Source: TPA_inf: Saccharomyces
Taxonomy: Eukaryota
Assembly (NCBI GenBank): GCA_000146045.2
Contig: BK006941.2
Span: 800,001 to 864,000 of the forward strand
Reading direction: 5' to 3'
Length of the DNA: 64,000 nt
The notes below the pieces were generated by a model. That model saw only the letters and a list, made by a program, of their open reading frames with translations. It was not told the DNA's origin and ran no database searches. Both the position numbers and the translations under genes were made by a program. This document shows positions 1 to 64,000 of this stretch, piece by piece (positions within the stretch are counted from its first letter, which is position 1; each line of letters starts with the position of its first letter).

Positions 1-66
1 ATCACTGATGGCTTGAAACCAATCCATATCGTTACTAAGATGGATTTACTGAGCTACTTAGCATAA
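1..66 (+). CDS. CYS4: C-terminal 21 codons plus stop (ITDGLKPIHIVTKMDLLSYLA*) of the upstream gene, consistent with cystathionine beta-synthase (3' partial, 5' end outside window)
   Basis: Frame 1 is open from position 1 to TAA at 64-66. The peptide matches my memory of the CYS4 C-terminus. Its position immediately upstream of PTI1 matches chrVII gene order. Confidence 0.55.
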   Translation: MTDGLKPIHIVTKMDLLSYLA

Positions 67-545
67 ATAAGAACCCACGCTTCAAATAAAAGCAAACATA
101 GAAGCAAAATCCGTCATTCCTTTCCTATTCAATTGCACCGTTCTCTTTATATAACTACTTAATTAAATAGCGCCTATACGAAGCAGCATTGTTCTATTAT
201 TTTTACAAATTCCTTATCATGCATGCATCACATCAGTGTTTGAATCTGTTAACTTTTCACTTTATTGCTCTTACCCGACTCTGAAGAAAAACAAAAAAAC
301 AGCGACATGTTGGAAAGGTCGGGCAGTAAAGCAGAATTTCAGAAATACTAGTACGATTGTTTGAGGTCTTGCGAAACCGTGCATTCATAATAGCACCTTT
401 TTCAGTCGCTCATCCGGTCGTCCTATCTGTAAACGTCACTGTCAAACACGTTGCATTGATTAGATTTTATTATTTTATATATAGGTATATTTAGAAAACT
501 CACAACTGGAGAAGACGAAGAACGAAGAACGAAGGAAAAAAATTG

Positions 546-1823
546 ATGACAGATCCCAGAAGAAGAACAGGCCGTCATTTCTTGACACCGGAGAATTTAT
601 CCTCTACATTACAAATCACAAACTTACCTCCAGAATGGAACCAAGATATAATTACTTCGGTCGTGGCCGGTTCTGGTCCAGTTATAGATATAAAAGCTAA
701 GAATGACCCGAGAACTGGTAAACTAACCGGTGTACTGTTCGATTATTTGACTAGTAAAGATTGTAAACGCGCTTGGGAAATTTTAAATAGAATTGAAAAC
801 TTTCCCGTAAAGATAGAGCAAATAATCCCACCAAATTATAAGGACCATCTTAGAGAAACAGCAAATAAAAATTCTCAAAAGCAGGTATTACAACTTAATA
901 GAGATTCGTACCCCTTCGAGGCGGGTTTGGAGCTACCTTTCGAAATGGTGACAGAAGTCCCCATTCCTAGGCGACCACCGCCACCACAGGCTGCAAATAA
1001 CACAAACTCTGTATCAAATAACACAAACATTCAATTCCCCGACATACTAAGTAAAGCATCTAAACACTTGCCAAGTTTCCAAGATGGCTCGATTATTGCA
1101 CCAGACAAAATTTCACAAAATTTAAGTAAAATTCCGCCGTTGCAACTTATTGAAATTATATCAAATTTGAAAATATTATCAAACCAAGAAAACATCCAAA
1201 AATCGCAATTAGAATCTTTCTTAGATACTAACAGTGATATCACAATATCAGTGACCCAAGCCCTACTAGAAATGGGATTTATAGACTACAGCGTGGTGAC
1301 TAAAGTGTTGAAATCCCAAGTTGGCGAGGCCCCATCTTTGCTTTCGAGTAATAACACAAGTAATTCGAACACCCCCGTAAGCGTAATTAGAAATAACACT
1401 CCGTTGCATGTACCTTCTAATGAAGTCAGCAACAATCCTAACAATATGCCACTGAACGTAGCTATGCCAATGCCTATGTCGACACCACCATTTATCCCTT
1501 TACCTCTGCAACAACAACCGTTCGGTTTTGCGCCACCGGGCCCTTTCATGCCTCCAGCTCAAGGCCCCTCCATGGGACAGCCTGTGTTGGCAAATCAACT
1601 CGGCCAGGTCCAGCAACAAAATATAAGTTCTACAGAAGGACCCTCTAACGCGAATAAAGCGAATGACAGCGGCACCATTAATATGGCGAAACTGCAATTA
1701 CTACCTGAAAACCAACAAGATATGATCAAACAAGTTCTTACTTTGACACCTGCCCAGATCCAAAGTTTACCAAGTGACCAGCAACTTATGGTGGAAAACT
1801 TTAGAAAAGAATATATAATCTAA
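546..1823 (+). CDS. PTI1: Pta1-interacting mRNA 3'-end processing / snoRNA termination factor (CstF-64-like, N-terminal RRM)
   Basis: 426-aa ORF starting MMTDPRRR. I chose the second Met to give the 425 aa I recall for PTI1. It has an RRM-like N-terminus and a Q/P/N-rich C-terminus. Confidence 0.85.
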   Translation: MTDPRRRTGRHFLTPENLSSTLQITNLPPEWNQDIITSVVAGSGPVIDIKAKNDPRTGKLTGVLFDYLTSKDCKRAWEILNRIENFPVKIEQIIPPNYKDHLRETANKNSQKQVLQLNRDSYPFEAGLELPFEMVTEVPIPRRPPPPQAANNTNSVSNNTNIQFPDILSKASKHLPSFQDGSIIAPDKISQNLSKIPPLQLIEIISNLKILSNQENIQKSQLESFLDTNSDITISVTQALLEMGFIDYSVVTKVLKSQVGEAPSLLSSNNTSNSNTPVSVIRNNTPLHVPSNEVSNNPNNMPLNVAMPMPMSTPPFIPLPLQQQPFGFAPPGPFMPPAQGPSMGQPVLANQLGQVQQQNISSTEGPSNANKANDSGTINMAKLQLLPENQQDMIKQVLTLTPAQIQSLPSDQQLMVENFRKEYII

Positions 1824-2439
1824 GTAATCAGAGCCATAGCGTATCAGAAAACCACACCTAATTAGATGGTTCTTGCATCTGTACCTCTTATCACTAAAAG
1901 CGGCACTAAACTTCCAACATTAAATGTTTGCCTTGTTAAATATATATTTTTGCCTTGGTTTAAATTGGTCAAGACAGTCAATTGCCACACTTTTCTCATG
2001 CCGCATTCATTATTCGCGAAGTTTTCCACACAAAACTGTGAAAATGAACGGCGATGCCAGAAACGGCAAAACCTCAAATGTTAGATAACGTGGATCTCCG
2101 ACACATGTGAATTTATAAGTAGGCATATGAAAATACAGATTCTTTCCACTGTGTTCCCTTTTATTCCCTTCTCATGTGAAGAGTTCACACCAAATCTTCA
2201 AAATATAACTAATATAGTAGAGTTTGATTCAAAGGACCTTTTTTTTTGCCTCTTTGATTAGTTTATCTTCTTTTCTTCATTTTATCCCCTAATTTTATAC
2301 GTTAGTTCAACCTAACAATCCAGGATTTCATTAACAAGAAAGGTAAAAGTAACCTATCAAGGCTATTTTGAAAAAAAAAATTCCGCCCTGAATATTTCGA
2401 GTGATTTTCTTAGTGACAAAGCTTTTTCTTCATCTGTAG

Positions 2440-5049
2440 ATGTCCAGTTGTAAAACCACTTTGTCTGAAATGGTTGGTTCTGTGACAAAAGATAGGGGCA
2501 CTATCAACGTCGAAGCCAGAACACGTTCGAGTAATGTAACTTTCAAACCACCTGTAACCCACGATATGGTGCGTTCGCTTTTCGATCCAACTTTGAAGAA
2601 ATCTCTGCTGGAAAAATGCATCGCGCTAGCTATTATATCGAATTTTTTCATTTGTTATTGGGTCTTCCAAAGGTTTGGCTTACAGTTTACCAAATACTTT
2701 TTTCTGGTACAGTATTTATTTTGGAGAATTGCTTATAATTTAGGTATTGGACTGGTTCTGCATTACCAGTCACATTATGAAACACTAACGAATTGTGCTA
2801 AAACTCATGCGATTTTCAGCAAAATACCACAGAATAAAGATGCTAATTCGAATTTCTCAACAAATTCCAATTCCTTTTCAGAAAAATTTTGGAATTTTAT
2901 TAGGAAGTTCTGTCAATATGAGATTAGGTCTAAAATGCCAAAGGAGTATGATTTATTTGCCTATCCAGAAGAGATCAACGTCTGGTTGATATTTCGCCAG
3001 TTTGTCGATTTAATCTTGATGCAAGATTTTGTGACTTACATTATTTACGTTTACCTTTCTATTCCATATAGCTGGGTTCAAATCTTCAACTGGAGATCTT
3101 TGCTAGGTGTTATTTTGATTTTATTTAACATCTGGGTCAAGTTAGATGCGCATCGCGTGGTTAAAGATTATGCTTGGTACTGGGGTGATTTCTTCTTTTT
3201 GGAAGAATCTGAATTGATTTTTGATGGTGTCTTCAACATCTCTCCACATCCAATGTATTCTATTGGTTATTTGGGTTATTATGGCCTATCATTGATTTGT
3301 AATGACTACAAGGTTCTTCTGGTGTCCGTATTTGGACATTATTCTCAATTTTTGTTTCTGAAATACGTCGAAAATCCTCATATTGAAAGAACGTATGGTG
3401 ATGGCACTGATTCCGATTCTCAAATGAATAGCAGAATTGATGACTTGATATCAAAAGAGAATTACGATTATTCAAGACCTCTAATTAACATGGGTCTTTC
3501 TTTTAACAACTTCAATAAGCTAAGATTTACTGACTATTTCACAATTGGTACCGTAGCGGCACTTATGTTAGGAACAATCATGAATGCTAGGTTTATCAAT
3601 TTAAATTACCTCTTTATTACCGTTTTTGTAACAAAACTGGTTTCATGGTTATTTATCTCGACAATATTGTACAAGCAATCTCAGTCTAAATGGTTCACGA
3701 GATTGTTTTTGGAGAATGGTTACACACAAGTTTATTCCTATGAGCAATGGCAATTTATTTACAATTATTATTTGGTATTAACCTACACACTTATGATAAT
3801 TCATACAGGGCTTCAAATTTGGAGTAATTTTTCCAACATAAACAACAGTCAATTAATTTTTGGTTTAATTCTTGTGGCTTTACAAACATGGTGTGATAAG
3901 GAAACGAGACTAGCAATCTCTGATTTTGGTTGGTTTTATGGTGATTTTTTCTTGAGCAACTATATCTCAACTAGAAAGCTGACTTCCCAAGGTATCTACA
4001 GATATTTGAATCACCCAGAAGCGGTATTAGGCGTTGTTGGAGTTTGGGGTACTGTATTGATGACGAATTTTGCCGTTACAAATATTATCTTGGCTGTTTT
4101 ATGGACATTGACAAATTTTATTCTTGTCAAGTTTATTGAAACACCTCATGTTAATAAGATATATGGTAAAACTAAACGAGTTAGTGGTGTTGGAAAAACT
4201 TTACTAGGCTTGAAACCTCTAAGACAAGTTTCAGATATTGTCAATAGAATTGAAAATATTATAATCAAATCATTAGTTGATGAAAGCAAGAACTCCAATG
4301 GTGGGGCAGAACTTTTGCCCAAAAATTATCAAGATAACAAAGAATGGAATATTTTAATTCAGGAAGCAATGGATAGCGTTGCAACAAGATTGAGTCCATA
4401 CTGTGAATTGAAAATTGAAAACGAGCAGGTAGAAACCAATTTTGTCTTGCCTACTCCAGTAACTTTGAATTGGAAAATGCCCATTGAACTTTATAACGGA
4501 GATGATTGGATTGGTTTGTATAAAGTCATTGATACAAGGGCAGATCGTGAAAAAACAAGAGTTGGATCAGGTGGTCATTGGAGTGCGACTTCTAAAGATT
4601 CATATATGAACCATGGATTAAGACATAAAGAATCTGTAACAGAAATAAAGGCGACTGAAAAGTACGTTCAAGGTAAAGTGACATTCGACACGTCTTTGCT
4701 TTATTTTGAAAATGGTATCTACGAATTTAGGTATCATTCTGGTAACTCCCATAAGGTGTTATTGATTTCTACACCATTTGAAATTTCATTGCCGGTACTA
4801 AATACCACGACACCTGAACTGTTTGAGAAGGATTTGACTGAGTTTTTGACGAAAGTCAACGTTTTGAAGGATGGTAAATTTCGTCCATTAGGAAATAAGT
4901 TCTTCGGGATGGACAGCTTGAAACAATTGATTAAGAACTCAATTGGCGTCGAACTTTCGTCTGAGTATATGAGGAGAGTCAATGGTGACGCTCACGTTAT
5001 TTCGCATCGCGCTTGGGATATAAAACAAACGCTTGATAGTCTTGCTTGA
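2440..5049 (+). CDS. CHO2: phosphatidylethanolamine N-methyltransferase, multi-pass membrane protein
   Basis: 869-aa ORF, hydrophobic and multi-TM. Length and sequence match CHO2 (YGR157W). Confidence 0.9.
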   Translation: MSSCKTTLSEMVGSVTKDRGTINVEARTRSSNVTFKPPVTHDMVRSLFDPTLKKSLLEKCIALAIISNFFICYWVFQRFGLQFTKYFFLVQYLFWRIAYNLGIGLVLHYQSHYETLTNCAKTHAIFSKIPQNKDANSNFSTNSNSFSEKFWNFIRKFCQYEIRSKMPKEYDLFAYPEEINVWLIFRQFVDLILMQDFVTYIIYVYLSIPYSWVQIFNWRSLLGVILILFNIWVKLDAHRVVKDYAWYWGDFFFLEESELIFDGVFNISPHPMYSIGYLGYYGLSLICNDYKVLLVSVFGHYSQFLFLKYVENPHIERTYGDGTDSDSQMNSRIDDLISKENYDYSRPLINMGLSFNNFNKLRFTDYFTIGTVAALMLGTIMNARFINLNYLFITVFVTKLVSWLFISTILYKQSQSKWFTRLFLENGYTQVYSYEQWQFIYNYYLVLTYTLMIIHTGLQIWSNFSNINNSQLIFGLILVALQTWCDKETRLAISDFGWFYGDFFLSNYISTRKLTSQGIYRYLNHPEAVLGVVGVWGTVLMTNFAVTNIILAVLWTLTNFILVKFIETPHVNKIYGKTKRVSGVGKTLLGLKPLRQVSDIVNRIENIIIKSLVDESKNSNGGAELLPKNYQDNKEWNILIQEAMDSVATRLSPYCELKIENEQVETNFVLPTPVTLNWKMPIELYNGDDWIGLYKVIDTRADREKTRVGSGGHWSATSKDSYMNHGLRHKESVTEIKATEKYVQGKVTFDTSLLYFENGIYEFRYHSGNSHKVLLISTPFEISLPVLNTTTPELFEKDLTEFLTKVNVLKDGKFRPLGNKFFGMDSLKQLIKNSIGVELSSEYMRRVNGDAHVISHRAWDIKQTLDSLA

Positions 5050-5268
5050 GTTTTTTTTTTTTGAGTATATATATTTAAAAAGTACTAGGATTCAAGTTAA
5101 CATTTTGAATAGAAGTAGTTATGTTGTTGTAATATAATGGAGCTACCATATATGCAGAATGACATTATAAATTATGATGTTGATGTACAATGCCTTTGTG
5201 CGCTTCTTTTACCATGAATTTTTTCTTAACCTCTTTCACTTTTCTTTCCGACTAGGATAATCTCGTGT

Positions 5269-6021
5269 CTAAGTTTCCTGGTTCATTAAACAGCTTATCA
5301 TTAAATCTCTATAACGGTTATATTGCTCCTTGCAACGATCAAGGCATTCCAAAAGATCTTCATCGTCACCATCATCCTTCCAAAAACCTACAATTTCCTC
5401 TCCATTTTTGATGAATGATACGACAGTGCCATTGGCCTCACCGGCACCTGCCATATCCACTAATTCGATGCCGGCATCAGCTAAGGCTAGCGTTATACTA
5501 GTGATACAATGTGGTATGAGAGATGATATTTGAGAAGACATCATTTTGCTTTGCGAATCGTCGTCCTGAGGATTATTTGTAAGATCCTTATCATACGTTA
5601 AATAAACGAAGATATCGATGCCGGACTTGGGGTAGCGAGATAGGTTTACTACTGAATTGAAAATGCCCATTAAAAAGCTGCTAACTTCCTTCAGTTCATT
5701 TGTGTTATATTTTTCCAGAAGACCGTTCTTTAACTGAATAGATATAGTACCTTGAGATGTGAAGGATCCTCTAATGGAGCGTGGTCCATAGACAGCGGTA
5801 ATGAGCGATGTTTGGTGTCCTAAGCTTCTAGCTTCTACTAATGCAGATCCATTGCAGTTTTCGATGAAACCGGTATGTAGAGAAAGTTCCTGTTCACTTT
5901 CATTGCCTTTAGGTGTCAAATCTGTTGATTTCTTTTCTGGCACATGAGTAGTAGTGTTGCTAAACGCCATTGGCTTGGCAGCAGCAGGGCCTAATAACCT
6001 CCTTCTGTCTTGAACATTCAT
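5269..6021 (-). CDS. MTR3: exosome non-catalytic core subunit (RNase PH-like)
   Basis: 250-aa ORF. Sequence and neighbourhood match YGR158C. Confidence 0.85.
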
Positions 6022-6411
6022 TTATTCTGATAACACCTTAATGTGAGTATGTTCCTACTTTTAAGTGGAGTATGTGCTAATCCTTAAAGGAAGTTTTCGT
6101 GGCTCAATCAAGCACAACGCCCAAGCTTTTATTTAGATATTCATTTCATATTACTGAAATTTTTTGAGTATTTTCCAAGGCCTTGTAATCTTCCGTATCT
6201 AGCGATCTCATCTCATCGTGAAAAAAAAAAGAGTAAGCCATTCGAAGAAAAGTTGGCAAATAGAGATGGTGAATGAAAGGTTTAAGAATGTATCCTATTT
6301 ACTTACTAATGTACACAAAATATTATAGACCAAATTTTTCCTCAAAAATGGAATATAGTAATTAACGTAAAAAGAGAAAAAATTGAAATTGAAATTCATT
6401 TCATTTTCTCA

Positions 6412-7656
6412 TTAATCAAATGTTTTCTTTGAACCAGCGAAAGAAGCGGTATTTCTTGATCTGCCCAATGGAGCAGTATTAGCACCAGAACCAGATGGTC
6501 TGAAACCGCCACGGCCACCGCGAGCGCCACCACGACCACCGAATCCACGGTTACCGCCACGACCACCGCCACGACCACCAAAACCACGGCTACCGCCACG
6601 ACCACCATCGTTGTTTGGTCTTGGAGAAGAGAAGTCTAATCTAACTGGTCTGTTGTCAATGTATTCACCTTGTAAAGCGTCTAGAGCCTTCTTGGCGTCC
6701 TCCATGTTGGAGAATTGAACATAACCGAAACCTTTTGGTTGTTCAGTTTCTGGATGTGTTGGGATACGGACGGAAACAACTTCACCGTGTTTAGCGAATA
6801 ATTCGAAAATAGCGTCTCTGTCAGCATTGAAAGATAAGTTACCCAAGAACAAAGTGTCAGATGGTTCAGATGGGGTATCACCGAATTTCTTGGCACGATC
6901 GTTGTTACCAGCTGGCTTGCTTGTGGACATATCACAGTTGATTGGTCTACCATCAATTTCCTTACCTTGCATTTCTTGAATGGCCTTTTCAGCATAAGAT
7001 TTGTTTTCAAAATCAACGTAACCATAACCACGAGATCTATCGGTACCTCTTTCATAAATAACTCTGGCACCAATGACACCACCGATGTGTTCGAATTCCT
7101 TCTTCAACCATTCGTCATCAATAGACCACGATAGTCTACCAACGAAAATAGTAGCTGGTTCTTCGGTTTCTTCATTTTTTTGCTTCTTGTTGGAAGACTC
7201 TTCGTCTTCTTCTTCTTCGGCGTCCTCAGATTTACGTTTCTTATCGTTAGACTCTTCCTTTTCGCTTTCGCTATCAGAAGATGAAGATGAGGATGAATCA
7301 GAGCTAGAAGATTCTTTTGATTCTTCCTTCTTGGTTTCTTCTTTTTCTTCTTCTTCTTCTTCGTCGGAAGAAGAGTCAGAGGAAGAGGAAGAGGAATCCT
7401 TGGATTCTTCCTTCTTGGTTTCAGCTTCACTTTCGCTGTCAGAAGACGATGAAGAAGAGGATTCAGAATCAGAGGATGAAGATGAAGATGAAGATTCAGA
7501 TTCAGACTCAGACTCAGATTCAGATTCAGATGAAGATGAAGATGAGGATGAAGATTCGGAGGAAGAGGAAGAGACGGCCTTAGCTTTTTCTTCTTTGGCT
7601 TGTTTGGAAGCCTTAACTTCCTTCTTGTTACCTTTTACTTTAGTAGTCTTAGCCAT
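6412..7656 (-). CDS. NSR1: nucleolin-like nucleolar protein: acidic/serine N-terminal tracts, two RRMs, C-terminal RGG/GAR repeats
   Basis: 414-aa ORF beginning MAKTTKVKGNKKE. It has Ser/Asp/Glu runs, RNP motifs (KGFGYVDF, RGYGYVDF) and a GGRGG repeat tail. Confidence 0.95.
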   Translation of the reverse strand: MAKTTKVKGNKKEVKASKQAKEEKAKAVSSSSSESSSSSSSSSESESESESESESSSSSSSSDSESSSSSSSDSESEAETKKEESKDSSSSSSDSSSDEEEEEEKEETKKEESKESSSSDSSSSSSSDSESEKEESNDKKRKSEDAEEEEDEESSNKKQKNEETEEPATIFVGRLSWSIDDEWLKKEFEHIGGVIGARVIYERGTDRSRGYGYVDFENKSYAEKAIQEMQGKEIDGRPINCDMSTSKPAGNNDRAKKFGDTPSEPSDTLFLGNLSFNADRDAIFELFAKHGEVVSVRIPTHPETEQPKGFGYVQFSNMEDAKKALDALQGEYIDNRPVRLDFSSPRPNNDGGRGGSRGFGGRGGGRGGNRGFGGRGGARGGRGGFRPSGSGANTAPLGRSRNTASFAGSKKTFD

Positions 7657-7819
7657 CTTATTTTATCCTGCCTGGGTTGAGTGATCCGAAATTGGTTAAC
7701 AGTTCGTCTTTGGGAAGCAAAAGTAAGAAAAATACTACGAAAGGAAATAACTTAAGGTACCAATGGATTGGGAAGTGCAGACAGCAACAGCTACACTTAA
7801 GTACTTTTAATATTGGATT

Positions 7820-7862
7820 GAAAATTTTCGTTCTTGCGATGAGCTGCCCTTGCAAATTTTTC
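7820..7862 (-). promoter_or_regulatory. PAC (GCGATGAG, 7836-7843) and two RRPE (AAAATTTT / AAAAATTT) motifs about 200 bp upstream of the NSR1 ATG
   Basis: Motifs read directly from the sequence. PAC and RRPE are the signature pair of the ribosome-biogenesis regulon, and NSR1 is a member. Confidence 0.6.
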
Positions 7863-8386
7863 ACCAAAAAAAAAAAAAAAAAAAGAAATGGAGTGAAAAA
7901 AGAAACGAAAAAAAAGGGCATGGGGACCCATACATCAGGCACTTACCCCCAGGAAGGATTACGTCTTTAAATCAGAGGATCAAAGGGTAATTAACAACCA
8001 CCAGTCGAATTGCTGTCGTCTTTCTTCAATTGCTTTATCCAAAAATCTGAATGGATGTAAGTATTGCCCAGTAAGTTTTCTTGGCAAAATAACCTATAGC
8101 GAAATAGACAATCAACGTGATGGGGTTTAAATAGCTAGCGGTAAGTAACCACTAGTAGAACGTAGCTCCATAGCGTGTAATTTGGCGGCAAAATATGTGA
8201 AGCAAGCATATTCGTTATTACTTAGCTGCCTGTGAAATCCTGTCTGTGCCTTCTCTTTGCCTTTACTTTGTATAAAAACATATCAACACTGTCTCTGCGT
8301 ATGAGGCCGAGGTATTTAGAGCATAAGAAAAAATGTGAACAAAAATAGTGTCATCTCCAGTAAGGCTTAAATGTATATTGATTTTC

Positions 8387-8412
<26 letters not shown>
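8387..8412. repeat. (TA)13 dinucleotide microsatellite
   Basis: Direct read of tatatatatatatatatatatatata. Confidence 0.95.
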
Positions 8413-8417
<5 letters not shown>

Positions 8418-8628
8418 GAAATAAACCATATAATTATAAGTAGTAGCTTGGAAAAACGCCAAAGTTGTACTTAGAATGAGGTTTTAAAAAAAAATTATAA
8501 AAAAAAACCAAGCGAGAAGTCACGCTTATAACGCAAGTGCACGAACTGCATATGTGTTGGATTGCCAAAGATCAATAGGAAGAATATATTTAGAGAAACT
8601 CTGTTTTCTTATGTATCTCGCTTACAGC

Positions 8629-9420
8629 CTATTTCAATGAACCAGTTTGGAATCTCTTTGCCATGAGATCAGCCTTTAAAGAGTTTGAGCCATCGAGACT
8701 GTAATTGGAAGAACGCCTTCTCCTGTCATGAAGAAGAGCACCGGATTCGGTTAAATCGCTAGACGAAATGCCGCTTAGAGAACGTGGAAGAAGAGTGTGA
8801 TGTGGAAGATCGGCGGAGGGAAGGTTTCTGTTTGTTGTTGGTGCTGAGTGGATTTTAGTCTCAATGGGGAAAATCGTGTCTGAGATGCTTGTTCCGTTAG
8901 ATATGGAAGCGTTCCGGCTTGACCTTCTGGCGGAATGGGAAATGTGGGTCATGGAGTCCTTGGGTGTTAAGGGAAGTACGGTGTGTCTGGATGCACCATC
9001 TGTGAGCTTTAGCTTTGGAGTGTCGAGGGTGTAACCATAATTGCAGTCATCATCATCTAGGATGGCAGACTCGCCTTCGAAAAATGGAGACGACCTTCTA
9101 GCCGGGACCGGATGGTGCAGTTGATTTTTTAACCTAGAGTTTTCTTCTTTTAAAGTTTCAATTTCCCGTAGAAGTCTTACTACAATAGCGTCTTGCTCCT
9201 TTTCCATTTCGTTTATTATTTCTTCCCTCGAAAGCCTTCTCTGTGCTGACATTGGTGACGAAGAAGGAGACGACGACGTCGAAAGTCTGCGAGGATCACG
9301 TGCTACAGCTGGTCTCATGGCTCTTGTAACTGAAGTTTGTCTCTCTCTGCATGGTTTGGCAACAGCCTTCTTGTGTTTTGATTCTTTATTCATGTTTACG
9401 GCTCTGGAGGTAGCGATCAT
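8629..9420 (-). CDS. RTS3: Ser-rich protein, putative PP2A regulatory component
   Basis: 263-aa ORF. Its position between NSR1 and the Ty block matches YGR161C. Confidence 0.8.
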   Translation of the reverse strand: MIATSRAVNMNKESKHKKAVAKPCRERQTSVTRAMRPAVARDPRRLSTSSSPSSSPMSAQRRLSREEIINEMEKEQDAIVVRLLREIETLKEENSRLKNQLHHPVPARRSSPFFEGESAILDDDDCNYGYTLDTPKLKLTDGASRHTVLPLTPKDSMTHISHSARRSSRNASISNGTSISDTIFPIETKIHSAPTTNRNLPSADLPHHTLLPRSLSGISSSDLTESGALLHDRRRRSSNYSLDGSNSLKADLMAKRFQTGSLK

Positions 9421-10226
9421 TATACTTTATCTTCTATTAATGCTATGATTGATGAATTATACGTATGTATGTATCTGTAAGAAAATAGCCGAATGATTGA
9501 TTATCTTTTCTTATATATGATTCAAGGGAACGAAAAGAAGACAAGATAATGTTAGGCAAGATAGTTTTTTAGACGACTGAGGCCGAAGATAAGCTTTATA
9601 TATATGCAAGTCTATTTTTGTACGGGCGAAACCATCTAAGCCAACGATAACAATAGCCAGCTATGATCGTTGAGTACAGCGTGGGGCAATTTTTAGCGTG
9701 ATTGATAAGGGCGCATTATCTCATCATCCATCGCCAATTTGGGACTCTAACGGCAAACCTCGGATTTCCGTGGAAACGCATGGAAAAATTGATCCGGGCT
9801 GTGAGGGGAGTCGAGTCAGTCACTTTTTGGCAACTCTCTCCGTCATGACCACTACTCCGCGGTAGCTGCCAAATTTGGTATTTCCAGGTTGTTTTTTGTG
9901 GACAGCCCGCGATCATATGTAAGAGCAGGATGTGTCATCCGCGGGTGAGGTAAACGCTGGCTTGCCATTATGGTTTTTTGGTACGTGTTGAACACGTTGC
10001 TTACGATCTTGGTAGGGGCGGGCTGTGATGTGAGAGCCACAAACCCGCTTCCTCGTTGTGGCTCTGGCGCTCCGTTTCTTCTTTCCCCCGCCTTGTAATA
10101 TGTCGTGCATGCGTCCATGATGATATCGTATTTATTGTATATTGTGGTGATTTCGGCATATTTTAGCACATCTGTAGTATACCACAGAGCTAAAACAACC
10201 GATTATAGTCAACATTATACAGCATT

Positions 10227-10505
10227 ATGTCTGGATACTTCAACCATCTTTCTTCGAATGCACATTTCGCAAATATTCAAGCCGATCAGGGCTTCATAGG
10301 TGATGCTACTGGCACAAGCAGCGATCATGGCAGTAGTGGCATGGTTGATTTTGCCCTACAACTCGGAGAACTGAGCCTAGAAGAGAAAATACTTAAAGAG
10401 TTCACCTTATTCCAGAGCAAGAACATGGACTTATTGCAAGAGACGGCGACGGCGTGTCCGAGTACTAATCCTTCCTTGAGACAGAGCCGAATTCAAGGCT
10501 GGTGA
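10227..10505 (+). CDS. small uncharacterized ORF (92 aa), corresponds to the annotated YGR161W-C-type ORF; no recognisable domain
   Basis: 92-aa ORF MSGYFNHLSSNAHFANIQ... with yeast-like codon usage. It lies downstream of a GC-rich island containing an AGGGG STRE-like motif at 10014-10018. Confidence 0.5.
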   Translation: MSGYFNHLSSNAHFANIQADQGFIGDATGTSSDHGSSGMVDFALQLGELSLEEKILKEFTLFQSKNMDLLQETATACPSTNPSLRQSRIQGW

Positions 10506-11446
10506 ACGCCTGATGCGAGCTATACGTTTTGTGCTCACCGTGCACATATGGTGGCTACTTTTCTACTCAAACACGTTTGAAAAACGGCATACGATTAGCT
10601 TACAGATTGAACTCAAAGAAGTCGCAATGGGAGGTGCAGAAGATGACGTGTTACTTAGTTTATAATACAATGTGTTTTATATATCGATTCTTCGTTTATG
10701 CATTTCTGGACGATTGCTTTTCACTGTAAATACGCACTAATATTCATGAATATAAAAAAATGTAACATCATATCTCAATGTTCTTCTCCGTCAGTCAGAT
10801 AGTGGCAAGGCTGTGATAGGACATTCTTAGAACGCCAAGAAAATCAAAAATTTGAACGGTATCTAAATTCATTTGTCGAACCCTTGAAGAAACTCACAGA
10901 GCGGGGTATCTACTATTTTGTTTTCGTTCTTTTGAATCTCCGCTACGTCACATTTTCTACAACCCTCAGGTCCCCTCACCACGAAAATCCAAGATTTGTA
11001 AAATATGAGCCGCGTATTTCTGCAATGGTAGAAACGATAATGTACCTATCGTACAACGATACATTATTTTAGTGCATTATAAGCCGCTTGATTCATGTTG
11101 ATAATTAGCGGCTAAATTGTAGTAGTCATTCAAAATAATCGTACACCTTCATATAGTTATGAAAGGGGTATAAAAGATGAACGCTCGTTGGCCATGTCAA
11201 AGGTGCCTTAAAAATAACAATGCTTGCGGTAGTACGTGTGCAAAGTGTATATTCGCATGAGAGGTGATCGGAAATTGCTTTATCGCCCCACTAATTCTGA
11301 TTCTTATTCAAATATTTATGTCACGTAGCGAGCTTACTTATCCATATATCAAAGGAAATCCAGATATAAACTCAAACTAATTCTTCTGTTTCCACGTAAC
11401 TAGCATTCACATTGTAGTTTTCTAGATTACAGCAATTTATATATAT

Positions 11447-11778
11447 TGTTGGAATAAAAATCAACTATCATCTACTAACTAGTATTTACGTTACTAGTAT
11501 ATTATCATATACGGTGTTAGAAGATGACGCAAATGATGAGAAATAGTCATCTAAATTAGTGGAAGCTGAAACGCAAGGATTGATAATGTAATAGGATCAA
11601 TGAATATTAACATATAAAATGATGATAATAATATTTATAGAATTGTGTAGAATTGCAGATTCCCTTTTATGGATTCCTAAATCCTCGAGGAGAACTTCTA
11701 GTATATCTACATACCTAATATTATTGCCTTATCAAAAATGGAATCCCAACAATTACATCAAAATCCACATTCTCTACA
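11447..11778 (+). repeat. Ty2 5' LTR (delta, 332 bp)
   Basis: Starts TGTTGGAATA and ends ...CACATTCTCTACA, immediately followed by the tRNAiMet primer-binding site TGGTAGCGCC. Confidence 0.9.
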
Positions 11779-13054
11779 TGGTAGCGCCTATGCTTCGGTT
11801 ACTTCTAAGGAAGTCCCATCAAATCAAGATCCGTTAGCCGTTTCAGCTTCCAATTTACCGGAATTTGATAGAGATTCCACTAAGGTTAATTCTCAACAAG
11901 AGACAACACCTGGGACATCAGCTGTTCCAGAGAACCATCATCATGTCTCTCCTCAACCTGCTTCAGTACCACCTCCACAGAATGGACAGTACCAACAGCA
12001 CGGCATGATGACCCCAAACAAAGCTATGGCCTCTAACTGGGCACATTACCAACAACCGTCTATGATGACGTGTTCACATTATCAAACGTCACCTGCGTAT
12101 TATCAACCGGACCCACACTATCCGTTGCCACAGTATATCCCACCACTGAGTACTTCCTCACCTGATCCAATCGATTCACAGAATCAACACTCTGAAGTAC
12201 CTCAAGCTGAGACAAAGGTGAGAAATAACGTCTTACCACCACACACTTTAACATCAGAAGAAAACTTTTCTACATGGGTTAAATTTTACATCAGATTTTT
12301 GAAGAACTCTAATCTCGGTGACATCATTCCAAATGACCAGGGTGAAATCAAAAGTCAAATGACTTATGAAGAACATGCGTATATATACAATACCTTCCAA
12401 GCATTTGCCCCATTTCATTTATTGCCAACATGGGTAAAACAAATTTTAGAAATTAATTATGCTGACATCCTTACAGTCCTTTGTAAAAGTGTGTCCAAAA
12501 TGCAAACTAACAATCAAGAATTAAAGGATTGGATAGCTCTTGCCAACCTTGAGTACGACGGAAGTACATCTGCTGATACATTTGAAATTACAGTCAGTAC
12601 GATCATTCAGAGGCTAAAAGAAAACAATATCAATGTTAGCGACAGATTGGCCTGTCAACTAATACTTAAAGGTCTATCCGGTGACTTCAAATACCTACGT
12701 AATCAATATCGTACCAAAACGAACATGAAACTTTCCCAATTATTCGCTGAAATTCAGTTAATATATGACGAAAATAAAATCATGAATCTAAATAAACCGT
12801 CCCAATACAAACAACACAGCGAATACAAAAATGTTTCTCGCACATCTCCAAACACGACTAACACAAAGGTTACAACTCGTAATTATCATAGAACAAATAG
12901 TTCAAAACCAAGAGCAGCAAAAGCTCACAATATTGCTACATCTAGTAAATTCTCAAGGGTGAACAATGATCACATTAATGAATCAACCGTTTCATCACAA
13001 TACTTAAGCGATGACAACGAACTTAGTCTTAGGCCAGCAACAGAAAGAATCTAA
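11738..13054 (+). CDS. Ty2 Gag (TYA), 438 aa
   Basis: The ATG sits inside the 5' LTR, 293 nt from the LTR start, as in Ty1/Ty2. The protein matches Ty2 TYA. Confidence 0.9.
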
Positions 13055-16000
13055 GCCAACACACACAATAGACTCGAATGACGAACTACCTGATCACCTT
13101 CTTATTGATTCAGGAGCTTCGCAAACGCTTGTCAGATCAGCCCATTATTTACACCATGCAACACCCAATTCTGAAATAAACATAGTCGATGCTCAAAAAC
13201 AAGACATTCCTATAAATGCCATTGGTAATCTTCACTTCAACTTTCAGAACGGCACCAAAACATCAATAAAAGCACTACACACACCAAACATAGCCTATGA
13301 TCTATTAAGTTTGAGTGAGCTGGCTAATCAAAATATTACTGCCTGCTTTACCAGAAACACTTTAGAAAGATCGGATGGTACAGTACTAGCTCCCATAGTC
13401 AAACATGGAGACTTTTACTGGTTATCTAAAAAATACCTAATTCCTTCGCACATTTCAAAGCTAACAATAAACAACGTCAACAAAAGCAAAAGCGTAAATA
13501 AATATCCATATCCGTTAATACATCGAATGCTTGGACATGCTAACTTCCGAAGTATTCAGAAGTCTCTTAAGAAGAATGCAGTTACATATTTGAAGGAATC
13601 GGATATTGAATGGTCTAACGCTAGCACATATCAATGTCCTGACTGTCTAATCGGCAAAAGCACGAAACATAGACATGTCAAAGGATCACGACTAAAGTAC
13701 CAAGAATCATATGAGCCTTTTCAGTACTTGCACACCGATATATTTGGTCCTGTACATCACTTACCGAAAAGTGCACCTTCTTACTTTATATCGTTTACAG
13801 ATGAGAAAACCAGATTCCAATGGGTGTACCCATTACACGACCGTCGTGAAGAATCTATCCTCAATGTTTTTACATCGATATTAGCATTTATTAAGAACCA
13901 ATTCAATGCTCGCGTTCTAGTTATCCAGATGGATCGTGGCTCCGAGTACACTAACAAAACTCTTCATAAGTTCTTTACGAACAGAGGTATTACTGCATGC
14001 TATACAACCACGGCAGATTCTAGAGCACACGGTGTCGCTGAACGATTAAATCGTACTTTATTAAACGATTGTCGCACACTGCTTCATTGCAGTGGTCTAC
14101 CAAATCATCTATGGTTCTCAGCAGTCGAATTTTCTACTATAATCAGAAATTCATTAGTCTCACCAAAAAACGATAAATCTGCAAGACAACATGCAGGTTT
14201 AGCTGGACTGGACATTACTACTATACTACCTTTCGGTCAACCGGTTATAGTTAACAACCATAATCCCGACTCGAAAATACATCCTCGTGGCATTCCAGGT
14301 TACGCCTTACATCCGTCACGAAACTCTTATGGCTATATTATCTATCTTCCATCATTAAAAAAGACAGTAGATACTACCAATTACGTTATATTACAAGACA
14401 AGCAATCCAAATTGGACCAATTCAATTATGATACACTCACCTTTGATGATGATCTCAATCGTTTAACAGCCCATAACCAATCTTTTATTGAACAAAATGA
14501 AACGGAGCAGTCATATGATCAAAATACAGAATCTGATCATGACTATCAATCGGAGATTGAAATAAACTCTGATCCTCTAGTGAACGACTTCTCGTCCCAA
14601 TCAATAAACCCTTTACAATTAGACAAGGAACCAGTCCAAAAAGTACGTGCACCAAAAGAAGTTGATGCCGACATATCTGAATACAATATTCTTCCATCTA
14701 CTATACGATCTCGTACACCCCATATCATTAATAAAGAGAGTACCGAAATGGGTGGTACCGTTGAATCAGATACTACTTCACCTAGACACTCGTCTACCTT
14801 CACTGCACGAAACCAAAACCGACCTGGTAGTACCAATGAGATGATTGATTTGACCTCACAGGATAGAGTTAATTATGGACTTGAAAACATCAAAACTACA
14901 CGTTTGGGTGGTACGGAGGAACCATATATTCAACGAAATAGTGATACAAATATCAAATACAGGACTACAAATAGTACGCCCTCAATAGATGACCGTTCGT
15001 CCAACAGTGAATCCACTACTCCCATCATCTCCATAGAAACAAAGGCTGTATGTGATAATACACCCTCCATTGATACGGATCCGCCAGAATATCGATCTTC
15101 TGACCATGCGACTCCTAATATAATGCCTGACAAATCCTCAAAAAATGTTACGGCTGATTCTATTCTTGACGACCTCCCACTTCCTGACTTAACCCATAAA
15201 TCTCCTACGGACACTTCTGATGTTTCAAAAGATATTCCACACATACACTCTCGTCAGACTAATTCCAGTTTGGGTGGTATGGATGATTCTAATGTTCTGA
15301 CTACTACCAAAAGTAAGAAAAGATCATTAGAAGATAATGAAACTGAAATTGAGGTATCCCGAGACACATGGAATAATAAGAATATGAGAAGTCTGGAACC
15401 ACCAAGATCGAAGAAACGCATAAATTTAATTGCAGCAATAAAAGGAGTGAAATCGATCAAACCAGTTCGAACGACCTTAAGATATGATGAAGCAATTACA
15501 TATAATAAAGACAACAAAGAAAAAGACAGATATGTTGAAGCTTATCATAAAGAAATTAGCCAACTATTGAAAATGAACACTTGGGATACAAACAAATATT
15601 ATGATAGAAATGACATAGATCCTAAAAAAGTAATAAACTCAATGTTTATATTTAACAAGAAACGTGATGGTACACACAAAGCTAGATTTGTTGCAAGAGG
15701 CGACATTCAACACCCCGATACATATGATTCTGATATGCAATCCAATACCGTACATCACTATGCACTGATGACGTCACTGTCAATCGCATTAGACAACGAC
15801 TATTATATCACACAGCTGGACATATCCTCTGCTTACTTATATGCTGATATCAAAGAAGAATTATACATAAGACCTCCACCACATTTAGGTTTGAATGATA
15901 AATTACTACGTTTGAGAAAATCACTCTATGGTTTGAAACAAAGTGGTGCAAACTGGTATGAAACCATTAAATCATATTTAATAAATTGTTGCGACATGCA

Positions 16001-17051
16001 AGAAGTTCGCGGATGGTCATGCGTATTTAAGAATAGTCAAGTAACAATTTGCTTATTCGTTGATGATATGATATTATTCAGCAAAGACTTAAATGCAAAT
16101 AAGAAAATCATAACAACACTCAAGAAACAATACGATACAAAGATAATAAATCTGGGTGAAAGTGATAACGAAATTCAGTACGACATACTTGGATTAGAGA
16201 TCAAATATCAAAGAAGCAAGTACATGAAATTAGGTATGGAAAAATCCTTGACAGAAAAATTACCCAAACTAAACGTACCTTTGAACCCAAAAGGAAAGAA
16301 ACTTAGAGCTCCAGGTCAACCAGGTCATTATATAGACCAGGATGAACTAGAAATAGATGAAGATGAATACAAAGAGAAAGTACATGAAATGCAAAAGTTG
16401 ATTGGTCTAGCTTCATATGTTGGATATAAATTTAGATTTGACTTACTATACTACATCAACACACTTGCTCAACATATACTATTCCCCTCTAGGCAAGTTT
16501 TAGACATGACATATGAGTTAATACAATTCATGTGGGACACTAGAGATAAACAATTAATATGGCACAAAAACAAACCTACCAAGCCAGATAATAAACTAGT
16601 CGCAATAAGCGATGCTTCATATGGTAACCAACCATATTACAAGTCACAAATTGGTAACATTTTCCTACTCAACGGAAAAGTGATTGGAGGAAAGTCGACA
16701 AAGGCTTCGTTAACATGCACTTCAACTACAGAAGCAGAAATACACGCAGTCAGTGAAGCTATTCCGCTATTGAATAACCTCAGTCACCTTGTGCAAGAAC
16801 TTAACAAGAAACCAATTATTAAAGGCTTACTTACTGATAGTAGATCAACGATCAGTATAATTAAGTCTACAAATGAAGAGAAATTTAGAAACAGATTTTT
16901 TGGCACAAAGGCAATGAGACTTAGAGATGAAGTATCAGGTAATAATTTATACGTATACTACATCGAGACCAAGAAGAACATTGCTGATGTGATGACAAAA
17001 CCTCTTCCGATAAAAACATTTAAACTATTAACTAACAAATGGATTCATTAG
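11738..17051 (+). CDS. Ty2 Gag-Pol (TYA-TYB: protease, integrase, RT, RNase H) made by a +1 ribosomal frameshift at CTTAGGC 13028-13034
   Basis: The span is 5314 nt = 3x1771+1, i.e. 1770 aa plus stop plus one skipped nucleotide. The downstream frame (13011..17051) encodes an integrase with the HHCC zinc finger (HRMLGHAN...CPDC) and RT with the YVDDM motif ([11 protein letters not shown]). Confidence 0.85.
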
Positions 17052-17074
17052 ATCTATTACATTATGGGTGGTAT

Positions 17075-17392
17075 GTTGGAATAAAAATCAACTATCATCT
17101 ACTAACTAGTATTTACGTTACTAGTATATTATCATATACGGTGTTAGAAGATGACGCAAATGATGAGAAATAGTCATCTAAATTAGTGGAAGCTGAAACG
17201 CAAGGATTGATAATGTAATAGGATCAATGAATATTAACATATAAAATGATGATAATAATATTTATAGAATTGTGTAGAATTGCAGATTCCCTTTTATGGA
17301 TTCCTAAATCCTCGAGGAGAACTTCTAGTATATCTACATACCTAATATTATTGCCTTATTAAAAATGGAATCCCAACAATTACATAAAAATC
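17075..17392 (+). repeat. Ty2 3' LTR, proximal 318 bp (truncated by the Ty1 insertion; continues at 23312..23324)
   Basis: Begins 23 nt after the TYB stop. It is identical to the 5' LTR apart from 2 substitutions, up to ...CAATTACATAAAAATC. Confidence 0.85.
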
Positions 17393-17724
17393 TGAGATAT
17401 ATGTGGGTAATTAGATAATTGTTGGGATTCCATTGTTGATAAAGGCTATAATATTAGGTATACAGAATATACTAGAAGTTCTCCTCGAGGATATAGGAAT
17501 CCTCAAAATGGAATCTATATTTCTACATACTAATATTACGATTATTCCTCATTCCGTTTTATATGTTTCATTATCCTATTACATTATCAATCCTTGCACT
17601 TCAGCTTCCTCTAACTTCGATGACAGCTTCTCATAACTTATGTCATCATCTTAACACCGTATATGATAATATATTGATAATATAACTATTAGTTGATAGA
17701 CGATAGTGGATTTTTATTCCAACA
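17393..17724 (-). repeat. Ty1 3' LTR (delta, 332 bp)
   Basis: On the + strand it reads TGAGATATATG...TTATTCCAACA. The TYB stop lies 23 nt inside, at 17747. Confidence 0.9.
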
Positions 17725-17746
17725 TACCACCCATAATGTAATAGAT

Positions 17747-20700
17747 CTAATGAATCCATTTGTTTGTTAATAGTTTGAATGTTTTTATCGGAAGAGGTTT
17801 GGTCATTACGTCTGCAATATTCTTTTTGGTTTCGATATAGCATACGTGCAGATGATTTCCTGATACTTCATCTCTCAGTCTCATTGCTTTAGTACCAAAA
17901 AATCTGTTTCTAAATTTCTCTTCATTATTGGATATAATTATACTGATTGTAGATTTACTGTCGGTTAGTAATCCTTTGGTAATTGGTTTCTTGTCGAGTT
18001 CTTGTATCAGGTAACTTAGATTATTTAATAATGGGACAGATTCACTTATTGCGTGTATTTCTGCTTCCGTAGTTGAAGTACATGTTAATGAAGCCTTGGT
18101 GGACTTTCCTCCAATTACTTTTCCATTAAGTAAATATATGTTGCCAATTTGTGATTTATAATACGGTTGGTTACCATACGAGGCATCGCTTATAACAACT
18201 AATTTATTTGTTGGCTTAACAGGTTTGCTTTTGTGCCATATTAATTGCTTATCTCTCGTATTCCATATGAACTGTATCAATTCATATGTCATATCTAACA
18301 CTTGCTTGGACGGAAATAGTATATGTTGTGCAAGTGTGTTGATGTAGTATAATAGGTCAAATCTAAATTTATATCCAACATATGATGCTAGACCTATCAG
18401 CTTTTGCATTTCATGTACCTTCATTTTGTAATCATCTTCTTCTAGCTCTAGTTCTTGCTGGTTTATATAGAGACCTGGTTGGCCTGGGGCACCAAGTTTT
18501 CTTCCGTTTGGATTCAAAGGTACGTTTAATTTGGGTATTTTCTCAGTTAATGAGTTTTCCATACCTAATTTCATGTATTTACCTCTTTGATATTTGATTT
18601 CTAAGCCAAGGATGTCGTATTGAATTTCATCATCGCTTTCACCTAGATTTATAATCTTGGTATCGTATTGCATCTTGAGTTTTGCTATAATTCTTTTATT
18701 CGAATTTAAGTCCTTGCTGAACAATATCATATCATCAACGAATAAGCAAATTGTTACTTGACTATTCTTAAATACGCATGACCATCCACGAACTTCTTCC
18801 ATACCACACTGTTTTATCAGGTATGATTTGATAGTTTCGTACCAGTTCGCTCCACTTTGTTTCAATCCATAAAGTGATTTCTTCAAACGTATCAACTTAT
18901 CATTCATTCCTAAATGTGGTGGAGGTCTTATGTATAATTCTTCTTTGATGTCTGCATACAAATATGCCGAAGATATGTCTAATTGTGTAATATAGTAGTT
19001 ATTGTCTAATGCAAGTGACAGGGATGTCATTAATGCATAGTGATGTACGGTATTGGATTGCATGCCTGAGTCGTAAGTGTCAGGATGCTGAATATCACCT
19101 CTTGCAACAAATCTAGCTTTATGAGTACCGTCACGTTTCCTGTTGAAGATAAACATTGAATTTATTACTCTTTTAGGGTCTATTTCTTTTCTGTCATAAT
19201 ATTTGTCAGTGTCCCAAGTATTCATTTTCAATAGTTGGTTGACTTCTTTGTGGTATGCTTCGATATATTTTTCCTTTTCTTTAATATCTTTATTATAGGT
19301 GATTGCCTCATCGTATCTTAAGGTTGTCCGTATTGGTTTGATTGATTTTACTGCTTTTACAGCTGCAATCAGGTGAATTCGTTTCTTCGATCTCGGAGGT
19401 TCTAAACTACGCATATTCTTAGTATTCCATGTGTCTCGTGATACCTTAATTTCAGTTTCATTATCTTCTAATGATCTTTTCTTACTGTTGATAGTAGTAT
19501 AGGCATTAGAGTCACCAATACCACCCAAACTGGAATTAGTTTGACGAGAATTGATCGGTGGAAGTTCTTTAAAGGAGTCTGATAATTCGGTAGGAGGTTC
19601 TGGAGGCAGATCGGGAAGTGGAAGATCAGCAATTATAGATTCCTCTGTATTCTCCTTAGGACAGGTATCTGACGTTTTGATAGGAACGACGTGGTGTAGT
19701 GAATTACTTTCTGATGAGGAAGTATCGATCGAAGGTGAACGGTGTATAATCCTTTTCTCAGTCTCCTGTTCGCTTGTCTGCGGAACAGTTTTATTATTGG
19801 TACCACCCGTACTGGATATTGGTACGTTTGTATGATTAGTCTCATTGTCACTGTACGAGTCTGAGTGTCTGAAATCTTTAGATTTACTGGCGTACGACGA
19901 CTCATGTGTGTTAGATTGGGACATGGGAGCAAGTAAAGGAACATTTAATTTATGCATACCACCCGAACCGGTACTCTCGATATTGGAAATTTGGGGGGTG
20001 CTAGATCTCTTCTTTGATGGAAGAATATTAGATTCAGATATGTTGGGGTCAACTTCTCTGGGTGCGCGAATATTGGTTTTAGAAACACGTTTCGAATCTT
20101 CAGTATGAGTTGACGGAGGTGTGGAATCGGTTGGACTCACAGCTTTTGAAAGGACATTTCTCGGTTGCTCAGGATGTAGTTCAATGTCGGATTGGAAGTC
20201 ATGGTCAGATTCTATGTTAAGATCATTGGATTCTTGGATCTCATTTGACGCAATGAACGAATGATATGAAGCAGTTAAACGGTTTAAGTCTTCATCGAAA
20301 GTGAGTGCGTCGTAATTGAATTGATCTAATCTGGATTCCTTGCCCTGAAGAATAACATAGTTAGTTGTATCTACTGTCTTCTTTAAGGATGGAAGATAGA
20401 TGATATATCCATAAGAGTTTCGAGACGGATGTAGAGCGTAGCCTGGGATGCCACGAGGATGTATTTTGGAGTTAGGGTTGTGATCATTGACGATAACAGG
20501 TTGACCGAAAGGTAACAAAGTACTGATATCAAGTCCTGCCAAGCCAGCATGTTGTCTTGCAGATTTTTTGCTTTTAGGTGAAGCTAGTGAATTTCTCACA
20601 ATAGTAGAAAATTCGATTGCAGAGAACCATAAATGGTTCGGTAAACCACTACATTGCAGTTGAGTACGGCAGTCATCTAATAAGGTACGGTTCAGCCGTT

Positions 20701-23015
20701 CAGCGACTCCATGTGCTCGGGAATCCGCTGTGGTTGTATAGCATGGAGTTATACCATTTTTTTCAAGGAATTTATGGAGAGTTCTGTTAGTATACTCAGA
20801 ACCACGGTCCATTTGTATAACTAAGACACTGGCCTGAAACTGGTTTTTAATAAAAGCTAGTATCGTAGTAAAAACATCGAGGATAGAGTCCTCGCGACGG
20901 TCGTGTAATGGATAAACCCAACGGAATTTTGTTGTCTCATCAGTAAATGAGATGAAATAGGATGGTGCACTTTTTGGTAGGTTGTGAACTGGACCAAATA
21001 TGTCAGTATGTAGGTATTGAAAGGGTTCGTATGAATTTTGGTATTTTAGTCGTGAACCTTTGATATGTCTGTGTTTGGTGCTTTTGCCGATTAAACAATC
21101 AGGACATTGATAGTCAATAGCACTAGACCAGTCGACATCTGATTCGTTAAAATACGTGATGGTGTTATTTTTAAGTGAGTATCGAATTGTCTGTGCATTG
21201 GCATGCGCAAGCATTCGATGAATGAAAGGATAAGGATATTTGCGTGTACTTTCACTTGTATGGACATTATTGATGGTGGGTACGGAGATATTTGATGGAA
21301 GCAAGTACTTTTTAGATACCCAGTAAAAGTCTCCATATTTCACGATAGGTGCAAGTACAGTGCCGTCAGACCGTTCTAAGACGTTTTTGGTAAAGCATGC
21401 TGTGATATCTACTGCAGCCAATTCATTCAAACTGAGTAAGTCATAGGCTATGTTAGGAGTGTGCAATACCTTTATTGATGTTTTGGTGTTGTCCTGGAAG
21501 TGAAATTGTAGGTCACCAATAGCGTTAATTGGTATATTTCTTTTTTGAGCATCAACTACGTTTATGTCAGGATTAGATGATGCTGAGTGTATGTGATGAG
21601 CAGATCTTATAAGGGTTCGTGATGCTCCTGAATCGAGAAGGAGGTGTCCAGGGAGTTCATCATCAGAATGATTAGTATGATTTACTGTAGATTCAGTAAG
21701 TTTCTGGCCTAAGATGAAGGTCGTGCTTATTGTTCAATTGAATCGGTTCAGTAGTTGATTTACTGATGGAATCGTTGTCCGTGCTGGGAGAGTTATTAGA
21801 TGTGGATACATTGTGAGCCCTGGCTGTTTTCGATTTCGAATTATTTGTTTTTTGAGGATTCCGAGCTATAACTTTGGGTTTGGTTGTATTCGTATAGCTG
21901 CGAGAATCATTCTTCTCATCACTCGGATTTCTCCTGTAATTAGGTTTGCTGTTTCTCGATCCCTGTTGTTCTTCATAAATAGCATGGATATCTAAGAACA
22001 GTTCAGCGACTGTCATATTTAGATGTCGATGACGTGTGTAGCGTAAAAATTTATATTCGCCAGATAGACCTCTCATAATTAATTGGCATGCGACCTTGTT
22101 ATTGATATGAATGCCATTATTGTTCAGTCTGTCGATAATGTTTGTGACTTTTGTTTCAAATGCATCTGCAGGTGTACTGCCATTATATTGCAAATTTGCC
22201 AGGGTCACAATGTCGTTTGCCTCTTGGGTATCAGATTGCATTTTTTCAATACTTTTGGAAAGAATTTTCATGATATCCGTATAATCAACGGATAGGATGT
22301 CTTTGACCCAGGTAGGTAGGAATTGAGAGGGAGCAAATATTTGAAAAGTGTTATACAAGAAGGTGAGTTCATCATCAGTGATCTGACGTACGGGTTTTCC
22401 GTTTACTGTCGGAATAATACCACCGAGATTCGAGTTTTGTAAAAATTTGATGTATGTTTTAACCCAATTTGGAAAGTCATTAGGTGAGGTTAACATTGGT
22501 GGTGGTCTGACATATTTTTTAGTGGATGTCATATCAGAGTCCGCTGAGGATGAATCAGTAAATGTATTACCTGACTCAGGTGATGGAGTGCTCAGAGGCG
22601 TTCCAACTGATGATGGATACTGCGGAAACTGTGATTGTGGCCCAGGTGGAAAGTACATAGGCGACATTTGATAAGGTGTATACGGAATCATAGATGGGTG
22701 TCCGTAAAATGACCAACCAGATGGATTGGCTTGGTTTTGGGTCATCATGCACTGCTGTGGGTACGGCCCATTCTGTGGAGGTGGTACTGAAGCAGGTTGA
22801 GGAGAGGCATGATGGGGGTTCTCTGGAACAGCTGATGAAGCAGGTGTTGTTGTCTGTTGAGAGTTAGCCTTAGTGGAAGCCTTATCATATTCTTGAATTT
22901 TGGAAGCTGAAACGTCTAACGGATCTTGATTTGTGTGGACTTCCTTAGAAGTAACCGAAGCACAGGCGCTACCATGAGATATATGTGGGTAATTAGATAA
23001 TTGTTGGGATTCCAT
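17747..23015 (-). CDS. Ty1 Gag-Pol (TYA-TYB) via +1 frameshift
   Basis: Length arithmetic fits 1755 aa. The ORF track shows the Pol frame open for at least 1239 aa from 21466. I could not verify that the frame is continuous between 21466 and 21713. Confidence 0.75.
21693..23015 (-). CDS. Ty1 Gag (TYA), 440 aa
   Basis: The ORF matches canonical Ty1 TYA. Confidence 0.9.
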
Positions 23016-23306
23016 TGTTGATAAAGGCTATAATATTAGGTATACAGAATATACTAGAAGTTCTCCTCGAGGATATAGGAATCCTCAAAATGGAATCTAT
23101 ATTTCTACATACTAATATTACGATTATTCCTCATTCCGTTTTATATGTTTCATTATCCTATTACATTATCAATCCTTGCACTTCAGCTTCCTCTAACTTC
23201 GATGACAGCTTCTCATAACTTATGTCATCATCTTAACACCGTATATGATAATATATTGATAATATAACTATTAGTTGATAGACGATAGTGGATTTTTATT
23301 CCAACA
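22975..23306 (-). repeat. Ty1 5' LTR (delta, 332 bp), identical to its 3' LTR
   Basis: Same sequence as 17393-17724. The identical 67-aa spurious ORFs at 17433..17636 and 23015..23218 confirm identity over at least 204 nt. Confidence 0.9.
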
Positions 23307-23329
23307 AAATCCACATTCTCTTCATATAT
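23307..23329 (+). repeat. Ty1 target-site duplication AAATC (23307-23311), then the displaced last 13 bp of the Ty2 3' LTR (CACATTCTCTTCA, 23312-23324), then the Ty2 target-site duplication TATAT (23325-23329)
   Basis: AAATC also occurs at 17388-17392, immediately left of the Ty1 LTR. TATAT also occurs at 11442-11446, immediately left of the Ty2 5' LTR. Joining 17392 to 23312 restores a complete Ty2 LTR end. Confidence 0.8.
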
Positions 23330-23481
23330 ACATATATTGGTTGTTGTTACTACTTTAGCTTTTTTCCTCTGTTCGTTTCAAGATCTAGCTTGCAATTATC
23401 CCTCTAGGTAATAACCAGCATAGTTGTCGTCGTTTCATGTGACCTATTCCCCTTTAATTGGATCAATCTTCCAATAAGAGT

Positions 23482-23555
23482 GGTTTCGTGGTCTAGTCGG
23501 TTATGGCATCTGCTTAACACGCAGAACGTCCCCAGTTCGATCCTGGGCGAAATCA
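23482..23555 (+). tRNA. tRNA-Val (anticodon AAC)
   Basis: GGTTTCGTGGTCTAGTCGGTTATGGCATCTGCTTAACACGCAGAACGTCCCCAGTTCGATCCTGGGCGAAATCA. It has an A box, a B box (GGTTCGATCC-type) and a T-run directly downstream. Confidence 0.9.
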
Positions 23556-23562
23556 TTTTTTG
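23556..23562 (+). terminator. Pol III terminator T-run (TTTTTTG) after tRNA-Val
   Basis: A T6 tract immediately 3' of the tRNA. Confidence 0.7.
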
Positions 23563-23701
23563 AAGATTACATTAATAAGGCTTTTTTCAATATCTCTGGA
23601 ACAACAGTTTTTTTTTACTTACTAATAGCTTTAAGGACCCTCTTGGACATCATGATGGCAGACTTCCATCGTAATGGGATGATCATATGATGGGCGCTAT
23701 C

Positions 23702-23852
23702 CTCATCGCGACTCGATAACGACGTGAGAAACGATTTTTTTTTTCTTTTTCACCGTATTTTTGTGCGTCCTTTTTCAATTATAGCTTTTTTTTTATTTTT
23801 TTTTTTTCTCGTACTGTTTCACTGACAAAAGTTTTTTTTTCAAGAAAAATTT
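23702..23852 (+). promoter_or_regulatory. TIF4631 promoter region with a PAC motif (CTCATCGC, 23702-23709), an RRPE (AAAAATTT, 23845-23852) and long poly(dT)/poly(dA) tracts
   Basis: Motifs read directly, 200-360 bp upstream of the TIF4631 ATG. Confidence 0.45.
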
Positions 23853-24058
23853 TCGATGCCGCGTTCTCTGTGTGCAACGGATGGATGGTAGATGGAATTT
23901 CAATATGTTGCTTGAAATTTTACCAATCTTGATATTGTGATAATTTACTTAATTATGATTCTTCCTCTTCCCTTCAATTTCTTAAAGCTTCTTACTTTAC
24001 TCCTTCTTGCTCATAAATAAGCAAGGTAAGAGGACAACTGTAATTACCTATTACAATA

Positions 24059-26917
24059 ATGACAGACGAAACTGCTCACCCGACACAATCTGCTTCAAAG
24101 CAGGAATCTGCTGCTCTGAAACAGACAGGCGATGACCAGCAGGAATCTCAGCAACAACGTGGCTACACCAACTACAACAATGGTAGCAACTATACCCAAA
24201 AGAAGCCTTACAACAGCAACAGACCTCATCAGCAAAGAGGTGGTAAATTTGGACCAAACAGATATAACAACCGTGGCAACTATAATGGTGGCGGTAGTTT
24301 CAGAGGTGGACACATGGGAGCCAACAGCTCAAACGTGCCATGGACTGGTTACTATAATAACTACCCCGTTTACTACCAGCCCCAGCAAATGGCGGCCGCT
24401 GGTAGTGCCCCTGCTAATCCAATTCCTGTCGAAGAGAAGTCACCTGTTCCAACTAAGATAGAAATCACTACCAAGTCTGGTGAACACTTAGATTTGAAAG
24501 AACAGCATAAAGCCAAGCTACAGTCTCAGGAAAGATCTACTGTGTCTCCGCAACCAGAGTCAAAGTTAAAAGAAACTTCTGATTCTACTTCTACTTCTAC
24601 TCCAACTCCTACCCCTTCCACTAATGACTCTAAGGCCAGTTCTGAAGAAAATATATCTGAAGCTGAAAAGACAAGAAGAAATTTCATCGAGCAAGTTAAA
24701 CTTCGTAAAGCTGCTTTAGAAAAGAAGAGAAAGGAGCAACTTGAAGGTTCTAGTGGCAACAATAATATTCCAATGAAGACTACCCCAGAAAATGTGGAAG
24801 AGAAGGGATCGGACAAACCTGAGGTAACCGAAAAAACCAAGCCTGCTGAAGAAAAATCTGCTGAGCCAGAAGTTAAGCAAGAAACTCCAGCTGAAGAAGG
24901 TGAACAAGGAGAAAAGGGCCAAATAAAGGAAGAATCCACTCCAAAGGTGTTAACCTTTGCTGAACGTTTGAAGTTGAAGAAACAACAAAAAGAACGAGAA
25001 GAAAAAACGGAGGGGAAGGAAAACAAGGAAGTGCCAGTACAGGAAGAGACTAAGAGCGCCATCGAGTCTGCTCCTGTGCCTCCCAGTGAACAGGTTAAAG
25101 AAGAAACTGAGGTCGCCGAAACCGAACAGTCAAACATTGATGAATCTGCAACAACTCCGGCTATCCCTACTAAATCTGATGAAGCTGAAGCTGAAGTTGA
25201 GGCTGAAGCAGGTGATGCTGGAACAAAGATTGGACTTGAAGCTGAAATCGAAACTACAACTGATGAAACTGATGATGGTACAAACACCGTTTCTCACATA
25301 TTGAATGTATTGAAAGATGCTACACCAATTGAAGATGTCTTTTCTTTTAACTATCCAGAAGGTATTGAAGGTCCTGATATCAAATACAAGAAAGAACACG
25401 TCAAATATACATATGGCCCAACTTTCTTGCTTCAATTTAAGGACAAACTAAACGTCAAAGCGGACGCCGAATGGGTCCAAAGCACTGCTTCTAAAATTGT
25501 CATTCCACCAGGAATGGGCAGAGGAAATAGATCTAGAGATTCTGGCAGATTCGGCAATAATTCTAGTCGTGGCCATGACTTTAGAAATACCTCAGTGAGA
25601 AATATGGATGACAGAGCTAATTCAAGAACTTCATCAAAGAGAAGATCAAAGAGAATGAATGACGACAGGAGATCTAATAGATCTTATACATCAAGAAGAG
25701 ACCGCGAGAGAGGCTCCTACAGAAATGAAGAGAAAAGAGAGGACGATAAACCAAAGGAAGAAGTTGCTCCACTTGTTCCAAGTGCTAATAGGTGGGTGCC
25801 AAAATTCAAGTCTAAAAAGACTGAAAAGAAGCTAGCCCCTGACGGAAAGACCGAACTATTGGACAAGGATGAAGTTGAAAGAAAGATGAAGTCACTACTG
25901 AATAAACTTACTTTGGAAATGTTCGATGCTATTTCATCTGAAATTTTGGCTATTGCAAACATATCAGTATGGGAAACAAATGGTGAAACGTTAAAGGCTG
26001 TGATAGAACAGATTTTCTTAAAGGCCTGTGACGAACCCCATTGGTCTTCTATGTACGCGCAATTATGTGGTAAAGTAGTTAAAGAATTAAACCCAGATAT
26101 AACAGATGAAACTAATGAAGGTAAGACAGGTCCAAAATTGGTTTTGCATTACTTGGTTGCTAGATGTCATGCCGAATTTGACAAGGGTTGGACCGATAAA
26201 TTACCCACAAACGAAGATGGTACTCCATTAGAACCTGAGATGATGTCAGAAGAGTACTATGCAGCTGCTTCTGCTAAGAGAAGAGGTTTAGGTTTGGTTC
26301 GTTTCATCGGTTTCCTATACCGTCTGAATCTGTTGACTGGAAAGATGATGTTCGAATGTTTCCGTAGACTAATGAAGGATTTGACGGATTCTCCATCTGA
26401 AGAAACTCTAGAGTCCGTTGTTGAATTGTTAAATACTGTTGGTGAACAATTTGAGACCGATAGTTTCAGAACGGGTCAAGCAACATTGGAGGGTTCGCAA
26501 TTGCTCGATAGTTTGTTCGGTATTTTAGACAATATTATTCAAACTGCTAAGATTTCTAGTAGAATCAAGTTCAAGTTGATCGACATTAAAGAATTAAGGC
26601 ACGACAAGAACTGGAACAGTGATAAGAAGGACAACGGTCCTAAGACCATTCAACAGATTCATGAGGAAGAGGAGAGACAACGTCAATTGAAGAATAATTC
26701 AAGATCTAATTCAAGACGTACGAACAACTCCAGTAATAGACACTCTTTCAGAAGGGACGCTCCTCCTGCATCAAAAGATAGCTTTATCACAACCAGAACA
26801 TATTCTCAAAGAAATAGCCAAAGGGCTCCTCCTCCAAAGGAAGAACCAGCTGCACCAACTTCTACCGCAACAAATATGTTCAGTGCATTAATGGGAGAAA
26901 GTGATGACGAAGAGTAA
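24059..26917 (+). CDS. TIF4631: translation initiation factor eIF4G1
   Basis: 952-aa ORF starting MTDETAHPTQSASKQES. It has an N/Q/RGG-rich N-terminus and a MIF4G domain region. It matches YGR162W. Confidence 0.95.
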   Translation: MTDETAHPTQSASKQESAALKQTGDDQQESQQQRGYTNYNNGSNYTQKKPYNSNRPHQQRGGKFGPNRYNNRGNYNGGGSFRGGHMGANSSNVPWTGYYNNYPVYYQPQQMAAAGSAPANPIPVEEKSPVPTKIEITTKSGEHLDLKEQHKAKLQSQERSTVSPQPESKLKETSDSTSTSTPTPTPSTNDSKASSEENISEAEKTRRNFIEQVKLRKAALEKKRKEQLEGSSGNNNIPMKTTPENVEEKGSDKPEVTEKTKPAEEKSAEPEVKQETPAEEGEQGEKGQIKEESTPKVLTFAERLKLKKQQKEREEKTEGKENKEVPVQEETKSAIESAPVPPSEQVKEETEVAETEQSNIDESATTPAIPTKSDEAEAEVEAEAGDAGTKIGLEAEIETTTDETDDGTNTVSHILNVLKDATPIEDVFSFNYPEGIEGPDIKYKKEHVKYTYGPTFLLQFKDKLNVKADAEWVQSTASKIVIPPGMGRGNRSRDSGRFGNNSSRGHDFRNTSVRNMDDRANSRTSSKRRSKRMNDDRRSNRSYTSRRDRERGSYRNEEKREDDKPKEEVAPLVPSANRWVPKFKSKKTEKKLAPDGKTELLDKDEVERKMKSLLNKLTLEMFDAISSEILAIANISVWETNGETLKAVIEQIFLKACDEPHWSSMYAQLCGKVVKELNPDITDETNEGKTGPKLVLHYLVARCHAEFDKGWTDKLPTNEDGTPLEPEMMSEEYYAAASAKRRGLGLVRFIGFLYRLNLLTGKMMFECFRRLMKDLTDSPSEETLESVVELLNTVGEQFETDSFRTGQATLEGSQLLDSLFGILDNIIQTAKISSRIKFKLIDIKELRHDKNWNSDKKDNGPKTIQQIHEEEERQRQLKNNSRSNSRRTNNSSNRHSFRRDAPPASKDSFITTRTYSQRNSQRAPPPKEEPAAPTSTATNMFSALMGESDDEE

Positions 26918-27551
26918 CATGAATAGATCATGTTAAGTATCGAAAATGTCACTTGGATACAAGGATGTTGGTAGAAAGTCTAATAAAATAATAAATTAAT
27001 AGTACAACACAAATTTAATCTTACGTTTAATCCTGCGCTATTAATTGAAAATATATGCATGGAGAAGAAAAAAAAAGTGTCCCTAATTTACCATTGTTAT
27101 ATTTTCTCGATTAATGGGCTCATTTCTTTTCACTAAAAGCTATAAACAAGTTTGATGCATTTTAATGGGTAATCCTCTTACTGTGCTTTTTTTTCCTATC
27201 TTGTTCTATATGTCAATGCCTTTCTGTATTTTTATTTATAGCTTCGCCAGTCTTCGTTTACGATATGTTTTATATAATAGACCACTCAGCATATGTATAG
27301 TTTTGTATATTTATATCATTTATTAGCTGACGGCTTTAACTTCATATTTCGATTTAATCATGCTACTGCTTCACCATTTGTCCTTTTTTTTACAGAGGCC
27401 ACGAAAGGAAAGGACCGTTTCCGGACAACAGAAATAATAAAGATATCAGAGCTTAAACTAGTAAATTGGTAGGAAAAAAACTCCCAATAGAACCGATTAA
27501 CATCCACAGATTAACAAAACTCCAGGACAACGGTACTAATACACATACAAC

Positions 27552-28577
27552 ATGAGTTTAGAGGCTACAGATTCCAAGGCCATGGTTTTGTTGATGGGCG
27601 TAAGAAGATGTGGAAAATCATCCATTTGTAAAGTTGTTTTTCATAATATGCAGCCTTTAGATACATTATATCTAGAATCAACCTCAAATCCTTCTCTTGA
27701 GCATTTCTCTACTCTCATTGACCTGGCGGTGATGGAGCTTCCCGGGCAGCTAAATTACTTTGAACCGAGTTATGATTCTGAAAGATTATTCAAAAGCGTT
27801 GGGGCACTAGTTTATGTCATTGATTCTCAAGATGAATATATCAATGCGATCACAAATCTGGCGATGATTATTGAGTATGCCTATAAGGTTAATCCCTCCA
27901 TCAATATAGAGGTCTTGATTCACAAGGTTGATGGCCTAAGTGAAGATTTCAAAGTTGATGCTCAACGTGATATAATGCAACGGACAGGTGAAGAGTTGCT
28001 TGAACTGGGGCTGGATGGTGTTCAGGTTTCCTTCTATTTAACTTCAATTTTTGATCACTCAATATATGAGGCATTTTCGAGGATTGTGCAGAAACTGATA
28101 CCGGAGCTGTCTTTTCTGGAGAATATGCTAGATAATTTAATTCAACATTCAAAAATTGAGAAGGCCTTCTTATTTGATGTTAATTCCAAAATTTATGTTT
28201 CCACAGATTCTAACCCTGTTGATATACAAATGTATGAGGTATGCTCCGAGTTCATAGATGTGACGATTGATTTGTTTGATTTATATAAAGCGCCTGTTCT
28301 AAGAAATAGCCAAAAGAGCTCGGACAAAGATAATGTGATAAATCCTCGTAATGAGCTACAGAATGTATCACAATTAGCTAATGGCGTCATTATTTATTTG
28401 AGGCAGATGATTAGAGGCTTGGCATTGGTGGCGATTATAAGACCTAATGGTACAGACATGGAAAGCTGCTTAACGGTCGCAGATTACAATATTGACATTT
28501 TCAAGAAGGGGTTGGAAGATATTTGGGCAAACGCAAGAGCCAGTCAAGCTAAAAATAGTATTGAGGACGATGTGTGA
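27552..28577 (+). CDS. GTR2: Rag-family small GTPase of the EGO/GSE complex (TORC1 signalling)
   Basis: 341-aa ORF with the P-loop GVRRCGKSS. It matches YGR163W. Confidence 0.9.
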   Translation: MSLEATDSKAMVLLMGVRRCGKSSICKVVFHNMQPLDTLYLESTSNPSLEHFSTLIDLAVMELPGQLNYFEPSYDSERLFKSVGALVYVIDSQDEYINAITNLAMIIEYAYKVNPSINIEVLIHKVDGLSEDFKVDAQRDIMQRTGEELLELGLDGVQVSFYLTSIFDHSIYEAFSRIVQKLIPELSFLENMLDNLIQHSKIEKAFLFDVNSKIYVSTDSNPVDIQMYEVCSEFIDVTIDLFDLYKAPVLRNSQKSSDKDNVINPRNELQNVSQLANGVIIYLRQMIRGLALVAIIRPNGTDMESCLTVADYNIDIFKKGLEDIWANARASQAKNSIEDDV

Positions 28578-28722
28578 AAGACGTAAGGCATGAAAATATT
28601 AGGGTATATAGATACATATTGAAAATGATAGTAGAGCCAATGACCAAACCAAGAAAGCCTACAGTACAGAGGTGCCAAAGTTTTTTTACTAATGGGGCAA
28701 ATCATTTTTATTGCAAAAAAAG

Positions 28723-28794
28723 CACTCACGATGGGGGTCGAACCCATAATCTTCTGATTAGAAGTCAGACGCGTTGCCATTACGCCACGCGAGC
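28723..28794 (-). tRNA. tRNA-Arg (anticodon UCU)
   Basis: The reverse complement reads GCTCGCGTGGCGTAATGGCAACGCGTCTGACTTCTAATCAGAAGATTATGGGTTCGACCCCCATCGTGAGTG. A T-run (A7 on +, 28715-28721) follows the 3' end. Confidence 0.9.
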
Positions 28795-29103
28795 TACTGT
28801 TTGTTGGAAGTTTTCAATTATTAATAAGTACATACCAACCTTAGCTAACATTACTATAACGACGCTGAGAAAGCTATACAAAAGATTTATCGATCGAGAA
28901 TCATTGTTTCTTATTTTTTTCAGGAAGGATGAACACATTGTTCAGAATATTATCAATTAATAATTTATCGTACGGACGGTACAACAGCAAAATAAAATAG
29001 AAGCCGAATAAAAAAAAATGAAAAGGAATTCTTTGAAAAGAAAGTACATGGCAAAAACTGTAAAGTTACAAAAAAGAGGAAAGCCACTCCATACTTTTAG
29101 TAA

Positions 29104-30153
<1,050 letters not shown>

Positions 30154-30514
30154 CCACTTTTTGTCTTATGAGTGCTTTCTTGTATATGCGTATATGTCGT
30201 CATATTTTCAGCCATTATTACTTGTACATAAAATATTCTACATAAATTTATATATCCCATGAAAGAGCCATGGTCACGTTGGGCACATTTCTTGAATACT
30301 CGTTTGCAAGGCTTATTTTTCTGTCTTTTCACATCTTTCTATTTTAGTGCGAGAAATGCAGGACCTATGAAAAATTGGTAACAAAAATAATTAAAAGTAA
30401 ATGCTATAAAATTGTGGGTAAATAAAAGTGGAACAAGAGCTGAGTTCACAACTCTACACTCTATATGGACAATATTCGAATTAAGCGCAATTGATAAATC
30501 ACAACTCATTGACC

Positions 30515-32197
30515 ATGGAATGTTTTGTACCGCTGCGTTGCGACTTAGATGGAAGTAATATAGAACAGTTACGTCAATCACACTTAAGCCGTAAATTTAT
30601 TATATTTGATGAGCAACTGAATCTTTGGCTGTGGTTTCAAGGTAATTCGCAAGAGAACAAGAGATTTGTACTACAGAATATGATAATATTAATAAATGAA
30701 GCGCAAGTTACCAGAACAAGCACTATCGATGATTATTTTACCCAAGTTGAGAACAATGAAAATCTATGGAGGTTGAAAAACGACTGCTGTTCGAAGATTC
30801 TTTTCAAATCAAATGTTGTTATGAATAATGGTTATAATAATCAGATCAAATTTGTCTTTGAATATAAATCTGTGGATGCAAATTTCAATAACCAGGATTC
30901 ATTACAAGATCCACAGGCAAAGTATACATTAGATAAGTACTCTAGCGAGGAGATTTTGCCAAGTTTTGAGCCAGTTTATTCCTGGTCTTCTGCAGCCACC
31001 AAATCATCCAAAAATACTAATAATCATCTGGAGAAAAATAACAGGGCGACTCATCGAGTTAGTTCTAAAAATAGCGAAGTCCACGAAGCGGACGTTTCTA
31101 GAAATCCGAATACATTTACTCTTAAGCTCCAATACCCAATATTCTCACTTTTGAATATGAGATTGAGAAACATCTCCTTGAAATCTGAGCATTGCATATT
31201 ATCATCGTTAGACTTTCAAACTTCTAAAGCATCCGAACAACTGACCAAAAAATTTATTTATCCGCAAGAACACAATTCTTTTCTCAAACTGAACTTTCAA
31301 GAAATATCGTATAAACTAATCGACGGAACCTCTCAAATTGAACTAGATCCAATCTGTCCTTTGAAAGTGCCACTCACTGCATTTTCATACGATAGCATTA
31401 GCGCTACTTTTAAACTGGTTCTGTTACCCAAATCAACTCAACCACATCGTGTGAAAATCACCTTAGCGTACGAACTCGAGCTGCATCCCAATCTGAAGTT
31501 ACCTGTGAGAACATCATGGGAAACAGAAGTCACATTGAAGCGTTCTATGCCAATTTCCTCGACATCTTCTCAATACTCGAGTAACAACAATAATACCAAT
31601 CATAGCGCTTCTTTTAATGGTGCGGCCAACAACGTTAATTCTGGTGGTTTGGCCAATCTAAGATTAGGTGGGGTTTCCTCCTCAAGATTTAGTCTTGGAG
31701 CTGCTTCGACTACATCATTGGTGAATAGCAAATTAAGCAATGTAAAATTCAAGTTTATTAATAGCAATATAAAAGTTATTAAGGGCGAAAAGTTTACTAT
31801 GAGGCTTCAGATCATTAACTCGTCATCATCCCCCCTGGATCTTGTTGTGTATTATAACAATACAATAAACCCAATCCCTTCAGCTAATAACGTACGTAAC
31901 AGCAATGGTATAAACAACTGTGGCATGAATAATGGGACTATCCCCAATTCGCCCTTGACACTGGAAAATCAGTACCAACTGCATAATAAATATAGAAAAA
32001 TTGCGGAGGGGATTATACTATTATCCAACGATTACAAAATTCCAGTTGTACCTCCGAGAGAAACATACTTCGCGGATTTACGATTTATTGGTATTATGTC
32101 CGGATATTATGGCACTCTCTCCGGACTTAAGGTATTGGATTTAAATACAAATGAACTTATAGAAGTTGGAAATGGCGCATCTGTGTTAATCCAGTAA
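30515..32197 (+). CDS. TRS65: TRAPP II complex subunit
   Basis: 568-aa ORF. The annotated protein starts MECFVPLRCDLDG (560 aa) at the second in-frame Met. It matches YGR166W (KRE11). Confidence 0.8.
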   Translation: MECFVPLRCDLDGSNIEQLRQSHLSRKFIIFDEQLNLWLWFQGNSQENKRFVLQNMIILINEAQVTRTSTIDDYFTQVENNENLWRLKNDCCSKILFKSNVVMNNGYNNQIKFVFEYKSVDANFNNQDSLQDPQAKYTLDKYSSEEILPSFEPVYSWSSAATKSSKNTNNHLEKNNRATHRVSSKNSEVHEADVSRNPNTFTLKLQYPIFSLLNMRLRNISLKSEHCILSSLDFQTSKASEQLTKKFIYPQEHNSFLKLNFQEISYKLIDGTSQIELDPICPLKVPLTAFSYDSISATFKLVLLPKSTQPHRVKITLAYELELHPNLKLPVRTSWETEVTLKRSMPISSTSSQYSSNNNNTNHSASFNGAANNVNSGGLANLRLGGVSSSRFSLGAASTTSLVNSKLSNVKFKFINSNIKVIKGEKFTMRLQIINSSSSPLDLVVYYNNTINPIPSANNVRNSNGINNCGMNNGTIPNSPLTLENQYQLHNKYRKIAEGIILLSNDYKIPVVPPRETYFADLRFIGIMSGYYGTLSGLKVLDLNTNELIEVGNGASVLIQ

Positions 32198-32455
32198 GCG
32201 GAACAAGTATACATTTTATTAACATAGACTACATACTAATCTGTAACATTTCTATAAAAAAGTTATTATCATCACATTACACGATAGAAACACTTCCATA
32301 TTTTTTTACACTGAAAGGGGCACCTAGAAGATTAAACAACTAAACTGAAAATATACGTGCTAGAAAAAGGGTTTTACAGCTTTACTTAGGCGTTGCGAGT
32401 CACCCAAAAGAGCAGTTGAAGGACGCCGCCGTTTCACTAGATACATATATATATA

Positions 32456-33157
32456 ATGTCAGAGAAATTCCCTCCTTTGGAAGATCAAAACATTGATTTC
32501 ACACCCAACGACAAAAAAGATGACGACACCGATTTTTTAAAAAGAGAAGCAGAGATACTTGGAGACGAGTTCAAGACTGAACAGGATGACATATTGGAAA
32601 CGGAGGCTTCCCCCGCCAAAGATGATGACGAAATTAGGGATTTTGAAGAGCAATTTCCAGATATCAACTCCGCAAATGGCGCAGTCTCGAGCGATCAAAA
32701 TGGTAGTGCTACTGTATCTAGTGGTAATGACAATGGCGAGGCAGATGATGATTTTTCCACATTCGAAGGTGCCAATCAGAGTACAGAATCCGTTAAAGAG
32801 GATCGTTCTGAAGTTGTAGACCAATGGAAACAACGTCGTGCTGTAGAGATTCACGAAAAGGATTTAAAGGACGAGGAGTTAAAAAAGGAATTGCAGGATG
32901 AAGCTATCAAACATATTGACGATTTTTACGATTCTTACAATAAAAAGAAGGAACAACAATTGGAAGATGCTGCTAAGGAAGCTGAGGCTTTCTTAAAGAA
33001 AAGAGATGAATTTTTTGGTCAAGACAATACGACCTGGGATCGTGCACTTCAATTAATTAACCAAGATGATGCCGATATCATTGGGGGTAGAGACAGGTCT
33101 AAGCTTAAAGAAATTCTTTTGAGATTGAAAGGTAACGCGAAGGCTCCCGGTGCTTAA
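32456..33157 (+). CDS. CLC1: clathrin light chain
   Basis: 233-aa acidic coiled-coil ORF. It matches YGR167W. Confidence 0.9.
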   Translation: MSEKFPPLEDQNIDFTPNDKKDDDTDFLKREAEILGDEFKTEQDDILETEASPAKDDDEIRDFEEQFPDINSANGAVSSDQNGSATVSSGNDNGEADDDFSTFEGANQSTESVKEDRSEVVDQWKQRRAVEIHEKDLKDEELKKELQDEAIKHIDDFYDSYNKKKEQQLEDAAKEAEAFLKKRDEFFGQDNTTWDRALQLINQDDADIIGGRDRSKLKEILLRLKGNAKAPGA

Positions 33158-33351
33158 ATGATGATGAATAATAAGAACCATAATGAACTAAGGAAGAGAA
33201 GGGGCTTATTCCCTATCATTCCCGTCATACATGAGTATCATACTTGATAGGTTCAGTAAATAACTAATTCATACTGTAAATTCATTTATCAAGACAACTA
33301 TAATATAGATTATTTACAAACTTGTAAACTCTTCTCTTCTAAAAAAACACA

Positions 33352-34482
33352 TCACATAATACTAAGCTGAAACAAAAAGAATAGTATATATTTCCCAAAG
33401 TTGCAATGCCAATACTTTTTCAAGTAAACATTAACCAAGGACTTCGCAAAGAATTTTGCGAAAAATGGGCTGATTTTCATTTTACTTGTTGGATCCACGA
33501 AGGTGAATGTAAGAAGCATCACGATGCACCGCAATTTGTTGCCCATTAATCTGCGCCTTTTCGTGACGAATAAATATTCGATACACTGCCTTAATATAGT
33601 CCATTTTAGACTTGGAAAAAAACCCTTGGTGAAATATGAATTTATTATCTTTTCGTTTATATTTGCATAATTATCATCAATTGTAACTTCATGTATTTCA
33701 TTTAGTCTGTCCATTACATGCTTCAAATTTGATGAAGATATGGGCCAATCATTATGGTTCTTGACCCCAAGGTATTGAGAAAAGTTCCTGACTTCGTGGC
33801 CGCCGACATTCTTATTTGATTTCGTCCCTGAAGTAAAAAAGAATTTTAATGTTCTGTGATATACTGCCAAAACTGTGAAAATGGCATTGATTGTGAAGAA
33901 ATCTATTAAAAATGGCCTATGGTCAAAAAGCACACGGAATGGTAACGAACTCCTGTCCAGTTTGGCAAATAATACAATAATCGCTAAACACACAAGAATT
34001 TGCTGGAATTTTATTAATGTACCCTGGGAAAAATTTTTTTTTTTCAACCATTGTGTTAATTTTGCGATCTTTAATTTGGAGGCTATAGCTTCCACAAGAA
34101 AGTGTGCGATAATCCACGAAGGTACCTCACCCTTGGTAAGCATTAACGATATTCCTACAATGGAAGACCAGTGAATATAATGATTTTTTAAAAATGGGAA
34201 CTTCATCAAAGTTGGATATAGTATGTTCAGCAAGACTAATATAGTAGACTCTCTTAGCCATGGCATGATATCATTTATTTGAATATTTTCACCCTGTAAT
34301 TTTTTCAATTTCCATTTTTTGACATAAAATACTAGGTTTATTCCATAGACTTGGGTTATTCTTTTCAAGATGATGACGAGTTGTTTTCTTCTCTTCTTGT
34401 TCAAGAGGAGTAGAAGCCTTCTTATTATCTGCTTGAAGCCAGAAACTGCTTTCCCAGTACCATTTGGACGATTGTGTTTCAT
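33352..34482 (-). CDS. multi-pass membrane protein (YGR168C / PEX35-like)
   Basis: 376-aa hydrophobic ORF. The name is from memory, not from any feature in the sequence. Confidence 0.7.
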   Translation of the reverse strand: MKHNRPNGTGKAVSGFKQIIRRLLLLLNKKRRKQLVIILKRITQVYGINLVFYVKKWKLKKLQGENIQINDIMPWLRESTILVLLNILYPTLMKFPFLKNHYIHWSSIVGISLMLTKGEVPSWIIAHFLVEAIASKLKIAKLTQWLKKKNFSQGTLIKFQQILVCLAIIVLFAKLDRSSLPFRVLFDHRPFLIDFFTINAIFTVLAVYHRTLKFFFTSGTKSNKNVGGHEVRNFSQYLGVKNHNDWPISSSNLKHVMDRLNEIHEVTIDDNYANINEKIINSYFTKGFFPSLKWTILRQCIEYLFVTKRRRLMGNKLRCIVMLLTFTFVDPTSKMKISPFFAKFFAKSLVNVYLKKYWHCNFGKYILFFLFQLSIM

Positions 34483-34688
34483 ATAGTTAGCAAGTGTATA
34501 CTCTCATTAGCTCTGTTCGCGATGTGTATTTCGTGGTGCTTTATATAGGGTTTTTAACTTTTCCCCATGAACATTCGCTGTTATGTATTCGCAACTAAAA
34601 ATAATGTCTCTCTTTAATTTTAATTTACATCCAAAGTACGGAAATGGTAACTAAACTATATACAAAAAAAGTTCGCTCAAAAAAAAGT

Positions 34689-35903
34689 TTAACTATTGTC
34701 CAATTGTGCCCATTTTGGTAAATCTGTTTTGAACTTGAATTTGCCATTAATCTCCTCATACTTCCAAGCATGCAACCATAATTCTAGGTCTGATAGCACA
34801 GGATCCTTTAAATCAACAGTATGACATTCAGGACAAAATGTTTCCATTGTCCGACAATTATTTTTTGTCTCATCGACAAATTTTTGAAACCTCACTTTCA
34901 ATTCCTCAGCATCTAAATCCTGCTGATTCTCCCATCTAGGAAACTGAGTTATAAACTTAAGCCTTTCGGGGTATTTTGTAATATGCGAACAATAAACACT
35001 ATCGTTGACGATGGGATGACCGAGCCTAGCTAAATGGATTCGAATTTGGTGTGTTCTTCCAGTTATTGGCTTACAAGCGACGACAGTTTCATCAGCATGA
35101 GAGAAGTATCTTATTGGGTAGAACTTGGTAATAGCATCCTTCGATGTCGATAAACCAACTGGAAACTGTCTCTTTGGATCGATAGAATATATGGGTGTCA
35201 TTTCCACTGTAACTTTGGAAGTGTCCTCAAAAGTCGTTTCCGCCGCATTTTCATTGTCCAATATCAATTCGGAGTGAGGAAATCTTCCCTTGACCCTTGC
35301 CAAGTAGATCTTAATCATATCTCTTGAACGAATACTCTTCTGGATTTCCCCCGCACTCTGACTGTTCTTGGCCAATATCAACAAGCCTGATGTGATCTTG
35401 TCTAACCGATAACAAGGAAGAGCATCTACACCATGTAACTTCAGTAATTCAGTAATTGTGTTCTGGTAAAACTGACCGGTTGGATGCACTGGTATACCAC
35501 TGGGTTTATCAATGACGAGGATACTCTCATCTTCAAAAACAATATTGAATCCCGCTATTCTGCCAGGTAAATCCTCCGCTTCAACTTCCTGGCTACACCA
35601 TTGTTTTACCGGCGGTTCGTGCTTATGCGTAGTTGTTTCTAAAACATCATGATTCTTGATTATGGTAGTCATGAGATGATCTGGTACCAGCGGCACACCA
35701 TCTCGGATCAACCTATATGTGCCTTTCCTTATTTGGTCCAAATAATAAGCTCTTGGGCGAAGTTTAAATTCACTAACGAGAACGTCTATTAGTAACTTAC
35801 CCAACCAGCGCCCCTTCACGAACGCTGATCTTCTGTTATAATAGGGCCGTACCTTTCTCAGTCCATTCTGTGTATATACCTCAATAACTTTGATAGTTGA
35901 CAT
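34689..35903 (-). CDS. PUS6: tRNA pseudouridine synthase (RluA family; U31)
   Basis: ORF MSSMSTIKV.... I chose the Met at residue 4 for the 404 aa I recall. The RluA catalytic motif HRLD (CYRLDKITSG) is present. Confidence 0.85.
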   Translation of the reverse strand: MSTIKVIEVYTQNGLRKVRPYYNRRSAFVKGRWLGKLLIDVLVSEFKLRPRAYYLDQIRKGTYRLIRDGVPLVPDHLMTTIIKNHDVLETTTHKHEPPVKQWCSQEVEAEDLPGRIAGFNIVFEDESILVIDKPSGIPVHPTGQFYQNTITELLKLHGVDALPCYRLDKITSGLLILAKNSQSAGEIQKSIRSRDMIKIYLARVKGRFPHSELILDNENAAETTFEDTSKVTVEMTPIYSIDPKRQFPVGLSTSKDAITKFYPIRYFSHADETVVACKPITGRTHQIRIHLARLGHPIVNDSVYCSHITKYPERLKFITQFPRWENQQDLDAEELKVRFQKFVDETKNNCRTMETFCPECHTVDLKDPVLSDLELWLHAWKYEEINGKFKFKTDLPKWAQLDNS

Positions 35904-36386
35904 ACTTGACAATCATCCTTTTGCCCACTGATTGTCTCGAGCAATCGTCAATAAAGTTTTCACAAGAAACATTTATTTGCCTTTTAATGAAAGAAAAAAA
36001 GTAAATTTTTCATTAACTTTTATCATTGTTATCAATCTTCTTGTATGACAGCAAGCTATATATACATACATATGCAAATCTAATGTACATAATTTCAACT
36101 ATTCATACCATTAGTACCATAAAGTCATTCTTTTTACTGTAAACTACACTTGCATTATCCTTCCTCGTCCCTCTTTATTCTTATAACGTTGAACAGTGAT
36201 TTCTTACCATGTGTATTTTTGTACTCAACCCGCAAAAGATAAGCATCCTCATACAGAAGTATTATTATTACCACTGTTACTTTTATTGTCGTTATTTGTC
36301 TTGCGTTTTTATGTTTATGGAGATAAAGTGGGAATGACTTTATCATATGCAATTATTAGCCGCTATAAGGCTAAGATTCTTCAAAT

Positions 36387-36665
36387 TTATTTCATTTTTC
36401 TTTTACCCTTGCCACCCTTGCCCAGTTGCTCCTCCTCTGCGGTTAGCAACGCATCGCGCTCCTTTTTAGCTCTTGCTTTTTCTTGTCTTTTTTGCTCTTC
36501 CTCTAATTTTTTGGCATTCTCTTTCCTCGAACCTTGTTCCCATTTAGAAGCTTCCTCCGCTTCTAGCTGCTCCATTTGTGCTCTTTGTTTAGCATGTGCC
36601 TGATCTCTTTTTCTTGCTAAGCCAGCTGCTTTCTTTGCGGCGGATTCTGAAAATCTTTTACCCAT
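36387..36665 (-). CDS. LSO2: small basic coiled-coil ribosome-associated protein
   Basis: 92-aa ORF MGKRFSESAAKKAAGLARKRDQ.... It matches YGR169C-A. Confidence 0.85.
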   Translation of the reverse strand: MGKRFSESAAKKAAGLARKRDQAHAKQRAQMEQLEAEEASKWEQGSRKENAKKLEEEQKRQEKARAKKERDALLTAEEEQLGKGGKGKRKMK

Positions 36666-37141
36666 CTTTTTACTTCCTCTTTGCTATTCTATTATTTCCT
36701 GTATAGGCAGGTTTTGTGCTCAATTGATAAATTCTTTTACCTATTAAATATAAACTTGAGTTTCAACTTATTCAGCTTTATTTTAAACATTATACAAGTT
36801 TTTCATTTTGAGGGGTCTTTAACTGGAAAAAAAAAGCTTTCACGACTCAAAGAAAAAAAAAAAAATTTTTTTAGGGTAAAAAAAAACTAAGGGCTAATAT
36901 GAAAAATACAAAGGTTATGTTACTTTAAAATGAGGTTTGGAAGAAGGAGAAAGACAAAAAAGCAGGGCACATGTCAAACTCTTGGAAACTTGAGATCCTA
37001 GCCCTAACGCATGTGCTACTTCAAGGAATTCTTCTTATATATGACAACTATTCCAATTTGATGCTAAAACTAGCCCAAAGTGGTTGATGCTGTATCAATT
37101 GGTAAAGAATCCTCGATTTTCAGGAGCATCCAACGACGAAG

Positions 37142-40100
37142 ATGAGGATTATTAAGGGCAGAAAGCGAGGCAAGAACAAGAAGCCAACGCTAATTTTAAA
37201 AATTCATGTCATTCAAGCTGAAAATATTGAAGCCTTGAAGACATTCAATTGTAACCCGGTATGTTTTGTTACCACTAATACATTTTATAGTCAAAAGACG
37301 AACAAGCTCAAGAACTCAAATACACACTGGAATCAAACCTTGAGGATCAAACTTCCGAGAAATCCAACATCTGAATGGTTAAGGATTATAGTATACGACG
37401 CCCTACCAACCGGAGCTCCCCCTACTACCCCCAGTAGACCAAGGACAACCACTGCAAATACATCTTCATCGACACTGTCAAATTCAGGGCTAAGTTCTCA
37501 CTCTCATTCGTCGAGAAATTTGAATGTTACGTCCAAAGGTAATCAAACTTCAACATCAATTAATTCAGTATCATCTTCAGCTACACCGGCCCCTTCACAT
37601 TCTTCCTCTTCTCTCTCAACAACAGGTCCCGGGTCCACACACAAAAATAGGATTAATAGCTATCTATATTTGGGTGAAGCAAAAATTTCATTACTGGATT
37701 TATTCAAGAGGAAGGACACCACGACGAGCTATAAATTTTCAATTGAAGCTCAGCGGTACCATCTATACGATATGAAAGGAGGGAAAGACCAAGATTCCTT
37801 GAACTGCAACTTTCTAGTGGGCGATATTTTGCTTGGATTTAAGCTAGAATGTAACGTTAAAAGAACCCCGACTTTTCAGGCTTTCAATGCTTGGAGAAAT
37901 GAGTTGAACACTTACTTGGGCAGAATAGATAGAAATAAGGCCCGCATGAGATCTTCTAGTTCTTTGCCACCTCCACTAGAAGATATGTTGAGCAATAGTT
38001 CAGCTGTTAGTGGAAATGAAATACGACGCGAGAAACCATATAGCGATACTGATCTAGCCCACGATGAAGAGGTCAATGCCGAGGATGAAATAGATGCTGA
38101 GGAATCTATTGAAGATATGAATAGCAGCGGCAGCATTTGTACGGAGAGGAGGTACGATATAGACAATGATACTATATTCGACTCTATATCTGAGGTTGTT
38201 TCGCTAAATGATGAAGAACTAGATATTCTAAATGATTTTGAAGAAGCAGATCATCCAAATGTGCCAGACATAAATGTGCATGACATCGACGAAGATACCC
38301 GTATCAGTCTATCTTCAATGATAACAGCTTTAGATGAATATGATATCGTAGAACCAGAAGATGTTGCAAAATTACCTGCAGTGTCGGAAAATGACATAAC
38401 ATCAGTGGATGACGAAGAATCTGAAAACCAACAGGAAAGTGATGAGGAGTTTGATATATATAATGAGGATGAGCGTGAAGATTCTGATTTTCAATCAAAA
38501 GAATACATTGGGAGTCGGCTTTTACACCTGCAAAGGGGTAAACATAATAAATCATATGCAAATTACTTATACAGAAGAGCAAAAAGTAACTTTTTTATAT
38601 CGAAAAAGGAACATGCGATGGGGGTAGTATTTATGCATATTGGGGCTATCAAAAATTTACCTGCATTAAGGAATCGGTTGTCCAAGACTAATTATGAAAT
38701 GGATCCATTTATCGTTATTTCGTTTGGTAGAAGAGTATTCAAGACATCTTGGAGAAAACATACTTTAAACCCAGAATTTAATGAATATGCCGCTTTCGAA
38801 GTTTTTCCCCATGAAACGAATTTTGCTTTCAGTATCAAAGTTGTTGATAAAGACTCATTTTCATTCAATGATGACGTTGCAAAATGCGAACTGGCTTGGT
38901 TTGATATGCTGCAACAGCAACAACATGAAAACGAATGGATACCTTATGAGATACCATTGGATCTCACTGTTGAGCCAGCACATGCTCCTAAGCAACCGGT
39001 ATTATATTCGAGCTTCAAATATGTTTCATATCCGTTCTTAAAAAAGAGCTTTTGGAAAGAAGCTGTTGACACATCAGTCAACTTAGAGAGACTCGACATT
39101 ATTCAAGTAATGCTCTATCTTGAACGTCTTGGTTCATTCACGATGGCCGATTCTTTTGAACTCTTTCAGCATTTCAATAAATCTGCTTGGGCCGGCCAGA
39201 GCATTACTAGATCACAATTAGTTGAAGGGCTACAGTCATGGAGAAAATCCACTAATTTTAAACGCATCTGGACATGTCCTAGATGCATGCGTTCATGCAA
39301 ACCAACTAGAAATGCTAGACGTTCTAAACTGGTTCTAGAAAATGACTTGATAACCCATTTTGCCATATGTACGTTTTCAAAAGAACACAAAACTTTAAAG
39401 CCGTCGTACGTCTCATCTGCATTTGCATCCAAGAGATGGTTCTCTAAGGTTTTGATAAAATTAACTTATGGTAAATATGCTTTGGGATCTAACAATGCAA
39501 ACATCTTGGTTCAAGACCGAGACACAGGGATAATTATTGAGGAAAAAATAAGCGCACACGTAAAGTTGGGAATGAGGATTATATACAATGGTAAAAGTCC
39601 CGAGTCTAAAAAATTTAGATCCCTCTTGAAGACTTTATCAATCAGGCAAGGCAAAAAATTTGACAGCACTGCATCTGCCAAACAAATTGAACCTTTCATA
39701 AAGTTTCACTCGCTAGACCTTTCACAATGCCGAGATAAAGATTTTAAAACATTCAATGAATTTTTTTACAGGAAACTAAAACCAGGAAGCCGGCTGCCTG
39801 AAAGTAATAATAAAGAAATATTGTTTTCACCAGCAGATTCAAGATGCACAGTGTTCCCAACTATACAAGAATCGAAGGAAATATGGGTGAAAGGAAGAAA
39901 ATTTTCTATTAAGAAACTAGCCAATAACTATAATCCGGAAACATTTAATGACAATAACTGCAGTATTGGTATATTTAGACTGGCGCCACAAGATTATCAC
40001 CGGTTTCACTCACCATGTAATGGTACGATTGGAAAACCTGTATATGTGGATGGAGAGTATTATACTGTAAATCCAATGGCCGTTCGTAGTGAGTTAGACG

Positions 40101-40558
40101 TCTTTGGTGAAAATATCAGAGTTATTATCCCCATCGATTCTCCTCAATTTGGCAAACTACTGTACATACCTATTGGTGCAATGATGGTTGGATCCATACT
40201 ATTGACCTGCAAAGAAAACGATGTAGTTGAGAGTGGACAGGAGCTGGGCTATTTTAAATTTGGAGGTTCTACTATAATAATCATTATCCCGCACAACAAC
40301 TTCATGTTTGATTCCGACCTTGTGAAAAACTCTTCAGAACGCATTGAAACGTTAGTCAAAGTCGGGATGAGTATAGGACACACATCAAATGTGAATGAAT
40401 TGAAGAGAATCCGTATTAAAGTAGACGACCCAAAGAAAATTGAACGGATCAAGAGAACAATTAGTGTTAGCGATGAAAATGCCAAGAGTACAGGAAATGT
40501 AACATGGGAATATCATACTTTACGGGAAATGATGAATAAAGATTTTGCTGGGCTATGA
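37142..40558 (+). CDS. PSD2: phosphatidylserine decarboxylase 2 (Golgi/endosome; C2 domains plus a PSD catalytic domain with the GST pyruvoyl-forming site)
   Basis: 1138-aa ORF. It has C2-like regions and the FKFGGSTIIII motif (self-cleavage GST). Confidence 0.9.
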   Translation: MRIIKGRKRGKNKKPTLILKIHVIQAENIEALKTFNCNPVCFVTTNTFYSQKTNKLKNSNTHWNQTLRIKLPRNPTSEWLRIIVYDALPTGAPPTTPSRPRTTTANTSSSTLSNSGLSSHSHSSRNLNVTSKGNQTSTSINSVSSSATPAPSHSSSSLSTTGPGSTHKNRINSYLYLGEAKISLLDLFKRKDTTTSYKFSIEAQRYHLYDMKGGKDQDSLNCNFLVGDILLGFKLECNVKRTPTFQAFNAWRNELNTYLGRIDRNKARMRSSSSLPPPLEDMLSNSSAVSGNEIRREKPYSDTDLAHDEEVNAEDEIDAEESIEDMNSSGSICTERRYDIDNDTIFDSISEVVSLNDEELDILNDFEEADHPNVPDINVHDIDEDTRISLSSMITALDEYDIVEPEDVAKLPAVSENDITSVDDEESENQQESDEEFDIYNEDEREDSDFQSKEYIGSRLLHLQRGKHNKSYANYLYRRAKSNFFISKKEHAMGVVFMHIGAIKNLPALRNRLSKTNYEMDPFIVISFGRRVFKTSWRKHTLNPEFNEYAAFEVFPHETNFAFSIKVVDKDSFSFNDDVAKCELAWFDMLQQQQHENEWIPYEIPLDLTVEPAHAPKQPVLYSSFKYVSYPFLKKSFWKEAVDTSVNLERLDIIQVMLYLERLGSFTMADSFELFQHFNKSAWAGQSITRSQLVEGLQSWRKSTNFKRIWTCPRCMRSCKPTRNARRSKLVLENDLITHFAICTFSKEHKTLKPSYVSSAFASKRWFSKVLIKLTYGKYALGSNNANILVQDRDTGIIIEEKISAHVKLGMRIIYNGKSPESKKFRSLLKTLSIRQGKKFDSTASAKQIEPFIKFHSLDLSQCRDKDFKTFNEFFYRKLKPGSRLPESNNKEILFSPADSRCTVFPTIQESKEIWVKGRKFSIKKLANNYNPETFNDNNCSIGIFRLAPQDYHRFHSPCNGTIGKPVYVDGEYYTVNPMAVRSELDVFGENIRVIIPIDSPQFGKLLYIPIGAMMVGSILLTCKENDVVESGQELGYFKFGGSTIIIIIPHNNFMFDSDLVKNSSERIETLVKVGMSIGHTSNVNELKRIRIKVDDPKKIERIKRTISVSDENAKSTGNVTWEYHTLREMMNKDFAGL

Positions 40559-40823
40559 AGCCGCCGAAAAATTGGCTGTAGTTAGTGGTTACCAAAATGG
40601 AAAAAAAAAAAAAACATGAACAATCTCCCTCAGACTTTATTATAGACTATAGCGTGTACAAACAAGTCATCGTTGATAATGAAAGCAATGGTTTCATACC
40701 AGGAAATTTCCTATGAAAAATATGCATTTTTATTAGTAACAAAAGAAACTATATTCCTAGTCCTCTTGCAGAAAATACGATATAATACTTAAGTTAATAT
40801 TTACAGTGCAGTAAGTACCTTTT

Positions 40824-42551
40824 TCATGACCTCATATTCGTTTGTTCCTCTTGCAACCTGAATGGAATTTTTTTCAAAGGTACTTCTCGGCCTTTCTTGT
40901 TAGATTGCTTTCCATATGTTTTATCGGAACCCAATCTAGCATAATTTATAGTCCTTTTCTCCTTTGAAACATCAATACGATCTAGGAAACTTTGTGAGAG
41001 AGATGGTATAATGGATTGGCATAAAATGGAGAGGATTCTAGACGTTTCCATAGCCAAAAATATTATATTGTCTTGTTGATCTAATTCCCTCTCCCAAGGT
41101 TTACTATTTTGAACCAAAGTATTTGCATCGTTGATAATACTCCAAACATGCCTTAGCAGTTGAGGATACTGGAATATGGCTATTTTTTCGTCAAAAACCT
41201 CTTGTGATTTGTTGAGTAGTTTAGCCAGATTCTCAATTCGTTCGGAGACTATTGGTTCATTTTGGAAAATCTCCTGAAATTGAAAATTTGCCTTGTCGCT
41301 AAATTTCATAACAGCTCTTTCAATATTGAATTTCGAGCCACAACATCTGTTAATCAGATTGCCCCATTTGGATACTAAAAGCTCTCTTGTCTCGTATAAT
41401 TTGGCTTCTTGAAAATCGCCGTCCTCTTCCAGTTTAGAATTTTCTAACAAGAACCAACGCACAATATCGGCTCCATAATAACGTGCCATATCAATCGGAT
41501 CTACAACATTACCCAAACTTTTGGACATTTTCATTCCATTGCAGAGCCAGTGTCCATGAACAACAATTTGTCTTGGTAAAGGCAGTCCAGCAGCCAGTAA
41601 AAAAGAAGGCCAATATACGGTATGGAATTTCGCGATATCCTTTCCTATCACGTGAATGGTGTTTCGCTGCACTTCTTTTGGGTATGGTATTAACAATTGG
41701 CCTTTTACGTTTGATTTGTCGCTATAATGTCTTGAAACTACTTCAGTAGCATTACTCAAGATGGACGGTATGCCACCGATGGAGGAGAGGTAGTTACACA
41801 AGGCATCAAACCACACATAAACTTTTTGGGACGGATCATTAGGAGTCGGTATACCCCATTTAAGTCTCGCAGAGGGTCTCGATATCGATAAATCTGGCAA
41901 TGTCCCACCGGTTTCTAGTTCTTTTAGAATTTGGTCTCTTTTAGAAGCAGGAAAAATGAAATCTGGATTCTTTCTTATATGGTCAACTATTTTCTTGTTA
42001 AATAAGGATAGCCTAAAGAAGTAATTTGTCTCTGACTGATAAACTACTTCGTTTTTCGATTCTGTATTCAGATACTTACCATCATTTTTGGGGTCTTTAA
42101 TAACCTTGGATTCAGGATAGAATGTTTCATCAGAAATGGAATACCAACCCTTATGTTCGCCCATGTAAATATAGCCATTTTTCAAACAAAGTTCCCATAA
42201 TTTCATCACGTTTTCAATGTGGTCAGGATCCGTAGTCCTTATAAATCTTGTATAATTAATGCCATATATTTTGTCTAATTGAACAAACTCTGGGTATAGC
42301 TTATCGACGAACTTTTTTGGCTGATCGAAGCCATTGCTTTCACTAGCACACTGGATTTTCAATCCATGTTCATCAGTACCTGTGGTAAAGAAGGATAGAT
42401 TACCTTTAAATAATTGCCATCGATGGTAAACGTCACTTAATAAGCTGGAGTAAAGATGGCCGAGGTGCGGTTTGGCATTGGGATAGAAAATTGGCGTCGT
42501 TACGTGGGAGACCTTAGAGTACAGACGATGCACAATTGATCGACATTGCAT
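40824..42551 (-). CDS. MSM1: mitochondrial methionyl-tRNA synthetase
   Basis: 575-aa ORF with the class I HIGH motif (HLGH) and KMSKS. Confidence 0.9.
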   Translation of the reverse strand: MQCRSIVHRLYSKVSHVTTPIFYPNAKPHLGHLYSSLLSDVYHRWQLFKGNLSFFTTGTDEHGLKIQCASESNGFDQPKKFVDKLYPEFVQLDKIYGINYTRFIRTTDPDHIENVMKLWELCLKNGYIYMGEHKGWYSISDETFYPESKVIKDPKNDGKYLNTESKNEVVYQSETNYFFRLSLFNKKIVDHIRKNPDFIFPASKRDQILKELETGGTLPDLSISRPSARLKWGIPTPNDPSQKVYVWFDALCNYLSSIGGIPSILSNATEVVSRHYSDKSNVKGQLLIPYPKEVQRNTIHVIGKDIAKFHTVYWPSFLLAAGLPLPRQIVVHGHWLCNGMKMSKSLGNVVDPIDMARYYGADIVRWFLLENSKLEEDGDFQEAKLYETRELLVSKWGNLINRCCGSKFNIERAVMKFSDKANFQFQEIFQNEPIVSERIENLAKLLNKSQEVFDEKIAIFQYPQLLRHVWSIINDANTLVQNSKPWERELDQQDNIIFLAMETSRILSILCQSIIPSLSQSFLDRIDVSKEKRTINYARLGSDKTYGKQSNKKGREVPLKKIPFRLQEEQTNMRS

Positions 42552-42844
42552 GTTTTCTTTCGATCAAAACCTATGCTTTCCTTATTTACCTCTGGAGAAT
42601 AGTAACATTAAAATTTACATTCTTTTTTCACAGTTGTGCGGATTTATTTGTTTGAAACCACCATTGGACTACGTTTTAGTTTTTAAAGAAAGAGAAGGCA
42701 CTTCGTAATCCAATGTTGCCTAGTACTGGTATTGCTTGCACTATACAAGGAAGTAAGTGTGATTATGTAATGCTGTATACACTCTTTATTCAAACATAGT
42801 TCAGAAAAACATATATACAAATATCGCCCCTAAGCCAATTCCCT

Positions 42845-43591
42845 TCAGACAAAAATTACCATGAGGGCAAAAACACTGTAGAAAATCAACAGTGGGTAGG
42901 CAATTAGCAATCTTGCATTTTGCAATTGGAGCAAAGAATTTAAAAATCCAGACGAGGTCCAAGTACTCCAAATTACAAATAGTACTGATACAACATAACC
43001 TGTAGTGTTGTTCAAACCATGGAAAATGCCCAGTAAAGAAAGGAAACACAGAGGCAAAAAGCAGTATCCTAAGATGGACGCTGTATTGAAAAATTGTAGG
43101 TTCGTTTGAGTGGAAGTATCGTTATTGCTCATTAATTTCGATAGATTGTGCAAAGAAATGGTACCAAACAAAGCGACACCATAGATATATCCAAAATGAA
43201 CCTTTCCAGCCATCAATAGAAAAAGTCCGAATAACAAAAAGAATATCAAAGGCCCAGCCAAATCTGAATCGTTTAGAATTTCTTGTGGCACACCACTACC
43301 AAAACGTATTGGTATAAGAACCATTTTAGTTTTCGTTATGATATGATCGAAATTTATTCCAATTTCCTCCAGTAATGGAGGTTCATGTGGATATCCCTTA
43401 GTTGAAAGAGCATGTAAAATACCTACAGGCAAAGGGTCGGGGGCAACACCCAAATTGTTATCGTTGCCAGTATTAGAAGAACCGACGGTATTTTGAAAAC
43501 TCATTGACCCTTGGGGAACGGCAAATTGTGCAGAAGGCTGATAAAAGCCACCGCCATTATTAGCATTGTTACTAGTATTGTAGAAAGACAT
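42845..43591 (-). CDS. YIP1: Yip1-family Golgi membrane protein, Rab-GTPase interacting
   Basis: 248-aa ORF. It has a hydrophilic N-terminus and a multi-TM C-terminus. It matches YGR172C. Confidence 0.85.
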   Translation of the reverse strand: MSFYNTSNNANNGGGFYQPSAQFAVPQGSMSFQNTVGSSNTGNDNNLGVAPDPLPVGILHALSTKGYPHEPPLLEEIGINFDHIITKTKMVLIPIRFGSGVPQEILNDSDLAGPLIFFLLFGLFLLMAGKVHFGYIYGVALFGTISLHNLSKLMSNNDTSTQTNLQFFNTASILGYCFLPLCFLSLLGIFHGLNNTTGYVVSVLFVIWSTWTSSGFLNSLLQLQNARLLIAYPLLIFYSVFALMVIFV

Positions 43592-43853
43592 CTCGAGAGG
43601 GACTAATAGTTGTCTTGCAGTACTTCCCGTCCAATTTGTAGCTGTTATAAGATGACTTGGTTCGTGTCACGTAGTTACCTCACTCAAATAGCAAAATAAT
43701 CAATGGTTACCCGAAGTGAAAATTTTCGTGATAATAGCGATGAGATTTAAACCCAGTTATAAAAGTCGTACAATATTGAAGCTGTTGATATTGGAATTGA
43801 ACAAGTACTAACGAGATACGCATTATCAAAACTAACGTAACAAGCACTACAAA

Positions 43854-44960
43854 ATGGGTATTATCGACAAAATCAAAGCCATCGAAGAAGAAATGGCCAG
43901 AACCCAAAAAAATAAGGCCACAGAACATCATCTGGGTCTTTTGAAGGGGAAATTGGCTAGATACAGACAACAACTGCTAGCTGATGAAGCTGGTAGTGGT
44001 GGTGGAGGAGGGTCTGGTTTTGAAGTGGCAAAATCAGGTGACGCTAGAGTAGTTTTAATAGGTTACCCCTCCGTCGGTAAGTCCTCCTTATTGGGTAAAA
44101 TTACCACCACCAAGTCTGAGATCGCTCATTATGCTTTCACGACATTGACATCCGTTCCTGGTGTATTGAAGTACCAAGGTGCAGAAATCCAAATTGTGGA
44201 TCTTCCAGGTATTATTTATGGTGCTTCGCAGGGTAAAGGTCGTGGTAGGCAAGTTGTTGCAACAGCAAGGACCGCAGATCTAGTATTAATGGTTTTAGAT
44301 GCCACAAAGAGTGAACATCAAAGAGCATCTTTGGAGAAGGAGCTGGAAAATGTAGGCATCAGGCTTAATAAAGAGAAACCAAATATTTACTATAAGAAAA
44401 AAGAAACTGGTGGCGTGAAAGTTACGTTTACCTCCCCTCCAAAGACCAATTTAACCGAACAGGCAATCAAAATGATCTTGAGAGATTATCGTATCCATAA
44501 TGCAGAAGTTCTGGTAAGAGATGACCAATGTACGATTGATGATTTTATCGATGTTATTAACGAACAACATAGAAATTATGTCAAATGTCTTTATGTGTAT
44601 AATAAGATAGATGCAGTATCATTAGAAGAGGTGGATAAACTTGCCAGAGAGCCAAACACCGTTGTTATGTCCTGTGAAATGGATTTGGGATTACAAGACG
44701 TCGTTGAAGAAATTTGGTACCAGCTGAACTTGAGTCGTGTGTATACAAAGAAGAGAGGTGTTAGACCAGTATTTGATGATCCTCTAGTGGTAAGAAATAA
44801 TTCCACTATTGGTGACTTATGTCATGGTATCCACAGGGATTTCAAAGATAAGTTCAAATACGCATTGGTTTGGGGTTCTTCTGCCAAACATTCTCCTCAG
44901 AAGTGCGGCTTAAACCACAGGATTGATGATGAAGATGTAGTTTCTTTATTCGCGAAATAG
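43854..44960 (+). CDS. RBG2: Obg/DRG-family GTPase with a TGS domain
   Basis: 368-aa ORF with the G1 motif GYPSVGKSS and the G3 motif DLPG. Confidence 0.9.
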
Positions 44961-45280
44961 TATAAATGAATAGATTTTAAAGAAACATGAAAAAACAAGA
45001 TCAGCATCGAGAACTGTAGTACGGAGCAGAGATTTTGCATGACTAAACGGACTCATTTTCCTTGTAGTAGAAATAAATGCTGAAAATAGGTTTTTTAGTG
45101 AGAACCGGAAGGTGTTACTTTCATGGTATATTCGTATATACTTTTATAATGTAATTTGAAGAGCTCCGTTCATAAAAATTGTCATTCTGGGCTTCAAATG
45201 AATAAATAAACCCGAATGACAATGAAATCTCGAAATTATAATAGTGGTACCTAGTGTAGTAAGTATAAAGGAACCTTCTC

Positions 45281-45630
45281 TGTTGTATCTCAGAATGGGA
45301 TACCTCAGTATGACAATACATCATCCTAAACGTTCATAAAACACATATGAAACAACCTTACAGCAAAACGAACAGAATGAGCAACATGAAAATAAAACTC
45401 TGCCTTCCTTAGCTAACCTACTCTAACGTATAAGTATCTGAACAATTGGTTTAGATCCAAGATTCCGCGCTTCCACCATTTAGTATGATCCATATTTTAT
45501 ATAATATATAGGATAAGTAAGATCCCGTGAATCAAGCTGATAAACCGTTTTGACAACTGGTTACTTCCCTAAGACTGTTTATATTAGGATTGTCAAGAAC
45601 CTTGACATTACCCCATTGCATGATGCAATA
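45281..45630 (+). repeat. Solo Ty3 LTR (sigma element), degenerate at its 3' end, ending about 18 bp upstream of tRNA-Gly
   Basis: Begins TGTTGTATCTCAGAATGGGATACCTCAGTATGACAATAC...ACGTTCATAAAACACATATGAAACAACCTTA, which is about 85% identical to the sigma consensus as I remember it. The CTAAGACTGTTTATATTAGGATTGTCAAGA block is also present. The spacing to the tRNA 5' end is the canonical Ty3 integration distance. Possible imperfect 5-bp flanks are TTCTC (45276-45280) and ATCTC (45631-45635). Confidence 0.75.
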
Positions 45631-45648
45631 ATCTCATATAAATAACAA

Positions 45649-45719
45649 GCGCAAGTGGTTTAGTGGTAAAATCCAACGTTGCCATCGTTGGGCCCCCGGT
45701 TCGATTCCGGGCTTGCGCA
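45649..45719 (+). tRNA. tRNA-Gly (anticodon GCC)
   Basis: GCGCAAGTGGTTTAGTGGTAAAATCCAACGTTGCCATCGTTGGGCCCCCGGTTCGATTCCGGGCTTGCGCA. A T-run (TGTTTTTT) lies just downstream. Confidence 0.9.
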
Positions 45720-45892
45720 ATGTTTTTTCCATCCCCAAGTATGGGAACTAAAATAGCTAAAAATAAGTATGAAGTTATATTTTTAAACCTATTTACAGTG
45801 TACAAATAAATAATATATCATAAATGACACAGACGTATGTTTTAGGATGCAAAAGTTCAAGCTGCCCTTCCTAATTGAGTGACCCGACCCAT

Positions 45893-46405
45893 CTACCAGA
45901 AGCGCCACCAGCTTTTAACCTGCTTATCCTGGACTATTTCCTTTGTTTTCTCCTCCGTTTCAGATCTTAGCTGAGACAGTTCATTTCTGATCCTAGCCAA
46001 CTCTTCTTTTTGCACCTCCTCCGCCCTCACCTTAGCAAAGTGATCTCTGCTTTGAACGTTATCACCGTTCCTTTCCCAAGGTGATTGAAGGGGGCCCGTC
46101 TTCCAAATTGGATCGTCACTTTGAGAAGTTTCCTTAACAATTTTCATCAAAGCCTGCTGCTCCGACTGACGTAGTTTTTTCTCCCTCTCATATTGTAAAC
46201 GTAATTCTGGGGAAAGCTGGCTGATTAACTGTTGATCTGTTGGCGTTGTGTACTTGAAAAGCAGAAACCCGCTTCCAATAATAGCGCCACCAATTGCATA
46301 GACTTTCAACCAACGTACCCACAATGGTCTTTCCATACCCAAATAATGCTTATACTGTCTTTGTTTTGCTATTACTGCCTCTCTAGGAGTTATCGCGCAC
46401 TGCAT
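45893..46405 (-). CDS. CBP4: cytochrome b mRNA/bc1 complex assembly factor, single N-terminal TM
   Basis: 170-aa ORF. It matches YGR174C. Confidence 0.8.
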
Positions 46406-46932
46406 GTATATAAAATTTTATCTTGATAAAATACCCCGGGGGATGAGCAAAAAAAGGGATATGGGGAATGAAAAGTGAGATAAACTAGCAATAATCTATT
46501 CTAATAAGTAGAACATTCACAAAGACTACTATGGTGTAATTCTGAAAGGATTTACGAGAGCACAAATACTATTATGTATAATTCTGACTGCAGAATCCGG
46601 CAAGCTTGATTTAATATCACTTAAGGAAGTAATATCGTTAATTGATAACCGAATATGAATCTCAATGCATATTTTGAAGCATATCAAGCCATTTTTCCTT
46701 TTCTGTTGGAGGCATTTTTAAGGAAAGAACAAAAAGTATAAAACACTTCGGTTAATAATAAATGATATGTGAATTTTTTTGAAAATATGTAAAATAAATA
46801 AGTAATAAATAAAAATAAGATGTGTTTATCGTAATGTACTATACAAGCCTTCCAAGCCGACTTCTGTAATAAAAAAAAAAGGTGCAGCTTAATGTTTGAC
46901 GGTTCCTATCCTCTCTCCCTTATAAGCTGTAG

Positions 46933-48423
46933 TTAACCAATCAACTCACCAAACAAAAATGGGGTGAATACTCTAATAGCTGTGATCAAAATCATAATAC
47001 CTTCCAATAAAGCCATTGGTAATCCCAAGAAACCACGTTCTTCCATGTTCAAGTAAATGGTGTAAAAAGCGACAGCGAAGAAAACCCTGGTCAATTGCAA
47101 AGGCTTTGGCAAGACACCAGACAGAAATTCAACGGGTTTGTTGACACAATCGCCACCTCTTTGGAAATATTTGAAACAACCTTTTTGTAATGCCTTCAAG
47201 TTATCGCTGTCAGCAGCGAACAAAGAATACAAAGCCACTGACAAAACGTTAATAACGGAATCGTAACTCTTTCTTTCGAAATGGTAGTCTAGTAATTCAT
47301 CCAAAACCTTTTCACGGTCGCTGAAGTCTAGGTCACCTATTTTCTTAATCAACAAGACAACATCATGCAAACCGACAGTCATACCACCACCAGTCAATGG
47401 ATGTCTCATATTTAGAGCGTCACCGATAACACACATACCAGTGACGTCGTTTTGTCTAGCTGGCAAGTAGGAGTTTGGCATAGCTCTAAATTTACCTTGG
47501 CTGACGGCTTCATCAAATGAAGGACGTAGACTCTTTGGAATGAAAGGTTGGACATCCTTAATCATCCAACTCTTGATATCAGCTGGGACCTTTGGAGAGT
47601 TGTAAGCACAAAGGATTCTTGTTTCTTCTGGACTGATTTGGTAAACCAAGATTGGCATATGATCACTACCAAGAATAACGTGACCGTGCATAGGAGCAGG
47701 ATTCTTAGCATTGAACAAAGACATACCGACAAACGAAGAACCGACAGTTGGAACATGGTCTGGGTGCAATTCCTTTCTGAAACGTGAAAAGATACCGTCA
47801 CAGATAAATGTCAAGTGGGCTTTGAATTCCACCTTGCCACGGCCATCAATGTCAACCTTGGCACCAACAACCTCATTCTTTTCATCCTTCAATATCTCAA
47901 TACAGTTACCTTGCACTCTAGTAACATTTGGCTCTTGAGCAGTAATGTTTCTCAAGTTGTTCAAGAATCTACCATGAACAAAAGCAACACCCCTTTCTCT
48001 TTCATCATCTTCGTAATCCTTGATGTGAATAGTGCTGTCTTCCAAGACCTTGTCATTACCATCTTTGACCAAGTCCTTCAATTTTTCAACTTTAGGGATA
48101 TCGGCCTTGTAAGGGTATGGAATATCAACTTGTTCGCCGTTGAAAAAGACGGTATAACCGGTAACAGGATATGCTTCGATGTTGTTGATAGATTGAATCA
48201 TACCCAGACTTCTCAATGCTCTAACACCACCTGGTTGCATCAATTCACCAACAATTCTATCAGGCATAGCCCAGTCACGTTCTACGATAAGAACTTTCTT
48301 ACCCTTTCTTGCTAGACCAGTAGCAACACATGGACCGATAACACCAGCACCGATGACAATCGCATCGTAGGTAATTGTGTTGTCGGCATTAATCAATTCA
48401 GGTGCAACGTTAACAGCAGACAT
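46933..48423 (-). CDS. ERG1: squalene epoxidase (squalene monooxygenase), FAD-dependent
   Basis: 496-aa ORF with the Rossmann FAD motif GAGVIGPCVA. It matches YGR175C. Confidence 0.9.
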   Translation of the reverse strand: MSAVNVAPELINADNTITYDAIVIGAGVIGPCVATGLARKGKKVLIVERDWAMPDRIVGELMQPGGVRALRSLGMIQSINNIEAYPVTGYTVFFNGEQVDIPYPYKADIPKVEKLKDLVKDGNDKVLEDSTIHIKDYEDDERERGVAFVHGRFLNNLRNITAQEPNVTRVQGNCIEILKDEKNEVVGAKVDIDGRGKVEFKAHLTFICDGIFSRFRKELHPDHVPTVGSSFVGMSLFNAKNPAPMHGHVILGSDHMPILVYQISPEETRILCAYNSPKVPADIKSWMIKDVQPFIPKSLRPSFDEAVSQGKFRAMPNSYLPARQNDVTGMCVIGDALNMRHPLTGGGMTVGLHDVVLLIKKIGDLDFSDREKVLDELLDYHFERKSYDSVINVLSVALYSLFAADSDNLKALQKGCFKYFQRGGDCVNKPVEFLSGVLPKPLQLTRVFFAVAFYTIYLNMEERGFLGLPMALLEGIMILITAIRVFTPFLFGELIG

Positions 48424-48511
48424 GACCCTTTTCTCGATATGTTTTTCTGTGATTTTTTTTTTTCAATTGTTCGAAATAACCTGTATTGTTCAATACTGGA
48501 CAATTGTTCTG

Positions 48512-48531
48512 ATATATATATATATATATAA
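48512..48531. repeat. (AT)10 microsatellite followed by an A16 tract in the ERG1 upstream region
   Basis: Direct read. Confidence 0.9.
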
Positions 48532-48828
48532 TTTTCAATGAAAAAAAAAAAAAAAAGAAAGAAAATTAGAAGCTAGAAAGAAATAAGGAAAAGGAAAAGC
48601 AAACAACAATAGGAAAAAAAAGCATAGAAACATATAATAGATTAAATACAAAAGATTTATTATACATGCGAGGTAAGACTATTGTCTAAGACTTATACCC
48701 GACCGAGAGCAGCCACGGCATGCATCGACTACGAGCGTATTGTGTTATATCAGCTCTGTCCGATACACTGCTTGCCTTTTGTACGAGCTCGGCCGAGCTA
48801 TACGAAGGCCCGCTACGGCAGTATCGCA

Positions 48829-50436
48829 TTAAAGCGACGCAAATTCGCCGATGGTTTGGTAGAAGAGCTTGCAGAACGATTCCCATTCGCCACGATCCCG
48901 TAGAGTGCCCTGAACCACGCTCATGTCCATGTTCATACCATTCACGTTTGTGGAGCAAACGTTTAGGCCGAACGCAAATCTCAAGGCGCCTGCAGACTGC
49001 GAGAAGATTAAATCCCGAACGTAGTACGGCTTGGTCGTATCTTGCGAGACAAGTCCTGTATTACTGATGATTGCACCGCCTCTTTGCTGGTGCAAATAAG
49101 AGTTGGCAAGAAGGCTGTCTATATTCTTGTTTTCAACGATAAAATCAAGTTGTAGGACCCCCAGACCAATCAAGTGGTCACCGTTGTCGTACGATTCTAA
49201 AAAGCGGTCATAGTAGTATTCGACAAGACTCCAAAACTTGTCATTGTCACCTTCGGGAATGTCGAATGAGGAGATTAGATAGGCGTAATGCGAACCTCCA
49301 ACGTTGGAGCCGTATTTATAAGAATCTCTTAACTCTTCATCGTTTGGTAAAAACCTTCTTGCGTTGCTTGGAATAGCCACATCGAACCCATACTCGAGAA
49401 GAGATTTTGTGAACAGCTTATCCAGTCTATACAGGGCTACAAGAAAGCACGCTTGAATGAAGGGTGTTAGGGTGCACCCATCGTGAACATTTTTCTTGAT
49501 CTGAGCTCTGATTTGTTCTACTTGCTTAGTACTGAAATGCAACAAGTAATTGTAACTAGCATTAGCATTACTAGAGGGGCTATATCTAGCTGTAAGTGTA
49601 GATTCGCTGGAGGTTTTAAAATTACAATGTTCATAAATGAAGGTTGTTAAAAAGAATTTGGGTAATGAAGTCAATGCTGGCTTGTAGTCAATACGATCCG
49701 TAATCGGTTTTGGCAATTTAGAAATTTCAGTGTAGTCTCGATCATAGTCAATGATGACTTGATCTTCGATGAACTCTTCATCATAATCAAACCCTTTTTC
49801 TTCGATTTTACAAAAGAGTAGAGCTAAATCTTTGAAAAAATTCGATCCACTGACACCGTCGGAGCCGCAGTGGTTAGTGACATAAACGAAGTTTTTCCAC
49901 GTTTCAAACCCATCAGTATCCTTACCTGGTAAACAAATCAATCTCCAATTAGGCCTCTTCGGATTACCCAGAGGTATGATTACAGGGCTAATCAATTCGA
50001 TTAACCTATTGGTGACTTTGAAATCATCCTTTTTGAACTGTTCTGAGATTTTCTCCATGACTTCTCTGTATTCTGGTTGATTATTCATAATCAAGTCATC
50101 GAATTCAAGATGAGAAATCACCTTTATGAAATCATGCTGTGGAAAAGGTTTACTAAGGTACTCTTCGCTAGAGTAGTACGCTTCATGATGAGGATAATGC
50201 TTAGGAATGATTGTATGCGCAAGAGTTGAGTATTTTTGAAGTAATACTTTCAAGACAAGCATTAGTTGTCTCTTATTAACACCTTTATTCAATTCCGCGT
50301 AAACAGTAAAATTCGAGTACATTTTCTGCCTACTCAAAACAGCAAAGTAGTTTTCCAAGTGGCCCATACGTCTTGCATGGCCACGGTCTATCAACTCTTG
50401 AGTGATATGTGGTTCGTATCCTTCTATATCTTCCAT
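48829..50436 (-). CDS. ATF2: alcohol O-acetyltransferase 2
   Basis: 540-aa ORF. The annotated protein starts MEDIEGYEPHITQ (535 aa) at the second in-frame Met. It has an HxxxD-type acyltransferase region (NHCGSDG). Confidence 0.85.
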   Translation of the reverse strand: MEDIEGYEPHITQELIDRGHARRMGHLENYFAVLSRQKMYSNFTVYAELNKGVNKRQLMLVLKVLLQKYSTLAHTIIPKHYPHHEAYYSSEEYLSKPFPQHDFIKVISHLEFDDLIMNNQPEYREVMEKISEQFKKDDFKVTNRLIELISPVIIPLGNPKRPNWRLICLPGKDTDGFETWKNFVYVTNHCGSDGVSGSNFFKDLALLFCKIEEKGFDYDEEFIEDQVIIDYDRDYTEISKLPKPITDRIDYKPALTSLPKFFLTTFIYEHCNFKTSSESTLTARYSPSSNANASYNYLLHFSTKQVEQIRAQIKKNVHDGCTLTPFIQACFLVALYRLDKLFTKSLLEYGFDVAIPSNARRFLPNDEELRDSYKYGSNVGGSHYAYLISSFDIPEGDNDKFWSLVEYYYDRFLESYDNGDHLIGLGVLQLDFIVENKNIDSLLANSYLHQQRGGAIISNTGLVSQDTTKPYYVRDLIFSQSAGALRFAFGLNVCSTNVNGMNMDMSVVQGTLRDRGEWESFCKLFYQTIGEFASL

Positions 50437-51046
50437 AATTAACCTGGACAATTTTTATTGCTGAAGTTATTATTCGTTTGAAAGTCTCAGTACTGTTTGT
50501 ACGCATTAGGAATGACATTGCTGTTACTGCAGAATTGCCCTACACATTTGTTGTTGTCTTTTAAGTAACAATTTGCTCTATTTTCACAGACCTCGAAGAA
50601 ACGTAAATCTTGACAACAAATGTTTACGATCGTTTAGGTGTATGAAAAAATATAGAATACCAAAATAGGAAACTCGTTGAATTCGTTTACTCATTATCCC
50701 GCAATATTTATCGGTGGCCTACAGAGTTCAATGTAGCCTGAGATTGTGGCGATTGAAATACTGATTACTTAAAATTTGCTAAAGCCTGTTCTATCTGAAG
50801 AAAAAAAAAAAAAATGGATGAGCCTTCCAGTTCATTGAAATTCTTCAGTTCTTATTTTTTTTTCAAAAAGAAAAGTTTCAGTACCCTGTTCCAAAAAAAA
50901 TGAAAAAAATGAAAATCCAGTATCCTTCCCATAAAAATTAAAAGTTCCATTATTTATGGGTAAGTAAGTACCACTGATTATATACCATATTTATAAAGTG
51001 CATGAATTTATTACTATATATTGCTTTTTCTGACGTGCTTCCTTCA

Positions 51047-53215
51047 CTATTTATGGCCACTGGTACTACTATTATGGTGGCCATGGTGGCTAGTTTGATG
51101 GTAATTTCTACTATGGCCATGACTGTGCATTGCCGACCCGTTCGCTGGCATGCCAGATGGACCTGATCCCATCATTCCTTGGAAGGGTATCCCTCCTGGA
51201 TACCCGAAGGCACCCATAGGAGCGCCAGGGCCAGCTGCCATAAAACCTGCAGGGACATGGGGCGAAATATTTCCTCCTCCTTCTTCAGCCCCATTGCTAC
51301 CCATAACTGGCATCATTTGAGGCATAGATGGGTGATAAAACATTGGCTGAGGTTGAAATGGCATGTACATACCCATTGACCCAGCAGCAAAGCCATTCAT
51401 CATCGGATTTGGTGATGCCGATGGACCTCCCATCGGAAAGCCCATCATCCCGCCCATATTCATGCCCATAGCTGGATTCATACCAGGCACAGCATTGCCC
51501 ATGGAGTTCAATTGGCGTTGTTGGAACCTAGTTTGAGCTTCTTGAATCGCCGTATCCTCATCTGGGAAAAATGTCTTATACGATTCTTCAATTGTATTTA
51601 ACCAGGTTGGCGCAGTAAAATAAGGTTTTTCAATAAAGAAGGGTTCCATATTCTCCGAGGCATCATCGCCTTTCTTCTTTTCATCGTGGGCCTCCTTGGA
51701 TTTGATGAACATATTAAAACTTTTTCCGAACAACACTCTCTTGGCGTCATTAGTATGAGGGTTCTTGGCACCAAAAAAGGAACCATGATTACGTCTTCTC
51801 AATGAAGTACTAGATCTCGTGGTATGGCCGGTAGATGATTGGCCTTGAGATATGTTGCTGCCACTTCTTCTAGATTCTGATTTCCCTGCAGAAATCTGTG
51901 TAGTAGGAGAAACAGTCTTGGCCGAAGGGGTTTTGCTGATCGGTTTTGGAGGCAACGAAGAATTAGATTTTAATGTAGAGCTTGACCTTTTTAAGACTTC
52001 TAGCATGTCTTTTGGAATATCATATGGAACTTTAAATTTCTCGGAAAATTTCTTCAACTCTTCAATCTGGGCTTCTTTGCTACTCAAACTTTTCTTATTC
52101 TTAGAAGTCTTTTGTGGGGGTTTTCCCTCTGGCGCACCTGCTGCTGCGGGAGTAGAGGTATCCGTGGAAACGGCATTTTCATTTTTGTTAGAATTACTCG
52201 AAGAGATAATTGCTGGATCCATATGATGAGGTTGCTGTCTTAAAGTAGGTGGGACATACCTATTCCCCTTGTTGGAATTAGGCTTAGAATTGCTTTTTAA
52301 AGCGGCCAACAACTCATCTCCTCTTCTATCAACACCAGAGTATAAGTCTTCTTCATCTAGACCAGAATCATCAATTATGATACCTCTGTCCTCTGCAATA
52401 TGAATATTACCGGAAGTTCCTTGCGATTCAATTTCCTTAGCGATTCTTTCGGCTTCTTGCAACCTCTTACTGTAATTAGGGTCATCCTTGTTAATCTTTG
52501 TTGTATACAAATGTTCATCAAAAGTTGACTTTACGCCAAACTTTTTCTCGTTCACAGCAAATTGATCCCAACTGGCAGAATCGTCTTCCAAAGCTTTACC
52601 CTTGTTGATATCAAAATGTTCCGCGCCTTCTTCGGGTGTCCATTTTTCTAACTTACGCTCCTTAATTTCTCTACCAGAACCAGAAATATCAACATCAGTC
52701 CTGAATTTCGTAACTTCATTCGATTCTCCATTTACCCTTTCCTTTTCAATATTTGTTCTGGCGGGCGTTGTTTCTTGGGCTTTGGAATTTTCCCATTTCT
52801 CATCAAGAGACAAATCAATATTCTTCAGTTCCAACTCAGCGACATCTTCACCGTGAATCAGCAAGGTTTCTCCCAAAGTCTTAGCCAAGTCATCCACAGA
52901 ATCACTAACTCCTGAATCAGCAACCCTGGGAAATCTTAATACAACATCGATACCATTAGTAGATTCCAAATTACAAGATACTAATAAACCGGTATATTTC
53001 ACACCTGAAGTAACAGTTACTGTTACATCAGAGCCTATACTATTGGCTAACAAATAATCTTGACGGTCATCAAAGTTTCTCGTAATTTCAGGGTTCTCAT
53101 AGAACATTGAACTGTTGTTTTGATTAGGGACGCCTCCATTCGTATAATTGCTGTCAGAATTACCACCCTTTCTTGAGTTGGTGGAGCTATCTCTTTTCCT
53201 AAAGTTTCCCTTCAT
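51047..53215 (-). CDS. PBP1: Pab1-binding protein, ataxin-2 homologue (LsmAD, Met/Pro/Gly-rich C-terminus)
   Basis: 722-aa ORF. It matches YGR178C. Confidence 0.9.
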   Translation of the reverse strand: MKGNFRKRDSSTNSRKGGNSDSNYTNGGVPNQNNSSMFYENPEITRNFDDRQDYLLANSIGSDVTVTVTSGVKYTGLLVSCNLESTNGIDVVLRFPRVADSGVSDSVDDLAKTLGETLLIHGEDVAELELKNIDLSLDEKWENSKAQETTPARTNIEKERVNGESNEVTKFRTDVDISGSGREIKERKLEKWTPEEGAEHFDINKGKALEDDSASWDQFAVNEKKFGVKSTFDEHLYTTKINKDDPNYSKRLQEAERIAKEIESQGTSGNIHIAEDRGIIIDDSGLDEEDLYSGVDRRGDELLAALKSNSKPNSNKGNRYVPPTLRQQPHHMDPAIISSSNSNKNENAVSTDTSTPAAAGAPEGKPPQKTSKNKKSLSSKEAQIEELKKFSEKFKVPYDIPKDMLEVLKRSSSTLKSNSSLPPKPISKTPSAKTVSPTTQISAGKSESRRSGSNISQGQSSTGHTTRSSTSLRRRNHGSFFGAKNPHTNDAKRVLFGKSFNMFIKSKEAHDEKKKGDDASENMEPFFIEKPYFTAPTWLNTIEESYKTFFPDEDTAIQEAQTRFQQRQLNSMGNAVPGMNPAMGMNMGGMMGFPMGGPSASPNPMMNGFAAGSMGMYMPFQPQPMFYHPSMPQMMPVMGSNGAEEGGGNISPHVPAGFMAAGPGAPMGAFGYPGGIPFQGMMGSGPSGMPANGSAMHSHGHSRNYHQTSHHGHHNSSTSGHK

Positions 53216-53674
53216 ATTGTTTCAATGTAATGAACTCCTTTAATTACTTCCGTGACTGAGGATGTCAGTTTTTATATCAAATCAATTTTCAAAGATTTAA
53301 TTATTGCTTCCCCTTCAAGATCAATTCGGAAATAATCGAAACGTCTTCTGGAAAGAACAAAAAGAAAGATAGAAGAAAACGCGAGTGAATGACCTATATC
53401 TTCCTTAAAGATCTATGCGATGAGAGATGCCGATTTAAGAACTGCTTTACAAAAACGCAAATCTCAAGTAAAGAAAGTGCCTCCCAATTGAGCTTTCCTT
53501 CCTTCTTTATTTTTTTTTTTTTCCAGTTTTTCATAATTTGTTGTGGCTCTCCAAGGTTTTCTGAGGCTCGTTGGCGGAGAAGTTACGTAACCCGGATGCT
53601 AATAGTGCATGATTATATATCAAATATTTAGTTATATGCATCGTAATCGTAAACTCTGAAACAATGGATTATCG

Positions 53675-54895
53675 CTAGTGTATATCTTCTTCGGTCTTAT
53701 CTTGGTGCGACTCATGGTGCGGTACAAAAACCTCTTTGATTTCTTCTTCATGTGAATCCGAAATCATTTGACCCATTGTTTCCTTAAGTTCCTTTGATTT
53801 CTTCGTATATTCTTTCAAAGAAGGTAACAACGACAGTACTTCCTCCTTATCAAGCCTCACATCGGCTGTACTTTTTATGGGGTCGTTCAACATCAGGTTC
53901 AATTCGTGGCTATCATTTCTAAAAGTTACTGGGCCATCAGGATGCATAAATCCATTAGTAGATTCTAAGCCATATGTATATTCCATTGCTTTGTTAAGTA
54001 CTGGATGCAGATCTTTTTGTATTAGCTTCTCAGTGAGTCGTTTCTTGTTGTTTGTTTTTAAATTCATGCACAACTTCCTAGTTTCCTCCAAAAGGTTTTG
54101 TTCACGTGAAAGAATTGCTTCCAATCTCTCATTATTTTGTAGTTCTTGTGAATACCGGTTTTGAATAAATTGTCGCTTAGAATAAATATACTCGATGTCT
54201 AGATCTCTTTCCGATATCCTAGAGGGAAATTTGGCCTGTCTTAGCTTCTTCTTTATCTTTGTGAGGATTATTTCAAGCAAACGTTCCTTCTTAGAATATA
54301 TTCTTTTAACCTCATTATTATCGCCATGCGTCATTTGGTTCATTTCCTTTTCGTACTTCTCAAAGACAGAATCAAGAGCGCTTACAGTGTTAGTCTCTAA
54401 TAAACGAAGTATGGATCCTATCATTATTTTAGAAGGCTTTTTCCAATGCTTTAATTCATAATTGCGCGGCAACCTTTCTCTATACTCAGCTTGTATTACC
54501 TTCCTGAATTCCCAAGGTCGTACATTGCCCTCTCCACTTGTTGCGCTTCCATCCGATAGATGAGATTGCAATTTACCTGTACTTTCCTTGCCAACCTCAA
54601 ATCGAAGTTGTTTAGATCCTTTATGATGGTATTGTCCTTCTTCTTTGTTCGTGCGCTCTTCTATTTCTCCTTCTTCAGCATCATCAGAGTTCTCATAAAA
54701 AAGCGACTTCTTTGATTGGGTGCTTTTAGCTTCTGGTGCTACGTCCAGACGTAAAGTTTTAATATCATTCACATTCATGAGAATGCTGCTATCGCTTTCA
54801 GAGGAACTTCGGTTGGGTGACAGATCCATGGCCTGGCCATTGTTAATTGAATCATTTTCAATATTTTGTAAAAAATTATCTCTATCAGCTGCCAT
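53675..54895 (-). CDS. OKP1: outer kinetochore COMA complex subunit
   Basis: 406-aa ORF. It matches YGR179C. Confidence 0.85.
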   Translation of the reverse strand: MAADRDNFLQNIENDSINNGQAMDLSPNRSSSESDSSILMNVNDIKTLRLDVAPEAKSTQSKKSLFYENSDDAEEGEIEERTNKEEGQYHHKGSKQLRFEVGKESTGKLQSHLSDGSATSGEGNVRPWEFRKVIQAEYRERLPRNYELKHWKKPSKIMIGSILRLLETNTVSALDSVFEKYEKEMNQMTHGDNNEVKRIYSKKERLLEIILTKIKKKLRQAKFPSRISERDLDIEYIYSKRQFIQNRYSQELQNNERLEAILSREQNLLEETRKLCMNLKTNNKKRLTEKLIQKDLHPVLNKAMEYTYGLESTNGFMHPDGPVTFRNDSHELNLMLNDPIKSTADVRLDKEEVLSLLPSLKEYTKKSKELKETMGQMISDSHEEEIKEVFVPHHESHQDKTEEDIH

Positions 54896-55263
54896 ACAGT
54901 ATACGTAGCACTAGTATCGCTTGAATTATTCGTCCATAGGGTGCAAGTTACCTCATCCATTGTTGCTATGTACCTCTATCTGTATTAACTTCGAGGTAGT
55001 AAACAAATGGGTGGACCGTATTGTGACTCTCCGGGTAACAAAAATATGTTATTTAAATGAAATGACCGGGATGATGGTACTCTCTGAATCTTTCCCTTAT
55101 CTACCTACAAGAAAATGGCAAATATTGTCATAATAAATATAAAAAAAAACTGTAGTTTCTTTTTAAATTTTTCTACTTAAGTTTAGTTATACTGTACCTA
55201 GGTATATATAAATATATATAAATAAAAGTGGCCAAGAATAAAAGAACGCACCCCGTCGTTGAC

Positions 55264-56301
55264 TTAGAAGTCATCATCAAAGTTAATTTCCTTGGATGGG
55301 GTAGCGGACTTAGACATGTCACTGGCCTTTTGGTAGTCGGAAACCTTCTTTTCAAAGAAGGTGGTCTTACCAGCGGTAGCGACATCCTCCATGAATTCGA
55401 ATGGGTTGACGGCGTTGTAGTATTTTTCGTTACCGAAACCTTGTAATAGACCGTCAGCGACAAATTCTATGTAGGTGTGAATGCTCTTCAAATCCATACC
55501 AAATTTTTCTACTGGCAAAGAGTTTGAGTAGTATTCCTTTTCAATTTCCACGGCTTCGGTAATGATTTTTTCAATGATCTTGGGGTTTGGCTTGGTTCTC
55601 AAATGGGCAAATAGCAAGCATGAAAAGTCAGTGTAGGCACCTCTGTCTCTACAGATGTTTCTGTTGGCCATTGCTAAACCTGGCATAATCTTTTTGTCAG
55701 TCAACCAGAACATAGAAGCATAGTTACCAGCTTGGAAAATACCTTCCTTTGCAGCAAATGCTACTAGTCTTTCAGCATACAAGCTGTCATCGTTGGAAAT
55801 CCATCTCTCGATGAAAGCAGCCTTATGCTTGACTTCAGGCAAATTGGCAATTTCCTTGAATAGAGGGATGTTCTTAGGGTCCTTGAAGAAGGCATCAACC
55901 ATCATGGAGTAAACTTCAGAGTAGATGTTTTCCATCATAATCTGGAACCCGTAGAAACTCTTACCTTCAGGGTTTTGCAATTGGGCAGAAAAGTTTTCGA
56001 TCAAGTACTTGTTGACAAGGTTGTCAGAAGAAATGGACAAGGCTAACAAGTTACCGATGTAGGTCTTCTGGTCATCAGTCAATTTTTGGAAATCTTCAGT
56101 GTCCTTAGCCAATTCGATTTCTTCCGCAGTCCAGAAAGAGGCTTCAACCTTCTTGTAAGCAGCCCAGATTTCGTGGTATTTGATAGGGAACATCACGAAT
56201 CTACGGCTGTTTTCCATCAAAAGGATTTCATCCTTTTCAGCTTCTTTCATATCATGACGTTCTTTTTGGAAAGTCTTCAAAAATTGGTTATGTGCTTCCA
56301 T
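55264..56301 (-). CDS. RNR4: ribonucleotide reductase small subunit R2' (non-catalytic)
   Basis: 345-aa ORF MEAHNQFLKTFQKERHDMKEAEKDE.... It has a ferritin-like RNR R2 fold. Confidence 0.95.
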   Translation of the reverse strand: MEAHNQFLKTFQKERHDMKEAEKDEILLMENSRRFVMFPIKYHEIWAAYKKVEASFWTAEEIELAKDTEDFQKLTDDQKTYIGNLLALSISSDNLVNKYLIENFSAQLQNPEGKSFYGFQIMMENIYSEVYSMMVDAFFKDPKNIPLFKEIANLPEVKHKAAFIERWISNDDSLYAERLVAFAAKEGIFQAGNYASMFWLTDKKIMPGLAMANRNICRDRGAYTDFSCLLFAHLRTKPNPKIIEKIITEAVEIEKEYYSNSLPVEKFGMDLKSIHTYIEFVADGLLQGFGNEKYYNAVNPFEFMEDVATAGKTTFFEKKVSDYQKASDMSKSATPSKEINFDDDF

Positions 56302-57048
56302 TGTAATAACTAATTGTGTGCGTTGCGCGGGGTTGTGTGGCTCAAAAAGATCTGTTTTTGTATTAGCAATTTTTTATTTCCCTTTTTAAATGAATTTTTT
56401 TTCTTTCTGTTTCGAGACAAGGCCTTTTGCAAAAAAAAAAAAAGTAAAAAAGTGAAATTTGATAGTGTAAGGGGACAGAGGTGGGGTCAGAAACCAATGT
56501 ATCTATTGATAGTCTTTTTTTGATCGAAAAGCCAAGAGACAAAAAATGAAGAAAATGAGAGATAAGGAATGAAACTTTAGGAACATTGAAGATTCAATCG
56601 CCGTTTTTATACGCCAGAGCTTCATGAGACCAAGGAAGGAACGGACGTCGTCTACCGATTACAGTAAGCAAAGAGGATGGTGTTGCCACAACAACGCCCA
56701 TCGGGAAGGCAAGAGACGCTGTGGTGAACAATAACTGCCAAAACGTGGTTCTCGCACGCTGAAAAGCGCGTTCTCGTGCGCCGCTTTCAGTGTGCTAGAA
56801 CTTGCACTGTCCGGTTTCCGGTGCTTGGTGTTGGGTGGTCGTACCTGCTAGTTCCATTGGTGCGGTGTATGGGCGGGTACCCTCAAAAAGGGAAACGAAG
56901 GTAGGCGCACGGTGCTTATTAAGCTCAGAGGCGACCTCGCAGAAGGGGGCAGACCACACAAGCGGTGGAGGCGCTCCAGATATTCAGTGGAGTGGGGCTT
57001 GCTCATGTTCTGTTGTTGGTTTTGGATAGAAAAAGAGCGGGTTGAATA

Positions 57049-57064
57049 GTTTGCCATGGCAACC
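57049..57064. promoter_or_regulatory. Palindromic Rfx1/Crt1 X-box-like site GTTTGCCATGGCAACC (perfect 12-bp palindrome TTGCCATGGCAA) about 750 bp upstream of the RNR4 ATG. MCB/MluI ACGCGT sites are at 57088-57093 and 57217-57222.
   Basis: Read directly. The X-box consensus TTGCCATGGCAAC is the DNA-damage-responsive element of the RNR genes. Confidence 0.55.
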
Positions 57065-57377
57065 ACTCTGGAAGCGAAATCACATAGACGCGTAAACACT
57101 CACACACAGGATATTCGTATAGCAAGGTACTAGTGGCGACACTCAGGTGGTCCTCGTTGCCTTATCTCCAGATTCCTCAATTTCTGTGAAACGTAAACAT
57201 TATGGGAATAGTCTAGACGCGTACTTCATTTTCTTTGTTTCGTGAAAAGTACACTTTCCCGTCTTCGCCGGTTCCCTTTCTTGCCTGAAATGCTCGTTCT
57301 AATGGAAAAAAAAAGAAATAAAGGTGGGCCTGCCCATTAGCAGGAAATTGGTACTTAATTATTGAAAAAAAAATTAT

Positions 57378-57491
57378 TGGTTGCTAAGAGATTCGAACTC
57401 TTGCATCTTACGATACCTGAGTATTCCCACAGTTAACTGCGGTCAAGATATTTCTTGAATCAGGCGCCTTAGACCGCTCGGCCAAACAACC
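57378..57491 (-). tRNA. tRNA-Leu (anticodon CAA) with a 32-nt intron
   Basis: The reverse complement reads GGTTGTTTGGCCGAGCGGTCTAAGGCGCCTGATTCAAG[AAATATCTTGACCGCAGTTAACTGTGGGAATA]CTCAGGTATCGTAAGATGCAAGAGTTCGAATCTCTTAGCAACCA. A T9 run (A9 on +, 57365-57373) follows the 3' end. Confidence 0.9.
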
Positions 57492-58286
57492 ACTTATTTG
57501 TTGAAAGCGAGCGCGGTACAAGTAATGTTACCTCATCTGATATACAATAAAGGTGGAGCGCCAATATATACGCATTTGACTGTTCATAATTCATTGAATA
57601 TAATTTATTCCTTGTTAGTACAAAAGGGTTAAACAGAAAAAGACGTGACGTTGTAACCGAGAGGATGGTAACACCGCGGTATCACCCACTCGCCCAGCCG
57701 TTAAATCCAATCATCCGAATAAAATGTTTGTCCTTGCTAGTTTGTCCTGGTGATAAAAGCCATGACCACTTTTCTTGGAGCCTGCATCTGTTATCTCTCC
57801 CGTCGATAATGGACTTTGCACCGGTGTATTACCCGCAAGAATTCTGATAACGTTCAAGCTAAAACAAAACTGCTAAATGAGTTCTGAAATGGCATTTATG
57901 AGTACATATGATAGATTTGCTATGTATCAAACCTGGAACTGGCGCTAGCGCTATGGTTTCACTTCCTCATTAAACCATACCCTTGACGATTTGACAGGTC
58001 GCTACAGATTCAGAAAGAGATCATATCAATACAACAAATAAAATATAAGCGAATAAAGAGCAATGTCTTTCCCCTTTAGTCACATTACTAGCCAACGCTA
58101 ATTCTTGATCTCCTTCCTCTTGTTTCCGGTGTATCTTAGTTTTCCTGGCGTTGCCGAAGAGTAAAAAAATCCTAGGTCCTAAGATTTATAAAATCGACAA
58201 AAAGAGGATTCAAGTAGGATATCTGTCAGTTCAAACCAATCAATCTTTTCTCTCCAACAACAGTTTGAGCTTATTTAATCAAGAAA

Positions 58287-58604
58287 ATGGGTCTATCATC
58301 TATCTTTGGCGGCGGTGCACCATCACAACAAAAGGAAGCAGCCACTACTGCAAAGACAACCCCAAACCCTATAGCCAAGGAGCTGAAAAACCAAATTGCT
58401 CAAGAACTGGCTGTGGCTAATGCGACTGAATTAGTGAACAAAATTTCTGAGAACTGCTTTGAAAAATGCTTAACTTCGCCATACGCTACCAGAAACGATG
58501 CGTGCATTGACCAGTGTTTGGCTAAATATATGAGAAGTTGGAATGTCATATCAAAGGCTTACATCTCCAGAATCCAGAACGCCTCCGCTTCTGGCGAAAT
58601 CTAA
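58287..58604 (+). CDS. TIM13: small Tim of the mitochondrial intermembrane space (twin CX3C)
   Basis: 105-aa ORF with a CFEKC...CIDQC twin CX3C motif. Confidence 0.9.
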
Positions 58605-59062
58605 ACACACCATCAGGATCAATTTACTGCGCAGTATGTACTCGTACTTGTATATAAGATTCAAAGGATACCAAGAAAATGCTATTACGTTTAATAACGT
58701 CGAAGAACAGTATTGCACTATACTTGCTTGGTATAGATATGTACAAAATATATGTATATACATAAAATGAGTTATTCTTTTTCCTAATTCTCTTTTTCCT
58801 TTAGTAGAATATAAAATTATAATAAGGATTTTGTGAACATCTGACAGACAGGCTCGTTCGTGTCTATTTCCATTCTGAAATTTGAATGCGCTTTGGCGAG
58901 ACATAGATTTGTGTCAAAATATGAAGTTGAGTGCCTTTATGAGGTTGGGTTGAACATGAACAACCAGCCAAAATAAAAAAATAATAAATAAGACGAGTGC
59001 CACTTATATAGCTTGAGAGAGAGAGAGAGCGTTTGCACGTATATGTGTGACATAATCAGCGT

Positions 59063-59260
59063 TTACTCATCATCGTCGTCTCCATCGCCTGCAGCTATTC
59101 GAGCCTTGACATCTTTCCATAATTTTCCTTTGTTGTGATTCTCGTACCATGAAGTAATAGCAGTATCAAATACAGTTTGGAAAACAAAGGCACCTGCAAA
59201 GATAGTACCAACAAAAACAGCGTTTCGTTTGAAAAAGGTTTTATATAGTGATGAAAAAGA
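59063..59260 (-). CDS. QCR9: ubiquinol-cytochrome c reductase subunit 9, exon 2 (codons 2-66 plus stop)
   Basis: The reverse complement encodes SFSSLYKTFFKRNAVFVGTIFAGAFVFQTVFDTAITSWYENHNKGKLWKDVKARIAAGDGDDDDE*. It is preceded by a TAG 3' splice site. Confidence 0.85.
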   Translation of the reverse strand, partial: SFSSLYKTFFKRNAVFVGTIFAGAFVFQTVFDTAITSWYENHNKGKLWKDVKARIAAGDGDDDDE

Positions 59261-59473
59261 CTACTCATAATTTATGCATTGTTAGTAACCTGAATGGAAA
59301 CGCATGGAACATATTCATAGAGCTGCTGTCACCAATTTCATAAGCTTCGCTAAGTCGTTGCGCTCATCGGTGGGAAACTAATTTCCAAAGCCCATGATAC
59401 TTGGCTAAGGAAGATTCCACGGATAACATTTTTAGCCTGAAATGTGAAGCAGCACACACACACACCAACATAC
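59261..59473 (-). other. QCR9: QCR9 spliceosomal intron (213 nt): GTATGT 5' splice site, TACTAAC branch point (rc GTTAGTA at about 59279-59285), TAG 3' splice site
   Basis: All three canonical yeast splice signals were read directly on the - strand. Confidence 0.8.
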
Positions 59474-59476
59474 CAT
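59474..59476 (-). CDS. QCR9: QCR9 exon 1: ATG only
   Basis: The reverse complement of 59468-59476 is ATGGTATGT, i.e. a start codon fused directly to the 5' splice site. Confidence 0.8.
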
Positions 59477-59900
59477 TTTAGTCCGTATTGCTATTGTTGC
59501 TTTACGAAATTGCGAAGGATATGAAAATCAACCTTCAACGATTATTGACTATCCGTGACAGGACATTAAATACAACTGCTAAGCTAAAGTTTGAGAGGGG
59601 ATGTCATTAGGGAAAGGCCCAAGGATTGAGCAGCTTTTAGGTCCTAGAATTCTTTCGGCATTGACTTCCCCGCGTTTGATTGGGTCGTGTATAATGATAC
59701 ATATTAACAACTGGGGAGTTCAAAAGTTGCCTTCGCTAGATAAGGAAACTTATGATAGTCACTTCGAAGTATTTGTAATTAGGTTGGTATTACTTCTTTG
59801 TTAATAATAAATAAAAGTCAATCGACGCGCAAATGTTTAATAATGTATAAGTTTTTATATACAAATATGTCAACTATAAAACATAGTAGAGGGCTTGAAT

Positions 59901-62900
59901 CTACCAAATCTCTCGCTCATCAGAGTCATCATTATCATCAGAGTCATCCTCATCGAGGTTTCTTGGATTTGTATTTCTTATGATAGTAGCTCCATCAAAT
60001 TGAGGTCCTAAGAACTGCAATATTGGTGGGGGATTCTGAGGTGCATCATCATCGCCATTTCCCTGCGGTTGTAGAGTGTTCCTAAAGTTTTCGAAGAATT
60101 GGAAAAAATCACGTACTCCGCCACCAGCAATACCTTCTGCGCCAACCCCAAATAAGTTGGCGGCCTGTCCAGTTTCATCATCAACATCCATTTCGTCATT
60201 TCCCTCCGTAAAAAACCCGTCTTCTCCCTCTTCCATATCTTCATCATCTTCATCTGTTGGAGGTATTCTTCTTGGCCTTGGTTCTCTATTAAATGCAAAC
60301 AAGAAACCATTGGAAAGTATAGTCACTCGAAATTCGTCACCCATTACTCTACTAATATAACCTGGAATTTCATTGTTAATCCATAATCTGTTTAAGTGCT
60401 CATATCTTTTCAAATTCAAGGTGGTTAAATCACCTCTTCTCATGGCATTTCTACCAACTTCACCATGCGAATTTAGATATGGTGCAGATATAAAAATATT
60501 AGAAGGAGGCTGTGTCAAATGGAGACAAACTTCACTTGAATTGGGCATCAGGAAGGCGCCAAATGGTTTAAAACAATTTTTATTCAAATGCTTGGTCATT
60601 TCATGGCGGTCCGCTCTTAAATGCACTTTGACACCACATGTCAAACATATTTTGAAATCTAATCGATTATCCGCATTCTTCATATGCTGAGAACGCTCTT
60701 CACGTAGCTTGATTTCCTTAGATTGGGTAACGTAAGTATTCAAATATTTTGATAAATCTATCAGTTTTATAATCCCACAATATTCATATGGGATGTTCTC
60801 CAAATATGGATGCGATACAATGGACTCCTGCGTTGTCAAAAGATCGACTAAGGATTCTTTTTCAGTAATCATTTTCAATGCCTTATTGACAAACTCGGCG
60901 GTATCTTCGAATTCCAGTTCTTCTTCAACCTCATGACCGTTGATGACCAGCGTTTCATTTTCAGAATCTTTCACTAATTCGTGTAGCACTTTGATAAAGA
61001 CTAAGCACCTTCTTATCGTAGGAAGAAGACTCTTCAACAGGAAGGTATAAGCTAGATCATAAATAATACTTTCGGAGTCCAATCCCTCCATTCGTACATC
61101 AGATATGGTCCTTAGGGCGAAGAGCATCTGCTCACTTACTTTAAGAACATCCCCAATTTTGGACGCTTTAGCATACAATTTGGTAACCTGTTCTGCATCA
61201 GAAAGACCCTGAAGAAAATCTCTTAGAAACTGTCTAGAGAACGTTGTTAACGCCTCTGTAACAGTCTGACGAAGTGAAACTGGAGAAAATAAAGCGCTTC
61301 GAACAATATATTGGAAGAGTTGATTTTGGTTCCAAACAGTATCGGGCTGCTGCGGGTACGGTTCAAACTCCATACTTGGCTTGCCTATGACAAAGGTGAA
61401 CAGCATAATGCAGACTAATATATTTTTTAAAGTTTTGTATTTCTGTTCCCTGCTTCTGAAAAATGAAATACTGTATGGCTTTTCTAACCTAGAAGCAATT
61501 TCTAACATTGAAATGGTATTTGCCCAGTGCACACTTAATATTAAAGAAACGTCCTTATGCGAAAAGTTGGCCCGCTTTCTTACCGCTTTATCAAAACCTT
61601 GACACTGAGATATCATCAACGAAAATATAGAGTTTATTGTACGATAATTTTCCTCAGTAAAAGGTTTGAAGAGCCTTGACAATGTATCCAAAGAAAGTTC
61701 TGATTCCAAAAACATATCTAGCGACAAACCAGTATTTGCCTTTGAGGTTTGACAAAGAGGTAAAGTACAATTCGAAAATGTTTGGCATAAAGGACATATA
61801 AACGCGTTTGATGAAAATCTCTTTTTTTGAACGTACCTCTTGAAGCAGTTATGATGAATGTGATGATTACAGGATACAAATACTTTCCTAGATCCACAAC
61901 TACCGTTTTCCTTCAAAGCCTCTAAAACATCATCGTCAATATAAGCTTGTTTTTCATCATCGTTGTAGAAACCATCCCACATGGGCATAAATTCATTTGG
62001 GTTAAAAATATTACCAGGTCTAAATATCGGGGAATGATCATGGTACGCAGGTATCACAAAAAAATCGGTCGAACTGGAATCTTGACATAGTGCGCAGGTA
62101 AAATCCTCCGATTCATATACTTTTTCACCGACCATGTCAACATCGTTATCCTGCTCATCAAATTCAGACTCATGTTCTTTCATGAATTTCGTTTGTTGAT
62201 TGTTAAACTTGGCTAGAAGCCTTGCTTGATGTTTCTTGGCCAATCTTCTTTTTCGTTCCTTCTCTGTCTCTTGTAAGTTAACTCCTTGGCGTAGTTTCTT
62301 ATCCTTATAATCATTAACGTATTGGTTGCCAAAACTGGCAATTAATGACTCAAAAAGTTCATTTGGTTTTTTCATTATCATCTTCTCTAACAAATAGTCG
62401 GCTTTACGGACAATACTCTCGGAAAATACGTCTGATTTAGCATTGGCTATGCTCAAGAGTAAATTACATATAGGCTTTGACAAATAAGCTTCTGGTATAG
62501 AGTCCTTACCATTTATCAATTCATCATCCCTGAATATACCATGAACTAAATGTAGTAGCTCATTCAGGAAAGTGCTATCCTCCATATCCAGACATACCTG
62601 GAGTAGTTTATAGACCACTTTGGCAAATACCGTATTCCTTGTAAAAGCACCCAGATTGAGAGCGTCTTTATCTAACTGTTTTATTGAGACTTGGGGTATT
62701 AGTACAACTTTTGCTATTTCATCCTTATCCTTAGCCAAATGTGATTTAATAATAGTTGCACTACTTTCGAATTCGTTTTCCAAATTCAGCAACTTTAACG
62801 GATCAACCTTTGCATACAAGCTTGCTTTTAATTTAAAAACACCATTGTCGGCCAAGCCCTTAGGCTCAACGAAAACAGAGACTTCTTCAAGTGCTTCGTC

Positions 62901-64000
62901 AAACTCGGTAGTATCTTCAGTTAGGTAGTCAGGAACTGATCTTAGTAGCTTTGAATACGAAAGGGGTTTCATGTAAAGGTTATAAATGATTGAATTTTTG
63001 ATTTGATCCATTCTTCTATCCTTTAGAGAAGAGAAAGTTTTAAAATATTGTCTTTCGGTCAATATTTGATAAATAAAGGCAATGAATTGTTGAATGATGA
63101 ATGAAATTTTATCCTCATAGACAGTGTGTTGATAGTCAACTTCACCTGTAAACCAGTCTAGTAATTCCCATCTATCAAGAATATTGTATATTATTCTCGG
63201 AATGTCATCACGTTCCCAAAGGATAGCTAACTGATTCAAATGTATATCTCTGGAATAGGAACCTAATTCGGGATTGTTTTTATAATACGATGCTTGATGT
63301 AACACAGACATACCATTTCTTACCCAAAACCCGACGTCAATTTGAGAGCACAATACAACTGATCTCAAAGAGAAATCCGATATTTTCAGAAAATCTGAAC
63401 AGTCTTCTAACGCTTCGTATGCATCCTTTAAAGACACTTTTTCGATAAGGAATGAAAGCATTGTTTGTAAAGGATTCATAAATGCAACTCTTTCGTGGCT
63501 TACGCTAAACTTAATGACTTCATGAGAATCATATATTAACTTGTATGTTAGTGATCTATTGCCTAGAAATGAACTGATAATTCTTATTGCATTTAAAAAA
63601 AGCTTTGAATCAATGGAATCTTTTGATTTTTCGCTAACTTTTTCCGCTGTTTGAATAATACTGTAAATGGAGGTGGTATATTCTAAATAGGAGATGAAAT
63701 TTTGATCTTCGTGAAGAACATGTTCACCTTCTTTACGCTTTATCTTCCACGCTCCATTGAAGAGCTTGCAAAGAGTTAATAGAGATATTATTTCCTTAGG
63801 TCTCAATGGAATATTAGGATCATGTACCTTACTCAATAAAGTTTCAACTGTATACAACCCTTGCTTGAATGATATACTGTAACTCTTTGTTAAATTGCTT
63901 TTTTGAACTCTCTGCCAGATCAATACACCACCTTCCACCTTACAAAACTCCTTAAAAATGTCTATAATTGACCACACAATATCCAAAAAACTTTGGTTTT
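59901..64000 (-). CDS. UBR1: N-end-rule E3 ubiquitin ligase (N-recognin), C-terminal approximately 1365 codons; the 5' end (N-terminus) lies beyond the window edge
   Basis: The open frame runs from the window edge to a stop at 59901. The acidic C-terminus is ...DEDDSDDNDDSDEREIW. RING-H2-like Cys/His clusters are present. It matches YGR184C. Confidence 0.9.
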   Translation of the reverse strand, partial: NQSFLDIVWSIIDIFKEFCKVEGGVLIWQRVQKSNLTKSYSISFKQGLYTVETLLSKVHDPNIPLRPKEIISLLTLCKLFNGAWKIKRKEGEHVLHEDQNFISYLEYTTSIYSIIQTAEKVSEKSKDSIDSKLFLNAIRIISSFLGNRSLTYKLIYDSHEVIKFSVSHERVAFMNPLQTMLSFLIEKVSLKDAYEALEDCSDFLKISDFSLRSVVLCSQIDVGFWVRNGMSVLHQASYYKNNPELGSYSRDIHLNQLAILWERDDIPRIIYNILDRWELLDWFTGEVDYQHTVYEDKISFIIQQFIAFIYQILTERQYFKTFSSLKDRRMDQIKNSIIYNLYMKPLSYSKLLRSVPDYLTEDTTEFDEALEEVSVFVEPKGLADNGVFKLKASLYAKVDPLKLLNLENEFESSATIIKSHLAKDKDEIAKVVLIPQVSIKQLDKDALNLGAFTRNTVFAKVVYKLLQVCLDMEDSTFLNELLHLVHGIFRDDELINGKDSIPEAYLSKPICNLLLSIANAKSDVFSESIVRKADYLLEKMIMKKPNELFESLIASFGNQYVNDYKDKKLRQGVNLQETEKERKRRLAKKHQARLLAKFNNQQTKFMKEHESEFDEQDNDVDMVGEKVYESEDFTCALCQDSSSTDFFVIPAYHDHSPIFRPGNIFNPNEFMPMWDGFYNDDEKQAYIDDDVLEALKENGSCGSRKVFVSCNHHIHHNCFKRYVQKKRFSSNAFICPLCQTFSNCTLPLCQTSKANTGLSLDMFLESELSLDTLSRLFKPFTEENYRTINSIFSLMISQCQGFDKAVRKRANFSHKDVSLILSVHWANTISMLEIASRLEKPYSISFFRSREQKYKTLKNILVCIMLFTFVIGKPSMEFEPYPQQPDTVWNQNQLFQYIVRSALFSPVSLRQTVTEALTTFSRQFLRDFLQGLSDAEQVTKLYAKASKIGDVLKVSEQMLFALRTISDVRMEGLDSESIIYDLAYTFLLKSLLPTIRRCLVFIKVLHELVKDSENETLVINGHEVEEELEFEDTAEFVNKALKMITEKESLVDLLTTQESIVSHPYLENIPYEYCGIIKLIDLSKYLNTYVTQSKEIKLREERSQHMKNADNRLDFKICLTCGVKVHLRADRHEMTKHLNKNCFKPFGAFLMPNSSEVCLHLTQPPSNIFISAPYLNSHGEVGRNAMRRGDLTTLNLKRYEHLNRLWINNEIPGYISRVMGDEFRVTILSNGFLFAFNREPRPRRIPPTDEDDEDMEEGEDGFFTEGNDEMDVDDETGQAANLFGVGAEGIAGGGVRDFFQFFENFRNTLQPQGNGDDDAPQNPPPILQFLGPQFDGATIIRNTNPRNLDEDDSDDNDDSDEREIW

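Follow-up and report, generated by a model that had tools for sequence, protein, structure and literature searches.

A Ty1 element nested in the 3' end of a complete Ty2 upstream of a tRNA-Val(AAC) gene on chromosome VII of Saccharomyces cerevisiae

Introduction

Nests of Ty elements beside tRNA genes are textbook biology. In nested LTR-retrotransposons in general, an older element is split by a younger one that carries its own 5-bp duplication, the order of events is derived from LTR divergence, and annotation pipelines rejoin the separated parts as a matter of routine. Both Ty1 and Ty2 have been reported to produce 5-bp duplications and to insert mostly less than 200 bp upstream of tRNA genes. 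Full-length Ty elements can also form inverted pairs. Such pairs can act as fragile sites, as with the two inverted Ty1 elements at one rearranging locus on chromosome III (Lemoine et al. 2005, as cited in a 2025 preprint). On chromosome VII, no inverted repeat of the yeast genome is said to be longer than the YGRWTy2-2/YGRCTy1-3 pair. In the 2025 preprint, this pair is a hotspot at which chromosome VII deletions end, and no excess of allelic recombination endpoints was seen at it under normal growth.

The DNA analysed here, referred to as the window, is a stretch of 64,000 nucleotides from chromosome VII of S. cerevisiae S288C (about 800-864 kb), and its two elements are identical to YGRWTy2-2 and YGRCTy1-3 in boundaries and sequence. 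We regard it as almost certain that the locus consists of a complete Ty2 upstream of a tRNA gene with a later Ty1 inside the Ty2 end. It resembles other nested LTR-retrotransposons in the split older element, the separate 5-bp duplication of the younger one, and the LTR divergence, but differs from them in that the host Ty2 is full-length and still coding and is broken at a distance of 13 nt from its end. Because this distance is so short, Ty2 and Ty1 look merely adjacent. With the chromosome III pair the locus shares two full-length inverted Ty elements at one rearranging site. In contrast to that pair, the chromosome VII pair is composed of a Ty2 and a Ty1 with 73% identity, which are arranged tail-to-tail without a spacer.

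Both elements are already known and catalogued in the reference genome, and there is nothing unusual about their pattern. Accordingly, the significance is small and lies mainly in a tidier annotation of the Ty2 as a split element. Beyond this, the nesting formed the spacer-less 5.9-kb inverted Ty pair that others have already linked to chromosome VII rearrangements.

The interrupted Ty2 element

The boundaries and coding frames of the Ty2 element were read directly from the plus strand and comprise the following features.

11442-11446, no strand: left copy of the Ty2 target-site duplication, TATAT; read directly, single copy in empty alleles
11447-11778, plus strand: Ty2 5' LTR, 332 nt, TGTTGG...CTCTACA, with TG...CA ends; matches the LTR at 811452-811783 of Carr et al.
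11738-13054, plus strand: TYA (Gag) frame, 438 aa; Pfam TYA, E = 3e-203; exact match to S288C Ty2 Gag
11779-11788, plus strand: primer-binding site TGGTAGCGCC, read directly
13011-17051, plus strand: TYB (Pol) frame; Pfam Pol_BBD, gag_pre-integrs, rve, SH3_retrovirus, and RVT_2
13028-13034, plus strand: +1 frameshift heptamer CTTAGGC at element position 1582, leading to a 1770-aa Gag-Pol
17066-17073, plus strand: polypurine tract GGGTGGTA, directly 5' of the 3' LTR
17074-17392, plus strand: interrupted 3' LTR, LTR positions 1-319; matches the LTR at 817079-817397 of Carr et al.
23312-23324, plus strand: detached end of the 3' LTR, 13 nt, LTR positions 320-332, CACATTCTCTTCA
23325-23329, no strand: right copy of the Ty2 target-site duplication, TATAT; compared with empty sites

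The primer-binding site presumably pairs with initiator tRNA-Met, as is established for Ty1 and Ty2. In the Pol frame, the rve domain (residues 235-335) precedes RVT_2 (residues 872-1046), which corresponds to the copia-type order with integrase before reverse transcriptase. The assignment to Ty2, proposed by the initial annotation, is borne out by the Gag protein (DAA08254.1), which is identical residue for residue to the S288C protein named Ty2 Gag, by the length of Gag-Pol and by the reference annotation as YGRWTy2-2. The initial annotation had placed the interrupted 3' LTR at 17075-17392. Its end at 17392, where the LTR reads ...CAATTACATAAAAATC, is correct, while its start has to be moved to 17074, directly after the polypurine tract.

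In Files S2 and S3 of Carr et al. (2012), YGRWTy2-2 is located at 811452-817397 and YGRCTy1-3 at 817398-823311. These coordinates are obtained from those of the window by a constant offset of 800,005, which is exact for both elements. The detached 13-nt LTR end is absent from that annotation, in which the Ty2 record stops at the boundary of the Ty1, and the Ty2 therefore appears truncated although it is in fact split.

The nested Ty1 element

The Ty1 element occupies the minus strand directly behind the interrupted LTR, with the following features.

17388-17392 and 23307-23311, no strand: left and right copies of the Ty1 target-site duplication, AAATC; the left copy forms the last 5 nt of the Ty2 LTR piece
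17393-17724, minus strand: Ty1 3' LTR, 332 nt, 100% identity to the 5' LTR
17747-21709, minus strand: TYB (Pol) frame; Pfam Pol_BBD, rve, SH3_retrovirus, and RVT_2; 1755-aa Gag-Pol
21693-23015, minus strand: TYA (Gag) frame, 440 aa; Pfam TYA, E = 9.6e-235; exact match to S288C Ty1 Gag
21707-21713, minus strand: frameshift heptamer CTTAGGC
22965-22974, minus strand: primer-binding site, GGCGCTACCA when read as plus strand, adjoining the 5' LTR
22975-23306, minus strand: Ty1 5' LTR, 332 nt

The element at 17393-23306 is thus complete, as had been claimed. It spans 5914 bp, its plus strand reads TGAGATATATG...TTATTCCAACA, and its Gag (DAA08256.1, two accession numbers away from the Ty2 Gag) is identical to S288C proteins named Ty1 Gag. 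Its reading frames, like those of the Ty2, are intact, and so are its primer-binding site and polypurine tract, and the two LTRs are identical. Its domains likewise follow the copia-type order. These LTRs share 82% identity with the Ty2 LTR and have a Ty1-type terminus, ...CACATATATCTCA. The right copy of AAATC repeats positions 315-319 of the Ty2 LTR. This duplication and the TATAT duplication of the Ty2 could both be read directly at the sites first assigned to them.

Continuity of the split LTR

Joining 17074-17392 to 23312-23324 yields an LTR of 332 nt that aligns without gaps to the 332-nt Ty2 5' LTR. The 13 nt behind the Ty1 are therefore the missing end of the Ty2 LTR, as first suspected, and the alignment contains exactly 3 mismatches where about 3 had been predicted. 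The rejoined Ty2 (11447-17392 plus 23312-23324) comprises 5959 bp, and its LTRs have the ends TGTTGG...CTCTACA and TGTTGG...CTCTTCA, respectively. The detached 13-mer corresponds to the end of a Ty2-type LTR and not to that of a Ty1-type LTR. The match of the split LTR is far above chance: with up to 2 mismatches allowed, the 18-mer AAATCCACATTCTCTTCA has just two occurrences, one at 23307-23324 and the other where the 5' LTR ends, against 0.01 expected from shuffled sequences.

The three differences between the Ty2 LTRs (5'/3') are located at positions 287 (C/T), 313 (C/A), and 330 (A/T). All of them fall within the last 46 nt of the LTR and lie no more than 32 nt from the Ty1 insertion point. 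The variants T287 and T330 are also present in other Ty2 LTRs. The differences may reflect recombination instead of age, which weakens the argument from the LTR clock. A313, which is located 6 nt from the Ty1 junction, alone is absent from the other Ty2-type LTRs compared. A further reading, with low probability, is that error-prone repair or local conversion accompanied integration of the Ty1 and left the differences behind as a scar, in place of ordinary drift.

The clustering of these differences, two of them common to other Ty2 LTRs, has the look of a patchwork and would also fit a different origin of the Ty2, in which a solo LTR of Ty2 type was already present at TATAT and underwent recombination with a Ty2 cDNA or another Ty2 copy before the Ty1 inserted. 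The nesting order would be the same, but the older LTR would then account for the TATAT duplication. Carr et al. have indeed reported that copies of the Ty2 LTR recombine. Such differences can, however, also arise when mixed RNA templates are reverse transcribed or when gene conversion follows later, and a solo Ty2-type LTR at TATAT was present in none of the assemblies examined, in which nearby solo LTRs occupy other positions. This origin is accordingly considered improbable, and direct integration of the Ty2 is preferred.

Order of insertion and proposed mechanism

Structure and LTR divergence support an order in which the Ty2 arrived first and the Ty1 later, in agreement with the initial annotation. 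Since the Ty2 LTR is interrupted and a duplicated 5-bp segment of this LTR borders the Ty1 on both sides, the Ty1 is the second element. The LTR pairs point in the same direction, with 0 differences in the Ty1 pair (332/332 identical) versus 3/332 in the Ty2 pair.

In the proposed sequence of events, a Ty2 cDNA would first have integrated in plus orientation into TATAT, 153-157 bp upstream of the tRNA-Val(AAC) gene, whereby TATAT was duplicated. Subsequently, a Ty1 cDNA of opposite orientation would have entered the Ty2 3' LTR at AAATC (LTR positions 315-319). This second step would have duplicated AAATC and left the terminal 13 nt of the Ty2 LTR stranded beyond the Ty1. From established Ty biology, both integrations would be expected to depend on Ty integrase, with chromatin at RNA polymerase III genes as the guide. 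The outcome is an 11.9-kb tail-to-tail inverted Ty2/Ty1 pair without a spacer. As the break lies in U5 of the 3' LTR and thus outside the Ty2 genomic RNA, the Ty2 has, by the same established biology, probably retained its ability to transpose.

Gene conversion between the two neighbours was also tested. Their comparison gave an overall identity of 73% with a longest identical run of 65 nt and revealed no tract of near-identity, so nothing suggests a later exchange between the Ty2 and the Ty1.

The tRNA-Val(AAC) gene as integration target

The element pair is followed by a tRNA gene on the plus strand.

23482-23555, plus strand: tRNA-Val(AAC) gene; ARAGORN; Rfam tRNA, 53.1 bits

The gene starts 152 bp from the empty-site junction, and the AAATC target is located about 170 bp upstream of it. 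Such genes are classic Ty targets, and this one is likely the RNA polymerase III target that attracted the insertions. Across the assemblies examined, at least nine independent Ty insertions were detected at this site. In one assembly (L028), a further nest is found at this tRNA gene, a Ty1-type LTR that splits a Ty3 LTR. A Ty3 LTR that is annotated near a tRNA-Gly gene showed no match to the consensus terminus used for comparison.

The site in other strains

The locus was compared with 29 other S. cerevisiae chromosome VII assemblies, a non-random sample made up of the longest contigs in which three flanking proteins have their S288C alleles. No element occupies the site in 25 of the 29, and the predicted empty site, ...AGCAATTTATATATAT joined directly to ACATATATTGG..., occurs verbatim in 20 of the 29. 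The strain comparison proposed earlier thus recovered the empty allele, while the second allele it envisaged, a Ty2 alone with the native right flank, was not found among the 29 assemblies, for which three sets of loci were searched. For this reason the order of insertion is based on structure and LTR divergence rather than on an observed intermediate.

The missing Ty2-only allele would also be compatible with a single event, in which a Ty1 integrated into free Ty2 cDNA and the 11.9-kb composite then entered the chromosome at once via the Ty2 LTR ends, since the S288C sequence taken by itself would be the same after two sequential insertions. We know of no precedent for integration of such a composite Ty1-in-Ty2 cDNA. 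Furthermore, identical Ty1 LTRs beside three differences between the Ty2 LTRs fit events that were apart in time, and with at least nine independent insertions at the site, sequential hits are to be expected. A composite is therefore a highly implausible source of the nest, and two successive integrations remain the favoured explanation.

The junctions are shared with other assemblies. In L013, which has the right junction in common with S288C, CACATTCTCTTCA directly precedes TATAT followed by ACATATATTGG, and the junction between truncated Ty2 LTR and Ty1 is present in the independent assembly L025. This bears on the possibility that the arrangement arose with no integration of the Ty1 into the LTR, either as an assembly artefact or because Ty copies from different loci underwent homologous recombination or gene conversion. 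Non-allelic recombination events that end in this pair are documented, and some laboratory-strain assemblies contain extra chromosome III DNA within the Ty2. Recombination between dispersed copies parts an element from one of its flanks and destroys matching duplications, however, whereas here both 5-bp repeats are perfect and the two pieces of the LTR fit together exactly. Together with the same junctions in independent assemblies and the lack of an exchanged tract between Ty2 and Ty1, this leaves such an origin hardly any probability. Recognition of the nest instead shows that ordinary integration brought in both elements and that no flanks have been swapped with other Ty copies since.

Two assemblies, L004 and L005, were considered as Ty2-only alleles and rejected, as the complete 3' LTR in them runs into chromosome III-like DNA. 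The full Ty2 3' LTR found at the site in L004, L005, and L025 is due to an inserted chromosome III segment, and in L025 the junction between truncated LTR and Ty1 follows downstream.

A Ty1 without a Ty2 at this locus, which the initial annotation had named as evidence against the nest, is present in L009. It was rejected as a counter-example. Its location 46-50 bp away and its own GTTTC duplication mark it as a separate, independent insertion, and the condition as originally worded needs tightening.

Additional LEU2 copies on chromosome VII

Some laboratory-strain assemblies carry an extra LEU2 on chromosome VII that ends exactly at BglII sites inside the Ty2. LEU2 on a BglII fragment is commonly used as a marker in cloning. 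Because of these exact boundaries, the copy may have been left over from engineered DNA and not be the result of a natural Ty-mediated translocation. Taken jointly with the separate reading of the Ty2 LTR differences as a scar of repair or conversion, this is regarded as rather unlikely. The LEU2-carrying assemblies fit the published description of CEN.PK113-7D and presumably represent this strain.

Structure of the nested insertion

A plus-strand Ty2 is interrupted 13 nt before the end of its 3' LTR by a complete minus-strand Ty1, and the 5-bp target-site duplications of both insertions can be recovered. The features are listed below in window coordinates.

Features of the Ty2/Ty1 nest
11442-11446, no strand: left target-site duplication of Ty2, TATAT (junction read directly, script check)
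11447-11778, + strand: Ty2 5' LTR (junction read directly, script check)
directly after 11778, + strand: Ty2 primer-binding site TGGTAGCGCC, following the 5' LTR (read directly)
directly before 17074, + strand: Ty2 polypurine tract GGGTGGTA (read directly)
17074-17392, + strand: Ty2 3' LTR, ending ...ACATAAAAATC (read directly, script check)
17393-23306, - strand: complete Ty1, TGAGATATATG...TTATTCCAACA as read on the plus strand (read directly)
23307-23311, no strand: right target-site duplication of Ty1, AAATC (read directly)
23312-23324, + strand: 13-nt end of the Ty2 LTR, CACATTCTCTTCA (read directly)
23325-23329, no strand: right target-site duplication of Ty2, TATAT (read directly)

When 17074-17392 and 23312-23324 are joined, the resulting sequence has exactly 332 nt. 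The alignment to the 5' LTR that the initial annotation had proposed as a check was run by script; it is gapless over the full 332 nt, and the two LTRs differ at three LTR positions, 287, 313, and 330 (window 17360, 17386, and 23322). The start of the 3' LTR, previously placed at 17075, is corrected to 17074, directly after the polypurine tract. The 13-mer at 23312-23324 aligns to the Ty2 LTR terminus and is a Ty2-type LTR end, not a Ty1-type end. The 18-mer AAATCCACATTCTCTTCA, searched with up to two mismatches, is found only at the end of the 5' LTR and at 23307-23324, with 0.01 occurrences expected from shuffled sequences. Both LTR pairs were also recovered independently by a repeat finder. 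The split Ty2 LTR, the nested Ty1, and both duplications, as originally proposed, are thus borne out by direct reading of the junctions, the script check, and the 18-mer search.

In Ty1 and Ty2 LTRs, the R region ends near position 297, and the U5 region of the 3' LTR is absent from the genomic RNA. The break at LTR position 319/320 lies within U5 of the Ty2 3' LTR. Its location in this untranscribed part suggests that the Ty2 could still produce a complete RNA.

Identity and coding capacity of the elements

The plus-strand element (5959 bp) encodes a Gag of 438 aa and a Gag-Pol of 1770 aa, and the minus-strand element (5914 bp) a Gag of 440 aa and a Gag-Pol of 1755 aa, in both cases via a +1 frameshift at CTTAGGC. 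Both Pol frames show the copia-type arrangement, with integrase before reverse transcriptase, and the Gag proteins of both elements match the Ty capsid family. In an exact-sequence look-up, the Gag proteins were identical to the Ty2 Gag and Ty1 Gag of S. cerevisiae S288C, respectively, whose accession numbers (DAA08254.1 and DAA08256.1) differ by two. In the supplementary annotation of Carr et al. 2012, YGRWTy2-2 (TY2) is listed at chrVII 811452-817397, with LTRs at 811452-811783 and 817079-817397, and YGRCTy1-3 (TY1) at chrVII 817398-823311. As every boundary equals the window coordinate plus 800,005, both elements are already catalogued and the window represents the S288C chromosome VII reference at about 800-864 kb. 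The assignment as Ty2 (+) and Ty1 (-) is confirmed by these coordinates and the exact Gag matches. In contrast to the structure described here, YGRWTy2-2 stops at the Ty1 boundary and the detached 13 nt are unlisted; this LTR remnant is the sole detail possibly missing from the existing annotation.

Order of insertions

The Ty2 was in place first, and the Ty1 then entered its LTR. This order, already proposed in the initial annotation, is supported by the fact that the interrupted sequence is a Ty2 LTR and that the duplicated 5 bp around the Ty1 are also derived from this LTR. LTR divergence agrees with it, as the Ty1 LTR pair is identical (332/332) and the Ty2 pair differs at 3 of 332 positions. 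One-step integration of a Ty2 cDNA with the Ty1 already inside it is extremely improbable.

All three Ty2 LTR differences are located in the last 46 nt, close to the Ty1 junction. T287 and T330 are also present in other Ty2-type LTRs compared, while A313, which lies 6 nt from the junction, was found among these LTRs only in the 3' LTR of the window and in the matching LTR of the L025 locus (see below). Because of this clustering and the sharing of T287 and T330, the count of three mismatches is not a simple clock. The same observations are in favor of the possibility that the end of the 3' LTR is a patchwork produced by recombination or template switching.

Since both duplications are perfect, neither element has swapped flanks with another Ty copy since its insertion. 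There is also no conversion between the neighboring elements, whose global alignment shows 73% identity with a longest identical run of 65 nt.

The target region upstream of tRNA-Val(AAC)

A tRNA-Val(AAC) gene was identified at 23482-23555 on the plus strand by ARAGORN and scored 53.1 bits with Rfam in a 251-bp slice. The empty-site junction is located 152 bp upstream of this gene, which places the Ty2 target TATAT at -157 to -153; the Ty1 target within the Ty2 LTR is about 170 bp upstream. For Ty1 and Ty2, 5-bp duplications have been reported, and most of their insertions are reported to lie no more than 200 bp upstream of a tRNA gene. Within about 150 bp upstream of tRNA-Val(AAC) (window 23330-23481 and the corresponding positions elsewhere), S288C, with its two events, and the 29 assemblies compared have at least nine independent Ty1, Ty2, and Ty3 insertions, which differ from one another in position and duplication. 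This region is an insertion hot spot, in which nesting is expected.

Occupancy of the TATAT site in other strains

Three proteins encoded in the flanks within the window served as exact-match baits and retrieved 30 S. cerevisiae loci (L007 and L030 being the same), which belong to 29 distinct assemblies of chromosome VII and were compared with the flanks and elements of the window. The predicted empty-site string, ...AGCAATTTATATATAT joined directly to ACATATATTGG..., is present exactly in 20 of the 29 assemblies (L001, L002, L006, L008-L012, L014-L020, L022, L024, and L026-L028), as anticipated. The TATAT site itself is unoccupied in 25 of 29.

State of the TATAT site in 29 assemblies
Contiguous flanks, exact string, no insertion in the ~150 bp to the tRNA: 17 assemblies (L001, L006, L008, L010-L012, L014-L020, L022, L024, L026, L027)
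Contiguous flanks, string with one SNP: 2 assemblies (L023, L029)
Unoccupied, other Ty insertion nearby: 6 assemblies (L002, L003, L007 (= L030), L009, L021, L028)
Occupied: 4 assemblies (L004, L005, L013, L025)

Other Ty insertions near the unoccupied site
L002: solo Ty2-type LTR, CAATT duplicated, +63 to +67
L003: two minus-strand Ty2, one 2 bp away with a TATAC duplication, the other ~36 bp away
L007: solo Ty1-type LTR, CATAT duplicated
L009: full Ty1, minus strand, GTTTC duplicated, +46 to +50; reverse-complement positions 12869-18788
L021: Ty3 LTR 16 bp from the tRNA
L028: Ty3 LTR split by a Ty1-type LTR, a second nested case

Within this group, the exact string is kept in L002, L009, and L028, and L021 is more diverged. 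A Ty1 without the Ty2 at this locus had been named as evidence against the nest, and only L009 superficially fits this description. Its Ty1 is very similar to that of the window (LTRs 100%, internal region 99.3% identical). It was rejected as a counter-example, as it has a different position and its own GTTTC duplication, and it is a separate, independent insertion. A clean Ty2-only allele, which had also been predicted, was found in none of the 29 assemblies. Among the occupied loci, L013 belongs to a masked, S288C-like assembly and keeps ...CAAAATCCACATTCTCTTCATATAT joined to ACATATATTGG.

In File S2 of Carr et al. 2012, both elements are scored 'Fixed', from only 2 and 9 scorable strains, although both are absent from 25 of the 29 assemblies. 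The published label reflects sparse data at this locus.

A LEU2-type insertion within the Ty2

The same Ty2 occupies TATAT in L004, L005, and L025, and in the latter two its internal region is 100% identical to that of the window. The whole structure is visible in L025, whose locus extends far enough.

Order of segments in L025
1: Ty2 with a full 332-nt LTR (T287, C313, T330)
2: 2521 bp chromosome III-like sequence: AAATCAATTG..., tRNA-Leu-like sequence, 364-aa isopropylmalate-dehydrogenase-type gene, partial aminotransferase class V gene
3: AGATCTATTACATTATGGGTGGTA
4: Ty2 LTR positions 1-319, identical to the 3' LTR of the window
5: minus-strand Ty1

These three laboratory-strain assemblies have a 2853-bp unit inside the Ty2, which comprises the full Ty2 LTR, LEU2 with the tRNA-Leu-like sequence, and a part of NFS1. 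The region with this unit and the sequence that follows it spans 16824-20279 in L025 and lies within reverse-complement positions 12819-20792 in L004 and L005. The three loci fit the description by Salazar et al. 2017 of CEN.PK113-7D, in which chromosome VII has a second LEU2 and part of NFS1 between two Ty elements, a copy ascribed there to a Ty-homology translocation. The edges of the duplicated unit are the only two BglII sites (AGATCT) of the stretch, at 16824 and 19677 in L025. These exact BglII-to-BglII boundaries suggest that the unit is an inserted restriction fragment of engineered origin and not the product of natural Ty-mediated translocation; alternatively, the junction may have formed through 6 bp of microhomology. 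Beyond the unit, the truncated LTR/Ty1 junction is retained, as shown in L025. The nest is thus older than the LEU2 insertion.

Known context of the locus

The Ty2 3' LTR (319 nt) and the Ty1 3' LTR (332 nt) abut at 17074-17724 in inverted orientation, without a spacer and with 82% identity, and form the center of a 5.9-kb imperfect palindrome. In the literature, no inverted repeat of the yeast genome is given as longer than this pair, and in one reporter strain the pair was the principal region of endpoints (36 of 43) for deletions in the right arm of chromosome VII. Nested Ty fragments are routinely rejoined by annotation pipelines. The nest is an already known feature of the reference genome with a well-known mechanism.

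Just left of the Ty2, Carr et al. 2012 list a solo Ty4 LTR fragment (window about 11096-11233). A Ty3 LTR terminus gave no match in the window; Carr et al. 2012 list the Ty3 LTR YGRWsigma7 at window 45281-45630, with its end 19 bp ahead of tRNA-Gly(GCC), which is at 45649. The tRNA-Val gene found by ARAGORN was missed by a whole-window Rfam scan at the gathering threshold, and a 114-nt, probably intron-containing tRNA (57378-57491, minus strand) missed by ARAGORN was found by Rfam.
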